Below are positions 1-64,000 of a DNA stretch of 64,000 bases, piece after piece. The translations under genes and the position numbers were made by a program. The notes under the pieces were generated by a model that saw nothing but the letters and a program-made list of their open reading frames with translations, had not been told where the DNA came from and searched no databases. The stretch is taken from NCBI GenBank assembly GCA_965197585.1, contig OZ240215.1, positions 512,001 through 576,000 on the forward strand, read 5' to 3'. Origin of the DNA: Dehalococcoidia bacterium. Its GTDB lineage: Bacteria > Chloroflexota > Dehalococcoidia > Plut-88900. Each line of letters opens with the position of its first letter. The first letter of the stretch is position 1.

Positions 1-959
1 AACCTACGGTCACCGATGCAGACCTGGTCTTGGGTTACCTAAATCCTGGCTATTTCCTGGGCGGTCGTATGAAGCTGGATAAGGCGGCGGCGGAGAACGG
101 TATCGAGGACCGGTTGGCGAGGCCGCTGGGCCTGTCGATGGAAGAGGCGGCGTGGGGTGTGCATACGGTGGTGAATTCCAACATGAGGAGGACTATCAGA
201 CTGGCGACGGTCGAGAGGGGAAAGGACCCCCGTCGCTACACTCTTGTCGGGTTTGGAGGAGCGGGGCCAGTCCATGCCTCCCGGCTGGCCCGAGAGATGG
301 GCATTTCTCGTGTTCTGTTGCCATCGGGGGCGGGAGTCGGGTCCGCAGCGGGACTATTGGCTGCAGACACGGTCTTCGACCTGGCTCGTACCTTTGATAC
401 GGCCCTCGACGAGTCCATGCTGGGCTCTGTGAACATGGTCTATGAGGAGATGTTAGCCGGAGGCCGGGCCATTATGCGGGAGAATGGCGTGACGGAGGGC
501 GTAGAGTTCGCAGCGTCTGCGGATATGCACTACGAGGGACAGGGATTCGACATTGACGTACCCCTGCCCCGAGTCCCCCTCGACGCCCAAGGCGTAGATG
601 AGCTCAGGTCGGCTTTTCACGAAAAGTACGCGGAGACCTTCGGGTACGCACAGCCCGACCAGCCAGTACGGGCCACGGGCTGGAAGCTGAGGGCTATTCA
701 TTCCAGGGGTGAGTTCCGGTGGCCCGAGTTACAACCAAGTGAGTCGGACCCAGTGCCCGTTTCCTGTAGACCGGCCTACTTCCCTGAAGTGGGGGGCTTT
801 GTGGATACCCCAGTGTACGCTAGGGCGGGGTTGGGGAGAGACGCCGTGATCACAGGGCCTGCGATCGTTGAAGAAGAGGAATCGACAGTCGTGCTCCTGC
901 CGGGAGACAAAGCCAACCTTGACCGTTTCGGCAACATCCTGGTCGAGATTGAAGAATAG
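1..959 (+). CDS. Hydantoinase/oxoprolinase subunit A (5'-truncated by window edge)
   Basis: Frame open from the window start (PTVTDADLVLGYL); motifs GFGGAGPVHA, SAAGLL, DMHYEGQ, GPAIVEEEESTVVL. Confidence 0.92.
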   Translation, partial: PTVTDADLVLGYLNPGYFLGGRMKLDKAAAENGIEDRLARPLGLSMEEAAWGVHTVVNSNMRRTIRLATVERGKDPRRYTLVGFGGAGPVHASRLAREMGISRVLLPSGAGVGSAAGLLAADTVFDLARTFDTALDESMLGSVNMVYEEMLAGGRAIMRENGVTEGVEFAASADMHYEGQGFDIDVPLPRVPLDAQGVDELRSAFHEKYAETFGYAQPDQPVRATGWKLRAIHSRGEFRWPELQPSESDPVPVSCRPAYFPEVGGFVDTPVYARAGLGRDAVITGPAIVEEEESTVVLLPGDKANLDRFGNILVEIEE

Positions 960-969
960 GCGTAAGGCT

Positions 970-2706
970 ATGAGCGAGATTGATCCGGTAACTTTCAGCG
1001 TGGTCTGGAATGGCCTGGTTTCGATAGCCGAGGAGATGGGCACTGCATTACGCCGCTCTGCCTACTCCCTCGGGGTGCGGGAAGGACGGGACTTCTCCAC
1101 CGCGTTGTTCGACGCACAGGCGAGACTGATTGCCCAGGGAAACTTTAGTCCCGGTCATCTCGGGTCCATGCCATTCGTGGTCAAGCACATCCTCGAAGAA
1201 TACCCGGTCGAGGAATTGGAGGAAGGTGACTCCATATTGTTGAATGACCCATATCTTGGGTCGGGCCACCTCCCCGACTTCTTCCAGGTAAGCCCCATCT
1301 TTCTGAATGGAGAGCTTCTGGGGTTCGCGTCGAACTGTGCCCACATGGTCGACGTGGGAGGCGCGGGCCCGGGTTCTCAGGCGGTCGATAGCGTGGACCT
1401 TTACCAGGAGGGCATCAGGTTCCTACCCACCCGCATCTACCACGGGGGCCGACCCAACCGCGAGGTGTTGAGGATGCTGGAGTCCAATGTGCGGGTGCCG
1501 GACAAGGTGATGGGGGACCTGCAGGCACAGCGGAATGCCAACAGGATCGGGGAGGCGGGTGTGGTCGGGCTGGCAGAGTCGTACGGGATGGATATGCTGC
1601 GGGACTGCATGGCACTGATTCTGGATCGCTCCGAGGAATCCATGAGAAGCGCTATTCGAGAGTTGCCGGAAGGAGTGTACGAGGCCGAAGACTACTTTGA
1701 TGACTACGGCCAGGACACGAGGCCACTGACGGTGAAGGTTGCAGTACGCGTTAAGGATGGTGGCTTGACGGTTGATTTCACAGGGAGCAGCCCCCAGACT
1801 CGGTCGGGCCTCAACTCGACCTTCAATTACACTCGTGCTTACTCGTACTTTACGCTTAAGGCCCTCACGGTGCAGGACAGGGTTCCCCAAAACGCAGGCT
1901 GCATCCGGCCCATTGAGGTGATCGCCCCGGAGGGAAGCCTGTTTAATCCGCGGCCCCCGGCTGCGGTCGGGCCCCGAGCCATAATGCAGCAGCGCATGGT
2001 AGACACCATCCTGCTGGCAATGGCTAAGGCCGCCCCCGACCGAGTTATAGCCAACAGCTCTCATTGGGCCAACCCGAACTACGGGGGGATTGACCCTAAG
2101 TCAGGCAAACCTTTCGTGTACTACGAAATGATCATCGGCGGGGTTGGAGCACGGCCTACTAAGGACGGGGCAGACGGTCTCTGCTCGGCGTTCAACCTGG
2201 AGAATATCCCTGTCGAAGTGGTGGAGGCGACCTACCCGGTGATGATTGACAGGCTCCAGTTCGTGACCGACAGCGGAGGCCCGGGCCGTTATCGGGGCGG
2301 CACAGCCATGCGCAAGGACGTCCGTGTCCTCACCGGCGACGTGGTTTTCTCGAACCTGACCGACCGACAGGTCACCCATCCACAGGGTTTACTTGGTGGA
2401 ACGGGAGGGCCCTTAGGCCGCACGCTACGCAACCCGGACACCTCCGCCGAAGAAACATTCCACTCCAAGGGGACGTACCGACTACGGGCCGATGATGTTG
2501 TGAGTACTACGTTGTCTGGGTCAGGGGGCTATGGGATTCCAGAGGAACGTGACCCGGATGCCGTGCTGAGAGACGTTCTGGACGGCTACGTGTCCATAGA
2601 GGCTGCCAGAGATATTTACAAAGTTGCCGTCGCCCCTGACTCAATGTCTCTGAATTTAGCGAAGACCAATAAACTGAGAGGACTCGGAAATACGAATGAC
2701 AGATAG
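970..2706 (+). CDS. Hydantoinase B/oxoprolinase family protein
   Basis: ATG at 970 (MSEIDPVTF); motifs EGRDFSTALFD, NDPYLGSGHLPD, HMVDVGG, DSGGPGRYRGG, GSGGYG. Confidence 0.93.
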   Translation: MSEIDPVTFSVVWNGLVSIAEEMGTALRRSAYSLGVREGRDFSTALFDAQARLIAQGNFSPGHLGSMPFVVKHILEEYPVEELEEGDSILLNDPYLGSGHLPDFFQVSPIFLNGELLGFASNCAHMVDVGGAGPGSQAVDSVDLYQEGIRFLPTRIYHGGRPNREVLRMLESNVRVPDKVMGDLQAQRNANRIGEAGVVGLAESYGMDMLRDCMALILDRSEESMRSAIRELPEGVYEAEDYFDDYGQDTRPLTVKVAVRVKDGGLTVDFTGSSPQTRSGLNSTFNYTRAYSYFTLKALTVQDRVPQNAGCIRPIEVIAPEGSLFNPRPPAAVGPRAIMQQRMVDTILLAMAKAAPDRVIANSSHWANPNYGGIDPKSGKPFVYYEMIIGGVGARPTKDGADGLCSAFNLENIPVEVVEATYPVMIDRLQFVTDSGGPGRYRGGTAMRKDVRVLTGDVVFSNLTDRQVTHPQGLLGGTGGPLGRTLRNPDTSAEETFHSKGTYRLRADDVVSTTLSGSGGYGIPEERDPDAVLRDVLDGYVSIEAARDIYKVAVAPDSMSLNLAKTNKLRGLGNTNDR

Positions 2707-3625
2707 CAGAACGACCAAGTTCGGAGTCGCGATTCCCCAGAAATTCCCGGACGGTGTTGTCGACACCCGATACATAGGCGACTTTCTAATTCGGTTGGAA
2801 GAACTGGGCTACGATAGCGCGTGGGTAGGCGAGGGGGTGTTCAGCCGAGTTCCTAACCTGGAGCCGTTTCCGTTGCTCTCCTATGCCGCAGCTCTGACTT
2901 CGAGGGTGAAGTTGGGGGTCTCAGCGCTGACTTCAGCCTTCTGGAACCCGATATTCCTAGCGAAGGCCGTTGCCAGCCTGGACCAGCTATCTAATGGGAG
3001 GTTCATCCTTGGGGTGACTGTAGGAGTGCACCGCGAGCATTACCCGGCATTCGGGATGAGGCCGGAAGACCGGCTGACTCGATTCATCGAGGGGTTGGAG
3101 TTGATGAAGGAGCTTTGGACTAAGGAGAGCGTGACGTTCAAAGGGAAGTTCTGGGATATGGAAGAAGTATCAATCAGCCCCAGGCCTGCCCAGAAACCTC
3201 ACCCGCCCGTGTGGTTCGGGTCCCGGGCCTTGCCTGCGCTCCGGAGGTCGGTGAAGTCGGGGGATGGGTGGATGGGTTCGGGTGCTACGTCGACGGAGGA
3301 ATTCCGTGAGCACGTCCGCATTTTGAGGGGGTTCATGGAGGAAGAAGGTAAGAACCAGGCCCAGTTTCCTCTTTCGAAACGGGTGTATCTGGCACTGGAC
3401 TCAGACAAACCAAGAGCACTACGCAGGCTTGAAGAGATGATGGGCTTTATCTACGGGGACCCGACTCTTGCCTCCAAGGTCGCTGTGTACGGAGACCGGG
3501 AGGAGGTTGCTGAGGGATTACGCGAAGTCATGGCGGAGGGGATAGACCTAGTCTTGCTGGCTCCGGCGTTCGACCCTAAGGAACAGGCCGAGCTTTTGGC
3601 GGAGCAGGTGCTGCCAAGGTTGTAG
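2696..3625 (+). CDS. LLM-class (luciferase-like) flavin/F420-dependent oxidoreductase
   Basis: GYDSAWVGE, LAKAVASLDQLSNGRFILG, PRPAQKPHPPVWFG; overlaps the upstream gene. Confidence 0.9.
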   Translation: MTDSRTTKFGVAIPQKFPDGVVDTRYIGDFLIRLEELGYDSAWVGEGVFSRVPNLEPFPLLSYAAALTSRVKLGVSALTSAFWNPIFLAKAVASLDQLSNGRFILGVTVGVHREHYPAFGMRPEDRLTRFIEGLELMKELWTKESVTFKGKFWDMEEVSISPRPAQKPHPPVWFGSRALPALRRSVKSGDGWMGSGATSTEEFREHVRILRGFMEEEGKNQAQFPLSKRVYLALDSDKPRALRRLEEMMGFIYGDPTLASKVAVYGDREEVAEGLREVMAEGIDLVLLAPAFDPKEQAELLAEQVLPRL

Positions 3626-3649
3626 GGGCGCTGCCTTTACGCCCTTCTG

Positions 3650-4315
3650 TTATCCCGAACTCTCCAGCAGCGCCACTTGCGTCTGGTCCGGCATGCTGGA
3701 CGCCGTCACGTGGAGACGTCGCTGGCCCTCGGGCGCCGGGACCCCCATCTCCTTCACGAACCGGGCTAACGCCTCCGACTCCGATGAGCTTGGCCCCGGA
3801 TAGTCCATCGGCACCACTATACGTGGTTCCAGGACCCTGGCTGTTTCCACCGACGCCTTCACACTCTCAGCCGTACCAATGGGCATGACCAGTACACTCA
3901 CGTCTCCCAATCGTTCCACCTGCCCCGAATCCAGCGGCCTCTGCAGGTCCCCGAGGTGGCAGACCACAATGCCCTCTACCTCTATGGCGTAAACGGTATT
4001 CCTTCCCGCAGCCCCGACACCGTCCTCATCCAGTGCGTTCTGGTACGCCGTCCCGACCCCCGTAATCAACACTTCCGAGATCTCGTACTCCCCAGGCCCC
4101 CTGATTTCCCTCCAAGGCTGCCCGTTCGATGGCGCGCTTTGGGCGTCCGGTGCGATTAGGGAAGGGGGACCGGTACGCGGGCCGCTCCACGTTACGGCTT
4201 TGACGAAGGGGGCCCGCACCACCTTGTCGTGCACCTGATCATACGGGTCCGTCACGACCCCCAAGTCACGAGACCGAATCGAAAAGCACCTTCTACCAAA
4301 CCAGATAATATCCAA
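3650..4315 (-). CDS. Metallo-beta-lactamase-fold protein with degenerate metal motifs
   Basis: TTG start behind a GAAAGGTGA SD; DIIWFG..CF, VTDPY, GPGEYEI, CHLGDL pattern. Confidence 0.75.
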   Translation of the reverse strand: MDIIWFGRRCFSIRSRDLGVVTDPYDQVHDKVVRAPFVKAVTWSGPRTGPPSLIAPDAQSAPSNGQPWREIRGPGEYEISEVLITGVGTAYQNALDEDGVGAAGRNTVYAIEVEGIVVCHLGDLQRPLDSGQVERLGDVSVLVMPIGTAESVKASVETARVLEPRIVVPMDYPGPSSSESEALARFVKEMGVPAPEGQRRLHVTASSMPDQTQVALLESSG

Positions 4316-4382
4316 CTCTTCACCTTTCTTTCTTCTGAAAGTATAGAAAAGCCGATTGGCAGGCGCAACACTGCCGTTCAAC

Positions 4383-4411
4383 TTGACACATCTAACACCT
4401 GCTGATAAATT
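4383..4411 (+). promoter_or_regulatory. sigma70-type promoter of hrcA operon
   Basis: TTGACA(4383-4388)-17 bp-TAAATT(4406-4411) with an extended TG. Confidence 0.75.
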
Positions 4412-4420
4412 CGATAGTAA

Positions 4421-4447
4421 CTGGCACTCCAAATCTCGGGGTGCCAA
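4421..4447 (+). promoter_or_regulatory. CIRCE element (HrcA operator)
   Basis: CTGGCACTC-N9-GGGTGCCAA versus consensus TTAGCACTC-N9-GAGTGCTAA, between the promoter and hrcA. Confidence 0.9.
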
Positions 4448-4492
4448 ACCTGTATTTAGGCGGACAGCCCTACCTCTTACAAGGAGGCCTTT

Positions 4493-5512
4493 TTGTTAAC
4501 AGCAAGAAGAGAATCTGTGCTCAATGCCATCGTCGAGGGGCATATTGATACTGTCACGCCCGTGGGCTCCCAGCACATCGCCAAAAAATGGGGCAAGGCC
4601 CTCAGCCCGGCCACCGTCCGCTCCGAGATGGCCGCCCTCGAACAGGATGGATATATCACCAGACCCCACGCCTCTGCCGGGGGGCTACCCACCGACTTGG
4701 GGTACCGGACGTATATCAGGCAGTTTCTCGCCAACCCAGTGCTCGGGCCCAGGGAGAAGGGTCACATCAAGCGGCGTCTGGTACACGTGGCCATGGACCA
4801 GGAAGGGTGGGCAAGGTCTGCGGCCGAGGCTCTTTCCAGACTCACCGGCAGCCTCGCAGTAACCACCGCTCCCAAACCCTCCCGGGTTAGGCTGAAGCGC
4901 ATCGAACTCGTCCCTGTCCAAGATCTTATGGTGATGACCCTGGTGGTCCTCTGGGGCGCCAAGATACTACGCCAGATGATTTCATTAGAGCAGGACGTAC
5001 CCAGGAATGAATTGATGCGTGTCAGCAACAAACTCAACCACCTTTTCGAAGGCGTAGCCCCGTCGGCTATTGGGGATACTGATCTCGAGCTTTCACCGTT
5101 GGAGGAGAATGTGGTCCGGCTGGTCAAGGGACTCATGGAAGAAGAGGAACAGCGGGACCTGGAAGACCCCCTATTTGAAGGTCTCCAGCAAATCTTCGAA
5201 CAACCGGAACTGGCCGAGGCGGAAATCCTTCGGGATATGATGGAAATCCTGGAGGAGAGGGGCCGACTCAAGAATATAATGGAGCAGGTATACTCGGGGC
5301 CGGGGATCCGGGTGGCCATTGGCGGTGAGGTGAGGGTATCCAGGATGCGCCACTTCAGTCTTATCGTCTCCGAATATGGCGCTGCGGACGGCATAAAGGG
5401 CGTGATCGGGGTGTTTGGTCCCAAGCGGATGGCCTACCGGCGCAACATTCCCGCAGTAAACTATCTTGCACATCTGATGAGCGACTCCATACAGGAGAGC
5501 TTCCCCCGCTGA
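4493..5512 (+). CDS. hrcA: Heat-inducible transcription repressor HrcA
   Basis: PVGS, SPATVRSEMAALE, PHASAG, PTDLGYR, GPKRMAY; AAGGAGG SD; CIRCE upstream. Confidence 0.97.
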   Translation: MLTARRESVLNAIVEGHIDTVTPVGSQHIAKKWGKALSPATVRSEMAALEQDGYITRPHASAGGLPTDLGYRTYIRQFLANPVLGPREKGHIKRRLVHVAMDQEGWARSAAEALSRLTGSLAVTTAPKPSRVRLKRIELVPVQDLMVMTLVVLWGAKILRQMISLEQDVPRNELMRVSNKLNHLFEGVAPSAIGDTDLELSPLEENVVRLVKGLMEEEEQRDLEDPLFEGLQQIFEQPELAEAEILRDMMEILEERGRLKNIMEQVYSGPGIRVAIGGEVRVSRMRHFSLIVSEYGAADGIKGVIGVFGPKRMAYRRNIPAVNYLAHLMSDSIQESFPR

Positions 5513-5524
5513 TCCAGCCATAAA

Positions 5525-6106
5525 ATGAACGACGCCACAAACAAAACCGAGGATCCCAAAGCCGAGCAGGATAGCGAGAAGGAGTCGGAAGGCCAGGAAA
5601 AAACGGAGGACTTGGCCTCGGCCCTGGAACAGGAGAAGGAACGGGCAGACCGGAACTTGGCCAACTGGCAAAGGGCGCAGGCCGATCTGTCCAACTATAA
5701 GAAGAGGGTCGACCAGGAGAAGCAGGACCTGGCTAAATTCGCCAACGCTGCCTTGATCGGCAGTATGCTAAACTTGGTTGACGATTTCCAGCGGGCTCGA
5801 TCTACGATTCCCGAAAGCATTCTCGGCATGACTTGGGTCGAGGGCCTGTTCCTGATAGAGCGGAAGCTCGGTGCAACCTTGGAGGCTGCGGGCCTTTCGG
5901 AAATCAAGGCCCTTGGTGAGGATTTCGACCCGAATCTGCACGAGGCCGTGATGCATGGTGACGGCCCGGAGGGCAAGATAGTCGAGGAGTTCCAGAGAGG
6001 ATATAAGCTCCACGACCGTGTTATACGGCCGGCCATGGTGAAAGTAGGGCAGGGCGAAGCGGAGGAGGAAGCCGCTTCGGGAGAAGGGCAACAAGGGTCT
6101 GCATAG
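5525..6106 (+). CDS. grpE: Nucleotide exchange factor GrpE
   Basis: RAQADLSNYKKR, FDPNLHEAV, GYKLHDRVIRPAMVKV. Confidence 0.97.
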   Translation: MNDATNKTEDPKAEQDSEKESEGQEKTEDLASALEQEKERADRNLANWQRAQADLSNYKKRVDQEKQDLAKFANAALIGSMLNLVDDFQRARSTIPESILGMTWVEGLFLIERKLGATLEAAGLSEIKALGEDFDPNLHEAVMHGDGPEGKIVEEFQRGYKLHDRVIRPAMVKVGQGEAEEEAASGEGQQGSA

Positions 6107-6156
6107 GGCTCTTATTGCAAACGACGATTGTTCTAACCTGAGATAATTAACATCTT

Positions 6157-7278
6157 ATGACTACTAAGGCCGACTACTACGACCTGCTGTCAGTGCAACG
6201 GAACGCCACTCCTGAGGAGATTAAGAAGGCGTTTCGTCGGCTCGCGCTCAGGTACCACCCCGACCGAAACAAGAGTCCCGACGCTGAGGACAGGTTCAAA
6301 GAGATCAACGAGGCATACGAAGTCCTTAGCGACCCGGATAAGCGGGCCGCCTATGACAGGTTTGGGCACGCAGGAACGGCGGGTGGCGGGTACGGCCGAG
6401 GATTTGAAGGCATGGGCGGATTCGGGGGGTTCGGGGATATTTTCGAAGCCTTCTTCGGCTCCAATGCCGGCGCCAAGTCCGGGCCCCAGCGCGGCGCGGA
6501 CATCCACCAGACGGTAACGATTTCCTTTGAGGACGCTGTTTTCGGCACCGAGCGCAACGTCGAAGTGCAGAGGACTGAGGTCTGCAAGACGTGCCGCGGG
6601 TCCAAAGCGGAACCCGGCACAGAGGTTGTCACCTGCTCCACTTGTAACGGAAGTGGGAGCGTCAGGAGAGTACAACAGAACCTGTTCGGTCAGTTCGTTA
6701 ACGTCACTGCCTGCGACCAATGCCGCGGCGAGGGGCGTGTCGTACCCACGCCTTGCAGCCAGTGTCGTGGGGTGGGGCGGACGAAGATGTTCAGAAAGAT
6801 AGCTGTGCAGATTCCCGCCGGTGTGGAGGATGGCACTCAGGTCCGGCTTACCAGAGAGGGCGATGCAGGGACACGCGGCGGAGCTCCGGGCAACCTCTAC
6901 GTAACGGTCAAGGTACAGAGGCATGAGTACTTCAGCCGAGATGGCGACGAAGTCGTGCTTGAATACTCCGTCAACTTTGCCCAGGCGGCCCTCGGGGACG
7001 AGGTGGAAGTTCCTACCATCGATGGCATTGTCATGCTCAAAGTGCCATCGGGCATCCAGACAGGTACGGCGCTCAGGTTGAAAGGCCGGGGCGCTTACCG
7101 GTTACGGGGTGGGGGGAGGGGTGACCAGATCGTCAACATAAACGTAAGGACGCCCGATTCCTTGAATAAGGAAGAAGAGGAGCTGTTCCGCCAGCTAACC
7201 CTGACCCTAGACAGGCCCGGGGTCTCTAGCCGGAATGGCAGGGGGATATTTGCAAAAATCAGGGAAGTGTTCCGGTAA
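6157..7278 (+). CDS. dnaJ: Chaperone DnaJ
   Basis: J-domain HPD, G/F region, four CxxCxGxG-type repeats. Confidence 0.98.
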
Positions 7279-7302
7279 GCGAGAGATTGAGCCGAACGCC
7301 GC

Positions 7303-7341
7303 CGGGAGGCCCGACCCTGTATTACAGGGTCGGGCCTCCCG
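7303..7341. terminator. Perfect 18-bp hairpin between dnaJ and prmA (no U-tract)
   Basis: CGGGAGGCCCGACCCTGT-ATT-ACAGGGTCGGGCCTCCCG. Confidence 0.55.
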
Positions 7342-7383
7342 CTATAAAGGCCATGTTTGAGCCCATGGCAGACTAAAAAAACG

Positions 7384-8265
7384 ATGGAATTAGTAGAGTT
7401 TTCCGTTGAAGTAGATGCTGAGTCCACGGAGCCGATCTGCGAGGCCTTTCGGAGATATGGCTGTGCTAGGATAGTCGTTGAGCAGCAAGGCCCGCCCAAT
7501 GAGCAGATCCGGCTGATGGTCAGAGCCTACGCCCCCAACGACGACTCCCAAGAGAAGCTAAGGGCGGACATGGAGGTCGTAGTCAGGCTTTTGGGGCTAG
7601 TCCGGCCTGTCGGTCCACTGCAGTACCGATTCTTAGAGGAAGAGGATTGGGCCCGAGCCTGGCGCAAGCATTTCACTATCCAGCATGTAGGCAAGAGAGT
7701 TGTAGTCTGTCCGACATGGCTTGCCTACCAGCCGCAGGATAACGAAGTCGTCATCAGCTTGGACCCCGGCATGGCCTTCGGAACGGGCGTGCACCCCACC
7801 ACCCGCATGTGCCTGGAGGCCTTGGATGGAATTGTGGAGGCGGGGATGCGCGTCATGGACGTGGGCACCGGGTCGGGGATACTGGCCATAGGCGCCGCTA
7901 AGCTTGGTGCGGCGAAGGTGACGGCCCTGGACGTGGATCCCGTAGCTGTTCAGGTGGCCCGGGAGAACGTGGGGGTTAACGGTGTTGGAGAGATTGTGGA
8001 GGTGGCAGAAAGCACGCTCTGGCACGACCCCGCCAATCCTGGTCCCAGATGGGATGTAATAGTCGCCAACATCACCGTGAACCCGATAGTAGGACTAGCG
8101 CCGCATATCGTGAACTCGCTGTCCAAGAATGGAGTTGCGGTGCTAAGTGGGCTACTAGAAGAGCAAGGTGCAGCCGTCGAGGAGGCATTCGAAGCTAATG
8201 GCGCCTCTATCGAGTCCCGGGCCACACGGAATGATTGGTTGGCCTTGGTGTTCAGTCGAACCTAG
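7384..8265 (+). CDS. prmA: Ribosomal protein L11 methyltransferase
   Basis: EEDWARAWRKHF, DPGMAFGTGVHPTT, DVGTGSGIL, VANI; usual position after dnaJ. Confidence 0.95.
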   Translation: MELVEFSVEVDAESTEPICEAFRRYGCARIVVEQQGPPNEQIRLMVRAYAPNDDSQEKLRADMEVVVRLLGLVRPVGPLQYRFLEEEDWARAWRKHFTIQHVGKRVVVCPTWLAYQPQDNEVVISLDPGMAFGTGVHPTTRMCLEALDGIVEAGMRVMDVGTGSGILAIGAAKLGAAKVTALDVDPVAVQVARENVGVNGVGEIVEVAESTLWHDPANPGPRWDVIVANITVNPIVGLAPHIVNSLSKNGVAVLSGLLEEQGAAVEEAFEANGASIESRATRNDWLALVFSRT

Positions 8266-8885
8266 GACTGGTCCTGCTCTTCCTCCGGTTCGAACTCTAA
8301 CCTGTTCTCGGCGCCGGATAGGAGCCTGCTGAAATTCTCGCGGTGAGCGTAGAAGATGATGGCGGTCGGGATGAGGGCTTGAATTAAATATGCCTTCGGC
8401 CTCTTGCCGACCAGCACGGCGATAAGGAGGCAAGCTGCTCCGACTGCTGTGCCGGAGAGGGAGCCCAGGGAGGATATTCGGAACTTTGCCATCACCGAAC
8501 CACCGGTCAGGGCCGCGATAAGCCCCGGCACAGGGGCAAGGGCCAGCAGTGCCCCGAGATTCGTGACCACGCCCTTACCCCCTTTGAACCCGCGCAATGC
8601 CGGCCAAATGTGTCCCAGCACAACCGCGAGTCCAACCAAAGCGTGCACCAGACTTGAATCGGTGGCTTTCCTCGCAATAAGCACGGGCAGGAGGCCCTTG
8701 AAAGTGTCGGTTAGCAAAACAACTGTCGAGGCCGAGGGCCCGGCTACACGGTAGACGTTGGCCGCGCCTATATTTCCGCTTCCGCGTTTCTGAATATCCA
8801 GGCCCTTCGACTTCTTGACAACTATTTTTCCTGTCGGTATCCCTCCGATCAGGTAACCTAGCAACACTAGTAATATGGCCTTCAT
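8262..8885 (-). CDS. plsY: Glycerol-3-phosphate acyltransferase PlsY
   Basis: GYLIGGIPTG, GSGNIGAANVYR, GH..P...FKGGKGV, HRENFSRL. Confidence 0.95.
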   Translation of the reverse strand: MKAILLVLLGYLIGGIPTGKIVVKKSKGLDIQKRGSGNIGAANVYRVAGPSASTVVLLTDTFKGLLPVLIARKATDSSLVHALVGLAVVLGHIWPALRGFKGGKGVVTNLGALLALAPVPGLIAALTGGSVMAKFRISSLGSLSGTAVGAACLLIAVLVGKRPKAYLIQALIPTAIIFYAHRENFSRLLSGAENRLEFEPEEEQDQS

Positions 8886-10195
8886 TCCTTGCGGGTTCTC
8901 CTCTGAAACTTCAACTGAATAGGCGTCCCCTCGAACCCAAACTCGTCACGGATTCGGTTCTCCAGAAACCGTTGATAGGAGAAGTGTACCAGCGCAGGGT
9001 CGTTGACGAAGAATGTGAAGGTTGGTGGGTGCGTGCCGGTCTGAGTCAAATAGAAGAGCTTCAATCGTCGGCCCCGGGCCCGGGGCAGAGGACTGGCGGT
9101 CACGGCCCTGGTCAACATTCTATTCAGCGCCGACGTGGTGATCGTTTTCCCTCTCTCCTTGAATATGGTGAGGGCCGTGGGCATTAGCTCGGAGATGCCT
9201 TGACCACACAATGCTGAGGTGTACAGAATGGGAACGTATTCACCGGCGCGAAGCCGATCTTGGATATAGGGTTGGGTGGATTTAATGTCGATCTCCAGCT
9301 CATCGGCCAGGTCCCACTTGTTCACCACCACTGCCATTCCCCGGTAAGCGTCCTTGGCGTAGCCCCAAACGTGCATGTCCTGCGCAGTCATTAGCTCCGA
9401 GGCGTCGACTACCAGCAGCACGACGTCTGCCCGGTAGATTGCCCCCATGGTGCGAAGAACGCTGTATTTCTCTATTCCGTGGCCGATCTTGCCCCGCCTC
9501 CTGACGCCCGCGGTATCTATGAGGACGATGCTTTCACCTTCGTAGTCCAGGACCGTATCGATAGCGTCCCTGGTAGTACCGGGAATTTCGCTGACGATAA
9601 CCCTGTCCTGCCCGAATAGGGTGTTCAGCAGCAATGACTTCCCCACGTTGGGCCGACCCACGATGGCGACCTTCATGGCGCCGGACTGCGGATCGGGTTC
9701 CGGAGAATCCAGGTTGGCGTCTATCCAACTTGTGACCTGGTCCAGTCCTTTTGTGTGGTATGCACTTATCGGAGTCGGGTCGCCCATGCCCAGCCGGTAG
9801 AAGTCCTGTAAAGACGCCTCTCTACGAGCGTTGTCGATCTTGTTCACAATTAGTGCGACGGGCTTGTCCGACATCCGCAGGAGGTCGGCGAGGTCTTCGT
9901 CGGCTGCAGTCAGGCCGTCTCTACCGTCCACCATGAACAAGATGGCTGCGGCCTCTGCAAGAGCGGTTTTTATCTGGTCCGTTACGCCCAGGTGAATTTC
10001 ATCTTCCTGGCGGAGATCCAAGCCTCCGGTGTCTACCAGAATAAGACTCTTGCCGTTAATGGTGATCTGAGCTGCGACCCGGTCCCGCGTGGTGCCCGGT
10101 GTGTCGGACACGATGGCCATCCGCCGCCCAACATATTTGTTGAACAGCGTCGACTTCCCGACGTTAGGACGGCCTACTATGGCTACTATAGACAT
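8882..10195 (-). CDS. der: Ribosome biogenesis GTPase Der (EngA)
   Basis: Two G domains (GRPNVGKS x2, GTTRD x2, DTGG/DTAG) plus a C-terminal KH-like domain. Confidence 0.98.
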   Translation of the reverse strand: MSIVAIVGRPNVGKSTLFNKYVGRRMAIVSDTPGTTRDRVAAQITINGKSLILVDTGGLDLRQEDEIHLGVTDQIKTALAEAAAILFMVDGRDGLTAADEDLADLLRMSDKPVALIVNKIDNARREASLQDFYRLGMGDPTPISAYHTKGLDQVTSWIDANLDSPEPDPQSGAMKVAIVGRPNVGKSLLLNTLFGQDRVIVSEIPGTTRDAIDTVLDYEGESIVLIDTAGVRRRGKIGHGIEKYSVLRTMGAIYRADVVLLVVDASELMTAQDMHVWGYAKDAYRGMAVVVNKWDLADELEIDIKSTQPYIQDRLRAGEYVPILYTSALCGQGISELMPTALTIFKERGKTITTSALNRMLTRAVTASPLPRARGRRLKLFYLTQTGTHPPTFTFFVNDPALVHFSYQRFLENRIRDEFGFEGTPIQLKFQRRTRKE

Positions 10196-10228
10196 CTGAA
10201 CGAGAATACTCCCAGAGCGCTTACCGGA

Positions 10229-11143
10229 CTACGACTGGCCTAGAAGCCGCGTGAGTACTGCCTTTTGGGCATGGAGTCGATTTCCGGCCTGATCGAAGAC
10301 TACGGAGCAGGGGTGCTCCATTACCTCGTCGGATACCTCTTCGCCGCGGTGGGCAGGGAGCGGGTGCATAAATATTGCGTTATCGTCGACATGAGACAAA
10401 AGCTCAGCATTGACTTGATAACCGGCAAAGTCCCGTAGTCGCCGCTCTGATTCTGCCTCTTGGCCCATGCTTGTCCAGACGTCGGTGTAGATAACATCGG
10501 CGCCGGACACTGCCTGCGCGGGATCGGGGTTAATGTCGAAAACTCCTCCACTCTTGGCGCCGAGCTCTTTTATTGTACTGACGGTCTCGGGAGGAAGGAG
10601 ATAGCCTTCGGGCGCTGCCATGGTGAAATTAGCCCCGACCAGCAGCGCTCCCAGGGATAGGCTGGCCGCCATGTTGTTGCCATCGCCGACATAGGTGATG
10701 TTTAGGCCCCCGAGCTTGCCTTTGTGTTCGTAGATGGTTAGCAGATCGGCTAGGACCTGACACGGGTGCTCACCGTCGGAGAGGCCGTTGATAACGGGCA
10801 CCGAGGCGAATCGAGCCAAGTCTACAACGGTCTGGTGACGCCGTGTCCGGGCAACTATGCCGTCAACGTAACGGCTCAGCACGCGGGCTACGTCCGACGC
10901 CGGCTCTCTCGTCCCGAGCCCTATCTCCTGAGGAGACAGGTAGATGCACTGACCGCCCAGCTGCCGCATCCCCACGTCGAAGCTGGCCCTTGTCCGAAGA
11001 GAGGGCAGCTCAAAGACCAGGGCCAAGGAACAGCCCTCCAAAAGACTGGTATTGCGCTGTTTTTTTAGCTCAACGGCACTGTGTATAAGATCCCAGACCT
11101 CGGGCCCGGTGAGGTCGGCCATGGAAAGCAGGTCTTTGTCCAT
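10229..11143 (-). CDS. argF: Ornithine carbamoyltransferase
   Basis: SLRT, HPCQ, GDGNN, DVWTSMG; HPLP variant of HCLP. Confidence 0.9.
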   Translation of the reverse strand: MDKDLLSMADLTGPEVWDLIHSAVELKKQRNTSLLEGCSLALVFELPSLRTRASFDVGMRQLGGQCIYLSPQEIGLGTREPASDVARVLSRYVDGIVARTRRHQTVVDLARFASVPVINGLSDGEHPCQVLADLLTIYEHKGKLGGLNITYVGDGNNMAASLSLGALLVGANFTMAAPEGYLLPPETVSTIKELGAKSGGVFDINPDPAQAVSGADVIYTDVWTSMGQEAESERRLRDFAGYQVNAELLSHVDDNAIFMHPLPAHRGEEVSDEVMEHPCSVVFDQAGNRLHAQKAVLTRLLGQS

Positions 11144-11205
11144 TACGCTCCTTGGGAAGGGTCGAAATAAGGTATGCGGAGAGACAAAAGAGCGAGATTC
11201 GCCTT

Positions 11206-11679
11206 TTAGTTCTCCTGATCAGATATGACGGGGTGGGGGAATAGGGTTCGGAAGTTGGCAGGGCCACCAAGTCGGGTCTGGCAGGCGGTGCACACCACGT
11301 ACACCTCAATCCGATGCCCGACTACTGTGCCCTTGCCGGAGGCTTCCCACTCAGAAAGAAGCTGCTCAATCTCCGACTCGTGGAACTCGGAGACGAGACC
11401 GCATGATACGCAGACAAGATGGTGATGGTGCCCGCTCATGGTCAGCATGTAACGGGGCGATCCGTCCGGTAGGCTTATCTTGCAAAGGAGGCCTTGCTCA
11501 ACCAGCAGTTTTATCGTCCGGTAGACCGTGGCCCTTCCAACACCATTTAGCTCCGCGTGGAGCTCTTCGGCTGTGAAGTTGGTGTCTTTCTCCGCTATGC
11601 TCGCGATCACCCGTCGGCGCGGGTGAGTAATCCGGTAGCGACGGCCTCCAATGGCATCAATAAGCGTCTGCGAGTCCAT
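11206..11679 (-). CDS. Fur-family transcriptional regulator
   Basis: RATVYR, HHHLVCVSCG, C-terminal CTAC. Confidence 0.93.
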   Translation of the reverse strand: MDSQTLIDAIGGRRYRITHPRRRVIASIAEKDTNFTAEELHAELNGVGRATVYRTIKLLVEQGLLCKISLPDGSPRYMLTMSGHHHHLVCVSCGLVSEFHESEIEQLLSEWEASGKGTVVGHRIEVYVVCTACQTRLGGPANFRTLFPHPVISDQEN

Positions 11680-11723
11680 ACTAAATTGCGGGGCCCATAG
11701 TTAACATAACGAAACAGATGTAA

Positions 11724-12029
11724 CTACCACTTCTCATCTTCGGGATATACGCTGTTGCAGACGGCAACTTCGTAGGGCGTTGCGAACCAGTTCTCCGTGG
11801 CCTTTTCCCAACGCTGGAAGTGTGGGGTCTTTATGTGTGCATCCTCGGCGTTGGAGTCCGCGTAGACCTCGTAGAGATAGAAGCGTGTAGGGTTGTCCGT
11901 GTCTACCAGCACTTCCCACCTGGAACAGCCCGGTTCGGTAACGGAACCCCTGGCATTTAGTATGGTCTCGGCGATGAATTTGTCCCGGTACTCGGGCTTA
12001 ACGTCTATGGTGACCACATCGATTCGCAT
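11724..12029 (-). CDS. ABM/putative quinol monooxygenase (LsrG-like)
   Basis: NARGSVTEPGC, FYLYEVY, HIKTPHFQRW; GGAGG SD. Confidence 0.85.
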   Translation of the reverse strand: MRIDVVTIDVKPEYRDKFIAETILNARGSVTEPGCSRWEVLVDTDNPTRFYLYEVYADSNAEDAHIKTPHFQRWEKATENWFATPYEVAVCNSVYPEDEKW

Positions 12030-12119
12030 GGTTCCTCCGGGTCTGTGATTATCTGTTCTTATATTGTACACCCCTATGTATAGAGGGAATGTTTAGCCTT
12101 AGAGAACGGAGAGCGATTG

Positions 12120-12148
12120 TTGACGGCAAATTTCGGCCTAAGTATGAT
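12120..12148 (+). promoter_or_regulatory. sigma70-type promoter of the dehydrogenase operon
   Basis: TTGACG-17 bp-TATGAT. Confidence 0.65.
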
Positions 12149-12199
12149 GGCTATCGAAGGACGGGAGGTTTCGCATTCGAGCCGCGACGAGGTTTAACC

Positions 12200-13183
12200 A
12201 TGCCAGAAGTTCACGCCATGCCGGATAAAGAAACGGCGCTATCACTCTACGAAGGGATGGTCACCATCCGGGAGTTCGAGGAGCGGGCCCGGCGCGAGGG
12301 TGACGCCGGAAAGCCAGTCGGAGGCATACATTCCTCCGTCGGCCAGGAGGCGGTCGCCGTCGGGATTTGTCATTGCCTACGCAAAGACGACTACGTTCTT
12401 GGGAATCATCGGAGTCATCACCACTGTCTGGCCAAGGGCGTGGACATGAAGGAGATGATGGCCGAGCTGATGGGCAAGGCCACCGGAACCAACAAGGGCA
12501 AGGGCGGCACCATGCACATCGCCGACAAGAATGTCGGGATGCTGGGAGCCAACGGCGTGATAGGCTCCAACGTTCCGGTGGCAGCGGGCGCGGCGTTGAG
12601 CGCAAAGATTCGGGGCACAGACCAGGTTGCTGTGGTGTTCTTCGGGGATGGGGGGGCCAACCAGGGCGCCCTCCACGAAGCCATGAACCTGGCAGCCATC
12701 TGGAATCTGGGCGTGATATTCGTCTGTGAAAACAACCGTTACGCTGAGTCTACGCCGGTGGAATATTCGCTGGCTGGAGGGTCGGTGGCTAATCGGGCTT
12801 CGGCTTACGGGATCGTAGGAGAGACGGTGGATGGGCAGGACGTGCTGGACGTTTCGGCGGCCATGGAAAGGGCGGTGAACAGGGCTCGGGCCGGGGAAGG
12901 GCCGAGCATCATTGAGGCCATGACCTACCGTTACTATGGCCACCACGGCGCCGATGACCCCCTCCGCTACCGCACAAAGGACGAGGAAGATTACTACCGC
13001 AACCGAGACTGCATCGTCACATACAAGACCAGGTTGCTGGATGAGGAGTTGAGCACCGGGGGGGAGTTGGAGAATATCGACGCCTCAGTATTGGTGTCGT
13101 TGGACGAGGCGGTGCAATTCGCGGATGACAGCCCTTGGCCCGATCCTGAAGAACTGCTGGCTGACGTGTACGTGAGCTACTAG
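12200..13183 (+). CDS. TPP-dependent dehydrogenase E1 alpha (acetoin/pyruvate dehydrogenase-like)
   Basis: GQEA, GKGGTMH, TPP motif GDG..N..ENN, TYRYYGH. Confidence 0.93.
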   Translation: MPEVHAMPDKETALSLYEGMVTIREFEERARREGDAGKPVGGIHSSVGQEAVAVGICHCLRKDDYVLGNHRSHHHCLAKGVDMKEMMAELMGKATGTNKGKGGTMHIADKNVGMLGANGVIGSNVPVAAGAALSAKIRGTDQVAVVFFGDGGANQGALHEAMNLAAIWNLGVIFVCENNRYAESTPVEYSLAGGSVANRASAYGIVGETVDGQDVLDVSAAMERAVNRARAGEGPSIIEAMTYRYYGHHGADDPLRYRTKDEEDYYRNRDCIVTYKTRLLDEELSTGGELENIDASVLVSLDEAVQFADDSPWPDPEELLADVYVSY

Positions 13184-13222
13184 GGAGAATCGACAGAGCA
13201 GTCGCTGGTAAAGGTGGACAGT

Positions 13223-14293
13223 ATGGTAACGGCTGAAACACAGACGGCTGAACGGAGCAGAATCAGCTTCGTCCAGTCCATCAACGAAGCAATAGCTCAG
13301 GAGATGGAGCGAGACCCGTCGGTCATAGTGATCGGGGAGGACGTGGCGGGTGCGCCGGGCAAGAAAGACCAGGGATTCGAAGATGCGTGGGGAGGTGTGT
13401 TTAAGCTGACGAAGGGCCTGATCGGTAAGTTCGGTTCACAGAGGGTGCTGGACGCACCTATCTCGGAGACCGGCTTCATCGGGGCGGGGGTCGGGGCGGC
13501 AGCCACGGGCCTGCGGCCGATCGTGGAGTTGATGTTCGTCGGTTTCTACGGAGTCTGTGCCGACCAGATCACCAACAACGCCGCGAAGATGCACTATATG
13601 TTCGGCGGAAAAGTGACCCTGCCCATCACCATTATTACGAACATTGGAACGGGGGCAGGAGCAGCGGCTCAGCATTCGGAGAGCCTTTACTCGATTTTTG
13701 CCCATTTCCCCGGTTTGAAGTGCGTAGTCCCGTCGGACGCATACACGGCCAAGGGCCTGATGACCGCTGCCATACGGGACGACGACCCGGTCATGATCTT
13801 CCTCCACAAACTGCTCCTTGGCAGGACTCGGGCCGGCCTTCGACCCTCCGAGGAGTGGGTCGTGCCCGAAGAGTCCTACATCGTGCCGATAGGTAAGGCG
13901 AATGTGGCTCGAGAGGGTGACGATATTACTATGGTCGGGATCGGGTACACGACGGGCTTGTGCCTGCAGGCCGCCGACATCCTTGAACGGCAGGGTGTTA
14001 ACGCCGAGGTGATAGACCTGCTTTCCCTCTCGCCGATGGACGAAGAGGCGATACTGAAGTCGGTCAAGAAGACTCGCCGGATACTGATCGCTGACGAGGA
14101 CTATCCTCGGTGCTCCGTGGCGACCGACATCTCCGCCCTTGTAGGTGAGAAGGCCTTCGACTATCTGGACGCACCGCCGAGAAGAGTGTGCCCGCCTCAT
14201 TCCCCAGTGCCTTATAGCATCATGTTGGAGCGCCTCTTTGCCCCGACCAAGGAAAAAATATTAGAGGCTGCGGTTGAGGTCCTGGAGGCATAA
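13223..14293 (+). CDS. TPP-dependent dehydrogenase E1 beta, copy 1
   Basis: GEDV, PISETGF, ELMF, AQHS, DDDPV, AFDYLDAP. Confidence 0.93.
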   Translation: MVTAETQTAERSRISFVQSINEAIAQEMERDPSVIVIGEDVAGAPGKKDQGFEDAWGGVFKLTKGLIGKFGSQRVLDAPISETGFIGAGVGAAATGLRPIVELMFVGFYGVCADQITNNAAKMHYMFGGKVTLPITIITNIGTGAGAAAQHSESLYSIFAHFPGLKCVVPSDAYTAKGLMTAAIRDDDPVMIFLHKLLLGRTRAGLRPSEEWVVPEESYIVPIGKANVAREGDDITMVGIGYTTGLCLQAADILERQGVNAEVIDLLSLSPMDEEAILKSVKKTRRILIADEDYPRCSVATDISALVGEKAFDYLDAPPRRVCPPHSPVPYSIMLERLFAPTKEKILEAAVEVLEA

Positions 14294-15354
14294 TGACATC
14301 TTCCAGCGTTAAATCCGACCGGCGGATCAGCTACCTGAGGGCTCTCAACGAGACCCTTGACCAGGAGATGGGTCGAGATCCCTCCGTGATCTTTATGGGG
14401 GAGGATGTAGCGGGCGGTGCGGGCAAGGAGGACCAAGGCATAATAGACGCCTGGGGCGGTGCTTTTGGGTATTCTAAAAGGCTGATCACCAAGTACGGTT
14501 CCGAAAGAGTGCGGGACACACCAATCTCCGAGACGGGATTCATCGGTGCGGCGGTGGGCATGGCGGCTACGGGCCTCCGGCCCATAGCTGAGCTTATGTT
14601 CGTCGGATTCTTCGGTGTCTGCGCCGACCAGATAACCAACAACGCAGCCAAGATGCACTACATGTTCGGGGGTAAGGTGACGCTGCCTCTGACTATTCTG
14701 ACTAGCATCGGCATCCGAGGCGGGCAGGCGGCTCAGCACTCGGAGACGCTGTATTCGGTGTTCACTCACTTCCCGGGCCTTAAGTGCGTGGTACCGTCGG
14801 ACCCGTACACCGCAAAAGGCCTGCTAGCGGCCTCGATACGGGACGATGACCCGGTTATCTACTTCATCCACAAGCGGCTAATGAGCAGCCAAGGCTTCGA
14901 TTTCGAGCCCCTCAGAGGGTCTGGTGTGCCGGAAGAACCGTACATCGTGCCGATAGGCAAGGCGGACGTGGTGAAGGAAGGGACGGATGTAACCATAGTC
15001 GGGATTGGTCACACTACCGCGGTGGGCATGGCCGCCGCCGGGGAATTGGACAAGGCAGGTGTGAGCGCCGAAGTTGTGGATGTGCTTTCTCTGTCGCCGC
15101 TGGACGAAGACACGCTATTGTCCTCGGTGCAGAAGACGCGGCGGGTAATTATCGTAGACGAGGACTATCCACGCTGCGGCATATCCGGCGATATCTCGGC
15201 CCTGGTTATAGAGCAGGCCTTTGACTATTTGGACGCTCCGCCGGTTAGGCTGACTCCGCCCCACGCCCCGATCCCCTATAGCCGGGCCTTGGAAAGCCTC
15301 TACAACCCCTCAAAAGAAGCCATCGTCGAGGCGGCCAAAGCGTTGATGGAGTAG
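14293..15354 (+). CDS. TPP-dependent dehydrogenase E1 beta, copy 2
   Basis: Same motifs as copy 1; TAATG stop/start overlap. Confidence 0.93.
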   Translation: MTSSSVKSDRRISYLRALNETLDQEMGRDPSVIFMGEDVAGGAGKEDQGIIDAWGGAFGYSKRLITKYGSERVRDTPISETGFIGAAVGMAATGLRPIAELMFVGFFGVCADQITNNAAKMHYMFGGKVTLPLTILTSIGIRGGQAAQHSETLYSVFTHFPGLKCVVPSDPYTAKGLLAASIRDDDPVIYFIHKRLMSSQGFDFEPLRGSGVPEEPYIVPIGKADVVKEGTDVTIVGIGHTTAVGMAAAGELDKAGVSAEVVDVLSLSPLDEDTLLSSVQKTRRVIIVDEDYPRCGISGDISALVIEQAFDYLDAPPVRLTPPHAPIPYSRALESLYNPSKEAIVEAAKALME

Positions 15355-15381
15355 CCCCGGACTCCGGGTGTAGAGAGATAT

Positions 15382-16578
15382 ATGGCGACCCCCATCCGAA
15401 TGCCCCAGCTCGGGATGATTATGACCGAGGGAACTCTTGCCAAATGGCACAAGGGTCCCGGCTCCACCGTCCAGCAGGGTGAGCCTCTTGCCGAGATCAC
15501 CACGGAGAAAATCTCCTATGAGCTTGAAGCTCCTGAATCGGGCATCTTTCATCCCGTGGTCAACGAGGGCGACATAGTCCCCATTGAGGAACTCATCGCC
15601 CATATTCTGAAAGAAGGGGAGCCCGTCCCCGAGGCCCCTGCCCCGAAACCTGTTGACGTAATTGCAACCGCGGCGTCTACCACCACAACGCGCGGTACCC
15701 GGACTCAGGTTAGCGGGGACGTAAGGGCAGCGCCCAGCGCCCGCAAACTCGCGGCTAAGCTGGGAATAGATATTGCCCTGGTTCCACCGGCCCGGCCGGG
15801 AGGTCGTATCGTAGAGGCTGACGTTAAAACCTACGCCGAGGGACAGGCGTCGGCGCCTTCACCTAAGAAGGACGAAAAGGCGGTGTTACCCTCCGGCCTG
15901 CCGACTCCTTCCAGAATCGTACCCCTAGCCGGCATACGGAAGGCCATCGCCACCAACATGCGCCGAAGCGTGTCCAACGCGGCGCAACTTTCTTTCCACC
16001 TGGACGTGGACATGACACAGGCCACGGCCCTCCGCCGAGAGCATTCCCGAGGAAGCGATGTTCCTCTCTCGGCGACAGACATCATCATGAAGGCCTGCGC
16101 CGAAGCCCTGCTCAAGAACCCACAGCTCAACACTGTTCTCTCGGACGGCAAGGTGTACTACTTCGACCAAGTCGATATTGGACTAGCTGTAGCACTCAAT
16201 GAGGGATTGGTTGTTCCCGTCATCAAGAACGTGCAGGCAAAGACAGTTGCAGAGCTCGCATCCGAGAGAAAAGGCATATCCAGTCGGGCCCGGGAAGGCA
16301 AGCTAAAGGCCGACGAAATGACCGGCGGCACATTCACTCTCACGGTTCTCGGCACTGTTGACGGGTTCACACCCCTTCTCAACCCGGGCCGGAGCGCGAT
16401 CCTGGGAGTAGGCAGAGTCGCTAAAAAGGCTGTAGTCGTCGGAGATGAGATAGTCGCGAGAGAGACGGCGACGCTGAGCCTGACCGTCGATCACCAGGTC
16501 GTGGATGGGGCACCGGCTTCTGCCTTCTTGCGCCGGTTGAAGCAGTTGATCGAGCACCCGGAGGCGCTGTTTAAGTAA
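15382..16578 (+). CDS. Dihydrolipoamide acyltransferase E2
   Basis: Lipoyl domain (ITTEKI), E3-binding domain (APSARKLA), catalytic DHQVVDG. Confidence 0.93.
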   Translation: MATPIRMPQLGMIMTEGTLAKWHKGPGSTVQQGEPLAEITTEKISYELEAPESGIFHPVVNEGDIVPIEELIAHILKEGEPVPEAPAPKPVDVIATAASTTTTRGTRTQVSGDVRAAPSARKLAAKLGIDIALVPPARPGGRIVEADVKTYAEGQASAPSPKKDEKAVLPSGLPTPSRIVPLAGIRKAIATNMRRSVSNAAQLSFHLDVDMTQATALRREHSRGSDVPLSATDIIMKACAEALLKNPQLNTVLSDGKVYYFDQVDIGLAVALNEGLVVPVIKNVQAKTVAELASERKGISSRAREGKLKADEMTGGTFTLTVLGTVDGFTPLLNPGRSAILGVGRVAKKAVVVGDEIVARETATLSLTVDHQVVDGAPASAFLRRLKQLIEHPEALFK

Positions 16579-16604
16579 CGGGTGTCCGGCGTTGAGAGCG
16601 TCGG

Positions 16605-18551
16605 TTATGCTTTGTGCTTCGTAAGGGCCTCGGCGAGCCCCGACACCTCGTGGATACCCTGTTTTACCGACGCTGACGACCCTGCCAAGTCATCTCCAAT
16701 TTCCTCGAACCGGCCCCCGAGGTGCTGTGACAGAAACGCCTCGGCAATGGCGTAGAAAGAGAGCCTGTTTTCGGGCCGGGCGAAACCATGCCCTTCGTCG
16801 GGATACAGAACGTACGTCACGGGTATATTCCGTTCGCCCATGGCTTGAACGATCTGCGCAGACTCTGCCTCCGTGACACGGGGGTCATTGGCGCCTTGGC
16901 CTATCAGCAAAGGTCTCATAATGCGGTCAACGTAGCTGAGAGGTGACCTCTCCTGGAGCAAGGCTCGGCCCTCGGGAGTCCTATGGTCCCCGACGCGGCT
17001 GGTGAATAGCTCTATCATCGGCTGCCAATATGGTGGAAACGACTCCAGAAGCGTTATCAGGTTGGATGGGCCGACGATGTCGACTGCACACGCGAAAACA
17101 TCAGGCGTAATCGTCAGACTGGCCAACGCTGCGTAGCCACCGTAACTGCCTCCCATCACGGCAAACTTCTCGGGATCGGCTACCCCGGAATCAATGGCCC
17201 AGTTCACCGCGTCGAGCAGGTCGTCGTGCATCTTGCGGCCCCACTCCATGTTGCCCGCGTTGATGAAGTTCTTGCCCAGGCCGGTCGAGCCGCGGAAGTT
17301 GACTACCAGTGCTGCGTAGCCCCGGTTAGCGAGCCATTGGGAATGGGGATCGTATCCCCAGTCAGCCCGAGCCCAGGGCCCTCCGTGTACTAGCAGCACG
17401 GTGGGAAGGGGCTGGGTGGGGAATCGGGGGTCCTTTCCCTGACTCTCTGCCGGCAGGGTGTAGTAGCTCACCAGGTCTAGCCCATCCCTGGATTTAATGA
17501 TCACCGGCTGCATCTTGGCGAGAGGCACCGTATCCAGTTCGGCATTGTTCGAAAACAGATATTCAAGTTGTCGGGTGGAGCGGTGGTAGACGTGGTACTT
17601 GACCGGGCCATCATCCAACATGTAGGCCACTATCCACATGTCGTCCTTCAGCGTCCTGCTCACTACTTCGACGTCACCATCCTCCTTTGACTTGAGAAAA
17701 TTCAAGTCCTCGGACACCGACTCAGCCAGAACATGCCATTCTTTTCTCTGGTGGGTGAAAGCGACGGCCTCAATGGCATTGGTCACAGGGTGGATCATGG
17801 CGTCGCTCACATCTGCCAGTTCGGTCTCTGCGATGACCGTCTCGACGCCGGTGTCGAGGTCTATGGAGGCCATAGCTGCCGTGTTGCGGCGCCGGGAGTC
17901 GATCAGATGGAGCGTACTACCGGACTTGTCGAAACCCACTGGAGTTGTTGTGAGCGCATCCTCCATGCCCACCTGCATGAAGGTATCCCACCCGCCCCGC
18001 CCGTCCGCTTCGAACACCTCGCTGCCGCCGTCGGGAGTCATCACCGTTCCGAATCTCACACGATAGTCATCGTCTATCCGAAACTCAGCGAAGCGGTCGT
18101 TGTGCTGGAGCAATGTTCTCTTACCCGTGTGTAGGTCGATCCTGTGCAGGTCGTGGTACTGGGGATTGCGGTCGTTCAGCCCGACAACTATATCGTCTGG
18201 ATGATCAGAACTGATTCCCACGATCTGTGCTTGAACATTCTCCAATGGCGTGAGGTCATGGACTTCTCGAGATTCGAGTTCCACGGTGTAGATGCGCCAG
18301 TTCTCGTCTCCTTCTTTGTCCTGAAGGTAGATTACGTGGCGGTTGGTAAAGGCCCAGAAGTAGAGCCTGATTCCCCGGCCGGAGTCTCGCGTCAGCGGCT
18401 TGGCTGCCACAGGGTCCGACGCTGGGCCGACCCATACGTTAAGGACTCCCTCGACAGGCGCCAGAAAAGCTATATTTTGGCCATCAGGGCTTAGACGCGG
18501 CGAAGCCTTATCCGGGTTGCCGAACAACACCTTGCGAGGTATGAGAGGCAT
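16605..18551 (-). CDS. S9 family peptidase (DAP2/acylaminoacyl peptidase-like)
   Basis: VHGGPW, GGSYGG, NDPRV, DEGHGF catalytic triad; no signal peptide. Confidence 0.95.
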   Translation of the reverse strand: MPLIPRKVLFGNPDKASPRLSPDGQNIAFLAPVEGVLNVWVGPASDPVAAKPLTRDSGRGIRLYFWAFTNRHVIYLQDKEGDENWRIYTVELESREVHDLTPLENVQAQIVGISSDHPDDIVVGLNDRNPQYHDLHRIDLHTGKRTLLQHNDRFAEFRIDDDYRVRFGTVMTPDGGSEVFEADGRGGWDTFMQVGMEDALTTTPVGFDKSGSTLHLIDSRRRNTAAMASIDLDTGVETVIAETELADVSDAMIHPVTNAIEAVAFTHQRKEWHVLAESVSEDLNFLKSKEDGDVEVVSRTLKDDMWIVAYMLDDGPVKYHVYHRSTRQLEYLFSNNAELDTVPLAKMQPVIIKSRDGLDLVSYYTLPAESQGKDPRFPTQPLPTVLLVHGGPWARADWGYDPHSQWLANRGYAALVVNFRGSTGLGKNFINAGNMEWGRKMHDDLLDAVNWAIDSGVADPEKFAVMGGSYGGYAALASLTITPDVFACAVDIVGPSNLITLLESFPPYWQPMIELFTSRVGDHRTPEGRALLQERSPLSYVDRIMRPLLIGQGANDPRVTEAESAQIVQAMGERNIPVTYVLYPDEGHGFARPENRLSFYAIAEAFLSQHLGGRFEEIGDDLAGSSASVKQGIHEVSGLAEALTKHKA

Positions 18552-18578
18552 CACCAAACGTTTTCCACCATGTGTGGC

Positions 18579-19385
18579 CTACGTACGCGGCCTGACCCAG
18601 GACTCGGACCAGGCCAGGCAGGCCGTGGTGGATGGAGTGCCGTCGCGCTGGGCGGTCTGGGCATTGCCGGACGCATACTCACCGTTGATCACCACTTGGG
18701 CCCGACGGGCAGGAGTCATGATGCTGTAGACGCCGTGGCTTCGGCCCCCAGTCCCGGGCGGGGAGTGGATCGCGAAGGGGGTCATGGTGTCATACCACGT
18801 GAGGGCTATGTCCTCATCTCGAGATTCGATGCGCTCCGTGGAATAGGACCGGACGTCGCCTTCCCGCTCGAATTCCGCCTCAATGATACGCACTGAAGTA
18901 TCGGAGAAAGGCGGATTGATCATGGATTCGATCTCTTCTTGCAACCACCGTGCCAGTGCTACGTTGTCGGAGTATGCGACTACCTTGTCATCGGTAAGGT
19001 CCGAACGCATGAATAGTGCGTGGCCCGGGCCTGCTGGAGAGAAAAGGACCCGCCAGTGGCTGATCACCGTAGTGAAATCAGCGCCCTCGGAGGGTGCCAG
19101 GCGGATGAAGGAGTTCTCACCCGTGACACGGACTTCGTTAGGATCGACCACCGAGTCGGACTTTCCACGTTTAGCCTTGTCGAGTAGCTTCTCTTCACCC
19201 TTGGTCGTGAGGAATTTTATGGGCGTTGGGATAAGCCTCCGGCCCTTTCTTTTGAAAGTGCCTACTATCCTGTTTTCACCCAACAGTTTCGATATTCGGG
19301 CTACGCTGTAGCCTGTGGATTCGGCGGCTTCTTTAACGGTCATGGCGCCCTTGGGGGGCACAAACCTGGATCTTCTCTTAGCCAT
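18579..19385 (-). CDS. Hypothetical protein: N-terminal HTH_17/excisionase-like helix-turn-helix fused to an unknown beta-rich domain
   Basis: 268-aa ORF with AAAGGA SD; MTVKEAAESTGYSVARISKLL resembles HTH_17. Confidence 0.65.
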   Translation of the reverse strand: MAKRRSRFVPPKGAMTVKEAAESTGYSVARISKLLGENRIVGTFKRKGRRLIPTPIKFLTTKGEEKLLDKAKRGKSDSVVDPNEVRVTGENSFIRLAPSEGADFTTVISHWRVLFSPAGPGHALFMRSDLTDDKVVAYSDNVALARWLQEEIESMINPPFSDTSVRIIEAEFEREGDVRSYSTERIESRDEDIALTWYDTMTPFAIHSPPGTGGRSHGVYSIMTPARRAQVVINGEYASGNAQTAQRDGTPSTTACLAWSESWVRPRT

Positions 19386-19633
19386 TTTCGATCCTTTCTA
19401 TGCTTCCAGTCCCCACGGGACGCCCAGTTCTTTTTGTGGGCACGGAGTACTCGGGAACGTCCATTCAATATTAATACTATTGTAACAGGTCGATTTAATA
19501 GGGCAAAACCGGGCCTAGTTTTAGCGTTTTCATGCCGCCCCTTCACCTCTTGGCTGGTTGATGAAGCACAAAAGCGTGTACAATTGCATAAGATGGCCTA
19601 TGCAGCCGTAAGCAAGTTAGGGGGAGGAGTCGC

Positions 19634-20218
19634 ATGGCTACAAGCAGTTACATTCTGGACCAGTTCGTGTACGACATTAAGGAACTCCAGTCTAAGGGCG
19701 TTGATGAATCGGCAGTGCTGGATAAAGGCTCTTCTTTCCTGGAGAGGTTGATTAACAACCCGAACTGCATACCTCAGGAGTATCGGGTCCCTTCCAGCAA
19801 GGGTGGCGGTCGGATTCACGGCTCGTACCTTCTCCACCGCTCAGACAGCCTGCTGGTCTCTGCGGAGGTGTGGGGCCCGGGCGACCATGTCGACCCTCAT
19901 GACCACCACGTCTGGGGCATGATAGGAGTCCTGGACAACACGCTGAACGAGATCCGGTTCCGGTGGCACTCCGACGAAGATCGACCCGGCTTCGGGCGAT
20001 TGGAGAAAGACCGGGACGCATTGTCCAAGCCAGGCGAGGTTAGCCTGCTCATCCCCGGCATCGACGAAATACACCAGATCGACAATCCAGATTCCCGGCC
20101 CACGGTGGAAATCCACGTCTACGGTCAGGACCTGAGCAACATCGAGCGGTGCCGCTTCGATATGGCGACCGGTGCCAAAGTCGACTTCCAGAGCAAGTCG
20201 AAGTACGACAACGAATAG
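19634..20218 (+). CDS. Cysteine dioxygenase-family thiol dioxygenase (cupin)
   Basis: WGPG...HDHHVWG, EIHQIDN, IHVYG; GGAGG SD. Confidence 0.88.
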   Translation: MATSSYILDQFVYDIKELQSKGVDESAVLDKGSSFLERLINNPNCIPQEYRVPSSKGGGRIHGSYLLHRSDSLLVSAEVWGPGDHVDPHDHHVWGMIGVLDNTLNEIRFRWHSDEDRPGFGRLEKDRDALSKPGEVSLLIPGIDEIHQIDNPDSRPTVEIHVYGQDLSNIERCRFDMATGAKVDFQSKSKYDNE

Positions 20219-20245
20219 CCGGTCTGCCGTATCTGCACATTCTCA

Positions 20246-21835
20246 ATGCCAGAGATGCCCAAAATCACTGCCTCTGAAGAGCTTGCATCCCTGCTGGATC
20301 AAGGCGCTCCCATCGCCCTGTTGGACGTGCGTGAGCACGGAGAATACAACCTCGCCCACATCCCAGGCGCCTGCCCACTTCCACGACGGCTCATTGAGTA
20401 CCGGCTCCCTCGCCTTGTACCCAATAGGGCGACCAGGATTGTAGTCTGCGATGACGATGGCAGGAGAGCAGCGTTGGCCCTTGGCACGGTGGAACGTATG
20501 AGATATGCGAATGGGTCGGTGTTGGAGGGTGGGATCAACCGCTGGACATCCCTCGGTTACGGGTCCGAGTGGGGTGTCAACGTTCTGAGCAAAGATTTCG
20601 GAGAACGGTTGCAGGTTGAACAGCAGGTTCCGGAAATAACCGCCGAGGAGCTGGAAGGCTGGATATCCCGCGGCGAGCAGTTTGTCATGGTCGACTCCCG
20701 GACGCCGGAGGAGCATCATAATTTCTGTATTCCGGGCAGCCGCAGCCTTCCCGGTGGGGAGCTCGCTTTGCGCGTCTGGGACATGATGGATACCGAGGAT
20801 ACCCCGGTTGTAGTGCATTGTGCAGGCCGTACCCGGAGCATCGTTGGTACGGGCCTTTTGCAGCGTATGGGCGTGAAGCAAATCTACGGGCTGCGGAACG
20901 GAACGATGGGGTGGCAACTGGCGGGGTTCGACTTGGAGAAAGGGTCGGGCCGGGTGACCTTGAATGCGCCATCGGATGAGGCTTTGGGAAGGGCTGAGGC
21001 ATTCGGTCGAAGAGTGGCGGCTGAGGACGGAGTGAACTACTTGACGCCCGACGGACTGCAGAGATTGTTGTCGGAACGGCGTGACGAGAACGTCTATCTC
21101 GTGGATGTGAGAACGCGCGAAGAATTCGACGCAGGCCATATTCCGGGATTCTGGTGGCATCCGGGAGGGCAGGCCGTCCAAGAGAGCGACAACGTGGTTG
21201 GGGTGAAGGCAGGGCAGATAGTCTTTTGCTGTGACGGGATAGCTAGGGCTTCGGTGACAGGCTCCTTCTTCAGGCAGATGGGATACCCGAACGTTCACGT
21301 GGTGGAGGGCGGCACGAAGGCATGGAAGGAAGCGGGACTGGGGCTTGAGTCGGGCTCCCGCGATGCTGGACCCGCCACCTTGGAAGAGGCTCGCCGTCGT
21401 GTCTCTTCACTATCTCCGGGCGAGGTGGACAGGTTGATGGAAGGGTACGCCATAGCGCTGTTCATCGGGACGAGTGCGGAGTTCTCGCAAGGACACCCGC
21501 CGGGCAGCCGATGGGCGCCTCGGGGCTCCCTGGAGCTCCTAGTGGATGGCATGGTGCCCTCCAAGTCGACACCCGTGGTCCTTGTGAGCCCCGAGGGTCG
21601 TGAATCGATACTCGCTGGACTGGCGTTAGTGGATATGGGGTATGAAAGCGTGGCGTCGTTGGATGGAGGTACGCGGGCTTGGGTTGCGGAGGGGCATCCG
21701 TTGGAAAGAGGTCTGTCAGGAGTGATGACACCCCCGGATGATTTGGTGGCTACTGGCTCTGGGCGCAACTTCGCGGGGGCTATAGAGTATTTGAGGTGGG
21801 AGGAAGAGCTGGGGAGGAAGTACGAGCGCGACTAG
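20246..21835 (+). CDS. Four-domain rhodanese-like sulfurtransferase
   Basis: Repeated DVR..E....HIPG motifs; active-site loop VHCAGRTRS in domain 2; C-terminal YLRWE. Confidence 0.92.
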   Translation: MPEMPKITASEELASLLDQGAPIALLDVREHGEYNLAHIPGACPLPRRLIEYRLPRLVPNRATRIVVCDDDGRRAALALGTVERMRYANGSVLEGGINRWTSLGYGSEWGVNVLSKDFGERLQVEQQVPEITAEELEGWISRGEQFVMVDSRTPEEHHNFCIPGSRSLPGGELALRVWDMMDTEDTPVVVHCAGRTRSIVGTGLLQRMGVKQIYGLRNGTMGWQLAGFDLEKGSGRVTLNAPSDEALGRAEAFGRRVAAEDGVNYLTPDGLQRLLSERRDENVYLVDVRTREEFDAGHIPGFWWHPGGQAVQESDNVVGVKAGQIVFCCDGIARASVTGSFFRQMGYPNVHVVEGGTKAWKEAGLGLESGSRDAGPATLEEARRRVSSLSPGEVDRLMEGYAIALFIGTSAEFSQGHPPGSRWAPRGSLELLVDGMVPSKSTPVVLVSPEGRESILAGLALVDMGYESVASLDGGTRAWVAEGHPLERGLSGVMTPPDDLVATGSGRNFAGAIEYLRWEEELGRKYERD

Positions 21836-22944
21836 CGGAATGTCAGACTGTGGATTGTGGCGTGCTCCATCGCCTCCCAGTCAACGTCCAGCCCTAGTCC
21901 CGGCTTATCTGGGGCGTAGACGTATCCATCCGCTTGGGTTCGGACGACGTCTATCATGCCGTACTCGTAAGGCTCGTATGGCATAGTCTGCTCGAAGTAG
22001 GAGCAGCTGTCGGTGGTGAGCATCAGATGGAGGTTGGCGGTCGAGTTCAGGCTGAATCCCCACGACATGATCTCGCAATTCATGCCTGCGGACTCGCTAA
22101 TCTCGACGGCCTTGCGTAAAGGAGTGATTCCCCCGAGAATCAGCGCATCCGTCCGGGACGACCGCCAGCACCCCGACTTCACCGCGCTTTCGAAAGTTGT
22201 CAGGTCCATAATCCAGTTCCCAGATGGGAGCACCGGCATCTCGATTGCCTCAGCCAAAGCTCGGTAGCCTTCGAGGTCGTAGTCTGGGAGGGGGGCCTCG
22301 AACCAGGTGAAGTCCAGGCTTTCCAGTTCCTTGGCAACCCTGATAGCCGACTCCCTGTCGTAGTTGTTCTCTGCATCCAACATGAACGAGACGTCGTCGC
22401 CGGGATGCTCCTGCCTGACAGCGCGGGCGAGGGCTGCATCCTGCTCCGGTATACACCATGTGTGGAATTTGACGGCGTTGAAGCCCTGGTCTAGCAGAGT
22501 CTCCACGAAGTCCAGATATGCGGGTACGTCATCCAGCATAGGAGTGCTCGCATAGGAAGGGATTCGGTCTCTGGTGGCTCCGATTAGCTTGTAGAGAGGC
22601 ATGCCCGCCGCCTTCCCGGCCAGGTCCCACAACGCGATGTCGATTGCGGCGAGGGCCTGGGGAGGTATCGGAAAGACCCGAGGCCAGAGGTCTCGCCGGA
22701 GGCCGTCCCGGTCCAGCGGGTCACGCCCCACGAGGATCGGGGCGAGGTGGCGCAGCGTTTCTGCGGTATAGCGGTCATAGTCGAAGGAGGTGCCGTTCCA
22801 CGCGCCACCCACGCCCTCGACTCCTTCGTCAGTGAAGATACGGACTAGGGTGTTGGTGGCGAACTGGTCGGGGAGGTCGTGGGACCAGGTAAACCGCTGG
22901 ACTTGAGGAGCGACAACTCGGACTTCGACTCGTTCTATCTTCAT
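21832..22944 (-). CDS. Mandelate racemase/muconate lactonizing enzyme (enolase superfamily)
   Basis: AAIDIALWDLAGK, MLD, WFEAP, PDKPGLG. Confidence 0.9.
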   Translation of the reverse strand: MKIERVEVRVVAPQVQRFTWSHDLPDQFATNTLVRIFTDEGVEGVGGAWNGTSFDYDRYTAETLRHLAPILVGRDPLDRDGLRRDLWPRVFPIPPQALAAIDIALWDLAGKAAGMPLYKLIGATRDRIPSYASTPMLDDVPAYLDFVETLLDQGFNAVKFHTWCIPEQDAALARAVRQEHPGDDVSFMLDAENNYDRESAIRVAKELESLDFTWFEAPLPDYDLEGYRALAEAIEMPVLPSGNWIMDLTTFESAVKSGCWRSSRTDALILGGITPLRKAVEISESAGMNCEIMSWGFSLNSTANLHLMLTTDSCSYFEQTMPYEPYEYGMIDVVRTQADGYVYAPDKPGLGLDVDWEAMEHATIHSLTFR

Positions 22945-23166
22945 CTAATTGTTCGTAGCGTGACTAGCGGCAACCTCTATCTCAATGCGGCGAATTTCGG
23001 GTGTTACCGTGGCAACTGGTGTCTCGAAATGCAATTCCAATGCCTCGCGTAGATTGACAAGCGCCTCTTCTACGGAATGCCCTTGGCTGGCCACGTCCGT
23101 TTCCAGAGCCTGGGCCACGTACCAATCACCTTCTTGCCAAACGCTTGCAGAGAGCTCTTTTTTCAT
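22945..23166 (-). CDS. HicB-like antitoxin-family small protein (solo)
   Basis: VWQEGDWYVAQ...VASQG.SVEEALVNLREALELHF. Confidence 0.8.
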   Translation of the reverse strand: MKKELSASVWQEGDWYVAQALETDVASQGHSVEEALVNLREALELHFETPVATVTPEIRRIEIEVAASHATNN

Positions 23167-23394
23167 GCTGAGGCACCCCTCTAATCCATGCAAATCCTAT
23201 CAGATTGCATCCTATCACATCCCATCTTGCAGAATTTGATGTAGCGTGATTCTGACAAGGTGGCTACAAGACCACTCACCATTGTCATGTGTTCTTCCAT
23301 AGACCTGTCGGTAAACTCAGTGGGTTGCACGCTTCAAACCATGGGGTTAACCTTCGATTTCGGTAAATGGCCAAGATTTAGTGAAGGAGTCCCT

Positions 23395-24591
23395 TTGGCA
23401 CAGTCAAACCCGACCTACCCCATGTTCTCCCGACAGGAGATGGACCGCCGACTCGCCCGAGCCCGCTCGCTCATGGCACAAAACGACTTGGACGCACTGC
23501 TGATCACGGGTGAACACAACTTCCACTATTTCGTGGGCGCTGCCCCAAGCATCGGCCCCAACGAGTCCCTGGCCCGACCCTCGGCTTTCATTTTGCCCGC
23601 TGTAGGCGATCCGATAATCGTTTCCCAAGGCCGGGACAACATCGAGCAAGGCACCTACATCACCGACATCCGGGACTATTTCGACGTGTTGCAGTTCCCA
23701 TACGAGCTGGTTGGAGAGGCTTTGCGGGACAGAGGATTGAGCGCCGGGCGGATAGGGGCGGAACTTGGGCAGGAACAGAGAATGGGAGTGCCGGTCGGGG
23801 ACTACCTCAGCATCGTCGGCTCGATGCCCGAGGCCCGGTTTGTTGACGCCGCAGACGTCATCATCAAGACTCGCATGGTCAAGTCGGATGAGGAAGTGTC
23901 ATACATGCGTGAGGCGGCTCGCATTACTGCCAGGGCCCGACATCGTCTGTACACGGACTACTTGACTCCCGGAGTAACCGAGCGCCAGTTGGCGCGCCAG
24001 TTCCAAAAGCTGGTCCTTGAGGAGGGCGCAGACGGCACGTCCTTCGTCCACTTCCAATTTGATATACAGTCGGAGTTGCCGGGGGCTAAGCACGCATTTC
24101 ACTATGACAGGCCTCTGAGACCGGGCGTCATACTGGGCATCGACACCGGGGCCCGGGTCGGGATGTACACCGTCGACTACCCACGTATGGTCTCCCTAGG
24201 CCCGTCCACTGACAGGCAGAGGCGGCTCTACAATCAACTCCTCGAAGTGAACCGCCGTATGGTAGAGGCGCTGAGACCTGGCGTCGAGGCGGCGGACATT
24301 CACAGGGCCGGTGTGCAGGCGATGAAAGACCTGGGAGTAGAGACGGACAACCCTGAAAGGCTCACGGGTGGCAGCCGCATGGGTCACGGGCAAGGGATAC
24401 AGTTCACGGAGCCCCCCAGTGTGACGCCCACCGACCATACGGTACTTGAAGTAGGTTCTGTTATAAGCACGGAGCCGGGAATCGGGGACGATGAGTTGCA
24501 CCTGCTGTGGGAGGACACCCACGTGGTCACAGAGACCGGCTCAGACCTTATCACGACTGAGTCGGACGAGTTACGGGAGGTCGCGTTCTAG
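23395..24591 (+). CDS. M24 family (Xaa-Pro/creatinase-like) metallopeptidase
   Basis: TTG start behind AAGGAG; RMVKSDEE, DTG..YTVD, GHGQG, TEPG, WED ligands. Confidence 0.88.
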   Translation: MAQSNPTYPMFSRQEMDRRLARARSLMAQNDLDALLITGEHNFHYFVGAAPSIGPNESLARPSAFILPAVGDPIIVSQGRDNIEQGTYITDIRDYFDVLQFPYELVGEALRDRGLSAGRIGAELGQEQRMGVPVGDYLSIVGSMPEARFVDAADVIIKTRMVKSDEEVSYMREAARITARARHRLYTDYLTPGVTERQLARQFQKLVLEEGADGTSFVHFQFDIQSELPGAKHAFHYDRPLRPGVILGIDTGARVGMYTVDYPRMVSLGPSTDRQRRLYNQLLEVNRRMVEALRPGVEAADIHRAGVQAMKDLGVETDNPERLTGGSRMGHGQGIQFTEPPSVTPTDHTVLEVGSVISTEPGIGDDELHLLWEDTHVVTETGSDLITTESDELREVAF

Positions 24592-24645
24592 CTGTACAGG
24601 CACGCCCTTACCATTTTTAGCGCCTTAGATAACACCTGTCCACGT

Positions 24646-24674
24646 TTGACATCACTCCTAAACAACGCTAAGCT
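24646..24674 (+). promoter_or_regulatory. sigma70-type promoter of the leader-reductase operon
   Basis: TTGACA(24646-24651)-17 bp-TAAGCT(24669-24674). Confidence 0.7.
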
Positions 24675-24683
24675 TCAGCACTA

Positions 24684-24734
24684 ATGAATAACGGATATTG
24701 GCTTGATAACTGCGTCTGTATGTGCCGGAAATAG
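24684..24734 (+). CDS. Cys-rich leader peptide MNNGYWLDNCVCMCRK (putative attenuator peptide)
   Basis: Read directly from sequence; ATG 9 nt after the -10 box; codons TGC GTC TGT ATG TGC just before TAG; upstream of a sulfite reductase-type gene. Confidence 0.78.
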   Translation: MNNGYWLDNCVCMCRK

Positions 24735-24765
24735 GGTCGGCGCTAATCCGGCTTGGCACAGCGTT

Positions 24766-24804
24766 GCGCCCCTACGATGAAGTCTAATCGAAGGGGCGTT
24801 TTTT
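24766..24804 (+). terminator. Intrinsic terminator (attenuator) in the 5' leader of the reductase gene
   Basis: GCGCCCCT-A-CGAT-loop-ATCG-A-AGGGGCGT followed by a T run (TTTTTTATT), 35 nt before the ATG. Confidence 0.85.
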
Positions 24805-24838
24805 ATTGCAATAGAGAAATAGGGGAGATCAGGGCTAA

Positions 24839-26653
24839 ATGACTACCGTTGAAAGAGACCCTTCCATAAAGGATAAAGCCGGTCTTGACTACTCAAAGGG
24901 GATAATTCCCTACCTGCCCCAGGAAGTCTCCGACTTCGAGACCGAGGTAACAAGCTTCCAAAAGGGCGGTTGGGAAGACCCCCTGAAATTCACTGCCTAT
25001 AGGCTCGTCCGAGGCATATACGGTCAGCGCCAACCTGATCTCCACATGATCCGCATCAAGATGCCTGCCGGCAGCCTTACCGCAGACCAACTCGATGCCG
25101 TAGGCGAAGTCGTTGATAAGTACGTTCCCCTCAACAAGGGCCACGTCACCACCCGGGAGAACATCCAGCTTCACTTCGTAAATTTGGAAGATACCCCTGA
25201 TGTCTTGCGGATACTCGGGGAGGCGGGTCTCTCTACCCGTGAGGCCTGCGGCAACACCGTGCGAAACGTCATCGGCTGCCCCCTCTCCGGCGTCACCCCC
25301 GACGAGCCCTTCTACGTAGGCCCCTATCTGGCGGCCTTCGCCCGGTGGTTCGTACGGCATCCCCAGGCCCAGGCGCTCCCCCGAAAGTTCAAAGTAGCCT
25401 TCGCTTCTTGCAATGACGACTGTGTCGTCACCGCTATCCATGACCTCGCCTTCAAGCCCAGGGTCCGGGTCGACGAGAATGGCGTCGAGCGCCGTGGCTT
25501 TGAAATGATCACCGGCGGCGGCACCTCCATCATGCCCCGACTCGCCTACACCCTCTACGACTTCGTCCCTGTCGAGGACTTCCTCCGGGTCAGCGAGGCC
25601 GTAGTCCGCATCTTTAACCGCACGGACGAACTCCGACGTAACCGAATGAAGGCCCGGATCAAGTTCTACATCGACCGGGTAGGCATCGACGTTTTCCGTG
25701 AGCTGGTCGAAGAAGAGTTGAAGCAGCCCTGGGCCCAGGAGCCCTACGATCCCGAGCCTCTCATGGAACTCCCTCCCGAGCTCATTGACGAGCCCCCCGC
25801 CCTTGTGCCTGTAGAGAGCAATGGGCAGCGGTCTCCTGCCTTCGACCGGTGGGTCTCGAGCAACGTACACCGGCAGAAACAGGACGGCTACAACGTCGTC
25901 ACTGTCAAGCTTCCTCTCGGCGATATCTCCACCGAGCAGTTCCCCATTCTCAGCCGCATCGCCCGCGACTTTGCCGGTGGCCGCATCCGGACCACCGTGG
26001 AGCAGAACGTGGTTTACCGGTGGGTCCCCACAGGCGTGTTGAAAGAAGTCTGGCGTCAGCTTAAGGACGCAGGCCTCGGGGAAGCAGGAGCCGGAGAGAT
26101 CACGGATGTCGTCTCCTGCCCCGGCACGGACAGCTGCAAGCTCGGCATAACATCTTCAATGGGTCTGGGTCAGGCCGTCGGCGATGCCCTTAGGGAGGCG
26201 GCCTATGAGGACCCGCTAGTCAGGTCCCTCCACGTGAAGATCAGTGGCTGCCCCAATGGTTGCGCCCGGCATCACATCGCAAACATCGGATTCCACGGAG
26301 CAGCTACCCGCGGAGCCAACAAGAGCCAGATACCCTCCTACGAACTTTTCATCGGCGGCAGCTTCGGCAGCGATGAAGATGCCCGATTTGGCAAGAGAGT
26401 CAAGACAAAGGTACCTGCCAAGAAGGTCCCCAGCCTCGTGAAGGATATTGTCCACTTCTACCAGAACGAGCGCGAGCCCCAGGAGGTTTTCAACCGCTTC
26501 GTCGACCGCGTCGGCACCCAGCCCTTTGAAACCCTCGCCGGCGCCTACAAAGAGACGGGCCCCTTGAACAAGGAGAACCTCAACACCTACATGGACTGGG
26601 GAAAAACCCGCATGTTCAAGGTCGAGCGCGGCGAGGGAGAGTGCGCGGTATAA
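24839..26653 (+). CDS. Siroheme/[4Fe-4S] sulfite (or nitrite) reductase
   Basis: GIYGQRQ, TTRENIQLH, ACGNTVRN, LPRKFK, CPGTDSC and GCPNGC ligands; Cys leader favours sulfite. Confidence 0.92.
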   Translation: MTTVERDPSIKDKAGLDYSKGIIPYLPQEVSDFETEVTSFQKGGWEDPLKFTAYRLVRGIYGQRQPDLHMIRIKMPAGSLTADQLDAVGEVVDKYVPLNKGHVTTRENIQLHFVNLEDTPDVLRILGEAGLSTREACGNTVRNVIGCPLSGVTPDEPFYVGPYLAAFARWFVRHPQAQALPRKFKVAFASCNDDCVVTAIHDLAFKPRVRVDENGVERRGFEMITGGGTSIMPRLAYTLYDFVPVEDFLRVSEAVVRIFNRTDELRRNRMKARIKFYIDRVGIDVFRELVEEELKQPWAQEPYDPEPLMELPPELIDEPPALVPVESNGQRSPAFDRWVSSNVHRQKQDGYNVVTVKLPLGDISTEQFPILSRIARDFAGGRIRTTVEQNVVYRWVPTGVLKEVWRQLKDAGLGEAGAGEITDVVSCPGTDSCKLGITSSMGLGQAVGDALREAAYEDPLVRSLHVKISGCPNGCARHHIANIGFHGAATRGANKSQIPSYELFIGGSFGSDEDARFGKRVKTKVPAKKVPSLVKDIVHFYQNEREPQEVFNRFVDRVGTQPFETLAGAYKETGPLNKENLNTYMDWGKTRMFKVERGEGECAV

Positions 26654-26660
26654 GGCTTGC

Positions 26661-27029
26661 ATGGGCATAAGCCGATCCAGGGCGCAGGACTACGCGGAGG
26701 AAATCCTCGAAAAACCGCGCGCTGCCATTCCTCTCACCCTCAAGCGGTCGAAGTCCGGCGTAACCCTCTTGCACCGCGGTCGTGCCGTGACCAAGTGCCA
26801 CGCAACGGGAGTCGGAGAGTTGCAAGCCGAGTTCATGGCCGAAGCCCTCGGCGCGGAATTGCCTGAGCCTGACTCCTCTACGTCGATTGAAGTCCCGGCA
26901 GGAGTCTTCTACCGGGCCATTGCCATCTCATCCCTAGACCTCCGCAAGCCCGAAGCCCGCGTCCTCCTCGAACAGTACCTGGCCACTGCCCAGATGCAGC
27001 GCTCAGGTATGCGTAGCATAGAGGCCTAA
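26661..27029 (+). CDS. Hypothetical protein
   Basis: 122-aa ORF 7 nt after the reductase stop, genome-like codon usage. Confidence 0.7.
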   Translation: MGISRSRAQDYAEEILEKPRAAIPLTLKRSKSGVTLLHRGRAVTKCHATGVGELQAEFMAEALGAELPEPDSSTSIEVPAGVFYRAIAISSLDLRKPEARVLLEQYLATAQMQRSGMRSIEA

Positions 27030-27051
27030 CGCAAATACCCGGAGACTCCCA

Positions 27052-27396
27052 GTGCTGCTAGTATTAGAAGTAGAAGAATCGGAGAACAGCCTTTTCGACG
27101 TGACCCGCAGCTTCCAGACCATCGGAGACCCGAGGCCCATCTCGAAAGTCGCCGCCTTCGCGCCCGACGGAACTGAAGGCGTATACGAGGTAGTCGGCTG
27201 GTCTTCCGAGGGCGCTGTAACCGCCTTCGCCGCTCTGGTTGATGACTCCGGTGAAGGGGCCGCCCTACTCGTCTATGGCGGAGAAGAGGGCATTCGCCTC
27301 CGGCCCCAGGACTCGGCTGACGACTGGTCTCTCGAAGATGCCTCTCAGTGGGGCGAGGTCTTCCTGCTCCTGGATCGCGAAACCTTCACAGAGTGA
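27052..27396 (+). CDS. Hypothetical acidic protein
   Basis: 114-aa ORF, GTG start behind GGAG; DDSGEG..LVYGGEEGIRL..W......QWGE looks like a conserved motif. Confidence 0.7.
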   Translation: MLLVLEVEESENSLFDVTRSFQTIGDPRPISKVAAFAPDGTEGVYEVVGWSSEGAVTAFAALVDDSGEGAALLVYGGEEGIRLRPQDSADDWSLEDASQWGEVFLLLDRETFTE

Positions 27397-27431
27397 GAGC
27401 AGGCAGAGAATAGGGCGCCGTCTAGCCCTGC

Positions 27432-28472
27432 TCACAATAGCAGGATTAGAAGTATACCCCCGAACAGAGTGAGCACCCCTGCTATCCCTGTCGGGTTCAC
27501 CCTCTCCCTTAGCACTATCGCCGACAGCGTCGTCGTCCAGAATATCTGTGTCGACGATAGCGCTGCCGCTATCGAAAGGCCCGCTCTTTGTACCCCGACC
27601 AGGAACAACATGCTGGCGACGCCCAGAGATATGCTCCCGTTCGTTACTGCCACGCCTGACATCCGGTACGACCATCCGGACCGGAAGCGCCTCCTCCTTC
27701 GGTCCGAGTCTTGATGAGCTATAGACCCTTCAAGTTTCAGGACTCGACGCACGGTGCGCGCAACGAGTCCCTGGGAGAGCGCTTTCTTGACCCGTCTTCC
27801 GAAACCCAAAGCAGCGTCCTCTTCGCTCGGCAGCAGTATGTCGTTAACTCCCAGCCCGGACATCACAGTCAGGAAAATACATACTGCCGAAAGCCGGGTC
27901 ATGTTCAGCAGTGGTGGGTCCATGTGACGCAGAGCGAACCCCTGAATCGTAAGACCTGATACCCAGAACGCTGCCACCAGCGCCAGCAGAAGCACACCCT
28001 TAAACCCCAGCCACGAGGCTTGATTTTTATCCGTATATCTGCGTTGGGCAAAGCTGACCAAGTACACCCCCAGCGCTATTACTACCACCCCCAGTACGTC
28101 GTAGCGAGAAGGCGTCTCTCCCAGAACGAATATCCCCGATAGCAGCGAATAGCTCGATAGCAGTCCAGCCACCATCGGCCAGGCCTTGCTGATGTCCACG
28201 TTTCTCAGGAACAGCAGGTACAGAGGCTCGCCCAGCCCGATGTTGATAATCCCGCCGAGAATACCGAGGACCAGGTAAAGAGTCGGAATACGGGTCAGCT
28301 CCCCGATATCAGAGATCGTCAGCACGAAGATCAGTCCGGCCAACGCCCCTCCCCCCGACCCCAGCGCTCCCAATGTCAGCGGTCTGAACCGGGATACCAG
28401 CGTCTTCTGCACAATTCCCGTCATCGAGAACAGAAGCGCCGACGCAAGGACCGATAGTTCGCCTATCGGCAT
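27432..28472 (-). CDS. DMT/EamA family transporter
   Basis: About 10 hydrophobic segments; two EamA repeats (VLGETP, VLRERV). Confidence 0.85.
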   Translation of the reverse strand: MPIGELSVLASALLFSMTGIVQKTLVSRFRPLTLGALGSGGGALAGLIFVLTISDIGELTRIPTLYLVLGILGGIINIGLGEPLYLLFLRNVDISKAWPMVAGLLSSYSLLSGIFVLGETPSRYDVLGVVVIALGVYLVSFAQRRYTDKNQASWLGFKGVLLLALVAAFWVSGLTIQGFALRHMDPPLLNMTRLSAVCIFLTVMSGLGVNDILLPSEEDAALGFGRRVKKALSQGLVARTVRRVLKLEGSIAHQDSDRRRRRFRSGWSYRMSGVAVTNGSISLGVASMLFLVGVQRAGLSIAAALSSTQIFWTTTLSAIVLRERVNPTGIAGVLTLFGGILLILLL

Positions 28473-28563
28473 GTCATCTTCTTTTCATAACAAGCGTTCA
28501 CCCTTCAAGCGCAATATAATACTCTCGAAACCTCCGACAAATACACTCTAAGAGGAGCATGTT

Positions 28564-29895
28564 ATGGTGGGAAGCACCCCCAGACTCGATTTGACAACCA
28601 ATAAGCAATGGATCGAGGCGGGGCAGCGCTGGTCCCTCAACACTTGGCAAAAGTTCCCTATCGTTCCCGCAAGGGGTCTCGGCTGCTCCCTTTGGGATGT
28701 GGAGGGTAAGGAATACCTGGACATGATGTCGGGGCAGCTCTGCGTTTCCGTCGGCCACAGCCACCCCCGACTTCTGGATGCCGTGACCCGTCAGTCGGCA
28801 CTCCTGATGCAAACGGGCTCATCCTTCACCACCCCGCAGGAAGTTGCCCTATCCAAACGCCTGTCTGAGCTTACTCCGGGGGACCTTCAGAAGCCCTTTT
28901 ACGGCTGCACGGGCTCCGACTCCGTGGAGACCGCCATCCGCATCACCCGGTTCGCCACAGGACGGCAGGAACTGATATCTTTATCCGAAAGCTATCACGG
29001 CCTTTCACTAGCTGCCTGGAGCGTCACGGGCCGCGGCTACCGTCGGGGCCACCCCGAATACGGCCCGGGCCTGCCGGGCGTCACATTTCTCCCCACCCCA
29101 AACTCCTACCGTTGCCGCTTCTGTTCACGACAGGACGGCTGTTCCCTGGCATGCTTCGACTATTCAGTCGAAATGATCGATCTCAATACCACTGGCGAAC
29201 CGGCTGCAGTGATAATCGAGCCGGTCCTCGGTGGCCCCATCGTCGTCCCGCCTCCAGGGTACATGCAAGCCCTCCGACGCTTTTGCACCGAGAGAGGCGC
29301 CCTGCTCATCATGGACGAGGCCCTCACCGGTCTGGGGCGCACAGGTAAATGGTTTGCCGCCGAGCACCACAACGTCGTCCCCGACGTCATGACCCTTTCC
29401 AAAAGCCTGGGCGGGGCCGTGCCCCTGAGCGCGACCCTCGTCTCGGAGTCCGTCGCTCGCAAGCTGGAGGAGGGAGGTTATGCTCAGAGCACCTCCCACA
29501 GCGGCGACCCCTTCCTCTGCGGCGTCGGTCTGGCCAACCTGGACATCATAGAGTCCGAGGGCCTGGTCGAAAGGGCGGAGGTTATGGGAGACTATTTTCG
29601 AACGGGCCTCGAGACTTTGCGTGACCAATACGAGATCGTTGGGGATGTGCGGGGCGTGGGCTTACTACTGGGTCTTGAAATCGTCACTGACAAATCCTCG
29701 GCTCACCCCGCCCCCGACCTGATGGACCAAATCACCAGCTACTGCCTCCAAAAGGGCCTGATACTGTTCACCACTCACGGCACGCCCGTCATCCGTCTCG
29801 CACCGCCACTAGTCATCGGCGAGCCGGAGATAGACAAGGCTCTTGCCATAATGGAGGAAGCCATACGCGCCGTATCGGAGGGTGTCGGGTCCTAG
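28564..29895 (+). CDS. Class III PLP aminotransferase (dialkylglycine decarboxylase-like)
   Basis: SGQL..SVGH, SYHG, DEALTGLGRTG, SKSLGG (PLP Lys), DVRGVGLLLG. Confidence 0.9.
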   Translation: MVGSTPRLDLTTNKQWIEAGQRWSLNTWQKFPIVPARGLGCSLWDVEGKEYLDMMSGQLCVSVGHSHPRLLDAVTRQSALLMQTGSSFTTPQEVALSKRLSELTPGDLQKPFYGCTGSDSVETAIRITRFATGRQELISLSESYHGLSLAAWSVTGRGYRRGHPEYGPGLPGVTFLPTPNSYRCRFCSRQDGCSLACFDYSVEMIDLNTTGEPAAVIIEPVLGGPIVVPPPGYMQALRRFCTERGALLIMDEALTGLGRTGKWFAAEHHNVVPDVMTLSKSLGGAVPLSATLVSESVARKLEEGGYAQSTSHSGDPFLCGVGLANLDIIESEGLVERAEVMGDYFRTGLETLRDQYEIVGDVRGVGLLLGLEIVTDKSSAHPAPDLMDQITSYCLQKGLILFTTHGTPVIRLAPPLVIGEPEIDKALAIMEEAIRAVSEGVGS

Positions 29896-29926
29896 ACCCT
29901 CATCCTCGAGAAAAAGGAGAGCCATC

Positions 29927-31696
29927 ATGACCTATCCCGGTATCGAAAGCCTTCGGCCCACTTTCATGGGAACCACCCACATGGTCGCTGCCGGCCACTA
30001 CCTTGCCGCCGAGGCCGGGTACCGCATCCTTGAGCAGGGAGGCAACGCCGTTGATGCGGGAGTTGCCGCTGGCATTGCCATCAACGTACTCCTGCCGGAG
30101 AGCACCAATTTCGGTGGCGTAACGCCTATCATGATCTATCTGGCCGCGTCTGATTCCGTGCTCACCATTAGCGGCCTGGGCCGCTGGCCCCGAGCTGCCA
30201 ACATCGACTACTTCATGGAACACTCCGGCGGCGAAATCTCCAAGGGGATCCTCCAGAGCATCGTGCCCGCCGCCCCCGATGCCTGGCTCACCGTCCTGGA
30301 ACGATATGGGACCATGACCTTCGGGGAAGTCGTTACCCCCGCCCTCCAGCTCGCCCGGGACGGATTTCCAATGAACCCCGTCACCTACGGAGGCTTGTTG
30401 GAAGATGCCGACCCGGTCAACGGCACCCTTGGCCGATGGCCCTCCACCCATGAGATTTTCATGCCCGATGGCCGAGTCCCCCCGGTTGGCAGCATATTTG
30501 TCCAGTCCGACCTAGGTCGTACCTTCCAGCGCCTCGCAGATGTAGAGGCTGCCAATGCCCACCTCGGCAGGCCTGAGGCTATACGTGCCGCACGGGACTA
30601 TTTCTACAAGGGAGACATCGCCCACGAAATGGCCCGCTTCAGTGAAGAGCAGGGCGGCCTCATTACCTACCAGGACCTCCACGACTTCACAGTGAAGGTC
30701 GAGCCCCCGGTGAACGCAAGTTTCCGGGACTACACCATCTACACTTGTGGTCCTTGGTGCCAGGGCCCGGTCGTAGGGCAGGTGCTCCAGATGCTTGAGG
30801 ACGATGACTTGGAAGCCCTGGGCCACAATTCAGCCGACTACTTGCATCTCTACACCGAGGCTATGGACCGGGCTTTCGCAGACCGCCACCACTACTACGG
30901 AGACCCCGATTTCATAGACGTACCCATCGAGGGGATATTGTCCAAGGGATATACGAGCTCCCGCCGCTCCGACATCGACATGTCCCGTGCACCGGGCCGT
31001 ATGCCCGAACCCGGCAACCCCTGGCCATTCCAGAGTCCTCCTAAGGGGGATAGGATTGTGGTCAATTCGGCAGGTGCTCAGCCTGTTCCCGTGGCCGGTG
31101 CCTCAGCCGCGGACACCAGTTACACCTGCGTCGTCGACAAATGGGGCAATGCCTTCTCTGCGACTCCCTCCGACCCCGTATCCGAAAGCCCCGTTGTTCC
31201 CGGCCTGGGCCTCGTGATGTCAGGTAGGGGTTATCAGAGCTGGCTCGACCCAGATATGCCCTCGAGCCTCGGGCCCTGGAAGCGTCCTCGCCTCACCCCC
31301 AACCCCGCCATAGCCTTCAAGAACGGCAAACTCTTCATGCCTTTCGGCTGCCCCGGCGGCGACGCACAGCCCCAGGGAATGATCCAGACTTTCCTCAATA
31401 TCGCCGTTTTCGGAATGAGGCCCCAGCAGGCCATAGAAGCGCCCAGGGTCACGTCCTGGAATTACCCCAACTCCTTCTGGCCCCACACCTACCTCCCGGG
31501 AAGGCTACGGGTCGAGGGTCGGATATCCGCCGAGATCCGCGCTGAACTCCAAAGAAGAGGCCATGACGTCGAAACCCTACACGAGTGGTCCCAGGCCCAC
31601 ACCTCTTCGGTCTCCGCAATAGTAGTTGACCACGAAAACGGCGTTTTGCTGGGAGGAGCAGACCCCCGCCGCGAGACCTACGTCATGGGTCGCTGA
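29927..31696 (+). CDS. Gamma-glutamyltransferase family Ntn-hydrolase
   Basis: GGNAVDAGVA, AFADR..YYGDP, nucleophile DTSY, PGGDAQPQ, GADPRR. Confidence 0.93.
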   Translation: MTYPGIESLRPTFMGTTHMVAAGHYLAAEAGYRILEQGGNAVDAGVAAGIAINVLLPESTNFGGVTPIMIYLAASDSVLTISGLGRWPRAANIDYFMEHSGGEISKGILQSIVPAAPDAWLTVLERYGTMTFGEVVTPALQLARDGFPMNPVTYGGLLEDADPVNGTLGRWPSTHEIFMPDGRVPPVGSIFVQSDLGRTFQRLADVEAANAHLGRPEAIRAARDYFYKGDIAHEMARFSEEQGGLITYQDLHDFTVKVEPPVNASFRDYTIYTCGPWCQGPVVGQVLQMLEDDDLEALGHNSADYLHLYTEAMDRAFADRHHYYGDPDFIDVPIEGILSKGYTSSRRSDIDMSRAPGRMPEPGNPWPFQSPPKGDRIVVNSAGAQPVPVAGASAADTSYTCVVDKWGNAFSATPSDPVSESPVVPGLGLVMSGRGYQSWLDPDMPSSLGPWKRPRLTPNPAIAFKNGKLFMPFGCPGGDAQPQGMIQTFLNIAVFGMRPQQAIEAPRVTSWNYPNSFWPHTYLPGRLRVEGRISAEIRAELQRRGHDVETLHEWSQAHTSSVSAIVVDHENGVLLGGADPRRETYVMGR

Positions 31697-33404
31697 GCTG
31701 TCTCGCCATCCGGCGTCTAACGGACCAGACCGTGCCCAGCAAAATCCCTGCCCCGATAAGAACTAGAACGGACACCGCTGCCATCATGGGGGCAAACTCA
31801 GCGGTTCTGCCTGCCCACATGTTCATTGGAAGGGTCTGGAAGTCCCGTGTCTTCAGGATCAGTGCCACTATCACTTCGTTGAACGACACCAGGAAGGCCA
31901 AAAAACCCGCGAGGGCCAGACCTGGGTATATCTGGGGCAGCAGTATTCGACGCAGTGTCGTCAGCCGATTCGCTCCCAGGCTCATAGCCACCCGCTCTTG
32001 AATCGGGTCTATGCTCCGAAGCGTAGCCGTCAGGATTATGATCACGTAGGGAAGGGCGAGTACCGTGTGCGGTATTACCATGCCTGGTGTAGTCCCCAGC
32101 AGGTGCCGAAGCACCGTGCTGTAGAAGTACAGGTGGAATATCGCCCCCGCGGTCACAACTGTCGGCACTATCAATGGCGCGATGAAGAAGCTGTTGATCA
32201 GCCCTCTACCCGGCAGCCGAGACCGCACGAGTGCATACGAGACTATGCCTCCCAACGCCAGTGAAAACGCTACTACCAACACTGCTATTTCCACACTTCT
32301 CACCGTGGCACCGAACCAATGAAGCAGGGGGTCTGCCGAGGTGAAGTACTCCCCGTACCACTTAAAAGAAAACTCCCGAGGCGGGAATCTGATGAAGGAC
32401 GAGGCACTGAAGGACAGGAATACCACCGCCACGGGCGGCAGAAGTAGGTAAGCGCAGATCAACCCCACCCCACCCCCGAGCAGAAATCGTCGCCCCGATG
32501 GCCGCCCCTGCTCCTCTCCCTTTAGGCCCGTCAATGCCTCCCCCGCTTGGTACAAAGGCCTGAATCCGACCCATCGCACAAACGCCAGATAGAGTATCAA
32601 GACCCCTGCCAGGGTGACCATCGCCAGCGCTGAATTGAACTGGCCCCCGCCCCGTAGATGTGACGCGATCCCTCGCTGCGGGATATTCCCCAAGATATCG
32701 GGGGCCGCAAATGACCCGATGGTCAGCACCGCAACCAGTAGAATCCCCGCCCAAACTCCCGGCATGCTTAGCGGTAAGTACACCCTCAAGAAGGCTCGCA
32801 GGGGCCCGGCGCCGAGGGTTTGGGCCACCATCATGAACGCCCTTGGGATTCCCCGCATGCCTGCATAAATGCATAGCACCATGAACGGGAGCAGGGTCTG
32901 GACCATGCTGATTTCGACCGCTAAGCTGGTAAACAGAATTTCCAGCGGCTCGTCGATGATGCCGAGGCCTGTCAGCGACTCATTTATCCAGCCCCTTCGC
33001 CCAAGTATCACCCTCCACACTGAGGTCTGCGCCACGAAGTGGGTGAGAAATGGCACCACTACTGCAATCAGGACCAGCGTCCGCCTCCAGCCCGTGCTCG
33101 ATGCCAGGTAGTAGGCCAATGGGTAACCTAAGATCAGGCAGAACCCGGTGGTGACTATCGTCTGCTCGATGGTTATCTCCCACCAGTTCCGGGCTATCTG
33201 GCCAAAGATGGCCTTGTCGTACAGCTCAAGAGTGAAAGGTCCCCGACCACCAAAACTGGCTTCCAGAACCTGCACCAAGGGCCATATGAAGAAAATCGCC
33301 AGCAGCAGAATCACCGGCGAAAGTAGTAGCAGCGTGTTTCCCTCCCACCGCCTCCACCCCTCTATAAGGCGCGCTTTACCACTCTCCCACCTAATCCCGT
33401 TCAC
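31683..33404 (-). CDS. Fused PotB/PotC-type ABC importer permease
   Basis: Two permease halves, each with an EAA-like loop (AQTLGA; AMSLGA); GYPLAY, SFNEV. Confidence 0.88.
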   Translation of the reverse strand: MNGIRWESGKARLIEGWRRWEGNTLLLLSPVILLLAIFFIWPLVQVLEASFGGRGPFTLELYDKAIFGQIARNWWEITIEQTIVTTGFCLILGYPLAYYLASSTGWRRTLVLIAVVVPFLTHFVAQTSVWRVILGRRGWINESLTGLGIIDEPLEILFTSLAVEISMVQTLLPFMVLCIYAGMRGIPRAFMMVAQTLGAGPLRAFLRVYLPLSMPGVWAGILLVAVLTIGSFAAPDILGNIPQRGIASHLRGGGQFNSALAMVTLAGVLILYLAFVRWVGFRPLYQAGEALTGLKGEEQGRPSGRRFLLGGGVGLICAYLLLPPVAVVFLSFSASSFIRFPPREFSFKWYGEYFTSADPLLHWFGATVRSVEIAVLVVAFSLALGGIVSYALVRSRLPGRGLINSFFIAPLIVPTVVTAGAIFHLYFYSTVLRHLLGTTPGMVIPHTVLALPYVIIILTATLRSIDPIQERVAMSLGANRLTTLRRILLPQIYPGLALAGFLAFLVSFNEVIVALILKTRDFQTLPMNMWAGRTAEFAPMMAAVSVLVLIGAGILLGTVWSVRRRMARQLSDP

Positions 33405-33582
33405 AGCCTGTCTTACAGATCCGAAGACAGCCGACCTCCACTCTGATATTCCTGTCTCTTATCCGACTCCGATTATTTCTGCGACTACTGTAGAGACTGG
33501 TCAGCGTGCTGACAACAGTTGGAAAGTATACGGGCAATTTCGCTCACGGGGCGTGACCTGAGTTTCGGGGAGTGTGAGTAAG

Positions 33583-33619
33583 AGCATCGGGCGGTTGGAT
33601 TAGCCAACCGCCCGATGCT
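33583..33619. terminator. Perfect 16-bp hairpin downstream of the ABC operon
   Basis: AGCATCGGGCGGTTGG-ATTAG-CCAACCGCCCGATGCT. Confidence 0.6.
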
Positions 33620-33665
33620 TCATTTCAAAAGGCCGAAGGAGAGAATATACTCTTCTCCAGGTGCG

Positions 33666-34586
33666 TTACGACCTTATTTCCTCACGCATGAACTTCGTGT
33701 ACGAGACTGCCAGGAACACAACCACCACCGATATCATAGCCACGATGTGAGGCCACACCAGCCGCAAGCTCTGGACTGCCGATATCGGACTGCTCAACAG
33801 ACCAGATGTCTGCTCCTGCAGCAGCACCCCTAGACTACGGACTGTCGGGTTCAACAATGTGTCCGACGCCTCCGTAAACAGGAACGATGGAGAAATACGC
33901 GATATCCACGTTTCCAGGTTGAAGTGTTCAATAGCCAATTCCTGGCTATCCACTTCCCCGACGAAGAAGTCTGCCACTGCTCCCGCAACCAGAATCAGGA
34001 AGAACGTGGAAAGCAACCACAGCCCTATCGCTACCATCGCTGAGACTACCGTGCTCCTGAAGAATATCGAGCACGACATTGAGACAGCGAGCCACAGGCC
34101 CAGGTACGCTATCGAAACGATGGCGAACCCTATTAAGCGGACTATCTCCTCGCCGTCCGGGACTATCCCCAGGGAAGCCATCGTAGCCCCGACAATCGCC
34201 AGTATCGTCGATACTTGAATAACGGCTAAGGTGGTAAGTCCTGCCAAAAACTTTCCGTTGTACACCTCATCCCGGTGCACGGGCTGGGACAGGATCCTGG
34301 CCAATGTGCCCTGGGACCGTTCGCTATTGATGCTGTCGAACCCCAGGATTATCCCTGCCAGTGGCCCGAAGAAGCTGATGAAGAAGAGTAGTGACGGGAG
34401 CACGTCGCTGCTCGATGAGAAGACCCTCAGGAACAGGAACTCTTCCCGGCTGCTAGCCGCTTTTTCCACCGTCCCGAATATCACTGAAAGGGCCCAGATT
34501 ATCGCAAGGAATACCAAGGCCAACAGGAAGACGAATCTCCTCCTGCCGAAGTGATCGGCCATCTCTTTCCAGAAGATAGCTATCAT
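33666..34586 (-). CDS. ABC-2 type permease (NosY-like)
   Basis: KEMADH, LGFDSINSERSQGTLARILSQP, GKFLAG. Confidence 0.9.
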   Translation of the reverse strand: MIAIFWKEMADHFGRRRFVFLLALVFLAIIWALSVIFGTVEKAASSREEFLFLRVFSSSSDVLPSLLFFISFFGPLAGIILGFDSINSERSQGTLARILSQPVHRDEVYNGKFLAGLTTLAVIQVSTILAIVGATMASLGIVPDGEEIVRLIGFAIVSIAYLGLWLAVSMSCSIFFRSTVVSAMVAIGLWLLSTFFLILVAGAVADFFVGEVDSQELAIEHFNLETWISRISPSFLFTEASDTLLNPTVRSLGVLLQEQTSGLLSSPISAVQSLRLVWPHIVAMISVVVVFLAVSYTKFMREEIRS

Positions 34587-34587
34587 G

Positions 34588-35517
34588 CTAGACTTCCTGG
34601 AAATACCTCAGGTAAATTTCTTCCAGACTCCGATTGCGGGTCTGCAACTGGAGCAGGTCCACATTCTGAGCCTGCACCACGGATAGAGCCTGTATTCGAA
34701 CCTGTTCTTTGGATGACACCGTAATCATGTTACCCAGCGCCTCGCACCGTTCTACCGTCGGTAATCCCCGTAACGCTTCCAACAACTGTGGCGTCACTTT
34801 GTCCACTTCCAGATCGAGTTGATAACCTTCTTCCTGCCGGTTCATCAGTTCGTCAACCGGCCCCTCCAGTACCATCTTCCCGTGGGACATTATCCCGACT
34901 CGGTTGCATATCCGCTGTACTTCGTGGAGGCGGTGGGAGGATATGAACACGGTTATCCCCTGCTCGTCGCTCATCTCTTTGATCAGTTGCAAAAGCCAAT
35001 TGACTCCGGCCGGGTCCAGGCCCAGTGTGGGGTCGTCCAATATCACCAGCTGAGGCTGCTTAAGCAGGACGTCGGCCAACCCCAGCCGCTGCCGCATTCC
35101 CCTCGAGTATTGGCCCACAGGCTGGCTGGGCGCTGCAGACAGTTCAACCTGCTCGAGTAAGTCATCTATGCGCCGGTCGCTGTCGTCCCGCGGCATGCTG
35201 TTCAGACGCGCCGTGTACTGCAAATTCTCCCGGCCAGACAGGTCGTTATAGAATCCTATCGACTCCGGCAGATACCCTATGTTCCTTTTCACGGCCAGCG
35301 GGTTACGAGTCGGGTCGAAACCCGACACTCGTGCCCACCCTTCCGTCGGCTCAGTAAGCCCGAGGATCATTAGTATCGTCGTGCTCTTCCCGGACCCGTT
35401 CGGCCCCAGGAAGCCGAATACTTCTCCTTCTTCCAGTCTCAGGTCAAGACTGTCGACGGCGGTGAAGTTTCCGTACTTCTTGGTCAGTCCTTCGGTCTCG
35501 ATTATCGGTCCGCTCAT
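34588..35517 (-). CDS. ABC transporter ATP-binding protein
   Basis: GPNGSGKS, YSRGMRQR, ILDDPT (Walker B Glu replaced by Asp), SSH. Confidence 0.93.
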   Translation of the reverse strand: MSGPIIETEGLTKKYGNFTAVDSLDLRLEEGEVFGFLGPNGSGKSTTILMILGLTEPTEGWARVSGFDPTRNPLAVKRNIGYLPESIGFYNDLSGRENLQYTARLNSMPRDDSDRRIDDLLEQVELSAAPSQPVGQYSRGMRQRLGLADVLLKQPQLVILDDPTLGLDPAGVNWLLQLIKEMSDEQGITVFISSHRLHEVQRICNRVGIMSHGKMVLEGPVDELMNRQEEGYQLDLEVDKVTPQLLEALRGLPTVERCEALGNMITVSSKEQVRIQALSVVQAQNVDLLQLQTRNRSLEEIYLRYFQEV

Positions 35518-36740
35518 CGCCTGCCCAGCCGCACGAACATTCCAACCAGGGCTATGACTACCGCAACCAGTATGCCAATTCCAACCCACTGCCAGATCGT
35601 CGACTTCTCAACCGTTATTCTCAACGAGACCTGGTCCTGCACGTCGTTGTTGCGAGCTCGCAGGGTGACCAGGTAGTCACCGGGAACCGCGTCGCCCGGG
35701 GGCGTGATGGTCAACGGCACGTCGATCCGGTTGTTTACGGGCAGCGACTCCACGTTCGCAGTCTGGTACTCGATTTCCCAGCCGGCGGGGGTGTCTGCGA
35801 TCAGCCGCAGATTCTCGATGTCAGCGGTGCCGGTGTTCACCATGCGCACCGTCGCCGCTTGTGCGCTGCCTGCATCTGCGTTCACGTTCAGCCGTCCGTC
35901 GGGAGTGGTCATGAAAACGTCGAAGGCGCCGGTGAGAGTCACCTGCAGGGGCACCTCCTTAACGTAGATCTCCTCCTCATCCGACATCCGGACCAGAATC
36001 GGGTAATCTCCCGCCGGTGCCAGCGCCGGGGGGAATACCCGCACCTTAATCCGCTGGTTCAGCTGCGCCACTATGCTTACGTTAGTTATCAACCTCTCCG
36101 CCCCGAATGCCGGGAGGAACTGCACCGTCCACCCCTGCGGGAACAATGCGCCCAGGTTGAGAGATACGTCCTCGGGTGTATTGTTCACAACAGCCATCTC
36201 AAACTCGAAGAGGGTGGAAGTCGGCCCGCTCAGGAAGGGGTAGCTGGCCGTTACCGTGACCTGCCCCGGGTCTGCAGGTTCGCCCTCCACTCTCTGTACT
36301 CTCAGCGTTTTCTCTACCAGGACATCCCCAGACCCCGAAGTAGCCTGCATAGTTAGTGTAAAGTCTGCGGCGCTCTGGTCTCTCGGGCCACGGATCCGCA
36401 GCTGCAAGTCCGTACGCTGTCCCGCATCCAGCAAAATGCTCGTTATGAGAAAGCTCCCGACCCTGGGCCTGAATTTAGCGGTCCAGTCTGCCGGCATCCC
36501 GCTAGCTTCCAAGTTGACAAGCATTGGTCCGTCTGTGCCGTTGCACAACACGGTGTCCAGGTTTGCTGTGGTGGTTATAGCCTCAAGGCTGATACCCGTT
36601 GCCGGGAGCTCCAGGGTGATCCCTGCAGGGCACGGCTCTACCTCCTCTTCCGCATCCTGCGCTAACGCCGCCGAGGGCAGCGCAAGCGTCAGGGCCAGAA
36701 TTATCAACAGGACTGATGTAAACAAATACCTAGAGAGCAT
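35514..36740 (-). CDS. Secreted, C-terminally anchored Ig-like (NEW3-domain) protein
   Basis: Signal peptide (AALA-QD), three repeats with P.GW and PP..A..GDY motifs, C-terminal TM ending GRR; GGAGG SD. Confidence 0.8.
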   Translation of the reverse strand: MLSRYLFTSVLLIILALTLALPSAALAQDAEEEVEPCPAGITLELPATGISLEAITTTANLDTVLCNGTDGPMLVNLEASGMPADWTAKFRPRVGSFLITSILLDAGQRTDLQLRIRGPRDQSAADFTLTMQATSGSGDVLVEKTLRVQRVEGEPADPGQVTVTASYPFLSGPTSTLFEFEMAVVNNTPEDVSLNLGALFPQGWTVQFLPAFGAERLITNVSIVAQLNQRIKVRVFPPALAPAGDYPILVRMSDEEEIYVKEVPLQVTLTGAFDVFMTTPDGRLNVNADAGSAQAATVRMVNTGTADIENLRLIADTPAGWEIEYQTANVESLPVNNRIDVPLTITPPGDAVPGDYLVTLRARNNDVQDQVSLRITVEKSTIWQWVGIGILVAVVIALVGMFVRLGRR

Positions 36741-36961
36741 GGTCCCTCCTACTAAGACCCCACCAATCAAGACAACCGCCACCCATCCCAAGTGTCCGAG
36801 TATTATTTAAGCTGTATGTCAACGCTACTTCAACACCGCTCACGTCCCTATAACGTTTTAGCGCGCTAATAGTTACGGCTTTATTTGTTGATTTTTGACT
36901 TAAGAAGCGCCAGATTGTGAGTCTTCGGCTCGAAATCGACTTTGCGGTCCAGTCACTATTG

Positions 36962-36989
36962 AGTATAACTAGCCTTCTTTGCCTGTCAA
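36962..36989 (-). promoter_or_regulatory. sigma70-type promoter for the NEW3/ABC operon
   Basis: TTGACA-16 bp-TATACT on the minus strand. Confidence 0.6.
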
Positions 36990-37140
36990 GCTACATTAAA
37001 AAGCAATATGGGTTCGCAACTTCAAGCAACGCGTAGCATCCTCTAATGCTTAAAATCGTGTGCTGGGGTGGGGGGAGGGGCGCACCCGTGTTATACTCCC
37101 CGACGGCCCGGACCCGAGACCGAATACGAAAGGACCTAAG

Positions 37141-38433
37141 GTGCCAGTAGTAGCAATCGTCGGCGCCCAATGGGGCGACGAAGGCAAAGGTAAAATCGTC
37201 GATCTCCTCTCTGAGGATGCCGACTTTATAGTCAGGTACGGCGGCGGTAACAACGCCGGCCACACCGTTATGAACGCCTATGGGGAATTCAAGCTCCACA
37301 TGGTTCCCGCAGGTGTATTTAACCCGAAGGCCACCTGCGTGCTTGCCAACGGCGTCGTAATCCACCCTCCGGCTCTTCTCTCAGAAATCAAAGACCTGGA
37401 AGACCATCGCGTAGACCTAACGCCGGGCAAGCGTCTCCTTATTAGCGACCGCGCCCACCTCATCATGCCCTACCACATCCTTCTAGACGAGTTGGAGGAA
37501 GCGGCCCGAGGGGCAAAGGCCATTGGCACTACCAAAAAGGGCATTGGCCCAGCTTACATGGACAAGACCGGCCGACTCGGAATCCGTGTCGGGGAACTCC
37601 TGGACCCCGACCCCTTCCGCGAACGCTTGGAAGAAGCCCTCAATTACAAGAATACCCTGCTCACCAAGCTCTACGGTGTCGATCCCCTGTCCCTTGATGA
37701 CATATTCGAAGAATACTGTGCCTACGGCGAAAGACTTCGGCCCTTTATAGGACAGACCGAGATCGCAATCCGCAAAGCCGCAGAGGAAGACGCTCTTGTC
37801 ATCATGGAGGGCGCCCAGGGCGCCCTGCTGGACCCCGACTTCGGGACCTATCCCTTCGTCACCTCGTCAGCGCCCATAGCTGCAGGCTCTGCCCAAGGCG
37901 CTGGACTGAGCCCAAGAATGGTCGGCTCTGTGATTGGCGTTTATAAGAGCTACTCGACTCGGGTGGGGACCGGACCCTTCCCTACCGAGCTCTTGGATGA
38001 GATTGGCCATCACATTCGCGAAAAGGCCGTCGAGTACGGCACTACCACCGGCCGCCCCCGGCGATGCGGATGGTTTGACGCCGTTCTGGGCCGCTATTCT
38101 TCCATGATCAACGGCTACACCTCAGTCGCCCTGACCCGTTTGGACGTCCTGGATGAAATGGAGACCCTCAAGATTTGTACTGGCTACCGGCTTAATGGCT
38201 CCGTGCTCACCGACCCTCCAGCCAGTGCTGCGGCACTGGCCAAGTGTCAGCCCGTATACGAAGAGCTTCCAGGTTGGCTCACCTCCACCCGAGAAGCACG
38301 CAGCTTTGAGGACTTGCCCCCGCAGGCCCGACAATACGTAGAGCGGATCCAGGAACTAATCTCCGCGCCCATCGATCTGATCGCCGTGGGGCCCCGCCGC
38401 GAGGAGTCCATCTTCCTCCGCCCTCTTCCCTGA
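37141..38433 (+). CDS. purA: Adenylosuccinate synthetase
   Basis: GAQWGDEGKGK, GGNNAGHT, EGAQG, GTYPFVTSS, TTGRPRRCGW. Confidence 0.98.
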   Translation: MPVVAIVGAQWGDEGKGKIVDLLSEDADFIVRYGGGNNAGHTVMNAYGEFKLHMVPAGVFNPKATCVLANGVVIHPPALLSEIKDLEDHRVDLTPGKRLLISDRAHLIMPYHILLDELEEAARGAKAIGTTKKGIGPAYMDKTGRLGIRVGELLDPDPFRERLEEALNYKNTLLTKLYGVDPLSLDDIFEEYCAYGERLRPFIGQTEIAIRKAAEEDALVIMEGAQGALLDPDFGTYPFVTSSAPIAAGSAQGAGLSPRMVGSVIGVYKSYSTRVGTGPFPTELLDEIGHHIREKAVEYGTTTGRPRRCGWFDAVLGRYSSMINGYTSVALTRLDVLDEMETLKICTGYRLNGSVLTDPPASAAALAKCQPVYEELPGWLTSTREARSFEDLPPQARQYVERIQELISAPIDLIAVGPRREESIFLRPLP

Positions 38434-38464
38434 CCCAACATCTACTCCAACATTCCGAAAACGA

Positions 38465-38493
38465 CGAAGGGGCCGGCATTGCCGACCCCTTCG
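38465..38493. terminator. Probable bidirectional terminator between convergent purA and dapA
   Basis: CGAAGGGG-c-CGGCA/TGCCG-a-CCCCTTCG flanked by A-rich and T-rich tracts. Confidence 0.7.
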
Positions 38494-38514
38494 GTGCTTT
38501 ATCTATCCTTTTGC

Positions 38515-39417
38515 TTAGACTCTTGCTGGAATGGGCAAGTCCATGGTCTGCTTCACTACCTCGGCCATGATCTTGGCGCCCGTGGCTTCGTCCGGCCCGA
38601 TCAAAGGCAGCCTTGTCCCCCCGACGTCAAACCCGATCATTCGCATCGCATACTTTAGGGGGATCGGGTTGGATACGACAAACATGCTGTTTACCAGGGG
38701 CAGAAGCCTGCCGTGAATCTCCGCGGCGTCTGCATTGGCACCGCCTACGAAGCTGTCAATCATTTCCTTGATCTGAATCCCGACCAGGTGGGACAAAACG
38801 CTCACAACGCCGTATCCACCCAACGCCATGATCGGCAGGGTGTCGCCATCGTTCCCGCTCCACACCTTGAATGCGGGTCCTGCTCCCGAGATTATCTTCG
38901 TTATCTGTTCGAAGTCGGCGCTGGCTTCTTTAATGCCGACTATGTTGTCGATCTCGCTGAGCTTGACCACCGTGTCGGCCTGAATGTTCGTCACCGTGCG
39001 GCTCGGCACGTTGTAGATGATGCAAGGGAGGGACGTGCTTCTTGCTATGTAGGCAAAATGCTCGTACAGCCCGTCCTGCGGGGGCTTGTTGTAGTAGGGC
39101 ACTACTAACAGCGCACCATCCGCTCCCACCTTCTCCGCTTCTCGGGTAAGCTCCGCCGATTCGGCTGTGCAGTAGCTGCCCGACCCTGCTATTACCGACC
39201 CTCGGTCGCCAATCTCTGCCTTCACCTCTGCCCAGAGCCGGATCTTCTCCTCCGACGTAAGTGTCGGCGATTCCCCGGTTGTTCCCGTGACCACCAAGCC
39301 GTCACTGCCTGAGTCGATTAGGGCCGAGGCCAAGCGTTTCGCCGCGTTGTAGTCCACTTCTCCGGATTTATCAAATGGGGTCACCATCGCGGTGAGTAGT
39401 CTTCCTATCTCCACCAT
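38515..39417 (-). CDS. dapA: 4-hydroxy-tetrahydrodipicolinate synthase
   Basis: GTTGESPTL, PYYNKP, YNVPSRT, GIKEAS, NPIPLK. Confidence 0.97.
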   Translation of the reverse strand: MVEIGRLLTAMVTPFDKSGEVDYNAAKRLASALIDSGSDGLVVTGTTGESPTLTSEEKIRLWAEVKAEIGDRGSVIAGSGSYCTAESAELTREAEKVGADGALLVVPYYNKPPQDGLYEHFAYIARSTSLPCIIYNVPSRTVTNIQADTVVKLSEIDNIVGIKEASADFEQITKIISGAGPAFKVWSGNDGDTLPIMALGGYGVVSVLSHLVGIQIKEMIDSFVGGANADAAEIHGRLLPLVNSMFVVSNPIPLKYAMRMIGFDVGGTRLPLIGPDEATGAKIMAEVVKQTMDLPIPARV

Positions 39418-39525
39418 CTTTTCCCTCCCTTCACTACGCTGCAGTCACTAGCTGCCTTACGGCCTCCATTATGCACTATGCCGCCCGTGCTTAGTTGGCA
39501 GAGGGCGGCATAGCAACCTCAATTA

Positions 39526-40596
39526 CTAGAGAGATACGGCTCGGCCAACTGAAACGAGACCAGATGCTACAGACCCATTATCTTTCCCCGATACCAGTAT
39601 CTCGGCAATCTGCACCGTGTTCAGAGCCGCGCCCTTGCGAACGTTGTCTGCCACCACCCACATGGCAATACCGTTCGGGTGGGAGACATCTTTTCTGATC
39701 CGGCCCACGTAGACTTCGTCGGATCCTGCTGCTGAGGCAGGAAGCGGGTACTGGCTGGCTGCAGGGTTGTCTATTACTGTGACGCCCGGGGCACGGGCCA
39801 GTATTTCTCTTACCTCATCCGGGCTCATGGGGTCAGTGAGTTCCAGGTGTACGGCCTCGCTATGGCTCACGTAAACGGGCACCCGCACCGCAGTCGCCGA
39901 TATGGCCATCTCAGGAGCATGCATTATCTTGCGGGTCTCCTGCACTATCTTCCACTCTTCGTTGAAGTAGCCGTTATCCAGCAGTGTGTCGATTTCCGGT
40001 ATCACGTTGAATGCTATCGGGTGGGGCATCTTCTCGGCCTTGACCTCTCCCCCCGACACCGCTGCTTTTGTCTGATCCTCCAACTCCCGTACTCCGGCTT
40101 CCCCGGCCCCCGACACCGATTGATAGGTGTCTACGATGACCCTCTTGATCGGGTTTACCTGGTGGATCGGGTTCAGAGCCACGACCAGCTGAATCGTCGA
40201 GCAGTTAGGATTGGCGATTATTCCCCGGTGCTGAAGGGCGTCACTGCCGTTTACTTCGGGGACCACCAGGGGGACGGTCTCTTCCATCCTGAAAGCTTTG
40301 CTGTTGTCTACCACCACTGCCCCACATTCCGCCGCTATCGGAGAATACGTGCGGCTTACTCCCGACCCCGCTGAAAACAGCACGATGTCCACACCTTCGA
40401 ATGAACCTTCGTGCAGCCGTTCCACTTCCACCTCGTCGCCGTTGACCCGCATCCTTTTACCTTCGGATCGCTTCGAGGCCAGCAAGCGGATGGAGGACAT
40501 CGGGAAATTCCGTTCCTCCAGAATGCTGATGAACTGCCGGCCCACCAAGCCTGTGGCGCCGGCTATTGCTACGCTAGCTTCTCTTGACATATCCAT
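39526..40596 (-). CDS. asd: Aspartate-semialdehyde dehydrogenase
   Basis: GATGLVG, ANPNCST, YQSVSGAG, DNVRKGAALN. Confidence 0.97.
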   Translation of the reverse strand: MDMSREASVAIAGATGLVGRQFISILEERNFPMSSIRLLASKRSEGKRMRVNGDEVEVERLHEGSFEGVDIVLFSAGSGVSRTYSPIAAECGAVVVDNSKAFRMEETVPLVVPEVNGSDALQHRGIIANPNCSTIQLVVALNPIHQVNPIKRVIVDTYQSVSGAGEAGVRELEDQTKAAVSGGEVKAEKMPHPIAFNVIPEIDTLLDNGYFNEEWKIVQETRKIMHAPEMAISATAVRVPVYVSHSEAVHLELTDPMSPDEVREILARAPGVTVIDNPAASQYPLPASAAGSDEVYVGRIRKDVSHPNGIAMWVVADNVRKGAALNTVQIAEILVSGKDNGSVASGLVSVGRAVSL

Positions 40597-40660
40597 TTCT
40601 CAGACCTCGGCGCGTGGCGCGTTCGTATCTACAGAGTGAAATAATAGAACCTGGCAGGAT

Positions 40661-41461
40661 TTAGTCAAGGCCCAGAAGGGCGTCGAGTCCGAAGACTATC
40701 CCTACCCGCTTGGGCGCAGCCTCCAGCGCCATGAGCACGCCCGGCATGTAGCAAAGCCTGCCAGAGGTGTCGTGCCGGATGGTTAGGGTCTGGCCCAGAC
40801 CTCCGAATATCACCTCCTGGTGAGCCACCGAGCCCTGGGGCCTCAGACTGTGCACGGCCACTCCACCGATTTCTGCACCTCGGGACCCGGCCATGTTGAC
40901 CTTCTCAGTTACCGAAAGTTTGAACGGTTTGCCCTTGGCCTTCACCATATCTTCCGCAGTCGCCAGCGCCGTGCCGGATGGAGCGTCTATCTTTGTCTCG
41001 TGGTGTCGCTCGATGACCTCTGCGTAGTCGAAGTACTTGCTCGCAATCTTGGACATGTGGATCATCAGAACCGCCCCCAGGGCGAAATTCGGCGCTATCA
41101 CCCCACCCACCCCATGCTGTTGGCACAGCGCGTCCAGCTCCAACACTTGCTCCCCCGTCAACCCGGAGGTTCCTATCACAACGTGCACACCGTTCTCTAT
41201 GGCATATCGTGCCGTCGCGAGGGCACCCTCAGCCTGGCTAAAGTCCACCACTACGTCGGGCTTGACGTGTTGAAGAAGGGATGGAAAGTCCAGAGTGTGG
41301 GGCACAGTCCCCGAGTTATCTGGAAGCGATAAGGGCGAGCCGTCGGCGTCCAGGGAGACTGCACCCTCCACGCGCATCTCTGGATGGTTGCATACTGCGG
41401 AGAGTATCTCCGTGCCTACGCGACCGGTTGCCCCTTGAACAGCTACTTTGAGAATTGCCAC
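40661..41461 (-). CDS. dapB: 4-hydroxy-tetrahydrodipicolinate reductase
   Basis: GATGRVG, APNFALG, ERHHETKIDAPSGTA. Confidence 0.97.
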   Translation of the reverse strand: MAILKVAVQGATGRVGTEILSAVCNHPEMRVEGAVSLDADGSPLSLPDNSGTVPHTLDFPSLLQHVKPDVVVDFSQAEGALATARYAIENGVHVVIGTSGLTGEQVLELDALCQQHGVGGVIAPNFALGAVLMIHMSKIASKYFDYAEVIERHHETKIDAPSGTALATAEDMVKAKGKPFKLSVTEKVNMAGSRGAEIGGVAVHSLRPQGSVAHQEVIFGGLGQTLTIRHDTSGRLCYMPGVLMALEAAPKRVGIVFGLDALLGLD

Positions 41462-41493
41462 GGCGTTTCCTCCCTGGTCTCAGGGTTGCCGTG

Positions 41494-43746
41494 CTACCGT
41501 CTCCGGTCCCGGTTCCCCGAAAATCTGCTCTGCGGCCTGTCGCCACGTGGCGGACGCCGGTCTTGGGGTCCCCTGTCCCGGTTACCTGACCTGTAGCCCC
41601 CGCCCGACCCAGAATTGCGGTCTCCCGAATTAGATCGACCGCCTTCTGGTCCCAGTCCCGATCCGCCTTCCAGCACGGCTCTGCGGGACAGATTTATCCG
41701 CCCCATCGAGTCTATCTCAGTTACCAGCACCGCGACCTCATCCCCCACTTTAACCTCGTCCTCCACCGACTCTACCCGGTAGTCAGCCAGTTCGCTGATA
41801 TGCACCAGCCCGTCCTTGCCCGGCAGAATCTCCACGAACGCCCCGAAGTTCATAATCCGCACAACTTTGCCAGTGTACTGCTCTCCTACCTCAACCTCTT
41901 TGGTCAAACCTCTTATCATATCCGCAGCCTGTTTGGCAGCTTCGGCGTTGGACGATCCGATTATCACGGTGCCGTCGTCCTCAACGTCTATGGTCGCCCC
42001 AGTAGTCTCGACGATCGACCTTATGGTCTTGCCACCTGGCCCGATCACCAGTCCTATCTTCTCTTTGTCTATGGTTACCTTCGTCATACGCGGGGCGTAC
42101 TCGCTGAGATCCGGACGGGCCTGCTGAATAGTCTTATTCATCAGGTCCAGGACGTGCATCCGGCCTGCAACGGCCTGTTTGAGGGCTTTCTCCATTATTT
42201 CGAAGCTGAGCCCTTTGATCTTCAGGTCCATCTGCCAGCCCGTCATCCCCTTGGAGGTGCCGGCAACCTTGAAGTCCATGTCTCCCATGAAGTCCTCGAT
42301 GCCCGCTATGTCCGTCAGCACCGAGTATCGGCCGTTCTCATCGGTGATCAGGCCCATGGCCACACCAGCCACCGGACGGGATATCGGCACGCCTGCGTCC
42401 ATGAGTGCCAGACTGCTGCCACAAACGCTGGCCATCGAAGTGCTGCCGTTCGAGCTGAGGGCTTCCGAGACCAGTCTTATGGCGTAAGGGAAGTCCTCTT
42501 CACTGGGTATCACGGGAATGAGCGACTTCTCGGCCAAGGCCCCGTGGCCTATCTCCCTTCGCCCCGGCGAACCTATCCTTCCCGTCTCCCCCACACTGTA
42601 GGGCGGGAAGTTGTAGTGGTGCATGAACCGCTTTCTGGTGTGCTGGCTGATATTGTCAATCTTCTGGGCATCGCCGGCGGACGAAAGGGTCGTCACCGAT
42701 AGCACTTGGGTCTGGCCCCGGGTGAATAGCCCGCTGCCGTGAGTCCTTGGAAGTAACCCCACCTCGCATTCGATATGACGAAACTCTTCCAGATCTCGGC
42801 CATCCGGCCTTGTACCCGTGTCCAGGATGTTCGTTCGGACTATCTTCTTCACCTGCGCCCGCACCACATCCCCCACTGCCTCACCGGGGAACTTATCCGC
42901 CAGTATGGAGGCAGCTTCCTTCTCCAAGTCCTCTATCGCCGACTCCCGCTCCTCACGCCTAACCACCTTGCTGGTCGACCTCAGCCGTTCGCCGACCAGG
43001 TCCAGCACCGCCTTTTCAAGTGTGGGGTTAGTAGCCGCTGTCGCGGACAACTTCATCTTGGTCTTACCGCAGGCCGAGACCATCTCTTCCTGCAGATCGA
43101 TGACTATTAGATTGGCTTCCTGCCCGAACTTCACGGCTTCTAGGACCAGGTCATCGGGCAACTCGTTGACGCCTGCCTCCACCATCACTACCGCATCCTT
43201 ATTCCCGACGACCACCAAGTCTAGATCGCTCTTAAGAAGTTGAGTATAGGTGGGGTTCAGCACGAATTCCCCGTCGATGTAACCCACCCGGGACCCGCCG
43301 ATCGGCCCGTCGAACGGTATCTCCGATATGGAAAGCGCAGCGGACGCCCCGATTGTCGCCGGTATCGAGGGCTCGTGTTCCCGGTCTGTCGAAAGCACGG
43401 TGGCGATTATCTGGACGTCGTTGCGTAATCCCTTGGGGAAAAGTGGCCTAAGCGGCCGGTCGATCATTCGCCCGGTGAGTATGGCATCGACCCCCGGTCT
43501 CCCTTCTCTTTTGAAGAAGCTGCCGGGAATCTTGCCGGCCGCGTAGTGTCGTTCTTCCAAGTCGATGGTCAGAGGGAGGAAGTCGATGCCGGGTCGGGGT
43601 TGCGCCGATACGCAGGCAGTTACCAGGACTACGGTGTCGCCATATACGACAGTGACCGAGCCGTGGGCCTGATTTGCGAGCTTCCCTGTGCCTAGATAAA
43701 GGGGTAGGCCGCCCAAGTCTCGTTGAAAGGTTTTAGCTGATGTCAA
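41494..43746 (-). CDS. pnp: Polyribonucleotide nucleotidyltransferase
   Basis: Two RNase PH domains, RREIGHG, SNGSTSMAS, GDMDFKVAG, KH and S1 domains. Confidence 0.98.
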   Translation of the reverse strand: MTSAKTFQRDLGGLPLYLGTGKLANQAHGSVTVVYGDTVVLVTACVSAQPRPGIDFLPLTIDLEERHYAAGKIPGSFFKREGRPGVDAILTGRMIDRPLRPLFPKGLRNDVQIIATVLSTDREHEPSIPATIGASAALSISEIPFDGPIGGSRVGYIDGEFVLNPTYTQLLKSDLDLVVVGNKDAVVMVEAGVNELPDDLVLEAVKFGQEANLIVIDLQEEMVSACGKTKMKLSATAATNPTLEKAVLDLVGERLRSTSKVVRREERESAIEDLEKEAASILADKFPGEAVGDVVRAQVKKIVRTNILDTGTRPDGRDLEEFRHIECEVGLLPRTHGSGLFTRGQTQVLSVTTLSSAGDAQKIDNISQHTRKRFMHHYNFPPYSVGETGRIGSPGRREIGHGALAEKSLIPVIPSEEDFPYAIRLVSEALSSNGSTSMASVCGSSLALMDAGVPISRPVAGVAMGLITDENGRYSVLTDIAGIEDFMGDMDFKVAGTSKGMTGWQMDLKIKGLSFEIMEKALKQAVAGRMHVLDLMNKTIQQARPDLSEYAPRMTKVTIDKEKIGLVIGPGGKTIRSIVETTGATIDVEDDGTVIIGSSNAEAAKQAADMIRGLTKEVEVGEQYTGKVVRIMNFGAFVEILPGKDGLVHISELADYRVESVEDEVKVGDEVAVLVTEIDSMGRINLSRRAVLEGGSGLGPEGGRSNSGDRNSGSGGGYRSGNRDRGPQDRRPPRGDRPQSRFSGNRDRRR

Positions 43747-43775
43747 GTATGGTCCGTATCAGGCCGTCCACAGAT

Positions 43776-44039
43776 CTATCTTCTCAGTCCCAACCTGGAG
43801 ATCATGGAGCGGTAGCGCGCCACATCCTCACGGTTCAGGTACTCGAGAAGCCGCCTGCGCTGGCCAACAAGTTTAAGCAGACCCCGCTGGCTGTGATAAT
43901 CGTGCTTGTGAATTCTCAGATGCCCGGTGATAGACCCTATCCTGTTTGTCAGTAGGGCTATCTGCACTTCTGCCGACCCTGAGTCGCTTTCGTGAAGCTG
44001 GTACGAACCGATTATTTCTTGCTTTAGCTGTGGGTCCAA
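43776..44039 (-). CDS. rpsO: 30S ribosomal protein S15
   Basis: [29 protein letters not shown]; AGGAG SD. Confidence 0.97.
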
Positions 44040-44069
44040 AAAATCTAAATCTCCTAGTTTTCGGGGCGC

Positions 44070-44098
44070 AGTATAACACAGCCCCTATACCCGCGCAA
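44070..44098 (-). promoter_or_regulatory. rpsO promoter
   Basis: TTGCGC-17 bp-TATACT with an extended TG. Confidence 0.65.
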
Positions 44099-44351
44099 AA
44101 CCTCCTTGTCCTCAACCTCTGACCATTCTTCATATCGCTGACGATGTGTCAAAATATGTACTGGTTGCTTGACTCTTCCAATAATTGCCTGGGGACATCC
44201 ACTTCTTTTCGGACGTGAAAAACACACTGCGTTTGTCCATTTCCACATTAACCTCTCTGGGAATGGGCAGAGGAACATCCTTATCCCCTTGCATTCCGAA
44301 TCATAAACCCCATACAATGCCTTATCCTCATTGCGGTAACGTTGCCTTACC

Positions 44352-44380
44352 TTTACACCCCACCAAGCGTTAAATATAAT
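44352..44380 (+). promoter_or_regulatory. rpsA promoter
   Basis: TTTACA-17 bp-TATAAT, 13 nt before the ATG. Confidence 0.7.
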
Positions 44381-44393
44381 TGAATACAAGCTT

Positions 44394-45593
44394 ATGAATG
44401 ATTCCGAAGGACAAGAGACCGAACCCCAGGACAGTTCCTCCTACGGAATGCAGCAACTGCTGGACGAGGCCGAAAACGTCGCCACCATTAGACGCGGCGA
44501 CATAGTCAAGGGCGTCATCGTTCAGAAAGACCGCGAGGGCCTCCTGGTCGATATCGGCGCAAAGACCGAAGGCATGGTCCCCGTCCGTGAGATGCGCACC
44601 TTCTCCGCCGAGGAGATCGAGGCCCTTAGCCTCGGTGACGACGTCCTAGTATACGTAGTCCAGTCCGACGAGAGCGAAGGCCAGATATACCTCTCCGTGG
44701 ACCGCGCCCAAGGCGAGAAGGGCTGGCACGTCCTCCAGGAGAACTTCGATAACGGAGACGTCATAGAGGGCGAGGCCGTTGACTTCAACAAAGGGGGCCT
44801 CCTGGTCAACGTAGAGGGCGTGCGGGGCTTCGTCCCCATGTCGCAGCTGTCCAGACCCATCGTCTTCGATCCCTCTGCCGACCCAAACCGCAATCCGCTA
44901 TCCGACCTCGTAGGCAATAAGCTAAAGCTAAGAGTCATCGAAATCAACCGGCGTCGCAACCGCCTCATCCTTTCCGAAAAGCAGGTAATGCGGCAGCAGA
45001 GGGAAGAGCAACGGCAAGCTCTCTTCGCTGAATTGGAGACCGGCCAGGTCCGCAAAGGGCGAGTTACTGGCATTCGGGAATTCGGCGCATTCGTCGACAT
45101 CGGCGGGGTCGATGGCCTAGTTCACCTCTCTGAGTTCTCTTGGGGCCAGGTAGAGCCTCCCGAAAAATCCCTCGCCATCGGCGACGAGGTGGACGTTTTT
45201 GTCCTTAGAGTAGACCGAGAGTCCATGAAAGTCGCCCTGAGCTTCCGGCGCCTCCATCCCGAGCCTTGGGAGTCAATCCACGAAAAATATCACGTTGGTC
45301 AGACCGTCACCGCCACTGTCACCAAGGTCACCACTTTTGGAGCCTTTGCACGGCTAGACCCCGCGATAGAAGGGCTAGTCCATATTTCAGAGCTAAGTGA
45401 CGGCCCTGTGCGTCACCCCTCCGACATCGTCTCCGAGGGCCAGGAGTTGACCCTTAAAATCTTGAGAATAGAGCCCGAAAGAAGACGCCTCGCCCTCAGC
45501 CTTAAGCAGGTCGGATCATACGGTTTCGCTGAGCGCTACCGGGATGAGTTCTACGGCTCGTCCGACATGGGGGACGGAGATTACGACGACTAG
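44394..45593 (+). CDS. rpsA: 30S ribosomal protein S1 (four S1 domains)
   Basis: Repeats VDIGAKTEG, GVRGFVPMSQ, FGAFVDIGGVDGLVHLSE, FGAFARL..IEGLVHISE. Confidence 0.9.
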   Translation: MNDSEGQETEPQDSSSYGMQQLLDEAENVATIRRGDIVKGVIVQKDREGLLVDIGAKTEGMVPVREMRTFSAEEIEALSLGDDVLVYVVQSDESEGQIYLSVDRAQGEKGWHVLQENFDNGDVIEGEAVDFNKGGLLVNVEGVRGFVPMSQLSRPIVFDPSADPNRNPLSDLVGNKLKLRVIEINRRRNRLILSEKQVMRQQREEQRQALFAELETGQVRKGRVTGIREFGAFVDIGGVDGLVHLSEFSWGQVEPPEKSLAIGDEVDVFVLRVDRESMKVALSFRRLHPEPWESIHEKYHVGQTVTATVTKVTTFGAFARLDPAIEGLVHISELSDGPVRHPSDIVSEGQELTLKILRIEPERRRLALSLKQVGSYGFAERYRDEFYGSSDMGDGDYDD

Positions 45594-45649
45594 TACGGCA
45601 ATAACCCACTTATTGGACGTAGTAACCTTCGTCCAGTTGGGAGCGTCAC

Positions 45650-48106
45650 ATGGCCAGTAGATTTGAGAAGTTTTCCGAAAGCGCCCGAAAAGTCCTTTCC
45701 CTGGCGCAAGAGGAAGCCCAACAGTTTAACCACAACTATATAGGCACCGAGCATATTCTCCTGGGTTTGGTTAGGGAACAAGAGTGTGTCGCTGCCAAAG
45801 TATTGGTTAATCTCGGCGTACAGCTCAACAAGGTCAGGTCTGCCGTCGAGTTCATCATCGGTCGTGGGGAGAGAGCTGCCAGCGGCGAGATCGGTCTCAC
45901 TCCCCGGGCCAAAAAGGTCATTGAGCTCTCCGTAGACGAAGCCCGACGCCTCAACCATCAGTACATTGGCACCGAGCATCTCCTCATCGGACTCCTCCGG
46001 GAGGGTGATGGAGTAGCAGCCGGTGTCCTTGAAAGCCTAGGCGTCAATCTCGAAAAAGCCCGCGCCGAGACCACCCGGCTCCTCAGCCAGTCTCAGTCCC
46101 AGGCACAATCCTCTCGTGGCGCCGCCCGGACCCCGACCCTTGACCAGCTGGGCGTCGACTTAACACAGAAGGCCAGGAACGGGGTTTTGGATCCCGTTAT
46201 CGGACGCAGTAAAGAAATCGAAAGGGTCATACAGATCCTCAGTCGGCGAACCAAGAACAACCCTGTTCTCATAGGCGAGCCGGGTGTGGGCAAGAGCTCC
46301 ATTGTCGAGGCCCTTGCCCAGCAAATTGCGTCATCTGATGTCCCAGATACCCTACAGGGGAAACGCTTGGTCACCCTTGACGTCGGCGCCCTGGTAGCTG
46401 GAACCAAGTACCGCGGTGAGTTCGAAGAGCGCCTTCGCAAGGTGATCGATGAGATAAAGAGCTCCGGCAACTGTGTCCTATTTATTGATGAAATGCACAC
46501 CATCGTTGGCGCAGGTGCCGCCGAAGGCGCAGTAGACGCCGCCAACATGCTCAAGCCCGCCCTTGCCCGCGGCGAACTCCAGTGTATCGGTGCTACTACC
46601 CTGGACGACTACCGTAAGCAGGTGGAAAGGGACCCTGCCCTGGAACGCCGTTTCCAGCCCATCAGGGTAGAGGAACCCTCAGTTGAGGAGACCGTAGAAA
46701 TCCTCCGAGGCCTGAAGACCCGCTATGAGGACCACCACGACCTGAATATCACCGACGAAGCGATCCAGGAGGCTGCTAACCTCGCCTCCCGATATATCAC
46801 TGACCGCTTCCTTCCGGACAAGGGCATAGACGTTATAGACGAAGCTTCCTCCCGAGTTCGTATCCGCAACTCGACCATGCCCGTCTACCTCAAAGATGCC
46901 ATGATTGCTCTTGAATCGGTCAAGAAGGACAAGGAGACTGCCATCCAGTCTCAGAAGTACGAGGCTGCTGCCCAACTACGGGAGCAGGAGTTGTCCCTCG
47001 CCGATGAGTTGGAAGGCATGGAGACCGAGTGGAAGTCCGAGCGGACCCAGGACAGGCCTAATGTCACCGCCGACGATGTTGCCGAGGTCGTCAGCATGTG
47101 GACGGGCATTCCCGTCACCCGGCTCGCCACCGAGGAAATCGAGCGCCTCCTCAAAATGGAAGAGGCCCTTCACGAAAAGATCATCGGCCAGGACGAGGCT
47201 ATCAATGTCGTTGCAAAGGCCGTACGCAGGGCGCGGGCCGGTCTCAAGGACCGCCGCCGGCCCATAGGAAACTTCATCTTCCTCGGCCCCACCGGTGTTG
47301 GCAAGACCTATCTGGTCCGTGCCCTCGCCGAGTTCATGTTCGGATCCGAGGAGTCCCTCATCAGGATCGACATGTCCGAGTTCATGGAGCGCCACGCCGT
47401 CGCTCGATTGGTCGGCGCTCCTCCCGGATACATCGGCTATGAGGAGGGTGGTCAGCTCACCGAGGCAGTCCGCCGACGCTCTTACTCGGCCATCCTTCTG
47501 GACGAAATCGAGAAGGCTCACCCGGACGTCTTCAACTTGCTCCTCCAGATATTCGATGATGGCCATTTGACCGATGCCAAAGGCCGCAAAGTCGACTTCC
47601 GGAACAGCATTGTCGTCATGACAAGCAACATCGGCGCCGAGCTTATTAAGCGCGATAACTCCCTCGGCTTCTCGATCACAATGGATGAAAATGAGGCCTC
47701 CCGCGAGTCATACGAGCGGATGAAGGACAAGGTCCTTACCGAGGTCAAGCGCTTCTTCCGACCTGAGTTCCTTAACCGTATCGATGGCATAGTGGTATTC
47801 CACGCCCTCACCAGGGATCACATTCTGCAGATCGTGGACCTCCTCCTTGATGAGGTACGGGCCAATCTGACCGAAAAGGGCGTCAGTCTGGAGATTTCCG
47901 ATGGCGCGAAGGAGCTCCTCGCAGTCCGGGGCTACGATCCCACCTTCGGTGCCAGACCTCTGAAACGCGTCATTCAGGATGTCGTCGAAGACCCCCTATC
48001 CGAGCAACTGCTGCAGGGTCGTTTTGGCCCCGGAGACACTGTCTTCATTGATGTCGATGGCGGGGAGATCACCGTCGGCCCCGTCGCCGAGCTGGCTAAA
48101 ACCTAA
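45650..48106 (+). CDS. clpC: ATP-dependent Clp protease ATP-binding subunit ClpC
   Basis: Two Clp-N repeats, GEPGVGKS, UVR-type middle domain, GPTGVGKT, LGF loop. Confidence 0.96.
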   Translation: MASRFEKFSESARKVLSLAQEEAQQFNHNYIGTEHILLGLVREQECVAAKVLVNLGVQLNKVRSAVEFIIGRGERAASGEIGLTPRAKKVIELSVDEARRLNHQYIGTEHLLIGLLREGDGVAAGVLESLGVNLEKARAETTRLLSQSQSQAQSSRGAARTPTLDQLGVDLTQKARNGVLDPVIGRSKEIERVIQILSRRTKNNPVLIGEPGVGKSSIVEALAQQIASSDVPDTLQGKRLVTLDVGALVAGTKYRGEFEERLRKVIDEIKSSGNCVLFIDEMHTIVGAGAAEGAVDAANMLKPALARGELQCIGATTLDDYRKQVERDPALERRFQPIRVEEPSVEETVEILRGLKTRYEDHHDLNITDEAIQEAANLASRYITDRFLPDKGIDVIDEASSRVRIRNSTMPVYLKDAMIALESVKKDKETAIQSQKYEAAAQLREQELSLADELEGMETEWKSERTQDRPNVTADDVAEVVSMWTGIPVTRLATEEIERLLKMEEALHEKIIGQDEAINVVAKAVRRARAGLKDRRRPIGNFIFLGPTGVGKTYLVRALAEFMFGSEESLIRIDMSEFMERHAVARLVGAPPGYIGYEEGGQLTEAVRRRSYSAILLDEIEKAHPDVFNLLLQIFDDGHLTDAKGRKVDFRNSIVVMTSNIGAELIKRDNSLGFSITMDENEASRESYERMKDKVLTEVKRFFRPEFLNRIDGIVVFHALTRDHILQIVDLLLDEVRANLTEKGVSLEISDGAKELLAVRGYDPTFGARPLKRVIQDVVEDPLSEQLLQGRFGPGDTVFIDVDGGEITVGPVAELAKT

Positions 48107-48135
48107 GCCACGCCCCCTGGTTAATTTGAGAATCT

Positions 48136-48170
48136 GGAGGGAAGCCCCACGGGGCTTCCCTCCTTTATTT
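48136..48170 (+). terminator. Intrinsic terminator after clpC
   Basis: GGAGGGAAGCCCC-AC-GGGGCTTCCCTCC-TTTATTT. Confidence 0.85.
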
Positions 48171-48202
48171 CACCTCTAACCACGCCGTAACCACACAAGC
48201 CA

Positions 48203-49588
48203 ATGCCGAAAGCCCAATCCAAGGCCACCTATGTCTGCAACGAATGCGGGGCGGATAGCCCCCGCTGGGAAGGCCGATGCTCCAGGTGCGGCACGTGGAA
48301 CAGCTTGAAGGAAGTCGTCCAACGGGCCTCTCGACCCGGCTCAACAGGCCCCCCACCCCTCGCCCGACCCCCCGTAGAGCTCGTCTCCGTTACCACTACA
48401 GGCCATGACCGTATGTCGCTAGCATCTGCCGAGTTCTCTCGCGTATTGGGCGGGGGCATAGTCCCAGGATCACTCGTTCTTCTTGGCGGCGAACCTGGCA
48501 TCGGCAAGTCTACGCTGCTCCTCCAGGCCGCAGCCGATATCGCCGGACGCGGGTCTCGGGTCCTCTACGTCTCCGGCGAGGAGTCTGAGCAACAGATCAG
48601 GATGCGGGCTACCAGGCTCGGTATCACGGGGCACAATCTCTTTGTCAACGCCTCCAATGACTTGGATGCCGCCCTGCGTTATATGGACGAGACTTCCCCC
48701 AACCTGGCTATCGTTGATTCCATTCAGACCGTTTTTCTTAGCGAAGTCGGGAGTACTCCCGGAAGCGTCGGTCAGATTAGGGAAGCCACCTGGCGTCTCA
48801 TGGAATGGAGCAAGAACTCGGGCATTCCCGTCATGATCTCTGGGCACGTGACCAAGGAAGGGAACATTGCCGGTCCCCGAATGCTGGAGCACATGGTAGA
48901 CGTCGTCCTCTATCTAGAAGGCGACGTCTATAGCCCGTACCGGCTCCTGCGCGGTGAGAAAAACCGCTTCGGGTCCACAAATGAGGTTGGTATTTTCGAA
49001 ATGGCGGAATCCGGCCTGATCGATGTCCTGGACCCCTCCCGAGCCCTCCTCTCCGAGCACAAGTCAGGCGGGATTGGCTCGGTCATCGTCCCAGTCATGG
49101 AAGGGACCCGACCTCTCTTGGTCGAGGTCCAGGCCCTCACCAATATGACTCCCTTTAACCTCCCCCGGCGCACCGCCAACGGCATAGACGTCAATCGCCT
49201 TCTTCTCATCACCGCCGTCCTCAGCAAACGATTGGGTGCCCGACTCTCCAATCAGGACGTTCTTGTCAACGTTGTAGGTGGAATCCGAATCCGGGAACCT
49301 TCTGCCGATCTCGCCGTGGCCCTCGCGATCCTTTCCAGCCTGAAGGATAGGCCCGTTCGAGACGGTCTTATCGCCGTTGGTGAGATCGGGTTGGGGGGTG
49401 AATTGCGCTCTGCGAGCCATCTGTCCCGACGCCTCCAGGAAGCCACCCAGCTTGGCCTTGATACAGGTATAATACCCACGTCGACTCCCAAGGGATTCAC
49501 AGCGCCCGATAAGATGGAACTTATTAAGGTGTCCAATCTCGCCGAAGCGGCGAGGGCCGCACTAGAGACCCGGAACCCTATAACATGA
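48203..49588 (+). CDS. radA: DNA repair protein RadA/Sms
   Basis: C4 zinc finger, GEPGIGKST, KNRFG, Lon-like C-terminus. Confidence 0.97.
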   Translation: MPKAQSKATYVCNECGADSPRWEGRCSRCGTWNSLKEVVQRASRPGSTGPPPLARPPVELVSVTTTGHDRMSLASAEFSRVLGGGIVPGSLVLLGGEPGIGKSTLLLQAAADIAGRGSRVLYVSGEESEQQIRMRATRLGITGHNLFVNASNDLDAALRYMDETSPNLAIVDSIQTVFLSEVGSTPGSVGQIREATWRLMEWSKNSGIPVMISGHVTKEGNIAGPRMLEHMVDVVLYLEGDVYSPYRLLRGEKNRFGSTNEVGIFEMAESGLIDVLDPSRALLSEHKSGGIGSVIVPVMEGTRPLLVEVQALTNMTPFNLPRRTANGIDVNRLLLITAVLSKRLGARLSNQDVLVNVVGGIRIREPSADLAVALAILSSLKDRPVRDGLIAVGEIGLGGELRSASHLSRRLQEATQLGLDTGIIPTSTPKGFTAPDKMELIKVSNLAEAARAALETRNPIT

Positions 49589-50454
49589 CCTCAGCAGTAG
49601 GCACATCCGAAAAAGCCGCCCGTCTCCACCGAATCCTGGAGGACATGGGATCCGTAGTTGTTGCCTACTCAGGCGGGGTCGATAGCGCATTTCTAGCCGT
49701 CGAAGCCCACGCTGCGCTGGGAGACCGTGCACTTGCCATAACAGCCGACTCCCCCAGCATCCCCCGCTCCGAGCTTAAAGACGCCCAATCCATCGCCAGC
49801 CAATTCGGATTCCAACACCGCGTTATAGACACCTTTGAGACCCAGGACCCCCGTTACCAGGAAAACAGTCCTCAGCGCTGTTTTTTCTGCAAGGGTGAGC
49901 TCTACTCTCGTCTGCTCCCAATCGCAGAGCAGGAAGGTTTCGACTGGGTGGCAAACGGCACCAACTCCGACGACCTGGGAGACTTCCGCCCCGGCCTCGA
50001 TGCCGCCCGCCGTTCCAATGTGCGCAGCCCCCTCTGCGAAGCCGAACTTACCAAGAGCGAGATCAGGCAGCTTTCCAAAGAGCGCGGGCTTCCCACCTGG
50101 GACAAGCCCGCCATGGCCTGCCTTGCCTCCCGTGTCCCTTATGGCGACAAGGTGACAGTTGAAGTTCTCCGCCAGATCGAGGCAGCCGAAGACTACCTGC
50201 GAAACCTCGGTATCCGAGACCTGCGCGTCCGGCACCACGACCGCATCGCCAGGATAGAGGTTGACGACGCTGGTTTCAGCCTTCTAGCCAAACAGGATGT
50301 GCGCCGAGACTTGGTCCGGCACTTCCGCACCCTCGGCTATACCTACGTCACTTTAGACATGTCGGGTTTCCGGTCCGGCAGCCTCAACGAGGTGCTGCAA
50401 CTCTCCCGGAAGTATTCTGGAGCCCCCGTCTCTTCTGCCAAGAGCAGGGGGTAG
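49585..50454 (+). CDS. larE: ATP-dependent sulfur transferase LarE
   Basis: SGGVDS PP-loop, RCFFCK, DFRPG, CLASR, LRVRHH, FRSGSLN. Confidence 0.93.
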   Translation: MTSAVGTSEKAARLHRILEDMGSVVVAYSGGVDSAFLAVEAHAALGDRALAITADSPSIPRSELKDAQSIASQFGFQHRVIDTFETQDPRYQENSPQRCFFCKGELYSRLLPIAEQEGFDWVANGTNSDDLGDFRPGLDAARRSNVRSPLCEAELTKSEIRQLSKERGLPTWDKPAMACLASRVPYGDKVTVEVLRQIEAAEDYLRNLGIRDLRVRHHDRIARIEVDDAGFSLLAKQDVRRDLVRHFRTLGYTYVTLDMSGFRSGSLNEVLQLSRKYSGAPVSSAKSRG

Positions 50455-50489
50455 TTTTACTCTCGGCCACGCCCCACTCCTCCCCTGCC

Positions 50490-51266
50490 ATGAGCTATCT
50501 ATTCGGAGATTCAGCAAGGGCGCAACGCAGGTTGGACATCCTTGCCCGCACTTTCGAGGCGCCAACCCGCGAATTCCTTGCCAACTTTGAGCCCTCGTCC
50601 ACGGACCTTGCCCTCGACTTGGGCTGTGGGCCGGGCCACACCACCCGTCTCATCGCCGACCTCCTCCCCTTCGATAAAATCGTCGGACTAGACAAATCTT
50701 CTCAATTCGTATCTTCCGCCTCCCGGTCGTCTCCGTCTCGGGTCTCCTTCATCAACCACGATGTCACCGTTGTGCCCTTTCCTATTCCGTCCGCCGATCT
50801 CATCTTCTGCCGCTTCCTGCTTCCCCATCTCCCAAACCCCATGCAAGCCTTGGTCGGCTGGGCCTCCCAGCTCTCCACTGAAGGTGTTCTCCTCGTGGAG
50901 GAAGTAGACTGGATCCATACTGAGAATCCCGTCCTGGACTCCTATCTCACCACTCTGGCCCGAGTCCTGGACGCCCAAGGCACGGCCCTATGTGCTGGGG
51001 CCCAACTTACAAACCTGCCGGACGAGGCGCCCCTCAGAATCGCCTCGGACAGCATTAGCCGCCTCCCAGTTTCTAACTGTGACGCCGCTGCCATGTTCTC
51101 CATGAACATACGGGCCTGGGGCGCCACCCACCCCGCCATATCCCTTTACAGCACATCGTTTCTGAAGTCCCTCCACAACGACCTTGAACGTATGGCTCAA
51201 GATTCCCCTGTTGAAGACTCCGACATAGAATGGGGCATGAGACAAATGGTTCTGGAGCCGGCATGA
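50490..51266 (+). CDS. Class I SAM-dependent methyltransferase
   Basis: LDLGCGPGHTT, GLD, HDV, DLIFCRFLLPH. Confidence 0.88.
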   Translation: MSYLFGDSARAQRRLDILARTFEAPTREFLANFEPSSTDLALDLGCGPGHTTRLIADLLPFDKIVGLDKSSQFVSSASRSSPSRVSFINHDVTVVPFPIPSADLIFCRFLLPHLPNPMQALVGWASQLSTEGVLLVEEVDWIHTENPVLDSYLTTLARVLDAQGTALCAGAQLTNLPDEAPLRIASDSISRLPVSNCDAAAMFSMNIRAWGATHPAISLYSTSFLKSLHNDLERMAQDSPVEDSDIEWGMRQMVLEPA

Positions 51267-52480
51267 AGGTTGCTTACTTTAACTGCATTGGCGGCGTCAG
51301 CGGCGACATGGTCCTCGGGGCCCTAGTAGACGTTGGCCTCTCCATCGACTCCCTCCGCAACGAGCTTTCAAAGCTCGGCGTTCAAGGCTACGACATCGAA
51401 GCCTCTCCGGACTCCCGTTCCGCAATCTCCGGCACCCGAGTCAGCGTGAAGACATCGTCCGCTACCCAACCCCGCCGCAATCTCAGGGATATCCTTTCAC
51501 TAATAGACGAAAGCCGCCTCTCCCCCTCTGTGAAAGAAAAGGCGACCAGGATATTCCGCCGACTTGCCCAGGCCGAGTCCCGAGTCCACCGCGTCGAGAT
51601 AGATCAGGTCCACTTCCACGAGGTCGGCGCCGTCGATGCCATAGTAGATATCGTTGGCACTGCTTGTGGCCTGGAGCTCCTCGGTGTGGATCAAGTCTAC
51701 TGCTCTTCGATACCGCCAGGAAGCGGGACCGTAAAGGCGGAACACGGGCGGCTCCCCGTCCCCGCACCCGCAACCGTAGAGCTTATGGCTCTTGCCAACG
51801 CACCCTTTGCCCCTCCCTCCCCCCACGCTCCTGTCACCGAGCTTTCCACCCCAACCGGAGTTGCCATAATGACTACCCTCTCCGAATTCGCGCAGCCAGA
51901 GATTAGGGTGGAAGCAGCAGGCTACGGTATCGGCCAGAAGGATATGGGTGAATACCCAAACGCCCTGGGCCTCTGGCTGGGCCAGGTGCAGTCCCATTCC
52001 GGGGCTCGACCCCTTGTCGTCATAGAGACCAACATAGACGACATGAACCCCGAGATTTACCCTTATCTTATGGACCGGCTCTTTGAGACTGGGGCCCGGG
52101 ACGTCTGGTTCACGCCTATACACATGAAAAAGGGCCGCCCTGCCGTCATGGTAAGTGTCCTTTCCGACCCCGGCCATCGAGAGGCCATAGTCCACGATCT
52201 CCTCAAAGAGACGTCTACCCTAGGTGTCCGGGTGCGGGAAGTCCTTCGCTATGAGGCCGAGCGCAGAATAGAGAAGGTTGCCACGAGTATCGGGCCTGTG
52301 CGGGTCAAGCTGAAAATCCAGAACGGTAACCCGGTCTCCGTCTCGCCTGAGCACGATGACTGTGCCGCAATCGCCGCCGAGTCGGGGATTCCGCTCAGAG
52401 ACGTCTACCGTATTGTCACCGAGGAGGCTTCCCGCCTCCTCTTACCGTTCCCAGAAGGCAGCCCCGGTTCCGAGCTATAA
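51263..52480 (+). CDS. larC: Nickel pincer cofactor biosynthesis protein LarC
   Basis: GVSGDM, VHFHEVGAVD, HGRLPVPAPAT, TPTG, ETNIDD, MKKGRP, PEHDDC. Confidence 0.95.
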   Translation: MKVAYFNCIGGVSGDMVLGALVDVGLSIDSLRNELSKLGVQGYDIEASPDSRSAISGTRVSVKTSSATQPRRNLRDILSLIDESRLSPSVKEKATRIFRRLAQAESRVHRVEIDQVHFHEVGAVDAIVDIVGTACGLELLGVDQVYCSSIPPGSGTVKAEHGRLPVPAPATVELMALANAPFAPPSPHAPVTELSTPTGVAIMTTLSEFAQPEIRVEAAGYGIGQKDMGEYPNALGLWLGQVQSHSGARPLVVIETNIDDMNPEIYPYLMDRLFETGARDVWFTPIHMKKGRPAVMVSVLSDPGHREAIVHDLLKETSTLGVRVREVLRYEAERRIEKVATSIGPVRVKLKIQNGNPVSVSPEHDDCAAIAAESGIPLRDVYRIVTEEASRLLLPFPEGSPGSEL

Positions 52481-52790
52481 ACGCGTACAGGCGCACTCCC
52501 AGGAACCGTGCCCCCGGCAGCCACATAAGTGGGGCCAGTGGAAGCAGCGGGGGCAATATCAGTGCCAACCGCCTCACTGCGAAGAAGCCACCGTGCAACC
52601 GGCCCTGGGAGTCTTCCAGGTACATAGCCTCGTTCAGATCGGCCCGGGTCAGGCCCCTTGGGAAACTGCTCAATTCCTGCCCAGGAGTCCACTTCACCCT
52701 CTGAAACCAGTCCGCCTTAGCCATCCACTTCACTGCTCCCCTGCACAGGCCGCATGCGCCGTCATAGTAGACGGTGGCCTGGGAGTCCAA
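52416..52790 (-). CDS. DCC1-like (DUF393) thiol-disulfide oxidoreductase; start codon uncertain
   Basis: YYDGACGLC and Y..IARNR motifs. Confidence 0.75.
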   Translation of the reverse strand: MDSQATVYYDGACGLCRGAVKWMAKADWFQRVKWTPGQELSSFPRGLTRADLNEAMYLEDSQGRLHGGFFAVRRLALILPPLLPLAPLMWLPGARFLGVRLYAFIARNRGCLLGTVRGGGKPPR

Positions 52791-52997
52791 CCCCCTGAAC
52801 AAATTCCAACTGAGCCTTGACTTTATACGCGCCAATTTCCTATACTGACTGCTAGATTTAAGGGAGTTCTTTATCGTACCTTCTGCGGGCCCTTCGTAGG
52901 AGGTACTTTCGAGTCTAGGACATTGTATATCGGGCGTCGTGTATTCGCGCTGATGTCCCGGTAAAACCATCAGGGAGGAAACAGCCCGCATCCTTCT

Positions 52998-53073
52998 GCC
53001 CGAGTGGCGCAATGGCAGCGCAGCCGATTTGTAATCGGCAGGTTGGCGGGTTCGATTCCCCTCTCGGGCTCCA
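52998..53073 (+). tRNA. tRNA-Thr(TGT)
   Basis: Acceptor GCCCGAG/CTCGGGC, anticodon arm GCCGA-TTTGTAA-TCGGC, TTCGATT, CCA. Confidence 0.93.
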
Positions 53074-53138
53074 ACCCGCGTCAAAAAACCTCCAACAAAC
53101 AAATCCATCAGGTGCCATAAACAGGAGCACGTCATTGC

Positions 53139-53224
53139 GGAGGGGTGGGTGAGCGGTTAAAACCGGCGGTCTGTAAAATCGCTGCCGAAAGGCTACGCAG
53201 GTTCGAATCCTGCCCCCTCCACCA
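53139..53224 (+). tRNA. tRNA-Tyr(GTA)
   Basis: Acceptor GGAGGGG/CCCCTCC, loop CTGTAAA, long variable arm, TTCGAAT, CCA. Confidence 0.96.
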
Positions 53225-53265
53225 TCAAAAGAATCTATAATAGTGTGAAAAGGAGCATTCAGTAG

Positions 53266-53340
53266 GCCCACATAGCTCAGTGGTAGAGCACGTTCTTGGT
53301 AAGAACGGGGTCACCGGTTCAAATCCGGTTGTGGGCTCCA
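53266..53340 (+). tRNA. tRNA-Thr(GGT)
   Basis: Acceptor GCCCACA/TGTGGGC, CGTTC-TTGGTAA-GAACG, TTCAAAT, CCA. Confidence 0.96.
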
Positions 53341-53358
53341 CTACAGGAGAGTCATAAA

Positions 53359-54558
53359 ATGGCTAAACAACGTTTCCTAAGAACTAAGCCCCACGTCAAC
53401 GTGGGAACCATCGGTCATGTCGACCACGGAAAGACCACTCTGACCGCCGCCATCACCAAGGTGCTTGGCATGCAGGGTGGAGCCTCTTTCCGTCCCTACG
53501 ATTCCATAGACAACGCCCCAGAAGAGAAGGCCCGAGGCCTCACCATCGCCATCACCCACGTAGAGTATGAGACCACTGAACGTCACTATGCTCACGTCGA
53601 CTGCCCCGGCCACGCCGACTACATCAAGAACATGATCACCGGTGCAGCCCAGATGGATGGTGCTATCCTCGTCGTCTCCGCACCCGACGGCCCCATGCCC
53701 CAGACACGGGAGCACATCCTCCTTGCCCGGCAGGTTCTCGTACCATACATGGTCGTCTTCCTCAACAAGACGGACCAGATGGACGACCCCGAGCTCCTCG
53801 ACCTCGTCGAGCTTGAGCTCAGTGAGCTCCTGTCCAAGTACGACTTCCCCGGCGAGGAAATCCCAATCATCCGGGGCAGTGCCCTACAGGCCCTCGAGTC
53901 CGATTCCACCGACCCCAACGCCCCCGAATACCAGCCCATCCTGGAACTGATGAAATCCGTGGACAGCTACATTCCCCTTCCCGAAAGGCCTTCCGACCTG
54001 CCCTTCCTCATGCCTATTGAAGACGTCTTCAGCATCAAGGGCCGCGGAACAGTGGTAACCGGCCGTGTCGAGCGCGGCACCGTCAAGACTGGAGACCAAG
54101 TCGAGATCGTCGGCTTTGGTGAGACCAGGAGGACGACGGTCACCGGCGTCGAGATGTTCCACAAGACCCTCGACTACGCCGAGCCCGGCGATGCCGTAGG
54201 TTGCCTCATCAGGGGTGTCGAGCGGGACGAAATTGAGCGAGGGCAAGTCCTTGCCAAACCCGGCTCAATCAACCCGCACATGGCCTCAGACGCCGAGGTC
54301 TACGTCCTTACCAAGGAGGAGGGTGGACGACACACTCCCTTCTTCCCCGGCTACAAGCCCCAGTTCTACATCCGTACCACCGACGTCACCGGCGAGATCG
54401 CTCTACCCGAAGGCACCGAGATGGTCATGCCCGGCGACAACATCACCATGGGCATCAAGCTCTTAACACCCGTTGCCATTGAGCAGGAGCTCCGCTTCGC
54501 CATCCGGGAAGGCGGCAGGACTGTCGGCGCCGGCGTGTTCACCAAGGTGAGCAACTAG
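53359..54558 (+). CDS. tuf: Elongation factor Tu
   Basis: [29 protein letters not shown]; AGGAG SD. Confidence 0.99.
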
Positions 54559-54596
54559 CTTACCCGGCCCTACTGGGAGCAAAGGGAAATTGAGCG

Positions 54597-54764
54597 ATGG
54601 CTAGAGGAAAAGACGTACGAATAATAGTTAACCTGGCCTGTACCGACTGCCGGGAGAGGACCTACACCACCAGCAAGAACCGGAGGAACGACTCGGGACG
54701 CATGGAGTTGTCCAAGTTCTGCCCCCGCTGCCGGGGTCACAAGCTCCATCGGGAGACTAGATAA
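54597..54764 (+). CDS. rpmG: 50S ribosomal protein L33 (zinc-ribbon form; absent from the ORF track)
   Basis: Translated by hand: MARGKDVRIIVNLACTDCRERTYTTSKNRRNDSGRMELSKFCPRCRGHKLHRETR. Confidence 0.96.
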   Translation: MARGKDVRIIVNLACTDCRERTYTTSKNRRNDSGRMELSKFCPRCRGHKLHRETR

Positions 54765-54799
54765 ACCCACGTGAGACGAACTGCGCACAGGGAAACTGA

Positions 54800-55033
54800 A
54801 TGAGACGCTTCACCCTTCCGGCCCGGGCTAGGATGTCGGCCTCCAGGCCTTTCCTAGGTCGCTTCCGCTTTATAGCCGAGGCCATAGCCGAGTTGCGCAA
54901 GGTCAACTGGCCTTCCAAGGAAGAGACCAAACGCCTAACAACCATGGTTGTGATCGTCTCCGTTGCCATGGGCGCCTTCCTGGGAATCGTCGACGAAGGT
55001 TTCTCCATGCTCATGGACCTCCTCCTTTTCTAG
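54800..55033 (+). CDS. secE: Preprotein translocase SecE
   Basis: ELRKVNWPSKEE plus a single TM; rpmG-secE-nusG synteny. Confidence 0.93.
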   Translation: MRRFTLPARARMSASRPFLGRFRFIAEAIAELRKVNWPSKEETKRLTTMVVIVSVAMGAFLGIVDEGFSMLMDLLLF

Positions 55034-55094
55034 AGCAACATTGATCAAGACACGCCTGCCGATTAGCCGAATGGTGAGGGCAGGGTAGACAGAC

Positions 55095-55652
55095 ATGACT
55101 TCACAATCCAAGACAACAAAGCTCGACCACCGCTGGTACGTAGTCCACACCTACGCCGGCTACGAGGACCGCGTCAAGAACAACCTCGAGCACCGCATTG
55201 AGTCCATGGACGCCGCCGCCGAAATCTTTGAGGTTCTCGTACCCACCGAGGAAGAGCTCGATATCCGAGAGGGCCAGCGCCGAACAGTTTCCAAGAAAGT
55301 TTTCCCCGGCTACATCCTGGTCAACATGGCCCTCACCGATAACAGCTGGTACGTGGTGAGGAATACTCCTGGCGTAACCGGTTTTGTAACCTCAGGCGAC
55401 CCTCCTCGCCCCGTCCCTCTCGAAGACGACGAGGTCAACGCCATCGTCGTACAGATGGAAGCCGAGGCTCCTCGCGTCAAGGTCGGCTTGGACAAAGGCG
55501 AGAAAATTCGCATAATAGATGGGCCGTTTTCTGATTTCATCGGCACCGTCGATGACCTCTACCCCGATAAGGGGAAGATACGGGTCCTCGTTTCATTCTT
55601 CGGGCGGGACACGGGCGTCGAGTTAGACTATTTGCAAGTAGAGAAGCTGTAA
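55095..55652 (+). CDS. nusG: Transcription factor NusG
   Basis: WYVVHTYAGYE, FPGYILV, NTPGVTGF, KOW domain. Confidence 0.97.
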   Translation: MTSQSKTTKLDHRWYVVHTYAGYEDRVKNNLEHRIESMDAAAEIFEVLVPTEEELDIREGQRRTVSKKVFPGYILVNMALTDNSWYVVRNTPGVTGFVTSGDPPRPVPLEDDEVNAIVVQMEAEAPRVKVGLDKGEKIRIIDGPFSDFIGTVDDLYPDKGKIRVLVSFFGRDTGVELDYLQVEKL

Positions 55653-55679
55653 CCCGCCCAACGGACCGGACTAAATACA

Positions 55680-56102
55680 ATGCCAAAGAGAATTAAGGCC
55701 GTACTTAAGCTCCAAATCGAAGCGGGAAAAGCAACCCCGGCGCCCCCCATCGGACCTGCCCTCGGTCAGCACGGGGTCAACATCATGGGCTTCTGCAAGG
55801 AGTACAACGCTCGCACCTCCGCCCAGGCCGGTACCATCGTCCCTGTAGAGCTTACCGTCTTTCAAGACGCATCATTCTCCTTTGTCACCAAGACCCCACC
55901 CGCCGCGGTTCTCATCAAGAGCGCAGCGGGTGTTGAGAAGGGCAGCAGCCTGTCAGGCCAGGAGGTAATCGGCAGTATCCCCCGAGACAAAATCCGGGAG
56001 ATCGCCGAGACCAAGCTCAAGGACCTCAACGCCAATGACCTGGAAGGCGCCATGCGCATCATTGAAGGCACCGCCCGTAATATGGGAATCGAGGTTGTCT
56101 AG
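55680..56102 (+). CDS. rplK: 50S ribosomal protein L11
   Basis: [23 protein letters not shown]. Confidence 0.98.
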
Positions 56103-56138
56103 TCCCAGACAACCCTCCAGATAAGAGAGAACACCCTA

Positions 56139-56855
56139 ATGGCTAAGAGAGGCAAGAGATACGAAGAGGCTGCGGCATTGGTCGACAAGACTAAGGCCTA
56201 CACCCCCGATGAGGCCGTCGATCTGGCCAAGCAGACAGCCAAGGCTAAGTACGACGAGACGGTTGAAATTCACATGCGCATGGGCCTCGACCCCCGCCAT
56301 GCCGACCAGCAGGTGCGTGGCCTCGCCATGCTCCCAAACGGCACCGGCAAGCAGGTCCGAGTCCTGGTATTTGCCCAGGGTGAAGGCGCCACTTTAGCTG
56401 AGCAAAGCGGCGCTGACTTCGTGGGCGCCGACGATATTATTCAGCGCATTGAGGGTGGCTGGGTCGAATTCGACACCGCTATTGCCACCCCGGAGATGAT
56501 GAGCAAAATCGGTAAGCTTGGCCGAATCCTTGGACGCCGAGGACTCATGCCCAACCCCCGCTCCGGCACCGTAGTCCAACAGCCCGACCTACCCAAGGCC
56601 ATCTCCGACTCCCGCAAGGGAAAGATCGAATATCGGTTGGACCGCACCGCCGTCATCCACGCTCCCCTCGGTAAGGCCAGTTTTGAGAAGGACGACCTCC
56701 TCGAAAATCTGTCCACCTTTATGGACTCGGTGATAAGGGCCAAACCCTCCGGAGCCAAGGGTCAATACATCAAAAACATATCCGTATCCACGACCCACGG
56801 ACCGGGCATAAACATGGACGTCCAGTCTGCCATGACCCTCAGCGCGAGTGAATAG
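56139..56855 (+). CDS. rplA: 50S ribosomal protein L1
   Basis: [32 protein letters not shown]. Confidence 0.98.
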
Positions 56856-56899
56856 TCCCGCTAAAGAGGCAAACCTAGTTACTTAACGCAACTAAATAG

Positions 56900-57040
56900 T
56901 TCGCCGCAGACGGCGGGCGGCTCCCCGGAGCCTTAATTGTTCAGCCTGCCCAGGTGATTCGCCAAATCCCTGATCTTTCGCTCTACTGGATCGGGCTTGA
57001 AAAATCCCTTGGGCTGCGCCCCGGGGGTTTTGTATTTTTA
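56900..57040 (+). ncRNA. L10 leader (rplJL autoregulatory RNA) with terminator hairpin
   Basis: CCGCAGACGGCGGG...TTAA...CCTGCCCAGG core upstream of rplJ, then AAAATCCCTTGGG/CCCGGGGGTTTT plus a T-tract. Confidence 0.75.
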
Positions 57041-57068
57041 GAGAAGATAAACTGAAGGCGGTAAATAA

Positions 57069-57602
57069 ATGGCCACAGAAAAGAAAGAACAGCAAGTCCG
57101 GGAGATAGCCGAGTTGCTGGGTCGGTGCACCATAGCCATCGCCACCGATTACCGGGGCTTGGCTATGCCGGAGATGATGGCCCTGCGTCGTAAGCTCCGG
57201 GAGTTTGGCGTGGAGTACCGGGTTATCAAAAACACCCTCGCCCGCCGGGCCGCCGAGCAGACCGGCGCCCAACCATTGGTACAGTTTCTCGAAGGGCCCA
57301 CTGCCATCGCATTCGGATACGGCGAGGCTACAGAGCCCGCCAAGGTCCTGATAGACCACATCCGGCAGGAGCGCAGCATTCTTGCGGTCAAGGGAGCTGT
57401 CATGGGAGCCCGTCCCCTCGCCTCGAACGAGGTCGGTATTCTCGCTATCCTGCCGCCCAGGCAGGAATTGATAGCCAAGACCGCAGGCGCACTGCTCGCT
57501 CCCCTTTCTGCCCTTCAGTTCGTACTTAGCGCCCAGATAGGGGGCCTCGTCACGGCCCTCAGTGCCCGTGTTGACCAATTGCAAGAAGAAACCGCAAGCT
57601 AG
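57069..57602 (+). CDS. rplJ: 50S ribosomal protein L10
   Basis: DYRGL, LRRKLR, KNTLAR, GPTAIAF. Confidence 0.96.
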   Translation: MATEKKEQQVREIAELLGRCTIAIATDYRGLAMPEMMALRRKLREFGVEYRVIKNTLARRAAEQTGAQPLVQFLEGPTAIAFGYGEATEPAKVLIDHIRQERSILAVKGAVMGARPLASNEVGILAILPPRQELIAKTAGALLAPLSALQFVLSAQIGGLVTALSARVDQLQEETAS

Positions 57603-57623
57603 ATCGTCATAAGGAGATTAGAT

Positions 57624-57998
57624 ATGGCAACCAAGGAAGAACTCCTCGAATCAATCAAGGCCATGACCGTCTTAGAGCTTTCCGAGCTCGTTAAGGCCAT
57701 CGAGGCAGAGTTCGGTGTCAGTGCCGCGGCCCCAGTTGCCGTTGCCGCCGCACCCGCAGCAGCCGAGGCCGCACCTGTCGAAGAGAAGACCGAGTTCGAT
57801 GTCGTCCTCAAGGAGATCGGCCCCAACAAGATCAACGTGATCAAGGCCGTCCGAGAGGTCACCACCCTCGGCCTGCGCGAGGCCAAAGAGCTGGTCGAAA
57901 GCGCCCCGAAGGCCGTTCGTGAGGCTGTCGCCAAGGAAGAGGCCGAGACCGTCAAGAAGACTCTCGAGGGCGCTGGCGCCACTGTCGAGCTTGCCTAG
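57624..57998 (+). CDS. rplL: 50S ribosomal protein L7/L12
   Basis: FGVSAAA hinge, [24 protein letters not shown]. Confidence 0.98.
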
Positions 57999-58007
57999 GA
58001 CTCGCTC

Positions 58008-58856
58008 CTAGGGCCTTAGCCTGAACTCCGAGTCCGCACCGCGGAATATCTCGGCCAATTCACCCTCGCCGCTGGCAGTGAACATCCGGCCTTCGGTGAA
58101 GGTGGTGGCACTTTCGAACAGTATCTCGATGGTCGAGAAGGCTGCAAGGCTTGATTCCGCTGCCGCTGCCTCCGCTTCCGTGCTGTACCACGACACCAGG
58201 TCGAATGTCCCGGTCGTGCTGCCCTGCCCGGATGCCGAGAAGCCCAAGGCTTGGCATCCGGGGGCTACGTCTTCACACCGTGTTGTCAGGGATATGTAGG
58301 CCGTGCCCTGCACCCTGTCTAACACCTCCCTCGCTGCCCCCACCTGGTCCAGTGTACGTCCGTCTTCCAATTGCACCAGCACGGTCTCCATGGTCGTGAA
58401 GTCGTAGCCCACCGCCATACGTCCTGCCCCCATCAACGCCACGTTCCCTGCGTCTCCGCTCCAGACTTCCGTGTCCCGTATCTTCCTCACTCCGTGCCCC
58501 GTATCCTCCAACCGCTTCGCTACGTCCTCTGTATCGAATGCTCCCTCAACCAGTATGACCCGACGGTCGTTTACGACGAACGTCACCGCACTTCGCAAGT
58601 CGGAACTGCCTACCCCAGTGTTGCCCAGGCTCCGGTTCAACGCTCCCAGCACCTCCCCAGCCTCCTTAAGCAGCTCCGAATCTCCACGGATCGCCTCCAG
58701 GTCGATCAAGGACGCGTCTTGAGCTATTTCCGGCACGTCCCCGCCTATAGTCAGCTTCTCCCCACCCGACTCCCCGCACCCCATCGCCACGATGCTGACC
58801 ATAAGCAAGCCGATGACAATACCGGCCAGGCTGCTTTTCAAAGTTGCATTTATCAT
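58008..58856 (-). CDS. Hypothetical lipoprotein
   Basis: Signal peptide with lipobox-like VAMG-C; acidic mature domain. Confidence 0.7.
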   Translation of the reverse strand: MINATLKSSLAGIVIGLLMVSIVAMGCGESGGEKLTIGGDVPEIAQDASLIDLEAIRGDSELLKEAGEVLGALNRSLGNTGVGSSDLRSAVTFVVNDRRVILVEGAFDTEDVAKRLEDTGHGVRKIRDTEVWSGDAGNVALMGAGRMAVGYDFTTMETVLVQLEDGRTLDQVGAAREVLDRVQGTAYISLTTRCEDVAPGCQALGFSASGQGSTTGTFDLVSWYSTEAEAAAAESSLAAFSTIEILFESATTFTEGRMFTASGEGELAEIFRGADSEFRLRP

Positions 58857-58893
58857 CTTCAAACACATAACGGTGCTATCATTTCATCCAGTT

Positions 58894-60171
58894 TTATCGT
58901 CTTAGGCGTCCCATCCTATCAGTTTTCCCCGGTACCGGCCTTTCCCGTCTGTATCCCCCCAGCAGGAGCGCCGTTGCTACCAGCATCAAGGGCGCGAACG
59001 CACTGATGAATAGTCCCAGTCCCAAGTCACCTGTACTCTCTTCTACGAATCCCACCAGTATTGGCCCAACCGCCCCACCACCCCACAGGGCAGTGAACAC
59101 CGTCGCCGATGCCACTGCCACCTCCCTCGGGGTGATGCCAGGCAGGTTAAACACCTGTGTCATCAATATCGGGAAGAAGCTGAACATCACCCCGCCGAAT
59201 ATCCAAAGCAACACCAATAGGGTAAACGAGTCTGTCGATATCAGGCCGATGTACGCGAGGGCCTGTCCCACCCCACACACGGTCAGCACCAGAGTAGTGT
59301 GTCGTGAGAAAAAGGGAAACGCGACCACGCCCAGTTCTGCAGGCGCCATGGCAAAAGTCCCGATCCCCATGAGAACCCCTGCCGTTCTTACGTCTATTCC
59401 GTATTCCTCGCCCACGAATCGGGGCCAGAAGTTCCCGAACGCCAGCCGAGCCAGCAGCATCCCGAACATGCCCAGGCAGATGAACCACACCTCCCGATAC
59501 TTGAGGACGCTCCGTATCGGTGTTCCATTGTCCTCTTCTCCTCCCCCTTGAAGCTCGGGCCGTCCTTTGTCCTTCCCGAGCGCTATCCACAAAAACGCTG
59601 CCGCAAGCACTACACCGGACCACACGAACATCGTCTGCCGCCAGCCGCCCAGCCAGCCGAGCATGAATGGGATTAATACGGTGCCGGTCCCCATCAGTAT
59701 GTCGACTATAGAGATGGAGAAGCCGTTTGCCAGCCCGAACCGCCGCTTGGAAATCCACTGGATAATCAGGATGTTCCGCGGAGATTGGCACGCCTGCAAA
59801 ACCATGCCCAGCCCTATCCGGGCCAGCAGCAGGGCTCCGAACCCCGGCGCCCCTCCCGCCATGGCGATCAGTCCCGATGCCGCTAAGAACCCCACCGCCG
59901 CCGTCCTCCAGGGCCTGAACCTAGACACCCACCAGTTCATTGGTATCGAGAAAACTACGTTCGCCAAAAGCAAGGACGATCCAAGCCACCCTTGTTCCGC
60001 CGGCGACAACTCGAGGTCGTCGATGATGTCCGGCAGGAACAGCCCCAGCGACGTTGTCGCTACCAGCACCGAGGCGAGCCCCACGGTGAAGTAGACCAGC
60101 ACCCCCCACCCTTCCTCCCCCCGTTCCGGCGCCACTGTCGGCGCGGCTACGCTCACCTTGGGCTGCCACAC
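58894..60171 (-). CDS. MFS transporter (CynX-like); start uncertain
   Basis: About 12 TM segments, LLARIGLG, GGWRQTM, GPILVGF. Confidence 0.85.
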   Translation of the reverse strand: MWQPKVSVAAPTVAPERGEEGWGVLVYFTVGLASVLVATTSLGLFLPDIIDDLELSPAEQGWLGSSLLLANVVFSIPMNWWVSRFRPWRTAAVGFLAASGLIAMAGGAPGFGALLLARIGLGMVLQACQSPRNILIIQWISKRRFGLANGFSISIVDILMGTGTVLIPFMLGWLGGWRQTMFVWSGVVLAAAFLWIALGKDKGRPELQGGGEEDNGTPIRSVLKYREVWFICLGMFGMLLARLAFGNFWPRFVGEEYGIDVRTAGVLMGIGTFAMAPAELGVVAFPFFSRHTTLVLTVCGVGQALAYIGLISTDSFTLLVLLWIFGGVMFSFFPILMTQVFNLPGITPREVAVASATVFTALWGGGAVGPILVGFVEESTGDLGLGLFISAFAPLMLVATALLLGGYRRERPVPGKTDRMGRLRR

Positions 60172-60354
60172 ATGGAGCGGTTGACGTAATAAACAGCAAA
60201 ACTGGGGCGCGTTCGTACAACGCCAAACGCAATCAAACTGCTCATCGCGTTAATGTACCACACCCATCTTCCCAATTTGTCGACTCGCGACCCCACCCTT
60301 GTTAAAATTGCACAGCTTAATCTACAAACCAGTAACACAAAGGGGCCTGAGCCG

Positions 60355-62802
60355 ATGATAGACCACGCTAGAGTTGTGATTATCGGGGCCGGCATTGCCG
60401 GTTGCAGCGTCGCGTACCACCTAGCCAAGCTGGGCTGGACCGACATCGTCGTTCTTGATCAGGGCCCACTCCCCGACACGGGAGGCTCCACCTCCCACGC
60501 CCCCGCCTTCATCTTCCAGATAAACCCCTCCAAGTTCTACTCGGAGACGGCCAAGTACTCCGTAGAGCTTTTCAAATCCCTTGAGGTCGATGGACAGTGC
60601 CCCTTCTACGAGGTCGGCGGGCTGGAGGTCGCCTGGACTCCCGAGCGCCTGCAGGAACTCAAGCGTAAGGTCGGCTTTGGCAAGTCCTGGGGCCTAGAGG
60701 CTGAGGTAATTTCTGCCAAGGAGGCTCGGGACATATTCCCCCTCCTCTCCGAAAACATCCTGGGGGCCATGTACAACCCGACCGACGGTCTGGTCAAAGG
60801 CGTACGCGCCGACGAGGCCATGTCCAACGCCGCCAAAGCTCTTGGAGCAAAATTCTACGGCGAAACCCAGGTTACGGACATCGAGACCCGGGACGGCCGC
60901 GTCGACACCGTCGTCACCAACAAAGGCAATATTAGGGCTGAGCACGTAGTCGCCTGTGCCGGGATATGGGGCCCGAGACTCGGGCGCATGGTCGGCGTCC
61001 CAATCCCCTACTACCCCATGCAGCACCCCCTTGTGAAGGTCGGGCCCCTACCGGAGCTTGCCGGACACACGAAGGAGATTACCCGGCCCGGCGTCCGGCA
61101 CCAGGACTTTTCCATGTACGCACGGGAGTATTTCGAATATATGGAGGTCGGCACCTACCAGAATGAGCCAATCCTTGTGAATGCCGACGACATCGTCCCC
61201 TACGAAATGGCCAGGGTCACGCCTGCCGTTATGCCCTTCAATCTCGAGCTCTTCGTCGACTCCCTACTCGCCATCGACGAGCTCATGCCCGGCCTTGCCG
61301 ACAACCCGATCTTCGAACCGATCAACGGCATGTTCTCCTTCACTCCTGATGGAATGCCCCTCCTGGGCGAGGCCCCCAACGTCAAGGGTTTCTGGCTAGC
61401 CCAGGCAGTCTGGGTAGCCCACGCCGGGGGCATAGGCAAGACCCTCGCCGAGTGGATGGTCTACGGCTCACCCGAATTCGACCCTCACGAAGCGGACCTC
61501 ACCCGGTTCCACCCTCACATGTCCGCAGACTCCTACGTCAAGACCCGCTCTGCCCAGCAGTACCGGGAGGTATACGATATCGTGCACCCCCTCCAGCAGA
61601 TGGAAGACCCCCGTCGAATCCGCCTGAGCCCCTTCTACCCAAGACAGCAGGAACTCGGGGCTCAGTTCTTCGAGGTCGCAGGTTGGGAGCGCCCCCAGTG
61701 GTACGCCGCCAACGAAAAACTCCTGGACGCCGATCCCGCACCTCAACGAGAAGGCTGGGAGGCCCAGAATTGGTCTCCGATAGTCTATGCCGAGCATCGA
61801 GCCGCCCGCGAGCGCGTCGTCATGATCGATCAGACCGGCTTCGCCAAGTTCGAGATCAAGGGCCCCGGAGCCCTCGATACCCTTAACTGGATCTCCAGCA
61901 ACCAGATGGACCGATCCGTCGGACGCGTCACCTACACCTCACTACTCAACAAGCAGGGCAAGATCAAGTGTGACCTCACCATCACCCGCCTTGCTGCCGA
62001 CCGGTTCCTGATCGTCACCGGAGGCTCTTTCGCACCCCACGATCTCGCCTGGATCAAGTCCCACCTCCCCGACGACGGCTCAGTATCCCTCACCGACATC
62101 TCGTCCTCCCTCTGCTGCATCGGCCTCTGGGGCCCCAGGGCCCGAGACCTGGCCCAGTCCGTCACATCTCACGACCTCTCCAACGAATCCTTCCCTTACC
62201 TGACTGGACAGGAGGTAATTTTCGGAGACGTCCCTTGCCTCGCTTTCCGCATCTCCTACGCCGGTGAGCTCGGTTGGGAGGTCTACTGCTCTACGGAGTT
62301 CGGCCTGCGCCTCTGGGACCTCCTCTGGGATGCAGGCCAGCCTCTCGGAGTCACCGCAATGGGCGCCGCCGCCTTCGACTCCCTTCGCATCGAAAAGGGC
62401 TACCGTCTTTGGGGCGCCGACATAAGCACAGAGTACAACCCATTCGAGGCGGGTATTGGCTTCGCCGTCAGAATGAAGAAGGGAACCTTCCTTGGACGCG
62501 ACGCATTGGTCGTAGCCCGAGAAGTCGGTCTCACCCAAAAGCTCTGCTGCATGACCATCGATGATCCCTCCAAGGTCGTAATGGGCAACGAACCCATCCT
62601 CATCGATGGCCGACCCACGGGGTTTGTAACCAGCGCTAACTACGGCTACAGCATCGGCAGGGGCGTCGCCTACGGCTATCTCCCAATCGAACACACCGAG
62701 GTCGGGACCAAGGTCCAGATCGAATACTTTGGCGAGCTTCTCGATGCCACCGTCTCCCGGGAACCCCTCTACGACCCGGAGATGGTCAAGCTGAAGAGCT
62801 GA
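60355..62802 (+). CDS. GcvT-family FAD oxidoreductase (dimethylglycine oxidase/dehydrogenase-like)
   Basis: GAGIAG, GGSTSHAP, RHQD, FSFTPDG, GWERP, SYAGELGWE, SLRIEKGY. Confidence 0.92.
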   Translation: MIDHARVVIIGAGIAGCSVAYHLAKLGWTDIVVLDQGPLPDTGGSTSHAPAFIFQINPSKFYSETAKYSVELFKSLEVDGQCPFYEVGGLEVAWTPERLQELKRKVGFGKSWGLEAEVISAKEARDIFPLLSENILGAMYNPTDGLVKGVRADEAMSNAAKALGAKFYGETQVTDIETRDGRVDTVVTNKGNIRAEHVVACAGIWGPRLGRMVGVPIPYYPMQHPLVKVGPLPELAGHTKEITRPGVRHQDFSMYAREYFEYMEVGTYQNEPILVNADDIVPYEMARVTPAVMPFNLELFVDSLLAIDELMPGLADNPIFEPINGMFSFTPDGMPLLGEAPNVKGFWLAQAVWVAHAGGIGKTLAEWMVYGSPEFDPHEADLTRFHPHMSADSYVKTRSAQQYREVYDIVHPLQQMEDPRRIRLSPFYPRQQELGAQFFEVAGWERPQWYAANEKLLDADPAPQREGWEAQNWSPIVYAEHRAARERVVMIDQTGFAKFEIKGPGALDTLNWISSNQMDRSVGRVTYTSLLNKQGKIKCDLTITRLAADRFLIVTGGSFAPHDLAWIKSHLPDDGSVSLTDISSSLCCIGLWGPRARDLAQSVTSHDLSNESFPYLTGQEVIFGDVPCLAFRISYAGELGWEVYCSTEFGLRLWDLLWDAGQPLGVTAMGAAAFDSLRIEKGYRLWGADISTEYNPFEAGIGFAVRMKKGTFLGRDALVVAREVGLTQKLCCMTIDDPSKVVMGNEPILIDGRPTGFVTSANYGYSIGRGVAYGYLPIEHTEVGTKVQIEYFGELLDATVSREPLYDPEMVKLKS

Positions 62803-62941
62803 TCCGGATTTCTACTATGAGACCATTGCATAGTTGTCATTCCCGACAAATCGTGGATCCAAAGTTGACACATTAGGACTATCTAGGCATGCTATGGCTT
62901 CTTAAAATGCCCCCGCGTTATCGGGACGCTAAAGCCTTAAA

Positions 62942-63661
62942 ATGCCGGAAGAACCCCAACCCCGTTACACCCTTCGCATATCCGAGATGCCCTCGGACGA
63001 AAGGCCTCGAGAGCGGCTCCAGAATTACGGGGCGCAAAGCCTGGGCCATGCGGAGCTCATCGCCATCCTGTTGCGCACAGGCAACAACCGGGAAAGCGCT
63101 CTGGATATGGCTAGGCGCGTTATCTCCCAATACGGTACGCTGCGGGGACTGGCCCGAGCCACCTTCACCGAGCTAACCCAGCTCGACGGAATTGGCAAAG
63201 CCAAGGCCTCCCAGATTCTGGCAGGACTGGAACTCGGCCAACGCCTTCGCCATGACCCACGACTGGACAAGCGGCGCATCGACAATCCGGAGGACGTTTT
63301 CGAAATCCTTGGGGACGAGATGAGCCTATTCACCCAGGAGCACCTGAAGGTAGTCCTCCTTGACACCAAGAACCGGGTCATGGAAGTCCAGGAAGTTTAT
63401 ATAGGCAACGTCAACTCCTCCCAGATCAGGGCCTCGGAAGTGTTCAGGGCTGCAGTAAAAGCCAACGCCACCTCCATCGTTGTCGTACACAACCATCCTT
63501 CCGGCAACCCCACCCCCAGTTCCCAGGACAGGGCCGTCACCACCGACCTTGTGAAAGCCGGCAATCTTCTCGGCATAGACGTCCTGGACCATGTAATCAT
63601 CGGCCATCCCGATGAAAAAGGTTTCGTCAGCCTAAAAGAGCAAGGCATCGGCTTCGGCTAA
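62942..63661 (+). CDS. radC: RadC/JAB domain protein
   Basis: ERPRERL, ELIAILLRTG, GIGKAKA, HNHPSG, DVLDHVII. Confidence 0.95.
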   Translation: MPEEPQPRYTLRISEMPSDERPRERLQNYGAQSLGHAELIAILLRTGNNRESALDMARRVISQYGTLRGLARATFTELTQLDGIGKAKASQILAGLELGQRLRHDPRLDKRRIDNPEDVFEILGDEMSLFTQEHLKVVLLDTKNRVMEVQEVYIGNVNSSQIRASEVFRAAVKANATSIVVVHNHPSGNPTPSSQDRAVTTDLVKAGNLLGIDVLDHVIIGHPDEKGFVSLKEQGIGFG

Positions 63662-63698
63662 CTCTCCTTTTCCGTCATTCTGGACCCTTTCCCCCACC

Positions 63699-63726
63699 TT
63701 GACTTAATCCCCCTCGGTGCTATCCT
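63699..63726 (+). promoter_or_regulatory. Putative promoter for the amidohydrolase gene
   Basis: TTGACT-16 bp-TATCCT with an extended TG. Confidence 0.5.
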
Positions 63727-63769
63727 CCCATCAATAAGACTGGCGTGCGCATACCCATAGGAGGGGACA

Positions 63770-64000
63770 ATGCAATACAACATAATCTCCGCGGACTCTC
63801 ACGTGGACCTCGGCTACCTGCCCTGGGACCTATTTACCTCCCAGGCCCCATCCCAGTATGCGGACCGAGTCCCCAGGGTCGAGTCCCGGGACGGCATCAA
63901 TCAGTGGTGGGCCGATGGCACCTACCTGGAAGACGTCGGACACTTCAGCAAGGTCGGCACTTATAACCCCGGCATGAGGACACGTGTCGACAAGATGGAC
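63770..64000 (+). CDS. Amidohydrolase-2 family protein (3'-truncated by window edge)
   Basis: AGGAGG SD; MQYNIISADSHVD...DLFT....YADRVPRV; open to the window end. Confidence 0.8.
   Translation, partial: MQYNIISADSHVDLGYLPWDLFTSQAPSQYADRVPRVESRDGINQWWADGTYLEDVGHFSKVGTYNPGMRTRVDKMD

Follow-up and report, generated by a model that had tools for sequence, protein, structure and literature searches.

An uncultured Dehalococcoidia bacterium (GenBank assembly GCA_965197585.1) carries, directly upstream of a gene for a siroheme-containing reductase, a very short reading frame in which three of five consecutive codons specify cysteine, and this locus raises the question of whether the short frame is the sensor of a switch that couples transcription of the reductase gene to the cysteine supply of the cell. 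We examined this question in the 64,000-nt stretch formed by positions 512,001 to 576,000 of contig OZ240215.1 (hereafter the window) and in related genomes. The elements follow each other in the order promoter, start codon, 16-codon small open reading frame (sORF), strong terminator and NirA/SirA-type sulfite reductase, and those at both ends of the leader were read directly from the sequence or assigned from translation and protein domains:

24646..24651, + strand, -35 box TTGACA (direct reading)
24669..24674, + strand, -10 box TAAGCT (TAnnnT), 17 nt 3' of the -35 box
24684..24734, + strand, leader sORF of 16 codons plus TAG, MNNGYWLDNCVCMCRK followed by the stop (translation), lacking a Shine-Dalgarno sequence
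24711..24713, + strand, putative sensing codon Cys 10, TGC (direct reading)
24717..24719, + strand, putative sensing codon Cys 12, TGT (direct reading)
24723..24725, + strand, putative sensing codon Cys 14, TGC (direct reading)
24822..24827, + strand, Shine-Dalgarno sequence GGGGAG of the reductase gene (direct reading)
24839..26653, + strand, NirA/SirA-type siroheme [4Fe-4S] sulfite (or nitrite) reductase, 604 aa (Pfam domains)

The sequence-only reading of this DNA had described a TTGACA-N17-TAAGCT promoter followed by an ATG at 24684 without room for a Shine-Dalgarno sequence, and a reading frame with three Cys codons and one Met codon within five; both are found exactly where it placed them, with the Met codon at 24720-22 completing the motif C-V-C-M-C. 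TAAGCT is a weak -10 box that agrees with TATAAT at three of six positions, and a simple consensus scan of the window listed neither the promoter nor the terminator. The geometry of the promoter recurs among related leaders: TTGAC(N) was present at the equivalent position in 30 of the 32 Cys-sORF leaders examined, a TAnnnT box 17-18 nt 3' of the -35 box likewise in 30/32, and the distance from the -10 box to the start codon measured 9-10 nt in 28/32 (9 nt between TAAGCT and ATG 24684 in the window). Such a distance leaves no space for a Shine-Dalgarno sequence. From the promoter spacing we infer a 5' untranslated region of 0 to about 4 nt, i.e. a leaderless or near-leaderless mRNA. Among members of the genus, homology starts at the -35 box, and the leader stays with the reductase gene while the flanks farther upstream are unrelated.

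Cysteine accounts for 3 of the 16 sORF codons, compared with 1.09% of residues across those open frames of the genome that span 300 codons or more. In the family to which the genome belongs, all 11 leaders have a frame of precisely 16 codons followed by TAG, ATG and TAG are invariant and indels are absent, residues 2-9 vary freely, and the C-x-C-x-C motif is found in 10 of the 11 leaders and C-x-C in the remaining one. The Cys codons show synonymous exchanges between TGC and TGT. Other clades of the Dehalococcoidia encode equivalent sORFs of 16-17 codons with CxC, CC, CCC or CCCC in the corresponding region, and share with the family leaders only this geometry and the Cys codons. A previously unrecognised sORF has thereby been annotated in many metagenome-assembled genomes, and its conserved length of 16-17 codons together with the fixed promoter-AUG spacing would make it a good system for studying the synchrony of transcription and leaderless translation.

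The sequence-only reading proposed to look for a conserved Cys-rich sORF and covarying helices upstream of orthologous reductase genes, and this comparison bore out its core. Of 67 distinct orthologous reductase genes (protein identity 52-100%), 29 were preceded by a Cys sORF with a terminator by a criterion that was written after the data were seen; the same criterion gave 0/67 on the reverse complements of these upstream regions, which served as control and place the conservation far above chance. Four more of the 67 regions contained a Cys sORF without a terminator, and the Cys sORF was absent by the criterion from the other 34. Related genomes are non-independent samples in these counts and in the alignments described below. 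A class-wide search of 401 genomes for the pattern promoter-ATG-N24-TGYNNNTGY returned exactly one copy in each of the 11 family genomes that encode the reductase and zero copies in the sole family genome that lacks it, and the reversed pattern had no match in the 401 genomes. Two extra matches were judged to be due to chance, as the one in G400 contains an in-frame stop ahead of the Cys codons, and the one in G378 lies in a frame that runs for 40 codons or more without a stop and is followed by a membrane protein. Within the genome studied here (6.9 Mb), a scan of both strands for sORFs of 12-20 codons with an ATG or GTG start and at least two Cys in the last eight codons yielded 463 sORFs, only two of which had a terminator 25-50 nt after the stop, namely the studied locus and a weak site at genome position 2030793, the terminator of which has -13.6 kcal/mol and a poor U-run. 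Strict promoter-plus-sORF sites numbered 29 in this genome, and at least two Cys within six residues occurred only at the studied locus, so that the strict scan for a multi-locus Cys regulon returned this locus alone. By sequence comparison, the element and the reductase gene stay together in many Dehalococcoidia.

Between the Cys codons and the reductase gene, three mutually overlapping RNA helices were identified:

24722..24743, + strand, anti-antiterminator hairpin P1, with its 5' arm at 24722-28 (codons 13-15) and its 3' arm at 24737-43
24734..24771, + strand, antiterminator, in which 24734-43 (GGGUCGGCGC) pairs with 24761-66 and 24768-71 (GCGUUG and GCCC) and C 24767 is bulged
24766..24804, + strand, intrinsic terminator, with its 5' arm at 24766-78, loop at 24779-86, 3' arm at 24787-99 and U-run at 24799-24804 (T6)

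The terminator is present as proposed in the sequence-only reading (24766-24799 plus a T-tract), folds better than shuffled sequences (-21.0 to -21.7 kcal/mol, z -4.0 to -5.4, equalled by at most 1 of 200 shuffles, and by 0 of 200 for the value of -21.0 kcal/mol with z -5.4) and covaries; its stem contains an internal A-A mismatch and its loop comprises 8 nt. In 25 of the 28 leaders tested, a terminator begins 30-43 nt 3' of the end of the sORF; in the alignment, 93% of its cells are paired and three pairs are changed on both sides. P1, the loop of which (24729-36) contains the TAG stop, folds with -10.5 kcal/mol (z -2.45), has 96% of its cells paired and shows two pairs that go from C-G to U-A in different clades. 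A synonymous exchange in codon 14 is compensated in the 3' arm of P1 (alignment columns 47/62). RNAalifold returned P1 and the terminator from the full alignment, with 94.3% of their cells paired, five pairs changed on both sides and a covariation score that none of 500 shuffles reached. In a second clade, RNA prediction gave an equivalent P1, with the Cys codons as 5' arm, in addition to a terminator.

The antiterminator shares bases with the 3' arm of P1 and also with the terminator, the 5' arm of which it overlaps by its first 6 nt. In the window it has -16.5 kcal/mol and z -0.8 and is thus no more stable than its shuffles, but RNAalifold recovered it from the alignment restricted to the stretch from the stop codon through the terminator loop, as a helix of 10 pairs in which 98% of cells are paired. 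Its covariation score was 0.309, a value reached by 2 of 500 shuffles, compared with 0.239 for the shuffles. Compensatory changes were thus found in all three helices. The z-scores of the individual 1:2 and 2:3 duplexes against shuffles are mostly -1 to -3 and weak singly, since the G+C-rich segments pair well by chance. The antiterminator of the CC clade has weaker support, being short (approximately GGGG with CCCC plus a few pairs, -9 to -14 kcal/mol).

For two of these helices, the conserved structure departs from the one first proposed. The protectors GCCGGA/TCCGGC and TGTGCC/GGCACA can form in the window and are used by the single-sequence minimum free energy fold, but they are not conserved: the former pairs in only 60% of cells across 11 relatives, and the latter at 2-6 of 6 positions per sequence. 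The conserved protector is a smaller hairpin, which is formed by 24722-28 and 24737-43 and has a loop that contains the stop codon. The 5' strand of the proposed antiterminator was correct and the proposed pairing can form here; its register, however, is not conserved, as the conserved partner lies 5 nt farther upstream (98% of cells paired, as opposed to 80-87% for the register of the sequence-only reading). Crude folding with simulated ribosome footprints, in which masked bases were forced to stay unpaired and pre-pairing of the terminator 5' arm was scored, failed to distinguish the stalled, stop and free states; the terminator boundaries were placed inconsistently, and we give this result no weight. 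RNA-library contigs from relatives with 90-95% identity cross the terminator, and in two runs they join the upstream gene, the leader and the reductase gene; being assembled and possibly derived in part from DNA, these contigs count neither for nor against attenuation. Run X20 shows a contig break, with the end of one contig at 24715, the start of another at 24692 and an increase in depth from 4.1 to 35.6; as assembled contigs cannot show transcript ends, this is at most a hint of a transcript start.

This architecture bears on whether the sORF needs to be connected to the reductase at all. A complete promoter-ORF-terminator unit with a conserved C-terminal Cys motif could in principle be a stand-alone gene for a Cys-rich micropeptide, e.g. 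a metal- or redox-active one, with its own terminator and a separately transcribed reductase gene. We consider this very unlikely, as the reductase gene starts only 34 nt past the U-run, and this interval contains the Shine-Dalgarno sequence and no conserved promoter. Furthermore, the unit occurs once per genome and only beside the reductase gene, its non-Cys residues are unconserved between clades while the Cys pattern shifts among CxCxC, CxC, CC and CCCC, and a plain terminator has no use for a conserved overlapping antiterminator.

The conserved helices likewise bear on the level at which expression would be controlled. In mycobacteria, leaderless sORFs with Cys codons near the C-terminus precede cysteine and sulfur genes, and stalling at the Cys codons relieves repression (Canestrari et al., 2020; bioRxiv 10.1101/834739). 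The case studied there is translational, with an RNA duplex hiding a Shine-Dalgarno sequence and no intrinsic terminator, and its authors leave the mechanism at other loci undecided (bioRxiv 10.1101/834739). Translational attenuation of the same kind, in which the hairpin and U-run would not be the regulated step, is known from mycobacterial polycysteine leaderless sORFs (bioRxiv 10.1101/834739). The two layers may coexist. As the main explanation for the window locus we give it a very small chance. A GGAG-like sequence is kept in the family alignment, and the consensus helices leave the GGGGAG of the reductase gene uncovered, the conserved alternative helix competes with the terminator stem instead of the Shine-Dalgarno sequence, and the G+C-rich stem with its U-run stands at a fixed distance from the stop in 25/28 leaders.

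The comparative evidence thus supports the core of the sequence-only reading, i.e. a near-leaderless Cys-codon peptide and an antiterminator competing with a terminator upstream of a sulfite reductase gene, and we consider it highly probable that the element senses Cys-tRNA and attenuates transcription in a ribosome-mediated manner, on an mRNA that is leaderless or nearly so. Transcription would start at the AUG or a few bases from it, and with such a start the 16-codon leader would be translated as a leaderless or near-leaderless mRNA. With plentiful Cys-tRNA, the ribosome would reach the UAG and its footprint would extend over approximately 10 nt past the stop (24734-43); the 5' strand of the antiterminator has the final base of the stop codon as its first nucleotide and would thus lie under a terminating ribosome. 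After release of the ribosome, 24734-43 would be locked in P1 with the last sORF codons. By either route the terminator (24766-24804) would form, and transcription would end before the reductase gene. With scarce Cys-tRNA, the ribosome would stall with Cys codon 12 or 14 in its A site and cover the P1 5' arm (24722-28), whereas a ribosome arrested at codon 10, the first of the Cys codons, would probably miss this arm. The freed segment 24734-43 would then pair with 24761-71 and sequester the lower part of the terminator stem, which would let RNA polymerase continue into the sulfite reductase gene and the two small genes that follow it, yielding more sulfide for cysteine synthesis. Zero translation would allow P1 to form and lead to termination. 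The reductase gene is therefore most likely switched on under cysteine shortage, as predicted from this arrangement. At approximately 125 nt, the putative switch is a compact element with clear mutational predictions.

Three covarying helices do not by themselves require a ribosome, and a metabolite, a protein or a tRNA could flip them while the sORF is incidental and untranslated. A precedent exists in a sister lineage, where a T-box serves the same job: the closest orthologue outside the family (69% identity; locus L012 of genome G042) has a T-box directly upstream (118.7 bits). Aligned with the Rfam consensus, this T-box has a specifier that reads UGC, and by the specifier and discriminator-base rules its UGGA bulge fits a U73, the base present in the single tRNA-Cys(GCA) of the genome that carries the window; this T-box is thus apparently Cys-specific. 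T-box leaders (RF00230) resemble the window leader in using tRNA charging as signal and in the choice between terminator and antiterminator. They differ in binding the uncharged tRNA directly via a structured RNA of approximately 220 nt, whereas the window leader has a predicted translated sORF. A search of positions 23500-26000 with Rfam 15 at E values up to 10 identified neither a T-box (RF00230) nor any other leader or riboswitch family, the only matches being two chance-level ones inside the reductase coding region. Only approximately 35 nt separate the stop codon from the terminator, and a conserved structure of aptamer size is absent. The fixed promoter-ATG distance, the invariant stop and the length of 16-17 codons persist although the first nine codons change, and Cys codons recur in clades with otherwise unalignable leaders, which makes a translation-free explanation hard to sustain. 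A riboswitch-like or protein-controlled switch is therefore improbable, if slightly less so than the two alternatives discussed above.

The locus combines the components by which leader-peptide attenuators are recognised, namely a leader ORF, enrichment of Cys codons, an intrinsic terminator, an antiterminator and an anti-antiterminator. Classical attenuators control the trp, his, leu, thr and ilv operons of proteobacteria and trp and ilvB of Actinobacteria. Like these, the window leader has a short ORF rich in codons for the controlled amino acid, overlapping helices 1:2, 2:3 and 3:4, an intrinsic terminator and a fold that would be set by ribosome position. In contrast to them, it would sense cysteine, lacks a Shine-Dalgarno sequence and starts 9-10 nt past the -10 box; furthermore, its region 1 comprises the final three sense codons and its 1:2 loop contains the stop codon, its host is an uncultured Dehalococcoidia lineage, and its target is a sulfite reductase gene rather than a whole pathway operon. 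To our knowledge, almost nothing is known about gene regulation in Chloroflexota, and these organisms are uncultured.

The window leader resembles the mycobacterial sORFs in having an unannotated sORF, here probably leaderless or nearly so, with Cys codons near its C-terminus before a sulfur gene, and in the relief of repression that stalling at these codons would bring. The mycobacterial sORFs contain consecutive Cys codons and form a 'ribulon' of about six or more loci per genome (bioRxiv 10.1101/834739), whereas the window family alternates its Cys codons (CxCxC), has a terminator and an antiterminator, and showed only one locus per genome. Consecutive Cys codons are absent in the window and present in other Dehalococcoidia clades. 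For Actinobacteria, an earlier study reports that conserved terminator hairpins were not found with Cys leader peptides and suggests Rho-dependent termination (Seliverstov et al., 2005; PMC1262725); in the window leader, the terminator is instead the best-supported part. A further precedent comes from Rhodobacterales, where the uORFC-8-2 motif precedes cysS and has been predicted to be a ribosome-mediated attenuator; its first stem includes the conserved Cys codons at positions 14-15, and its terminator stem is accompanied by a U-run (Brewer et al., 2021; PMC8632094). It shares with the window leader the conserved Cys codons and the terminator with U-run, and differs in its phylum, in preceding a cysteinyl-tRNA synthetase gene and in its tandem Cys codons, and the passage that describes it neither claims that it is leaderless nor mentions a stop codon in a loop (PMC8632094). 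Given this prediction, the concept of a Cys-codon uORF with an intrinsic terminator is not new (PMC8632094). Our literature searches found no Cys-codon intrinsic-terminator attenuator for a sulfite reductase or for Chloroflexota, for which the sequence-only reading likewise knew of none. If the proposed mechanism is correct, cysteine would join, in Chloroflexota, the amino acids under full terminator-type leader-peptide attenuators, and the element would unite the separately studied themes of mycobacterial leaderless sensory sORFs and proteobacterial intrinsic-terminator attenuation.

The regulated enzyme contains the Pfam domains NIR_SIR (E 1e-52) and NIR_SIR_ferr (E 5e-35), and its best NCBIfam match is the NirA family with 266 bits, which is under the cut-off. 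Its substrate would be sulfite, as judged from the Cys leader, the T-box of the sister lineage and an apparent ATP-sulfurylase gene upstream of two orthologues, the 3' end of which was read by eye in two other genomes (L019, L020). For this NirA-like reductase, which family models leave ambiguous, the leader thus speaks for sulfite as substrate. Sulfite reductase provides sulfide for cysteine synthesis, and the element points to sulfite reduction as a controlled step of sulfur assimilation in these marine and sponge-associated bacteria. The genome also encodes a cysK/M-like gene, the upstream region of which lacks a Cys leader; ATP sulfurylase and a convincing APS/PAPS reductase were not found in this genome.

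A more far-reaching scenario, which we put forward tentatively and rate at somewhat below an even chance, is that truly leaderless attenuation of this kind operates class-wide in the Dehalococcoidia. A 70S ribosome would load on the 5' AUG as it emerges from RNA polymerase, the 16-17 codons would act as a timer, and stalling at Cys codons 12-14 would flip a minimal three-helix switch with the stop codon in the loop of the first hairpin. This switch would gate sulfite reduction alone, and since neither ATP sulfurylase nor a convincing APS/PAPS reductase was found, sulfite derived from organosulfur compounds, and not activated sulfate, might be the regulated entry into cysteine. The sister lineage would have exchanged the ribosome sensor for a Cys T-box at the same gene which, if true, represents a natural replacement between two ways of reading tRNA-Cys charging.

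Downstream of the reductase gene lie two genes that may share its control:

26661..27396, + strand, two conserved small ORFs without family assignment, at 26661-27029 (122 aa) and about 27079-27396 (105 aa)

Neither ORF had a match in Pfam (permissive thresholds included) or NCBIfam, and the first, with which alone the protein Atlas was searched, had none there. By tblastn, the first ORF is located 3' of the reductase gene in all family loci as well as in L012 and L013 (62-97% identity), and the second was detected in genera g1 and g2. The first ORF starts 8 nt past the reductase stop, and both are probably co-transcribed with the reductase gene.

Upstream of the NirA/SirA-type sulfite reductase gene, the promoter, cysteine-rich short open reading frame (sORF) and terminator described in the sequence-only reading are all present, with coordinates re-read from the sequence as follows.

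24646-51, forward strand: -35 box TTGACA, read directly from the sequence
24669-74, forward strand: -10 box TAAGCT, 17 nt past the -35 box and 9 nt ahead of the ATG
24684 (ATG) to 24732-34 (TAG), forward strand: leader sORF MNNGYWLDNCVCMCRK, translated from the sequence
24711-13, 24717-19 and 24723-25, forward strand: Cys codons of the sORF, from the sequence
24766-24799, forward strand: terminator hairpin (-21.0 kcal/mol, z -5.4), with T6 at 24799-24804
24822-27, forward strand: Shine-Dalgarno-type GGGGAG, from the sequence
24839 (start), forward strand: reductase ORF of 604 aa with NIR_SIR and NIR_SIR_ferr domains

The top NCBIfam match of the 604-aa ORF is the NirA family, under the cut-off. 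No leader family was matched in an Rfam search of 23500-26000 at E up to 10, and both promoter and terminator were absent from the output of a simple consensus scan. Judged by its comparative sequence features, the leader likely represents a cysteine leader-peptide transcription attenuator on a leaderless or near-leaderless transcript.

Reductase orthologues were collected from 60 relatives' genomes (L002-L031), a metagenome collection (L032-L043) and species-representative genomes (L044-L088; Dehalococcoidia, SAR202 and Chloroflexota MAGs by record title). Seventy-nine of the 88 loci had a match reaching the N-terminus and at least 150 nt upstream and were used, nine were dropped, and 67 distinct upstream regions resulted. 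The sequence-only reading had proposed looking for a conserved Cys-rich sORF upstream of orthologous reductases. By one fixed criterion, set post hoc with the data already known and applied to related, non-independent genomes, a coding-strand Cys sORF was identified in 33 of the 67 regions and was followed by a terminator 25-50 nt past its stop in 29, compared with 0/67 for either feature when these regions were reverse-complemented. The excess of Cys sORFs with terminators over these controls is large. Furthermore, all 11 family genomes with the reductase contain the leader in one copy each (promoter-ATG-N24-TGYNNNTGY pattern), and the pattern had no match in the only family genome that lacks the reductase; reversed as a control, it gave 0 matches among 401 genomes. 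Since the flanks 5' of the -35 box are unrelated between genus members, the conserved block begins at the promoter and goes with the reductase rather than with the upstream peptidase gene.

The 11 family leaders share the ATG, the TAG and the 16-codon length without indels, and C-x-C-x-C is kept in ten of them (C-x-C in the remaining one), while residues 2-9 vary freely (e.g., MNNGYWLDN, MNTRYWSEF, MIIKIHPDP, MNIWMLSDL, MHAGKDKKV). In other clades, whose reductases are only 52-59% identical, the leaders are unalignable, yet built on the same plan, with sORFs of 16-17 codons and CxC, CC, CCC or CCCC close to the end (e.g., MTISYDFDVICACRNGP, MQNRISNLVCFCTVGQ, MRNRPVKKIIRLCCGT, MTIKLTTGSRRLCCCT). 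As frame, length and Cys codons alone are held in common, the pattern argues for an sORF that works by codon sensing and counts against the peptide itself being functional or the RNA being untranslated; rivals to Cys leader-peptide attenuation are each rated highly improbable. Outside the length criterion, locus L015 has a CCCIC-ending sORF upstream of its reductase (~42 codons, counted by eye), so that sORF length is not always 16-17 codons; its stop apparently forms part of the loop of a perfectly paired 12-bp hairpin, with a terminator-like hairpin next (by eye).

Within the window's own 3.43-Mb genome (G000), long open frames have a Cys content of 1.09% of residues, and a single tRNA-Cys gene (anticodon GCA) is present. 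A scan of both strands for sORFs of 12-20 codons with an ATG or GTG start and at least two Cys among the last eight codons returned 463 candidates, only two of which have a terminator starting 25-50 nt past the stop: the window's leader and one weak site elsewhere. Likewise, among 29 sites with a strict promoter and an sORF of 6-35 codons, the window's leader alone is Cys-rich. Four strict promoters outside the window (G000:C1 600909, 1452151, 2466428 and 1870308) precede near-identical short frames, starting with MANH(S/T/P)P, at leaderless distance, suggesting either that an element is repeated or that these are leaderless gene starts of one family.

Promoter geometry is shared as well, with TTGACN, a 17-18 nt spacer and TAnnnT in 30/32 leaders and a start codon 9-10 nt past the -10 box in 28/32; L058, a seeming exception, conforms when its second ATG is taken as the start, a choice that also yields 16 codons. 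Transcription beginning ~7 nt past the -10 box would leave a 5' UTR of 0 to ~4 nt. L007, L008 and L009, loci of genus members, carry a GTTCAATCAA(N) repeat in several copies, ~100-250 nt 5' of the leader promoter. It may represent a repeat element or an array of binding sites, and it does not occur in the window.

RNAalifold, run without structural input on the 11 aligned family leaders (A1), returned two helices, the terminator and a hairpin (P1) formed by the last sense codons and bases just past the stop, with the stop codon in its loop. The same alignment cut to the stop codon-terminator loop (A4), corresponding to the RNA that would be free with a ribosome on the sORF and the terminator 3' arm still untranscribed, gave an antiterminator helix of 10 pairs with one bulge.

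24722-28 with 24737-43, forward strand: P1, anti-antiterminator hairpin (RNAalifold on A1; -10.5 kcal/mol, z -2.45 in the window)
24734-43 with 24761-66 and 24768-71, forward strand: antiterminator (RNAalifold on A4)

For P1 and the terminator jointly, 94.3% of cells are paired, both-sided changes occur in five pairs, and the covariation score of 0.220 (0.142 shuffled) was reached by 0/500 shuffles; pairing dropped to 32-52% with slid partners. Two different P1 pairs switch from C-G to U-A in different clades; one of the two includes the wobble base of Cys codon 14, where a synonymous substitution is accompanied by the complementary change in the 3' arm. The antiterminator is paired in 98% of cells (slid controls 32-63%), with changes mainly from G-U to A-U or G-C and both-sided in two pairs, and its covariation score of 0.309 (0.239 shuffled) was reached by 2/500 shuffles. 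Six of its bases also belong to the P1 3' arm and six more to the terminator stem base, and the three helices are therefore mutually exclusive. In the window alone the antiterminator is no better than shuffles (z -0.8), per-sequence duplex z-scores are modest, and a masked-footprint folding simulation, a crude test, did not separate the ribosome-position states. RNAalifold also recovered the terminator in two more clades, in one (A2, 7 sequences) together with a P1 having the Cys codons as its 5' arm and in the other (A3, 9 sequences) together with a small hairpin around the stop. The clades have in common a G-run that directly follows the stop and a C-run within the 5' arm of the terminator, and the stop-to-terminator distance is 30-43 nt in 25/28 leaders; the CC clade has a short antiterminator.

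The mechanism originally proposed from the sequence is supported in its broad lines, and two of the three helices it named are drawn differently here. Its protector pairings form in the G000 sequence but are not conserved helices, GCCGGA/TCCGGC being paired in 60% of cells across relatives and TGTGCC/GGCACA at 2-6 of 6 positions per sequence. Its antiterminator used another register (80-87% paired); the single-sequence MFE uses these earlier helices.

The classical figure for the ribosome footprint is ~12-13 nt beyond the first base in the A-site. With the A-site at Cys codon 12 or 14, a ribosome would cover the P1 5' arm and leave 24734-43 free to pair with 24761-71, blocking the terminator and letting polymerase enter the reductase gene. 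Cys codon 10 is probably too distant upstream to act by itself. A ribosome at UAG would cover 24734-43, and after its release P1 would capture this segment, the terminator forming in both cases; P1 formation without translation would likewise lead to termination. Low Cys-tRNA would then give more sulfite reductase and more sulfide for the cysK/M-like enzyme, whose gene is present in G000, a direction of regulation that makes sense.

RNA data comprised assembled contigs from four metatranscriptome runs, covering 90-95% relatives only. In two runs, contigs extend from the upstream gene through the leader into the reductase. One run has a contig of low depth stopping at 24715 and another, ~9-fold deeper, beginning at 24692; this jump counts only as a hint, since contigs show neither ends nor strand and DNA may be present.

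The predicted element occurs in several Dehalococcoidia clades and is interchangeable with a T-box. Independent support comes from a sister lineage: in the closest orthologue outside the family (genome G042, 69% identity), a T-box leader directly upstream replaces the sORF.

L012:3420-3671, reverse strand: T-box leader of the G042 reductase, 118.7 bits
L012:4703-4784, reverse strand: c-di-GMP-II riboswitch of G042, ~1 kb further upstream, 55.2 bits (barely over the cut-off)

Aligned to the Rfam consensus, this T-box has UGC followed by a purine at the specifier position and UGGA in the bulge. T-box specifiers are read by general rules and U73 is a feature of tRNA-Cys; the bulge would pair with a U73 discriminator, which the tRNA-Cys of G000 carries. 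If these rules are right, tRNA-Cys charging controls the reductase via termination in both lineages, with different sensors.

Mycobacterial polycysteine leaderless sORFs are Cys-responsive attenuators by experiment; the dissected case is translational and, unlike the window's leader, lacks an intrinsic terminator, the mechanism at other loci being left open by the authors (10.1101/834739), and a 2026 paper cites these sORFs as translation attenuation (PMC13236596). Actinobacterial Cys leader peptides without terminators were found by Seliverstov et al. (PMC1262725), and a Cys-codon uORF with an intrinsic terminator was predicted ahead of cysS in Rhodobacterales by Brewer et al. (PMC8632094). 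The open-access main texts searched contained no such element in Chloroflexota/Dehalococcoidia or ahead of a sulfite reductase. Leader-peptide transcription attenuation is a known kind of control, here probably applied to cysteine; although the principle itself is not new, the leader offers a regulatory element that is clean and open to testing, from an uncultured phylum, along with an evolutionary sensor swap.

With the queries used, no ATP sulfurylase (PF01747) was found in the 92%-complete G000, and the sole PAPS reductase-like match was sub-cut-off (21.8 bits); the organism may obtain its sulfite by routes that do not involve activated sulfate. At L019 and L020, from other Dehalococcoidia, the sequence just 5' of the reductase resembles the 3' end of an ATP-sulfurylase gene (by eye). 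The window's reductase has the following neighbours.

20246-21835, forward strand: 529-aa protein with four rhodanese domains, a same-strand sulfur-transfer gene located ~3 kb 5' of the leader
26661-27396, forward strand: two small ORFs (122 aa and ~105 aa) directly 3' of the reductase, kept in relatives at 62-97% identity

Pfam and NCBIfam gave no family for either small ORF, and the protein Atlas, searched with the 122-aa ORF only, gave no match. Both are probably co-regulated with the reductase and possibly encode reductase-associated proteins under the same attenuator.
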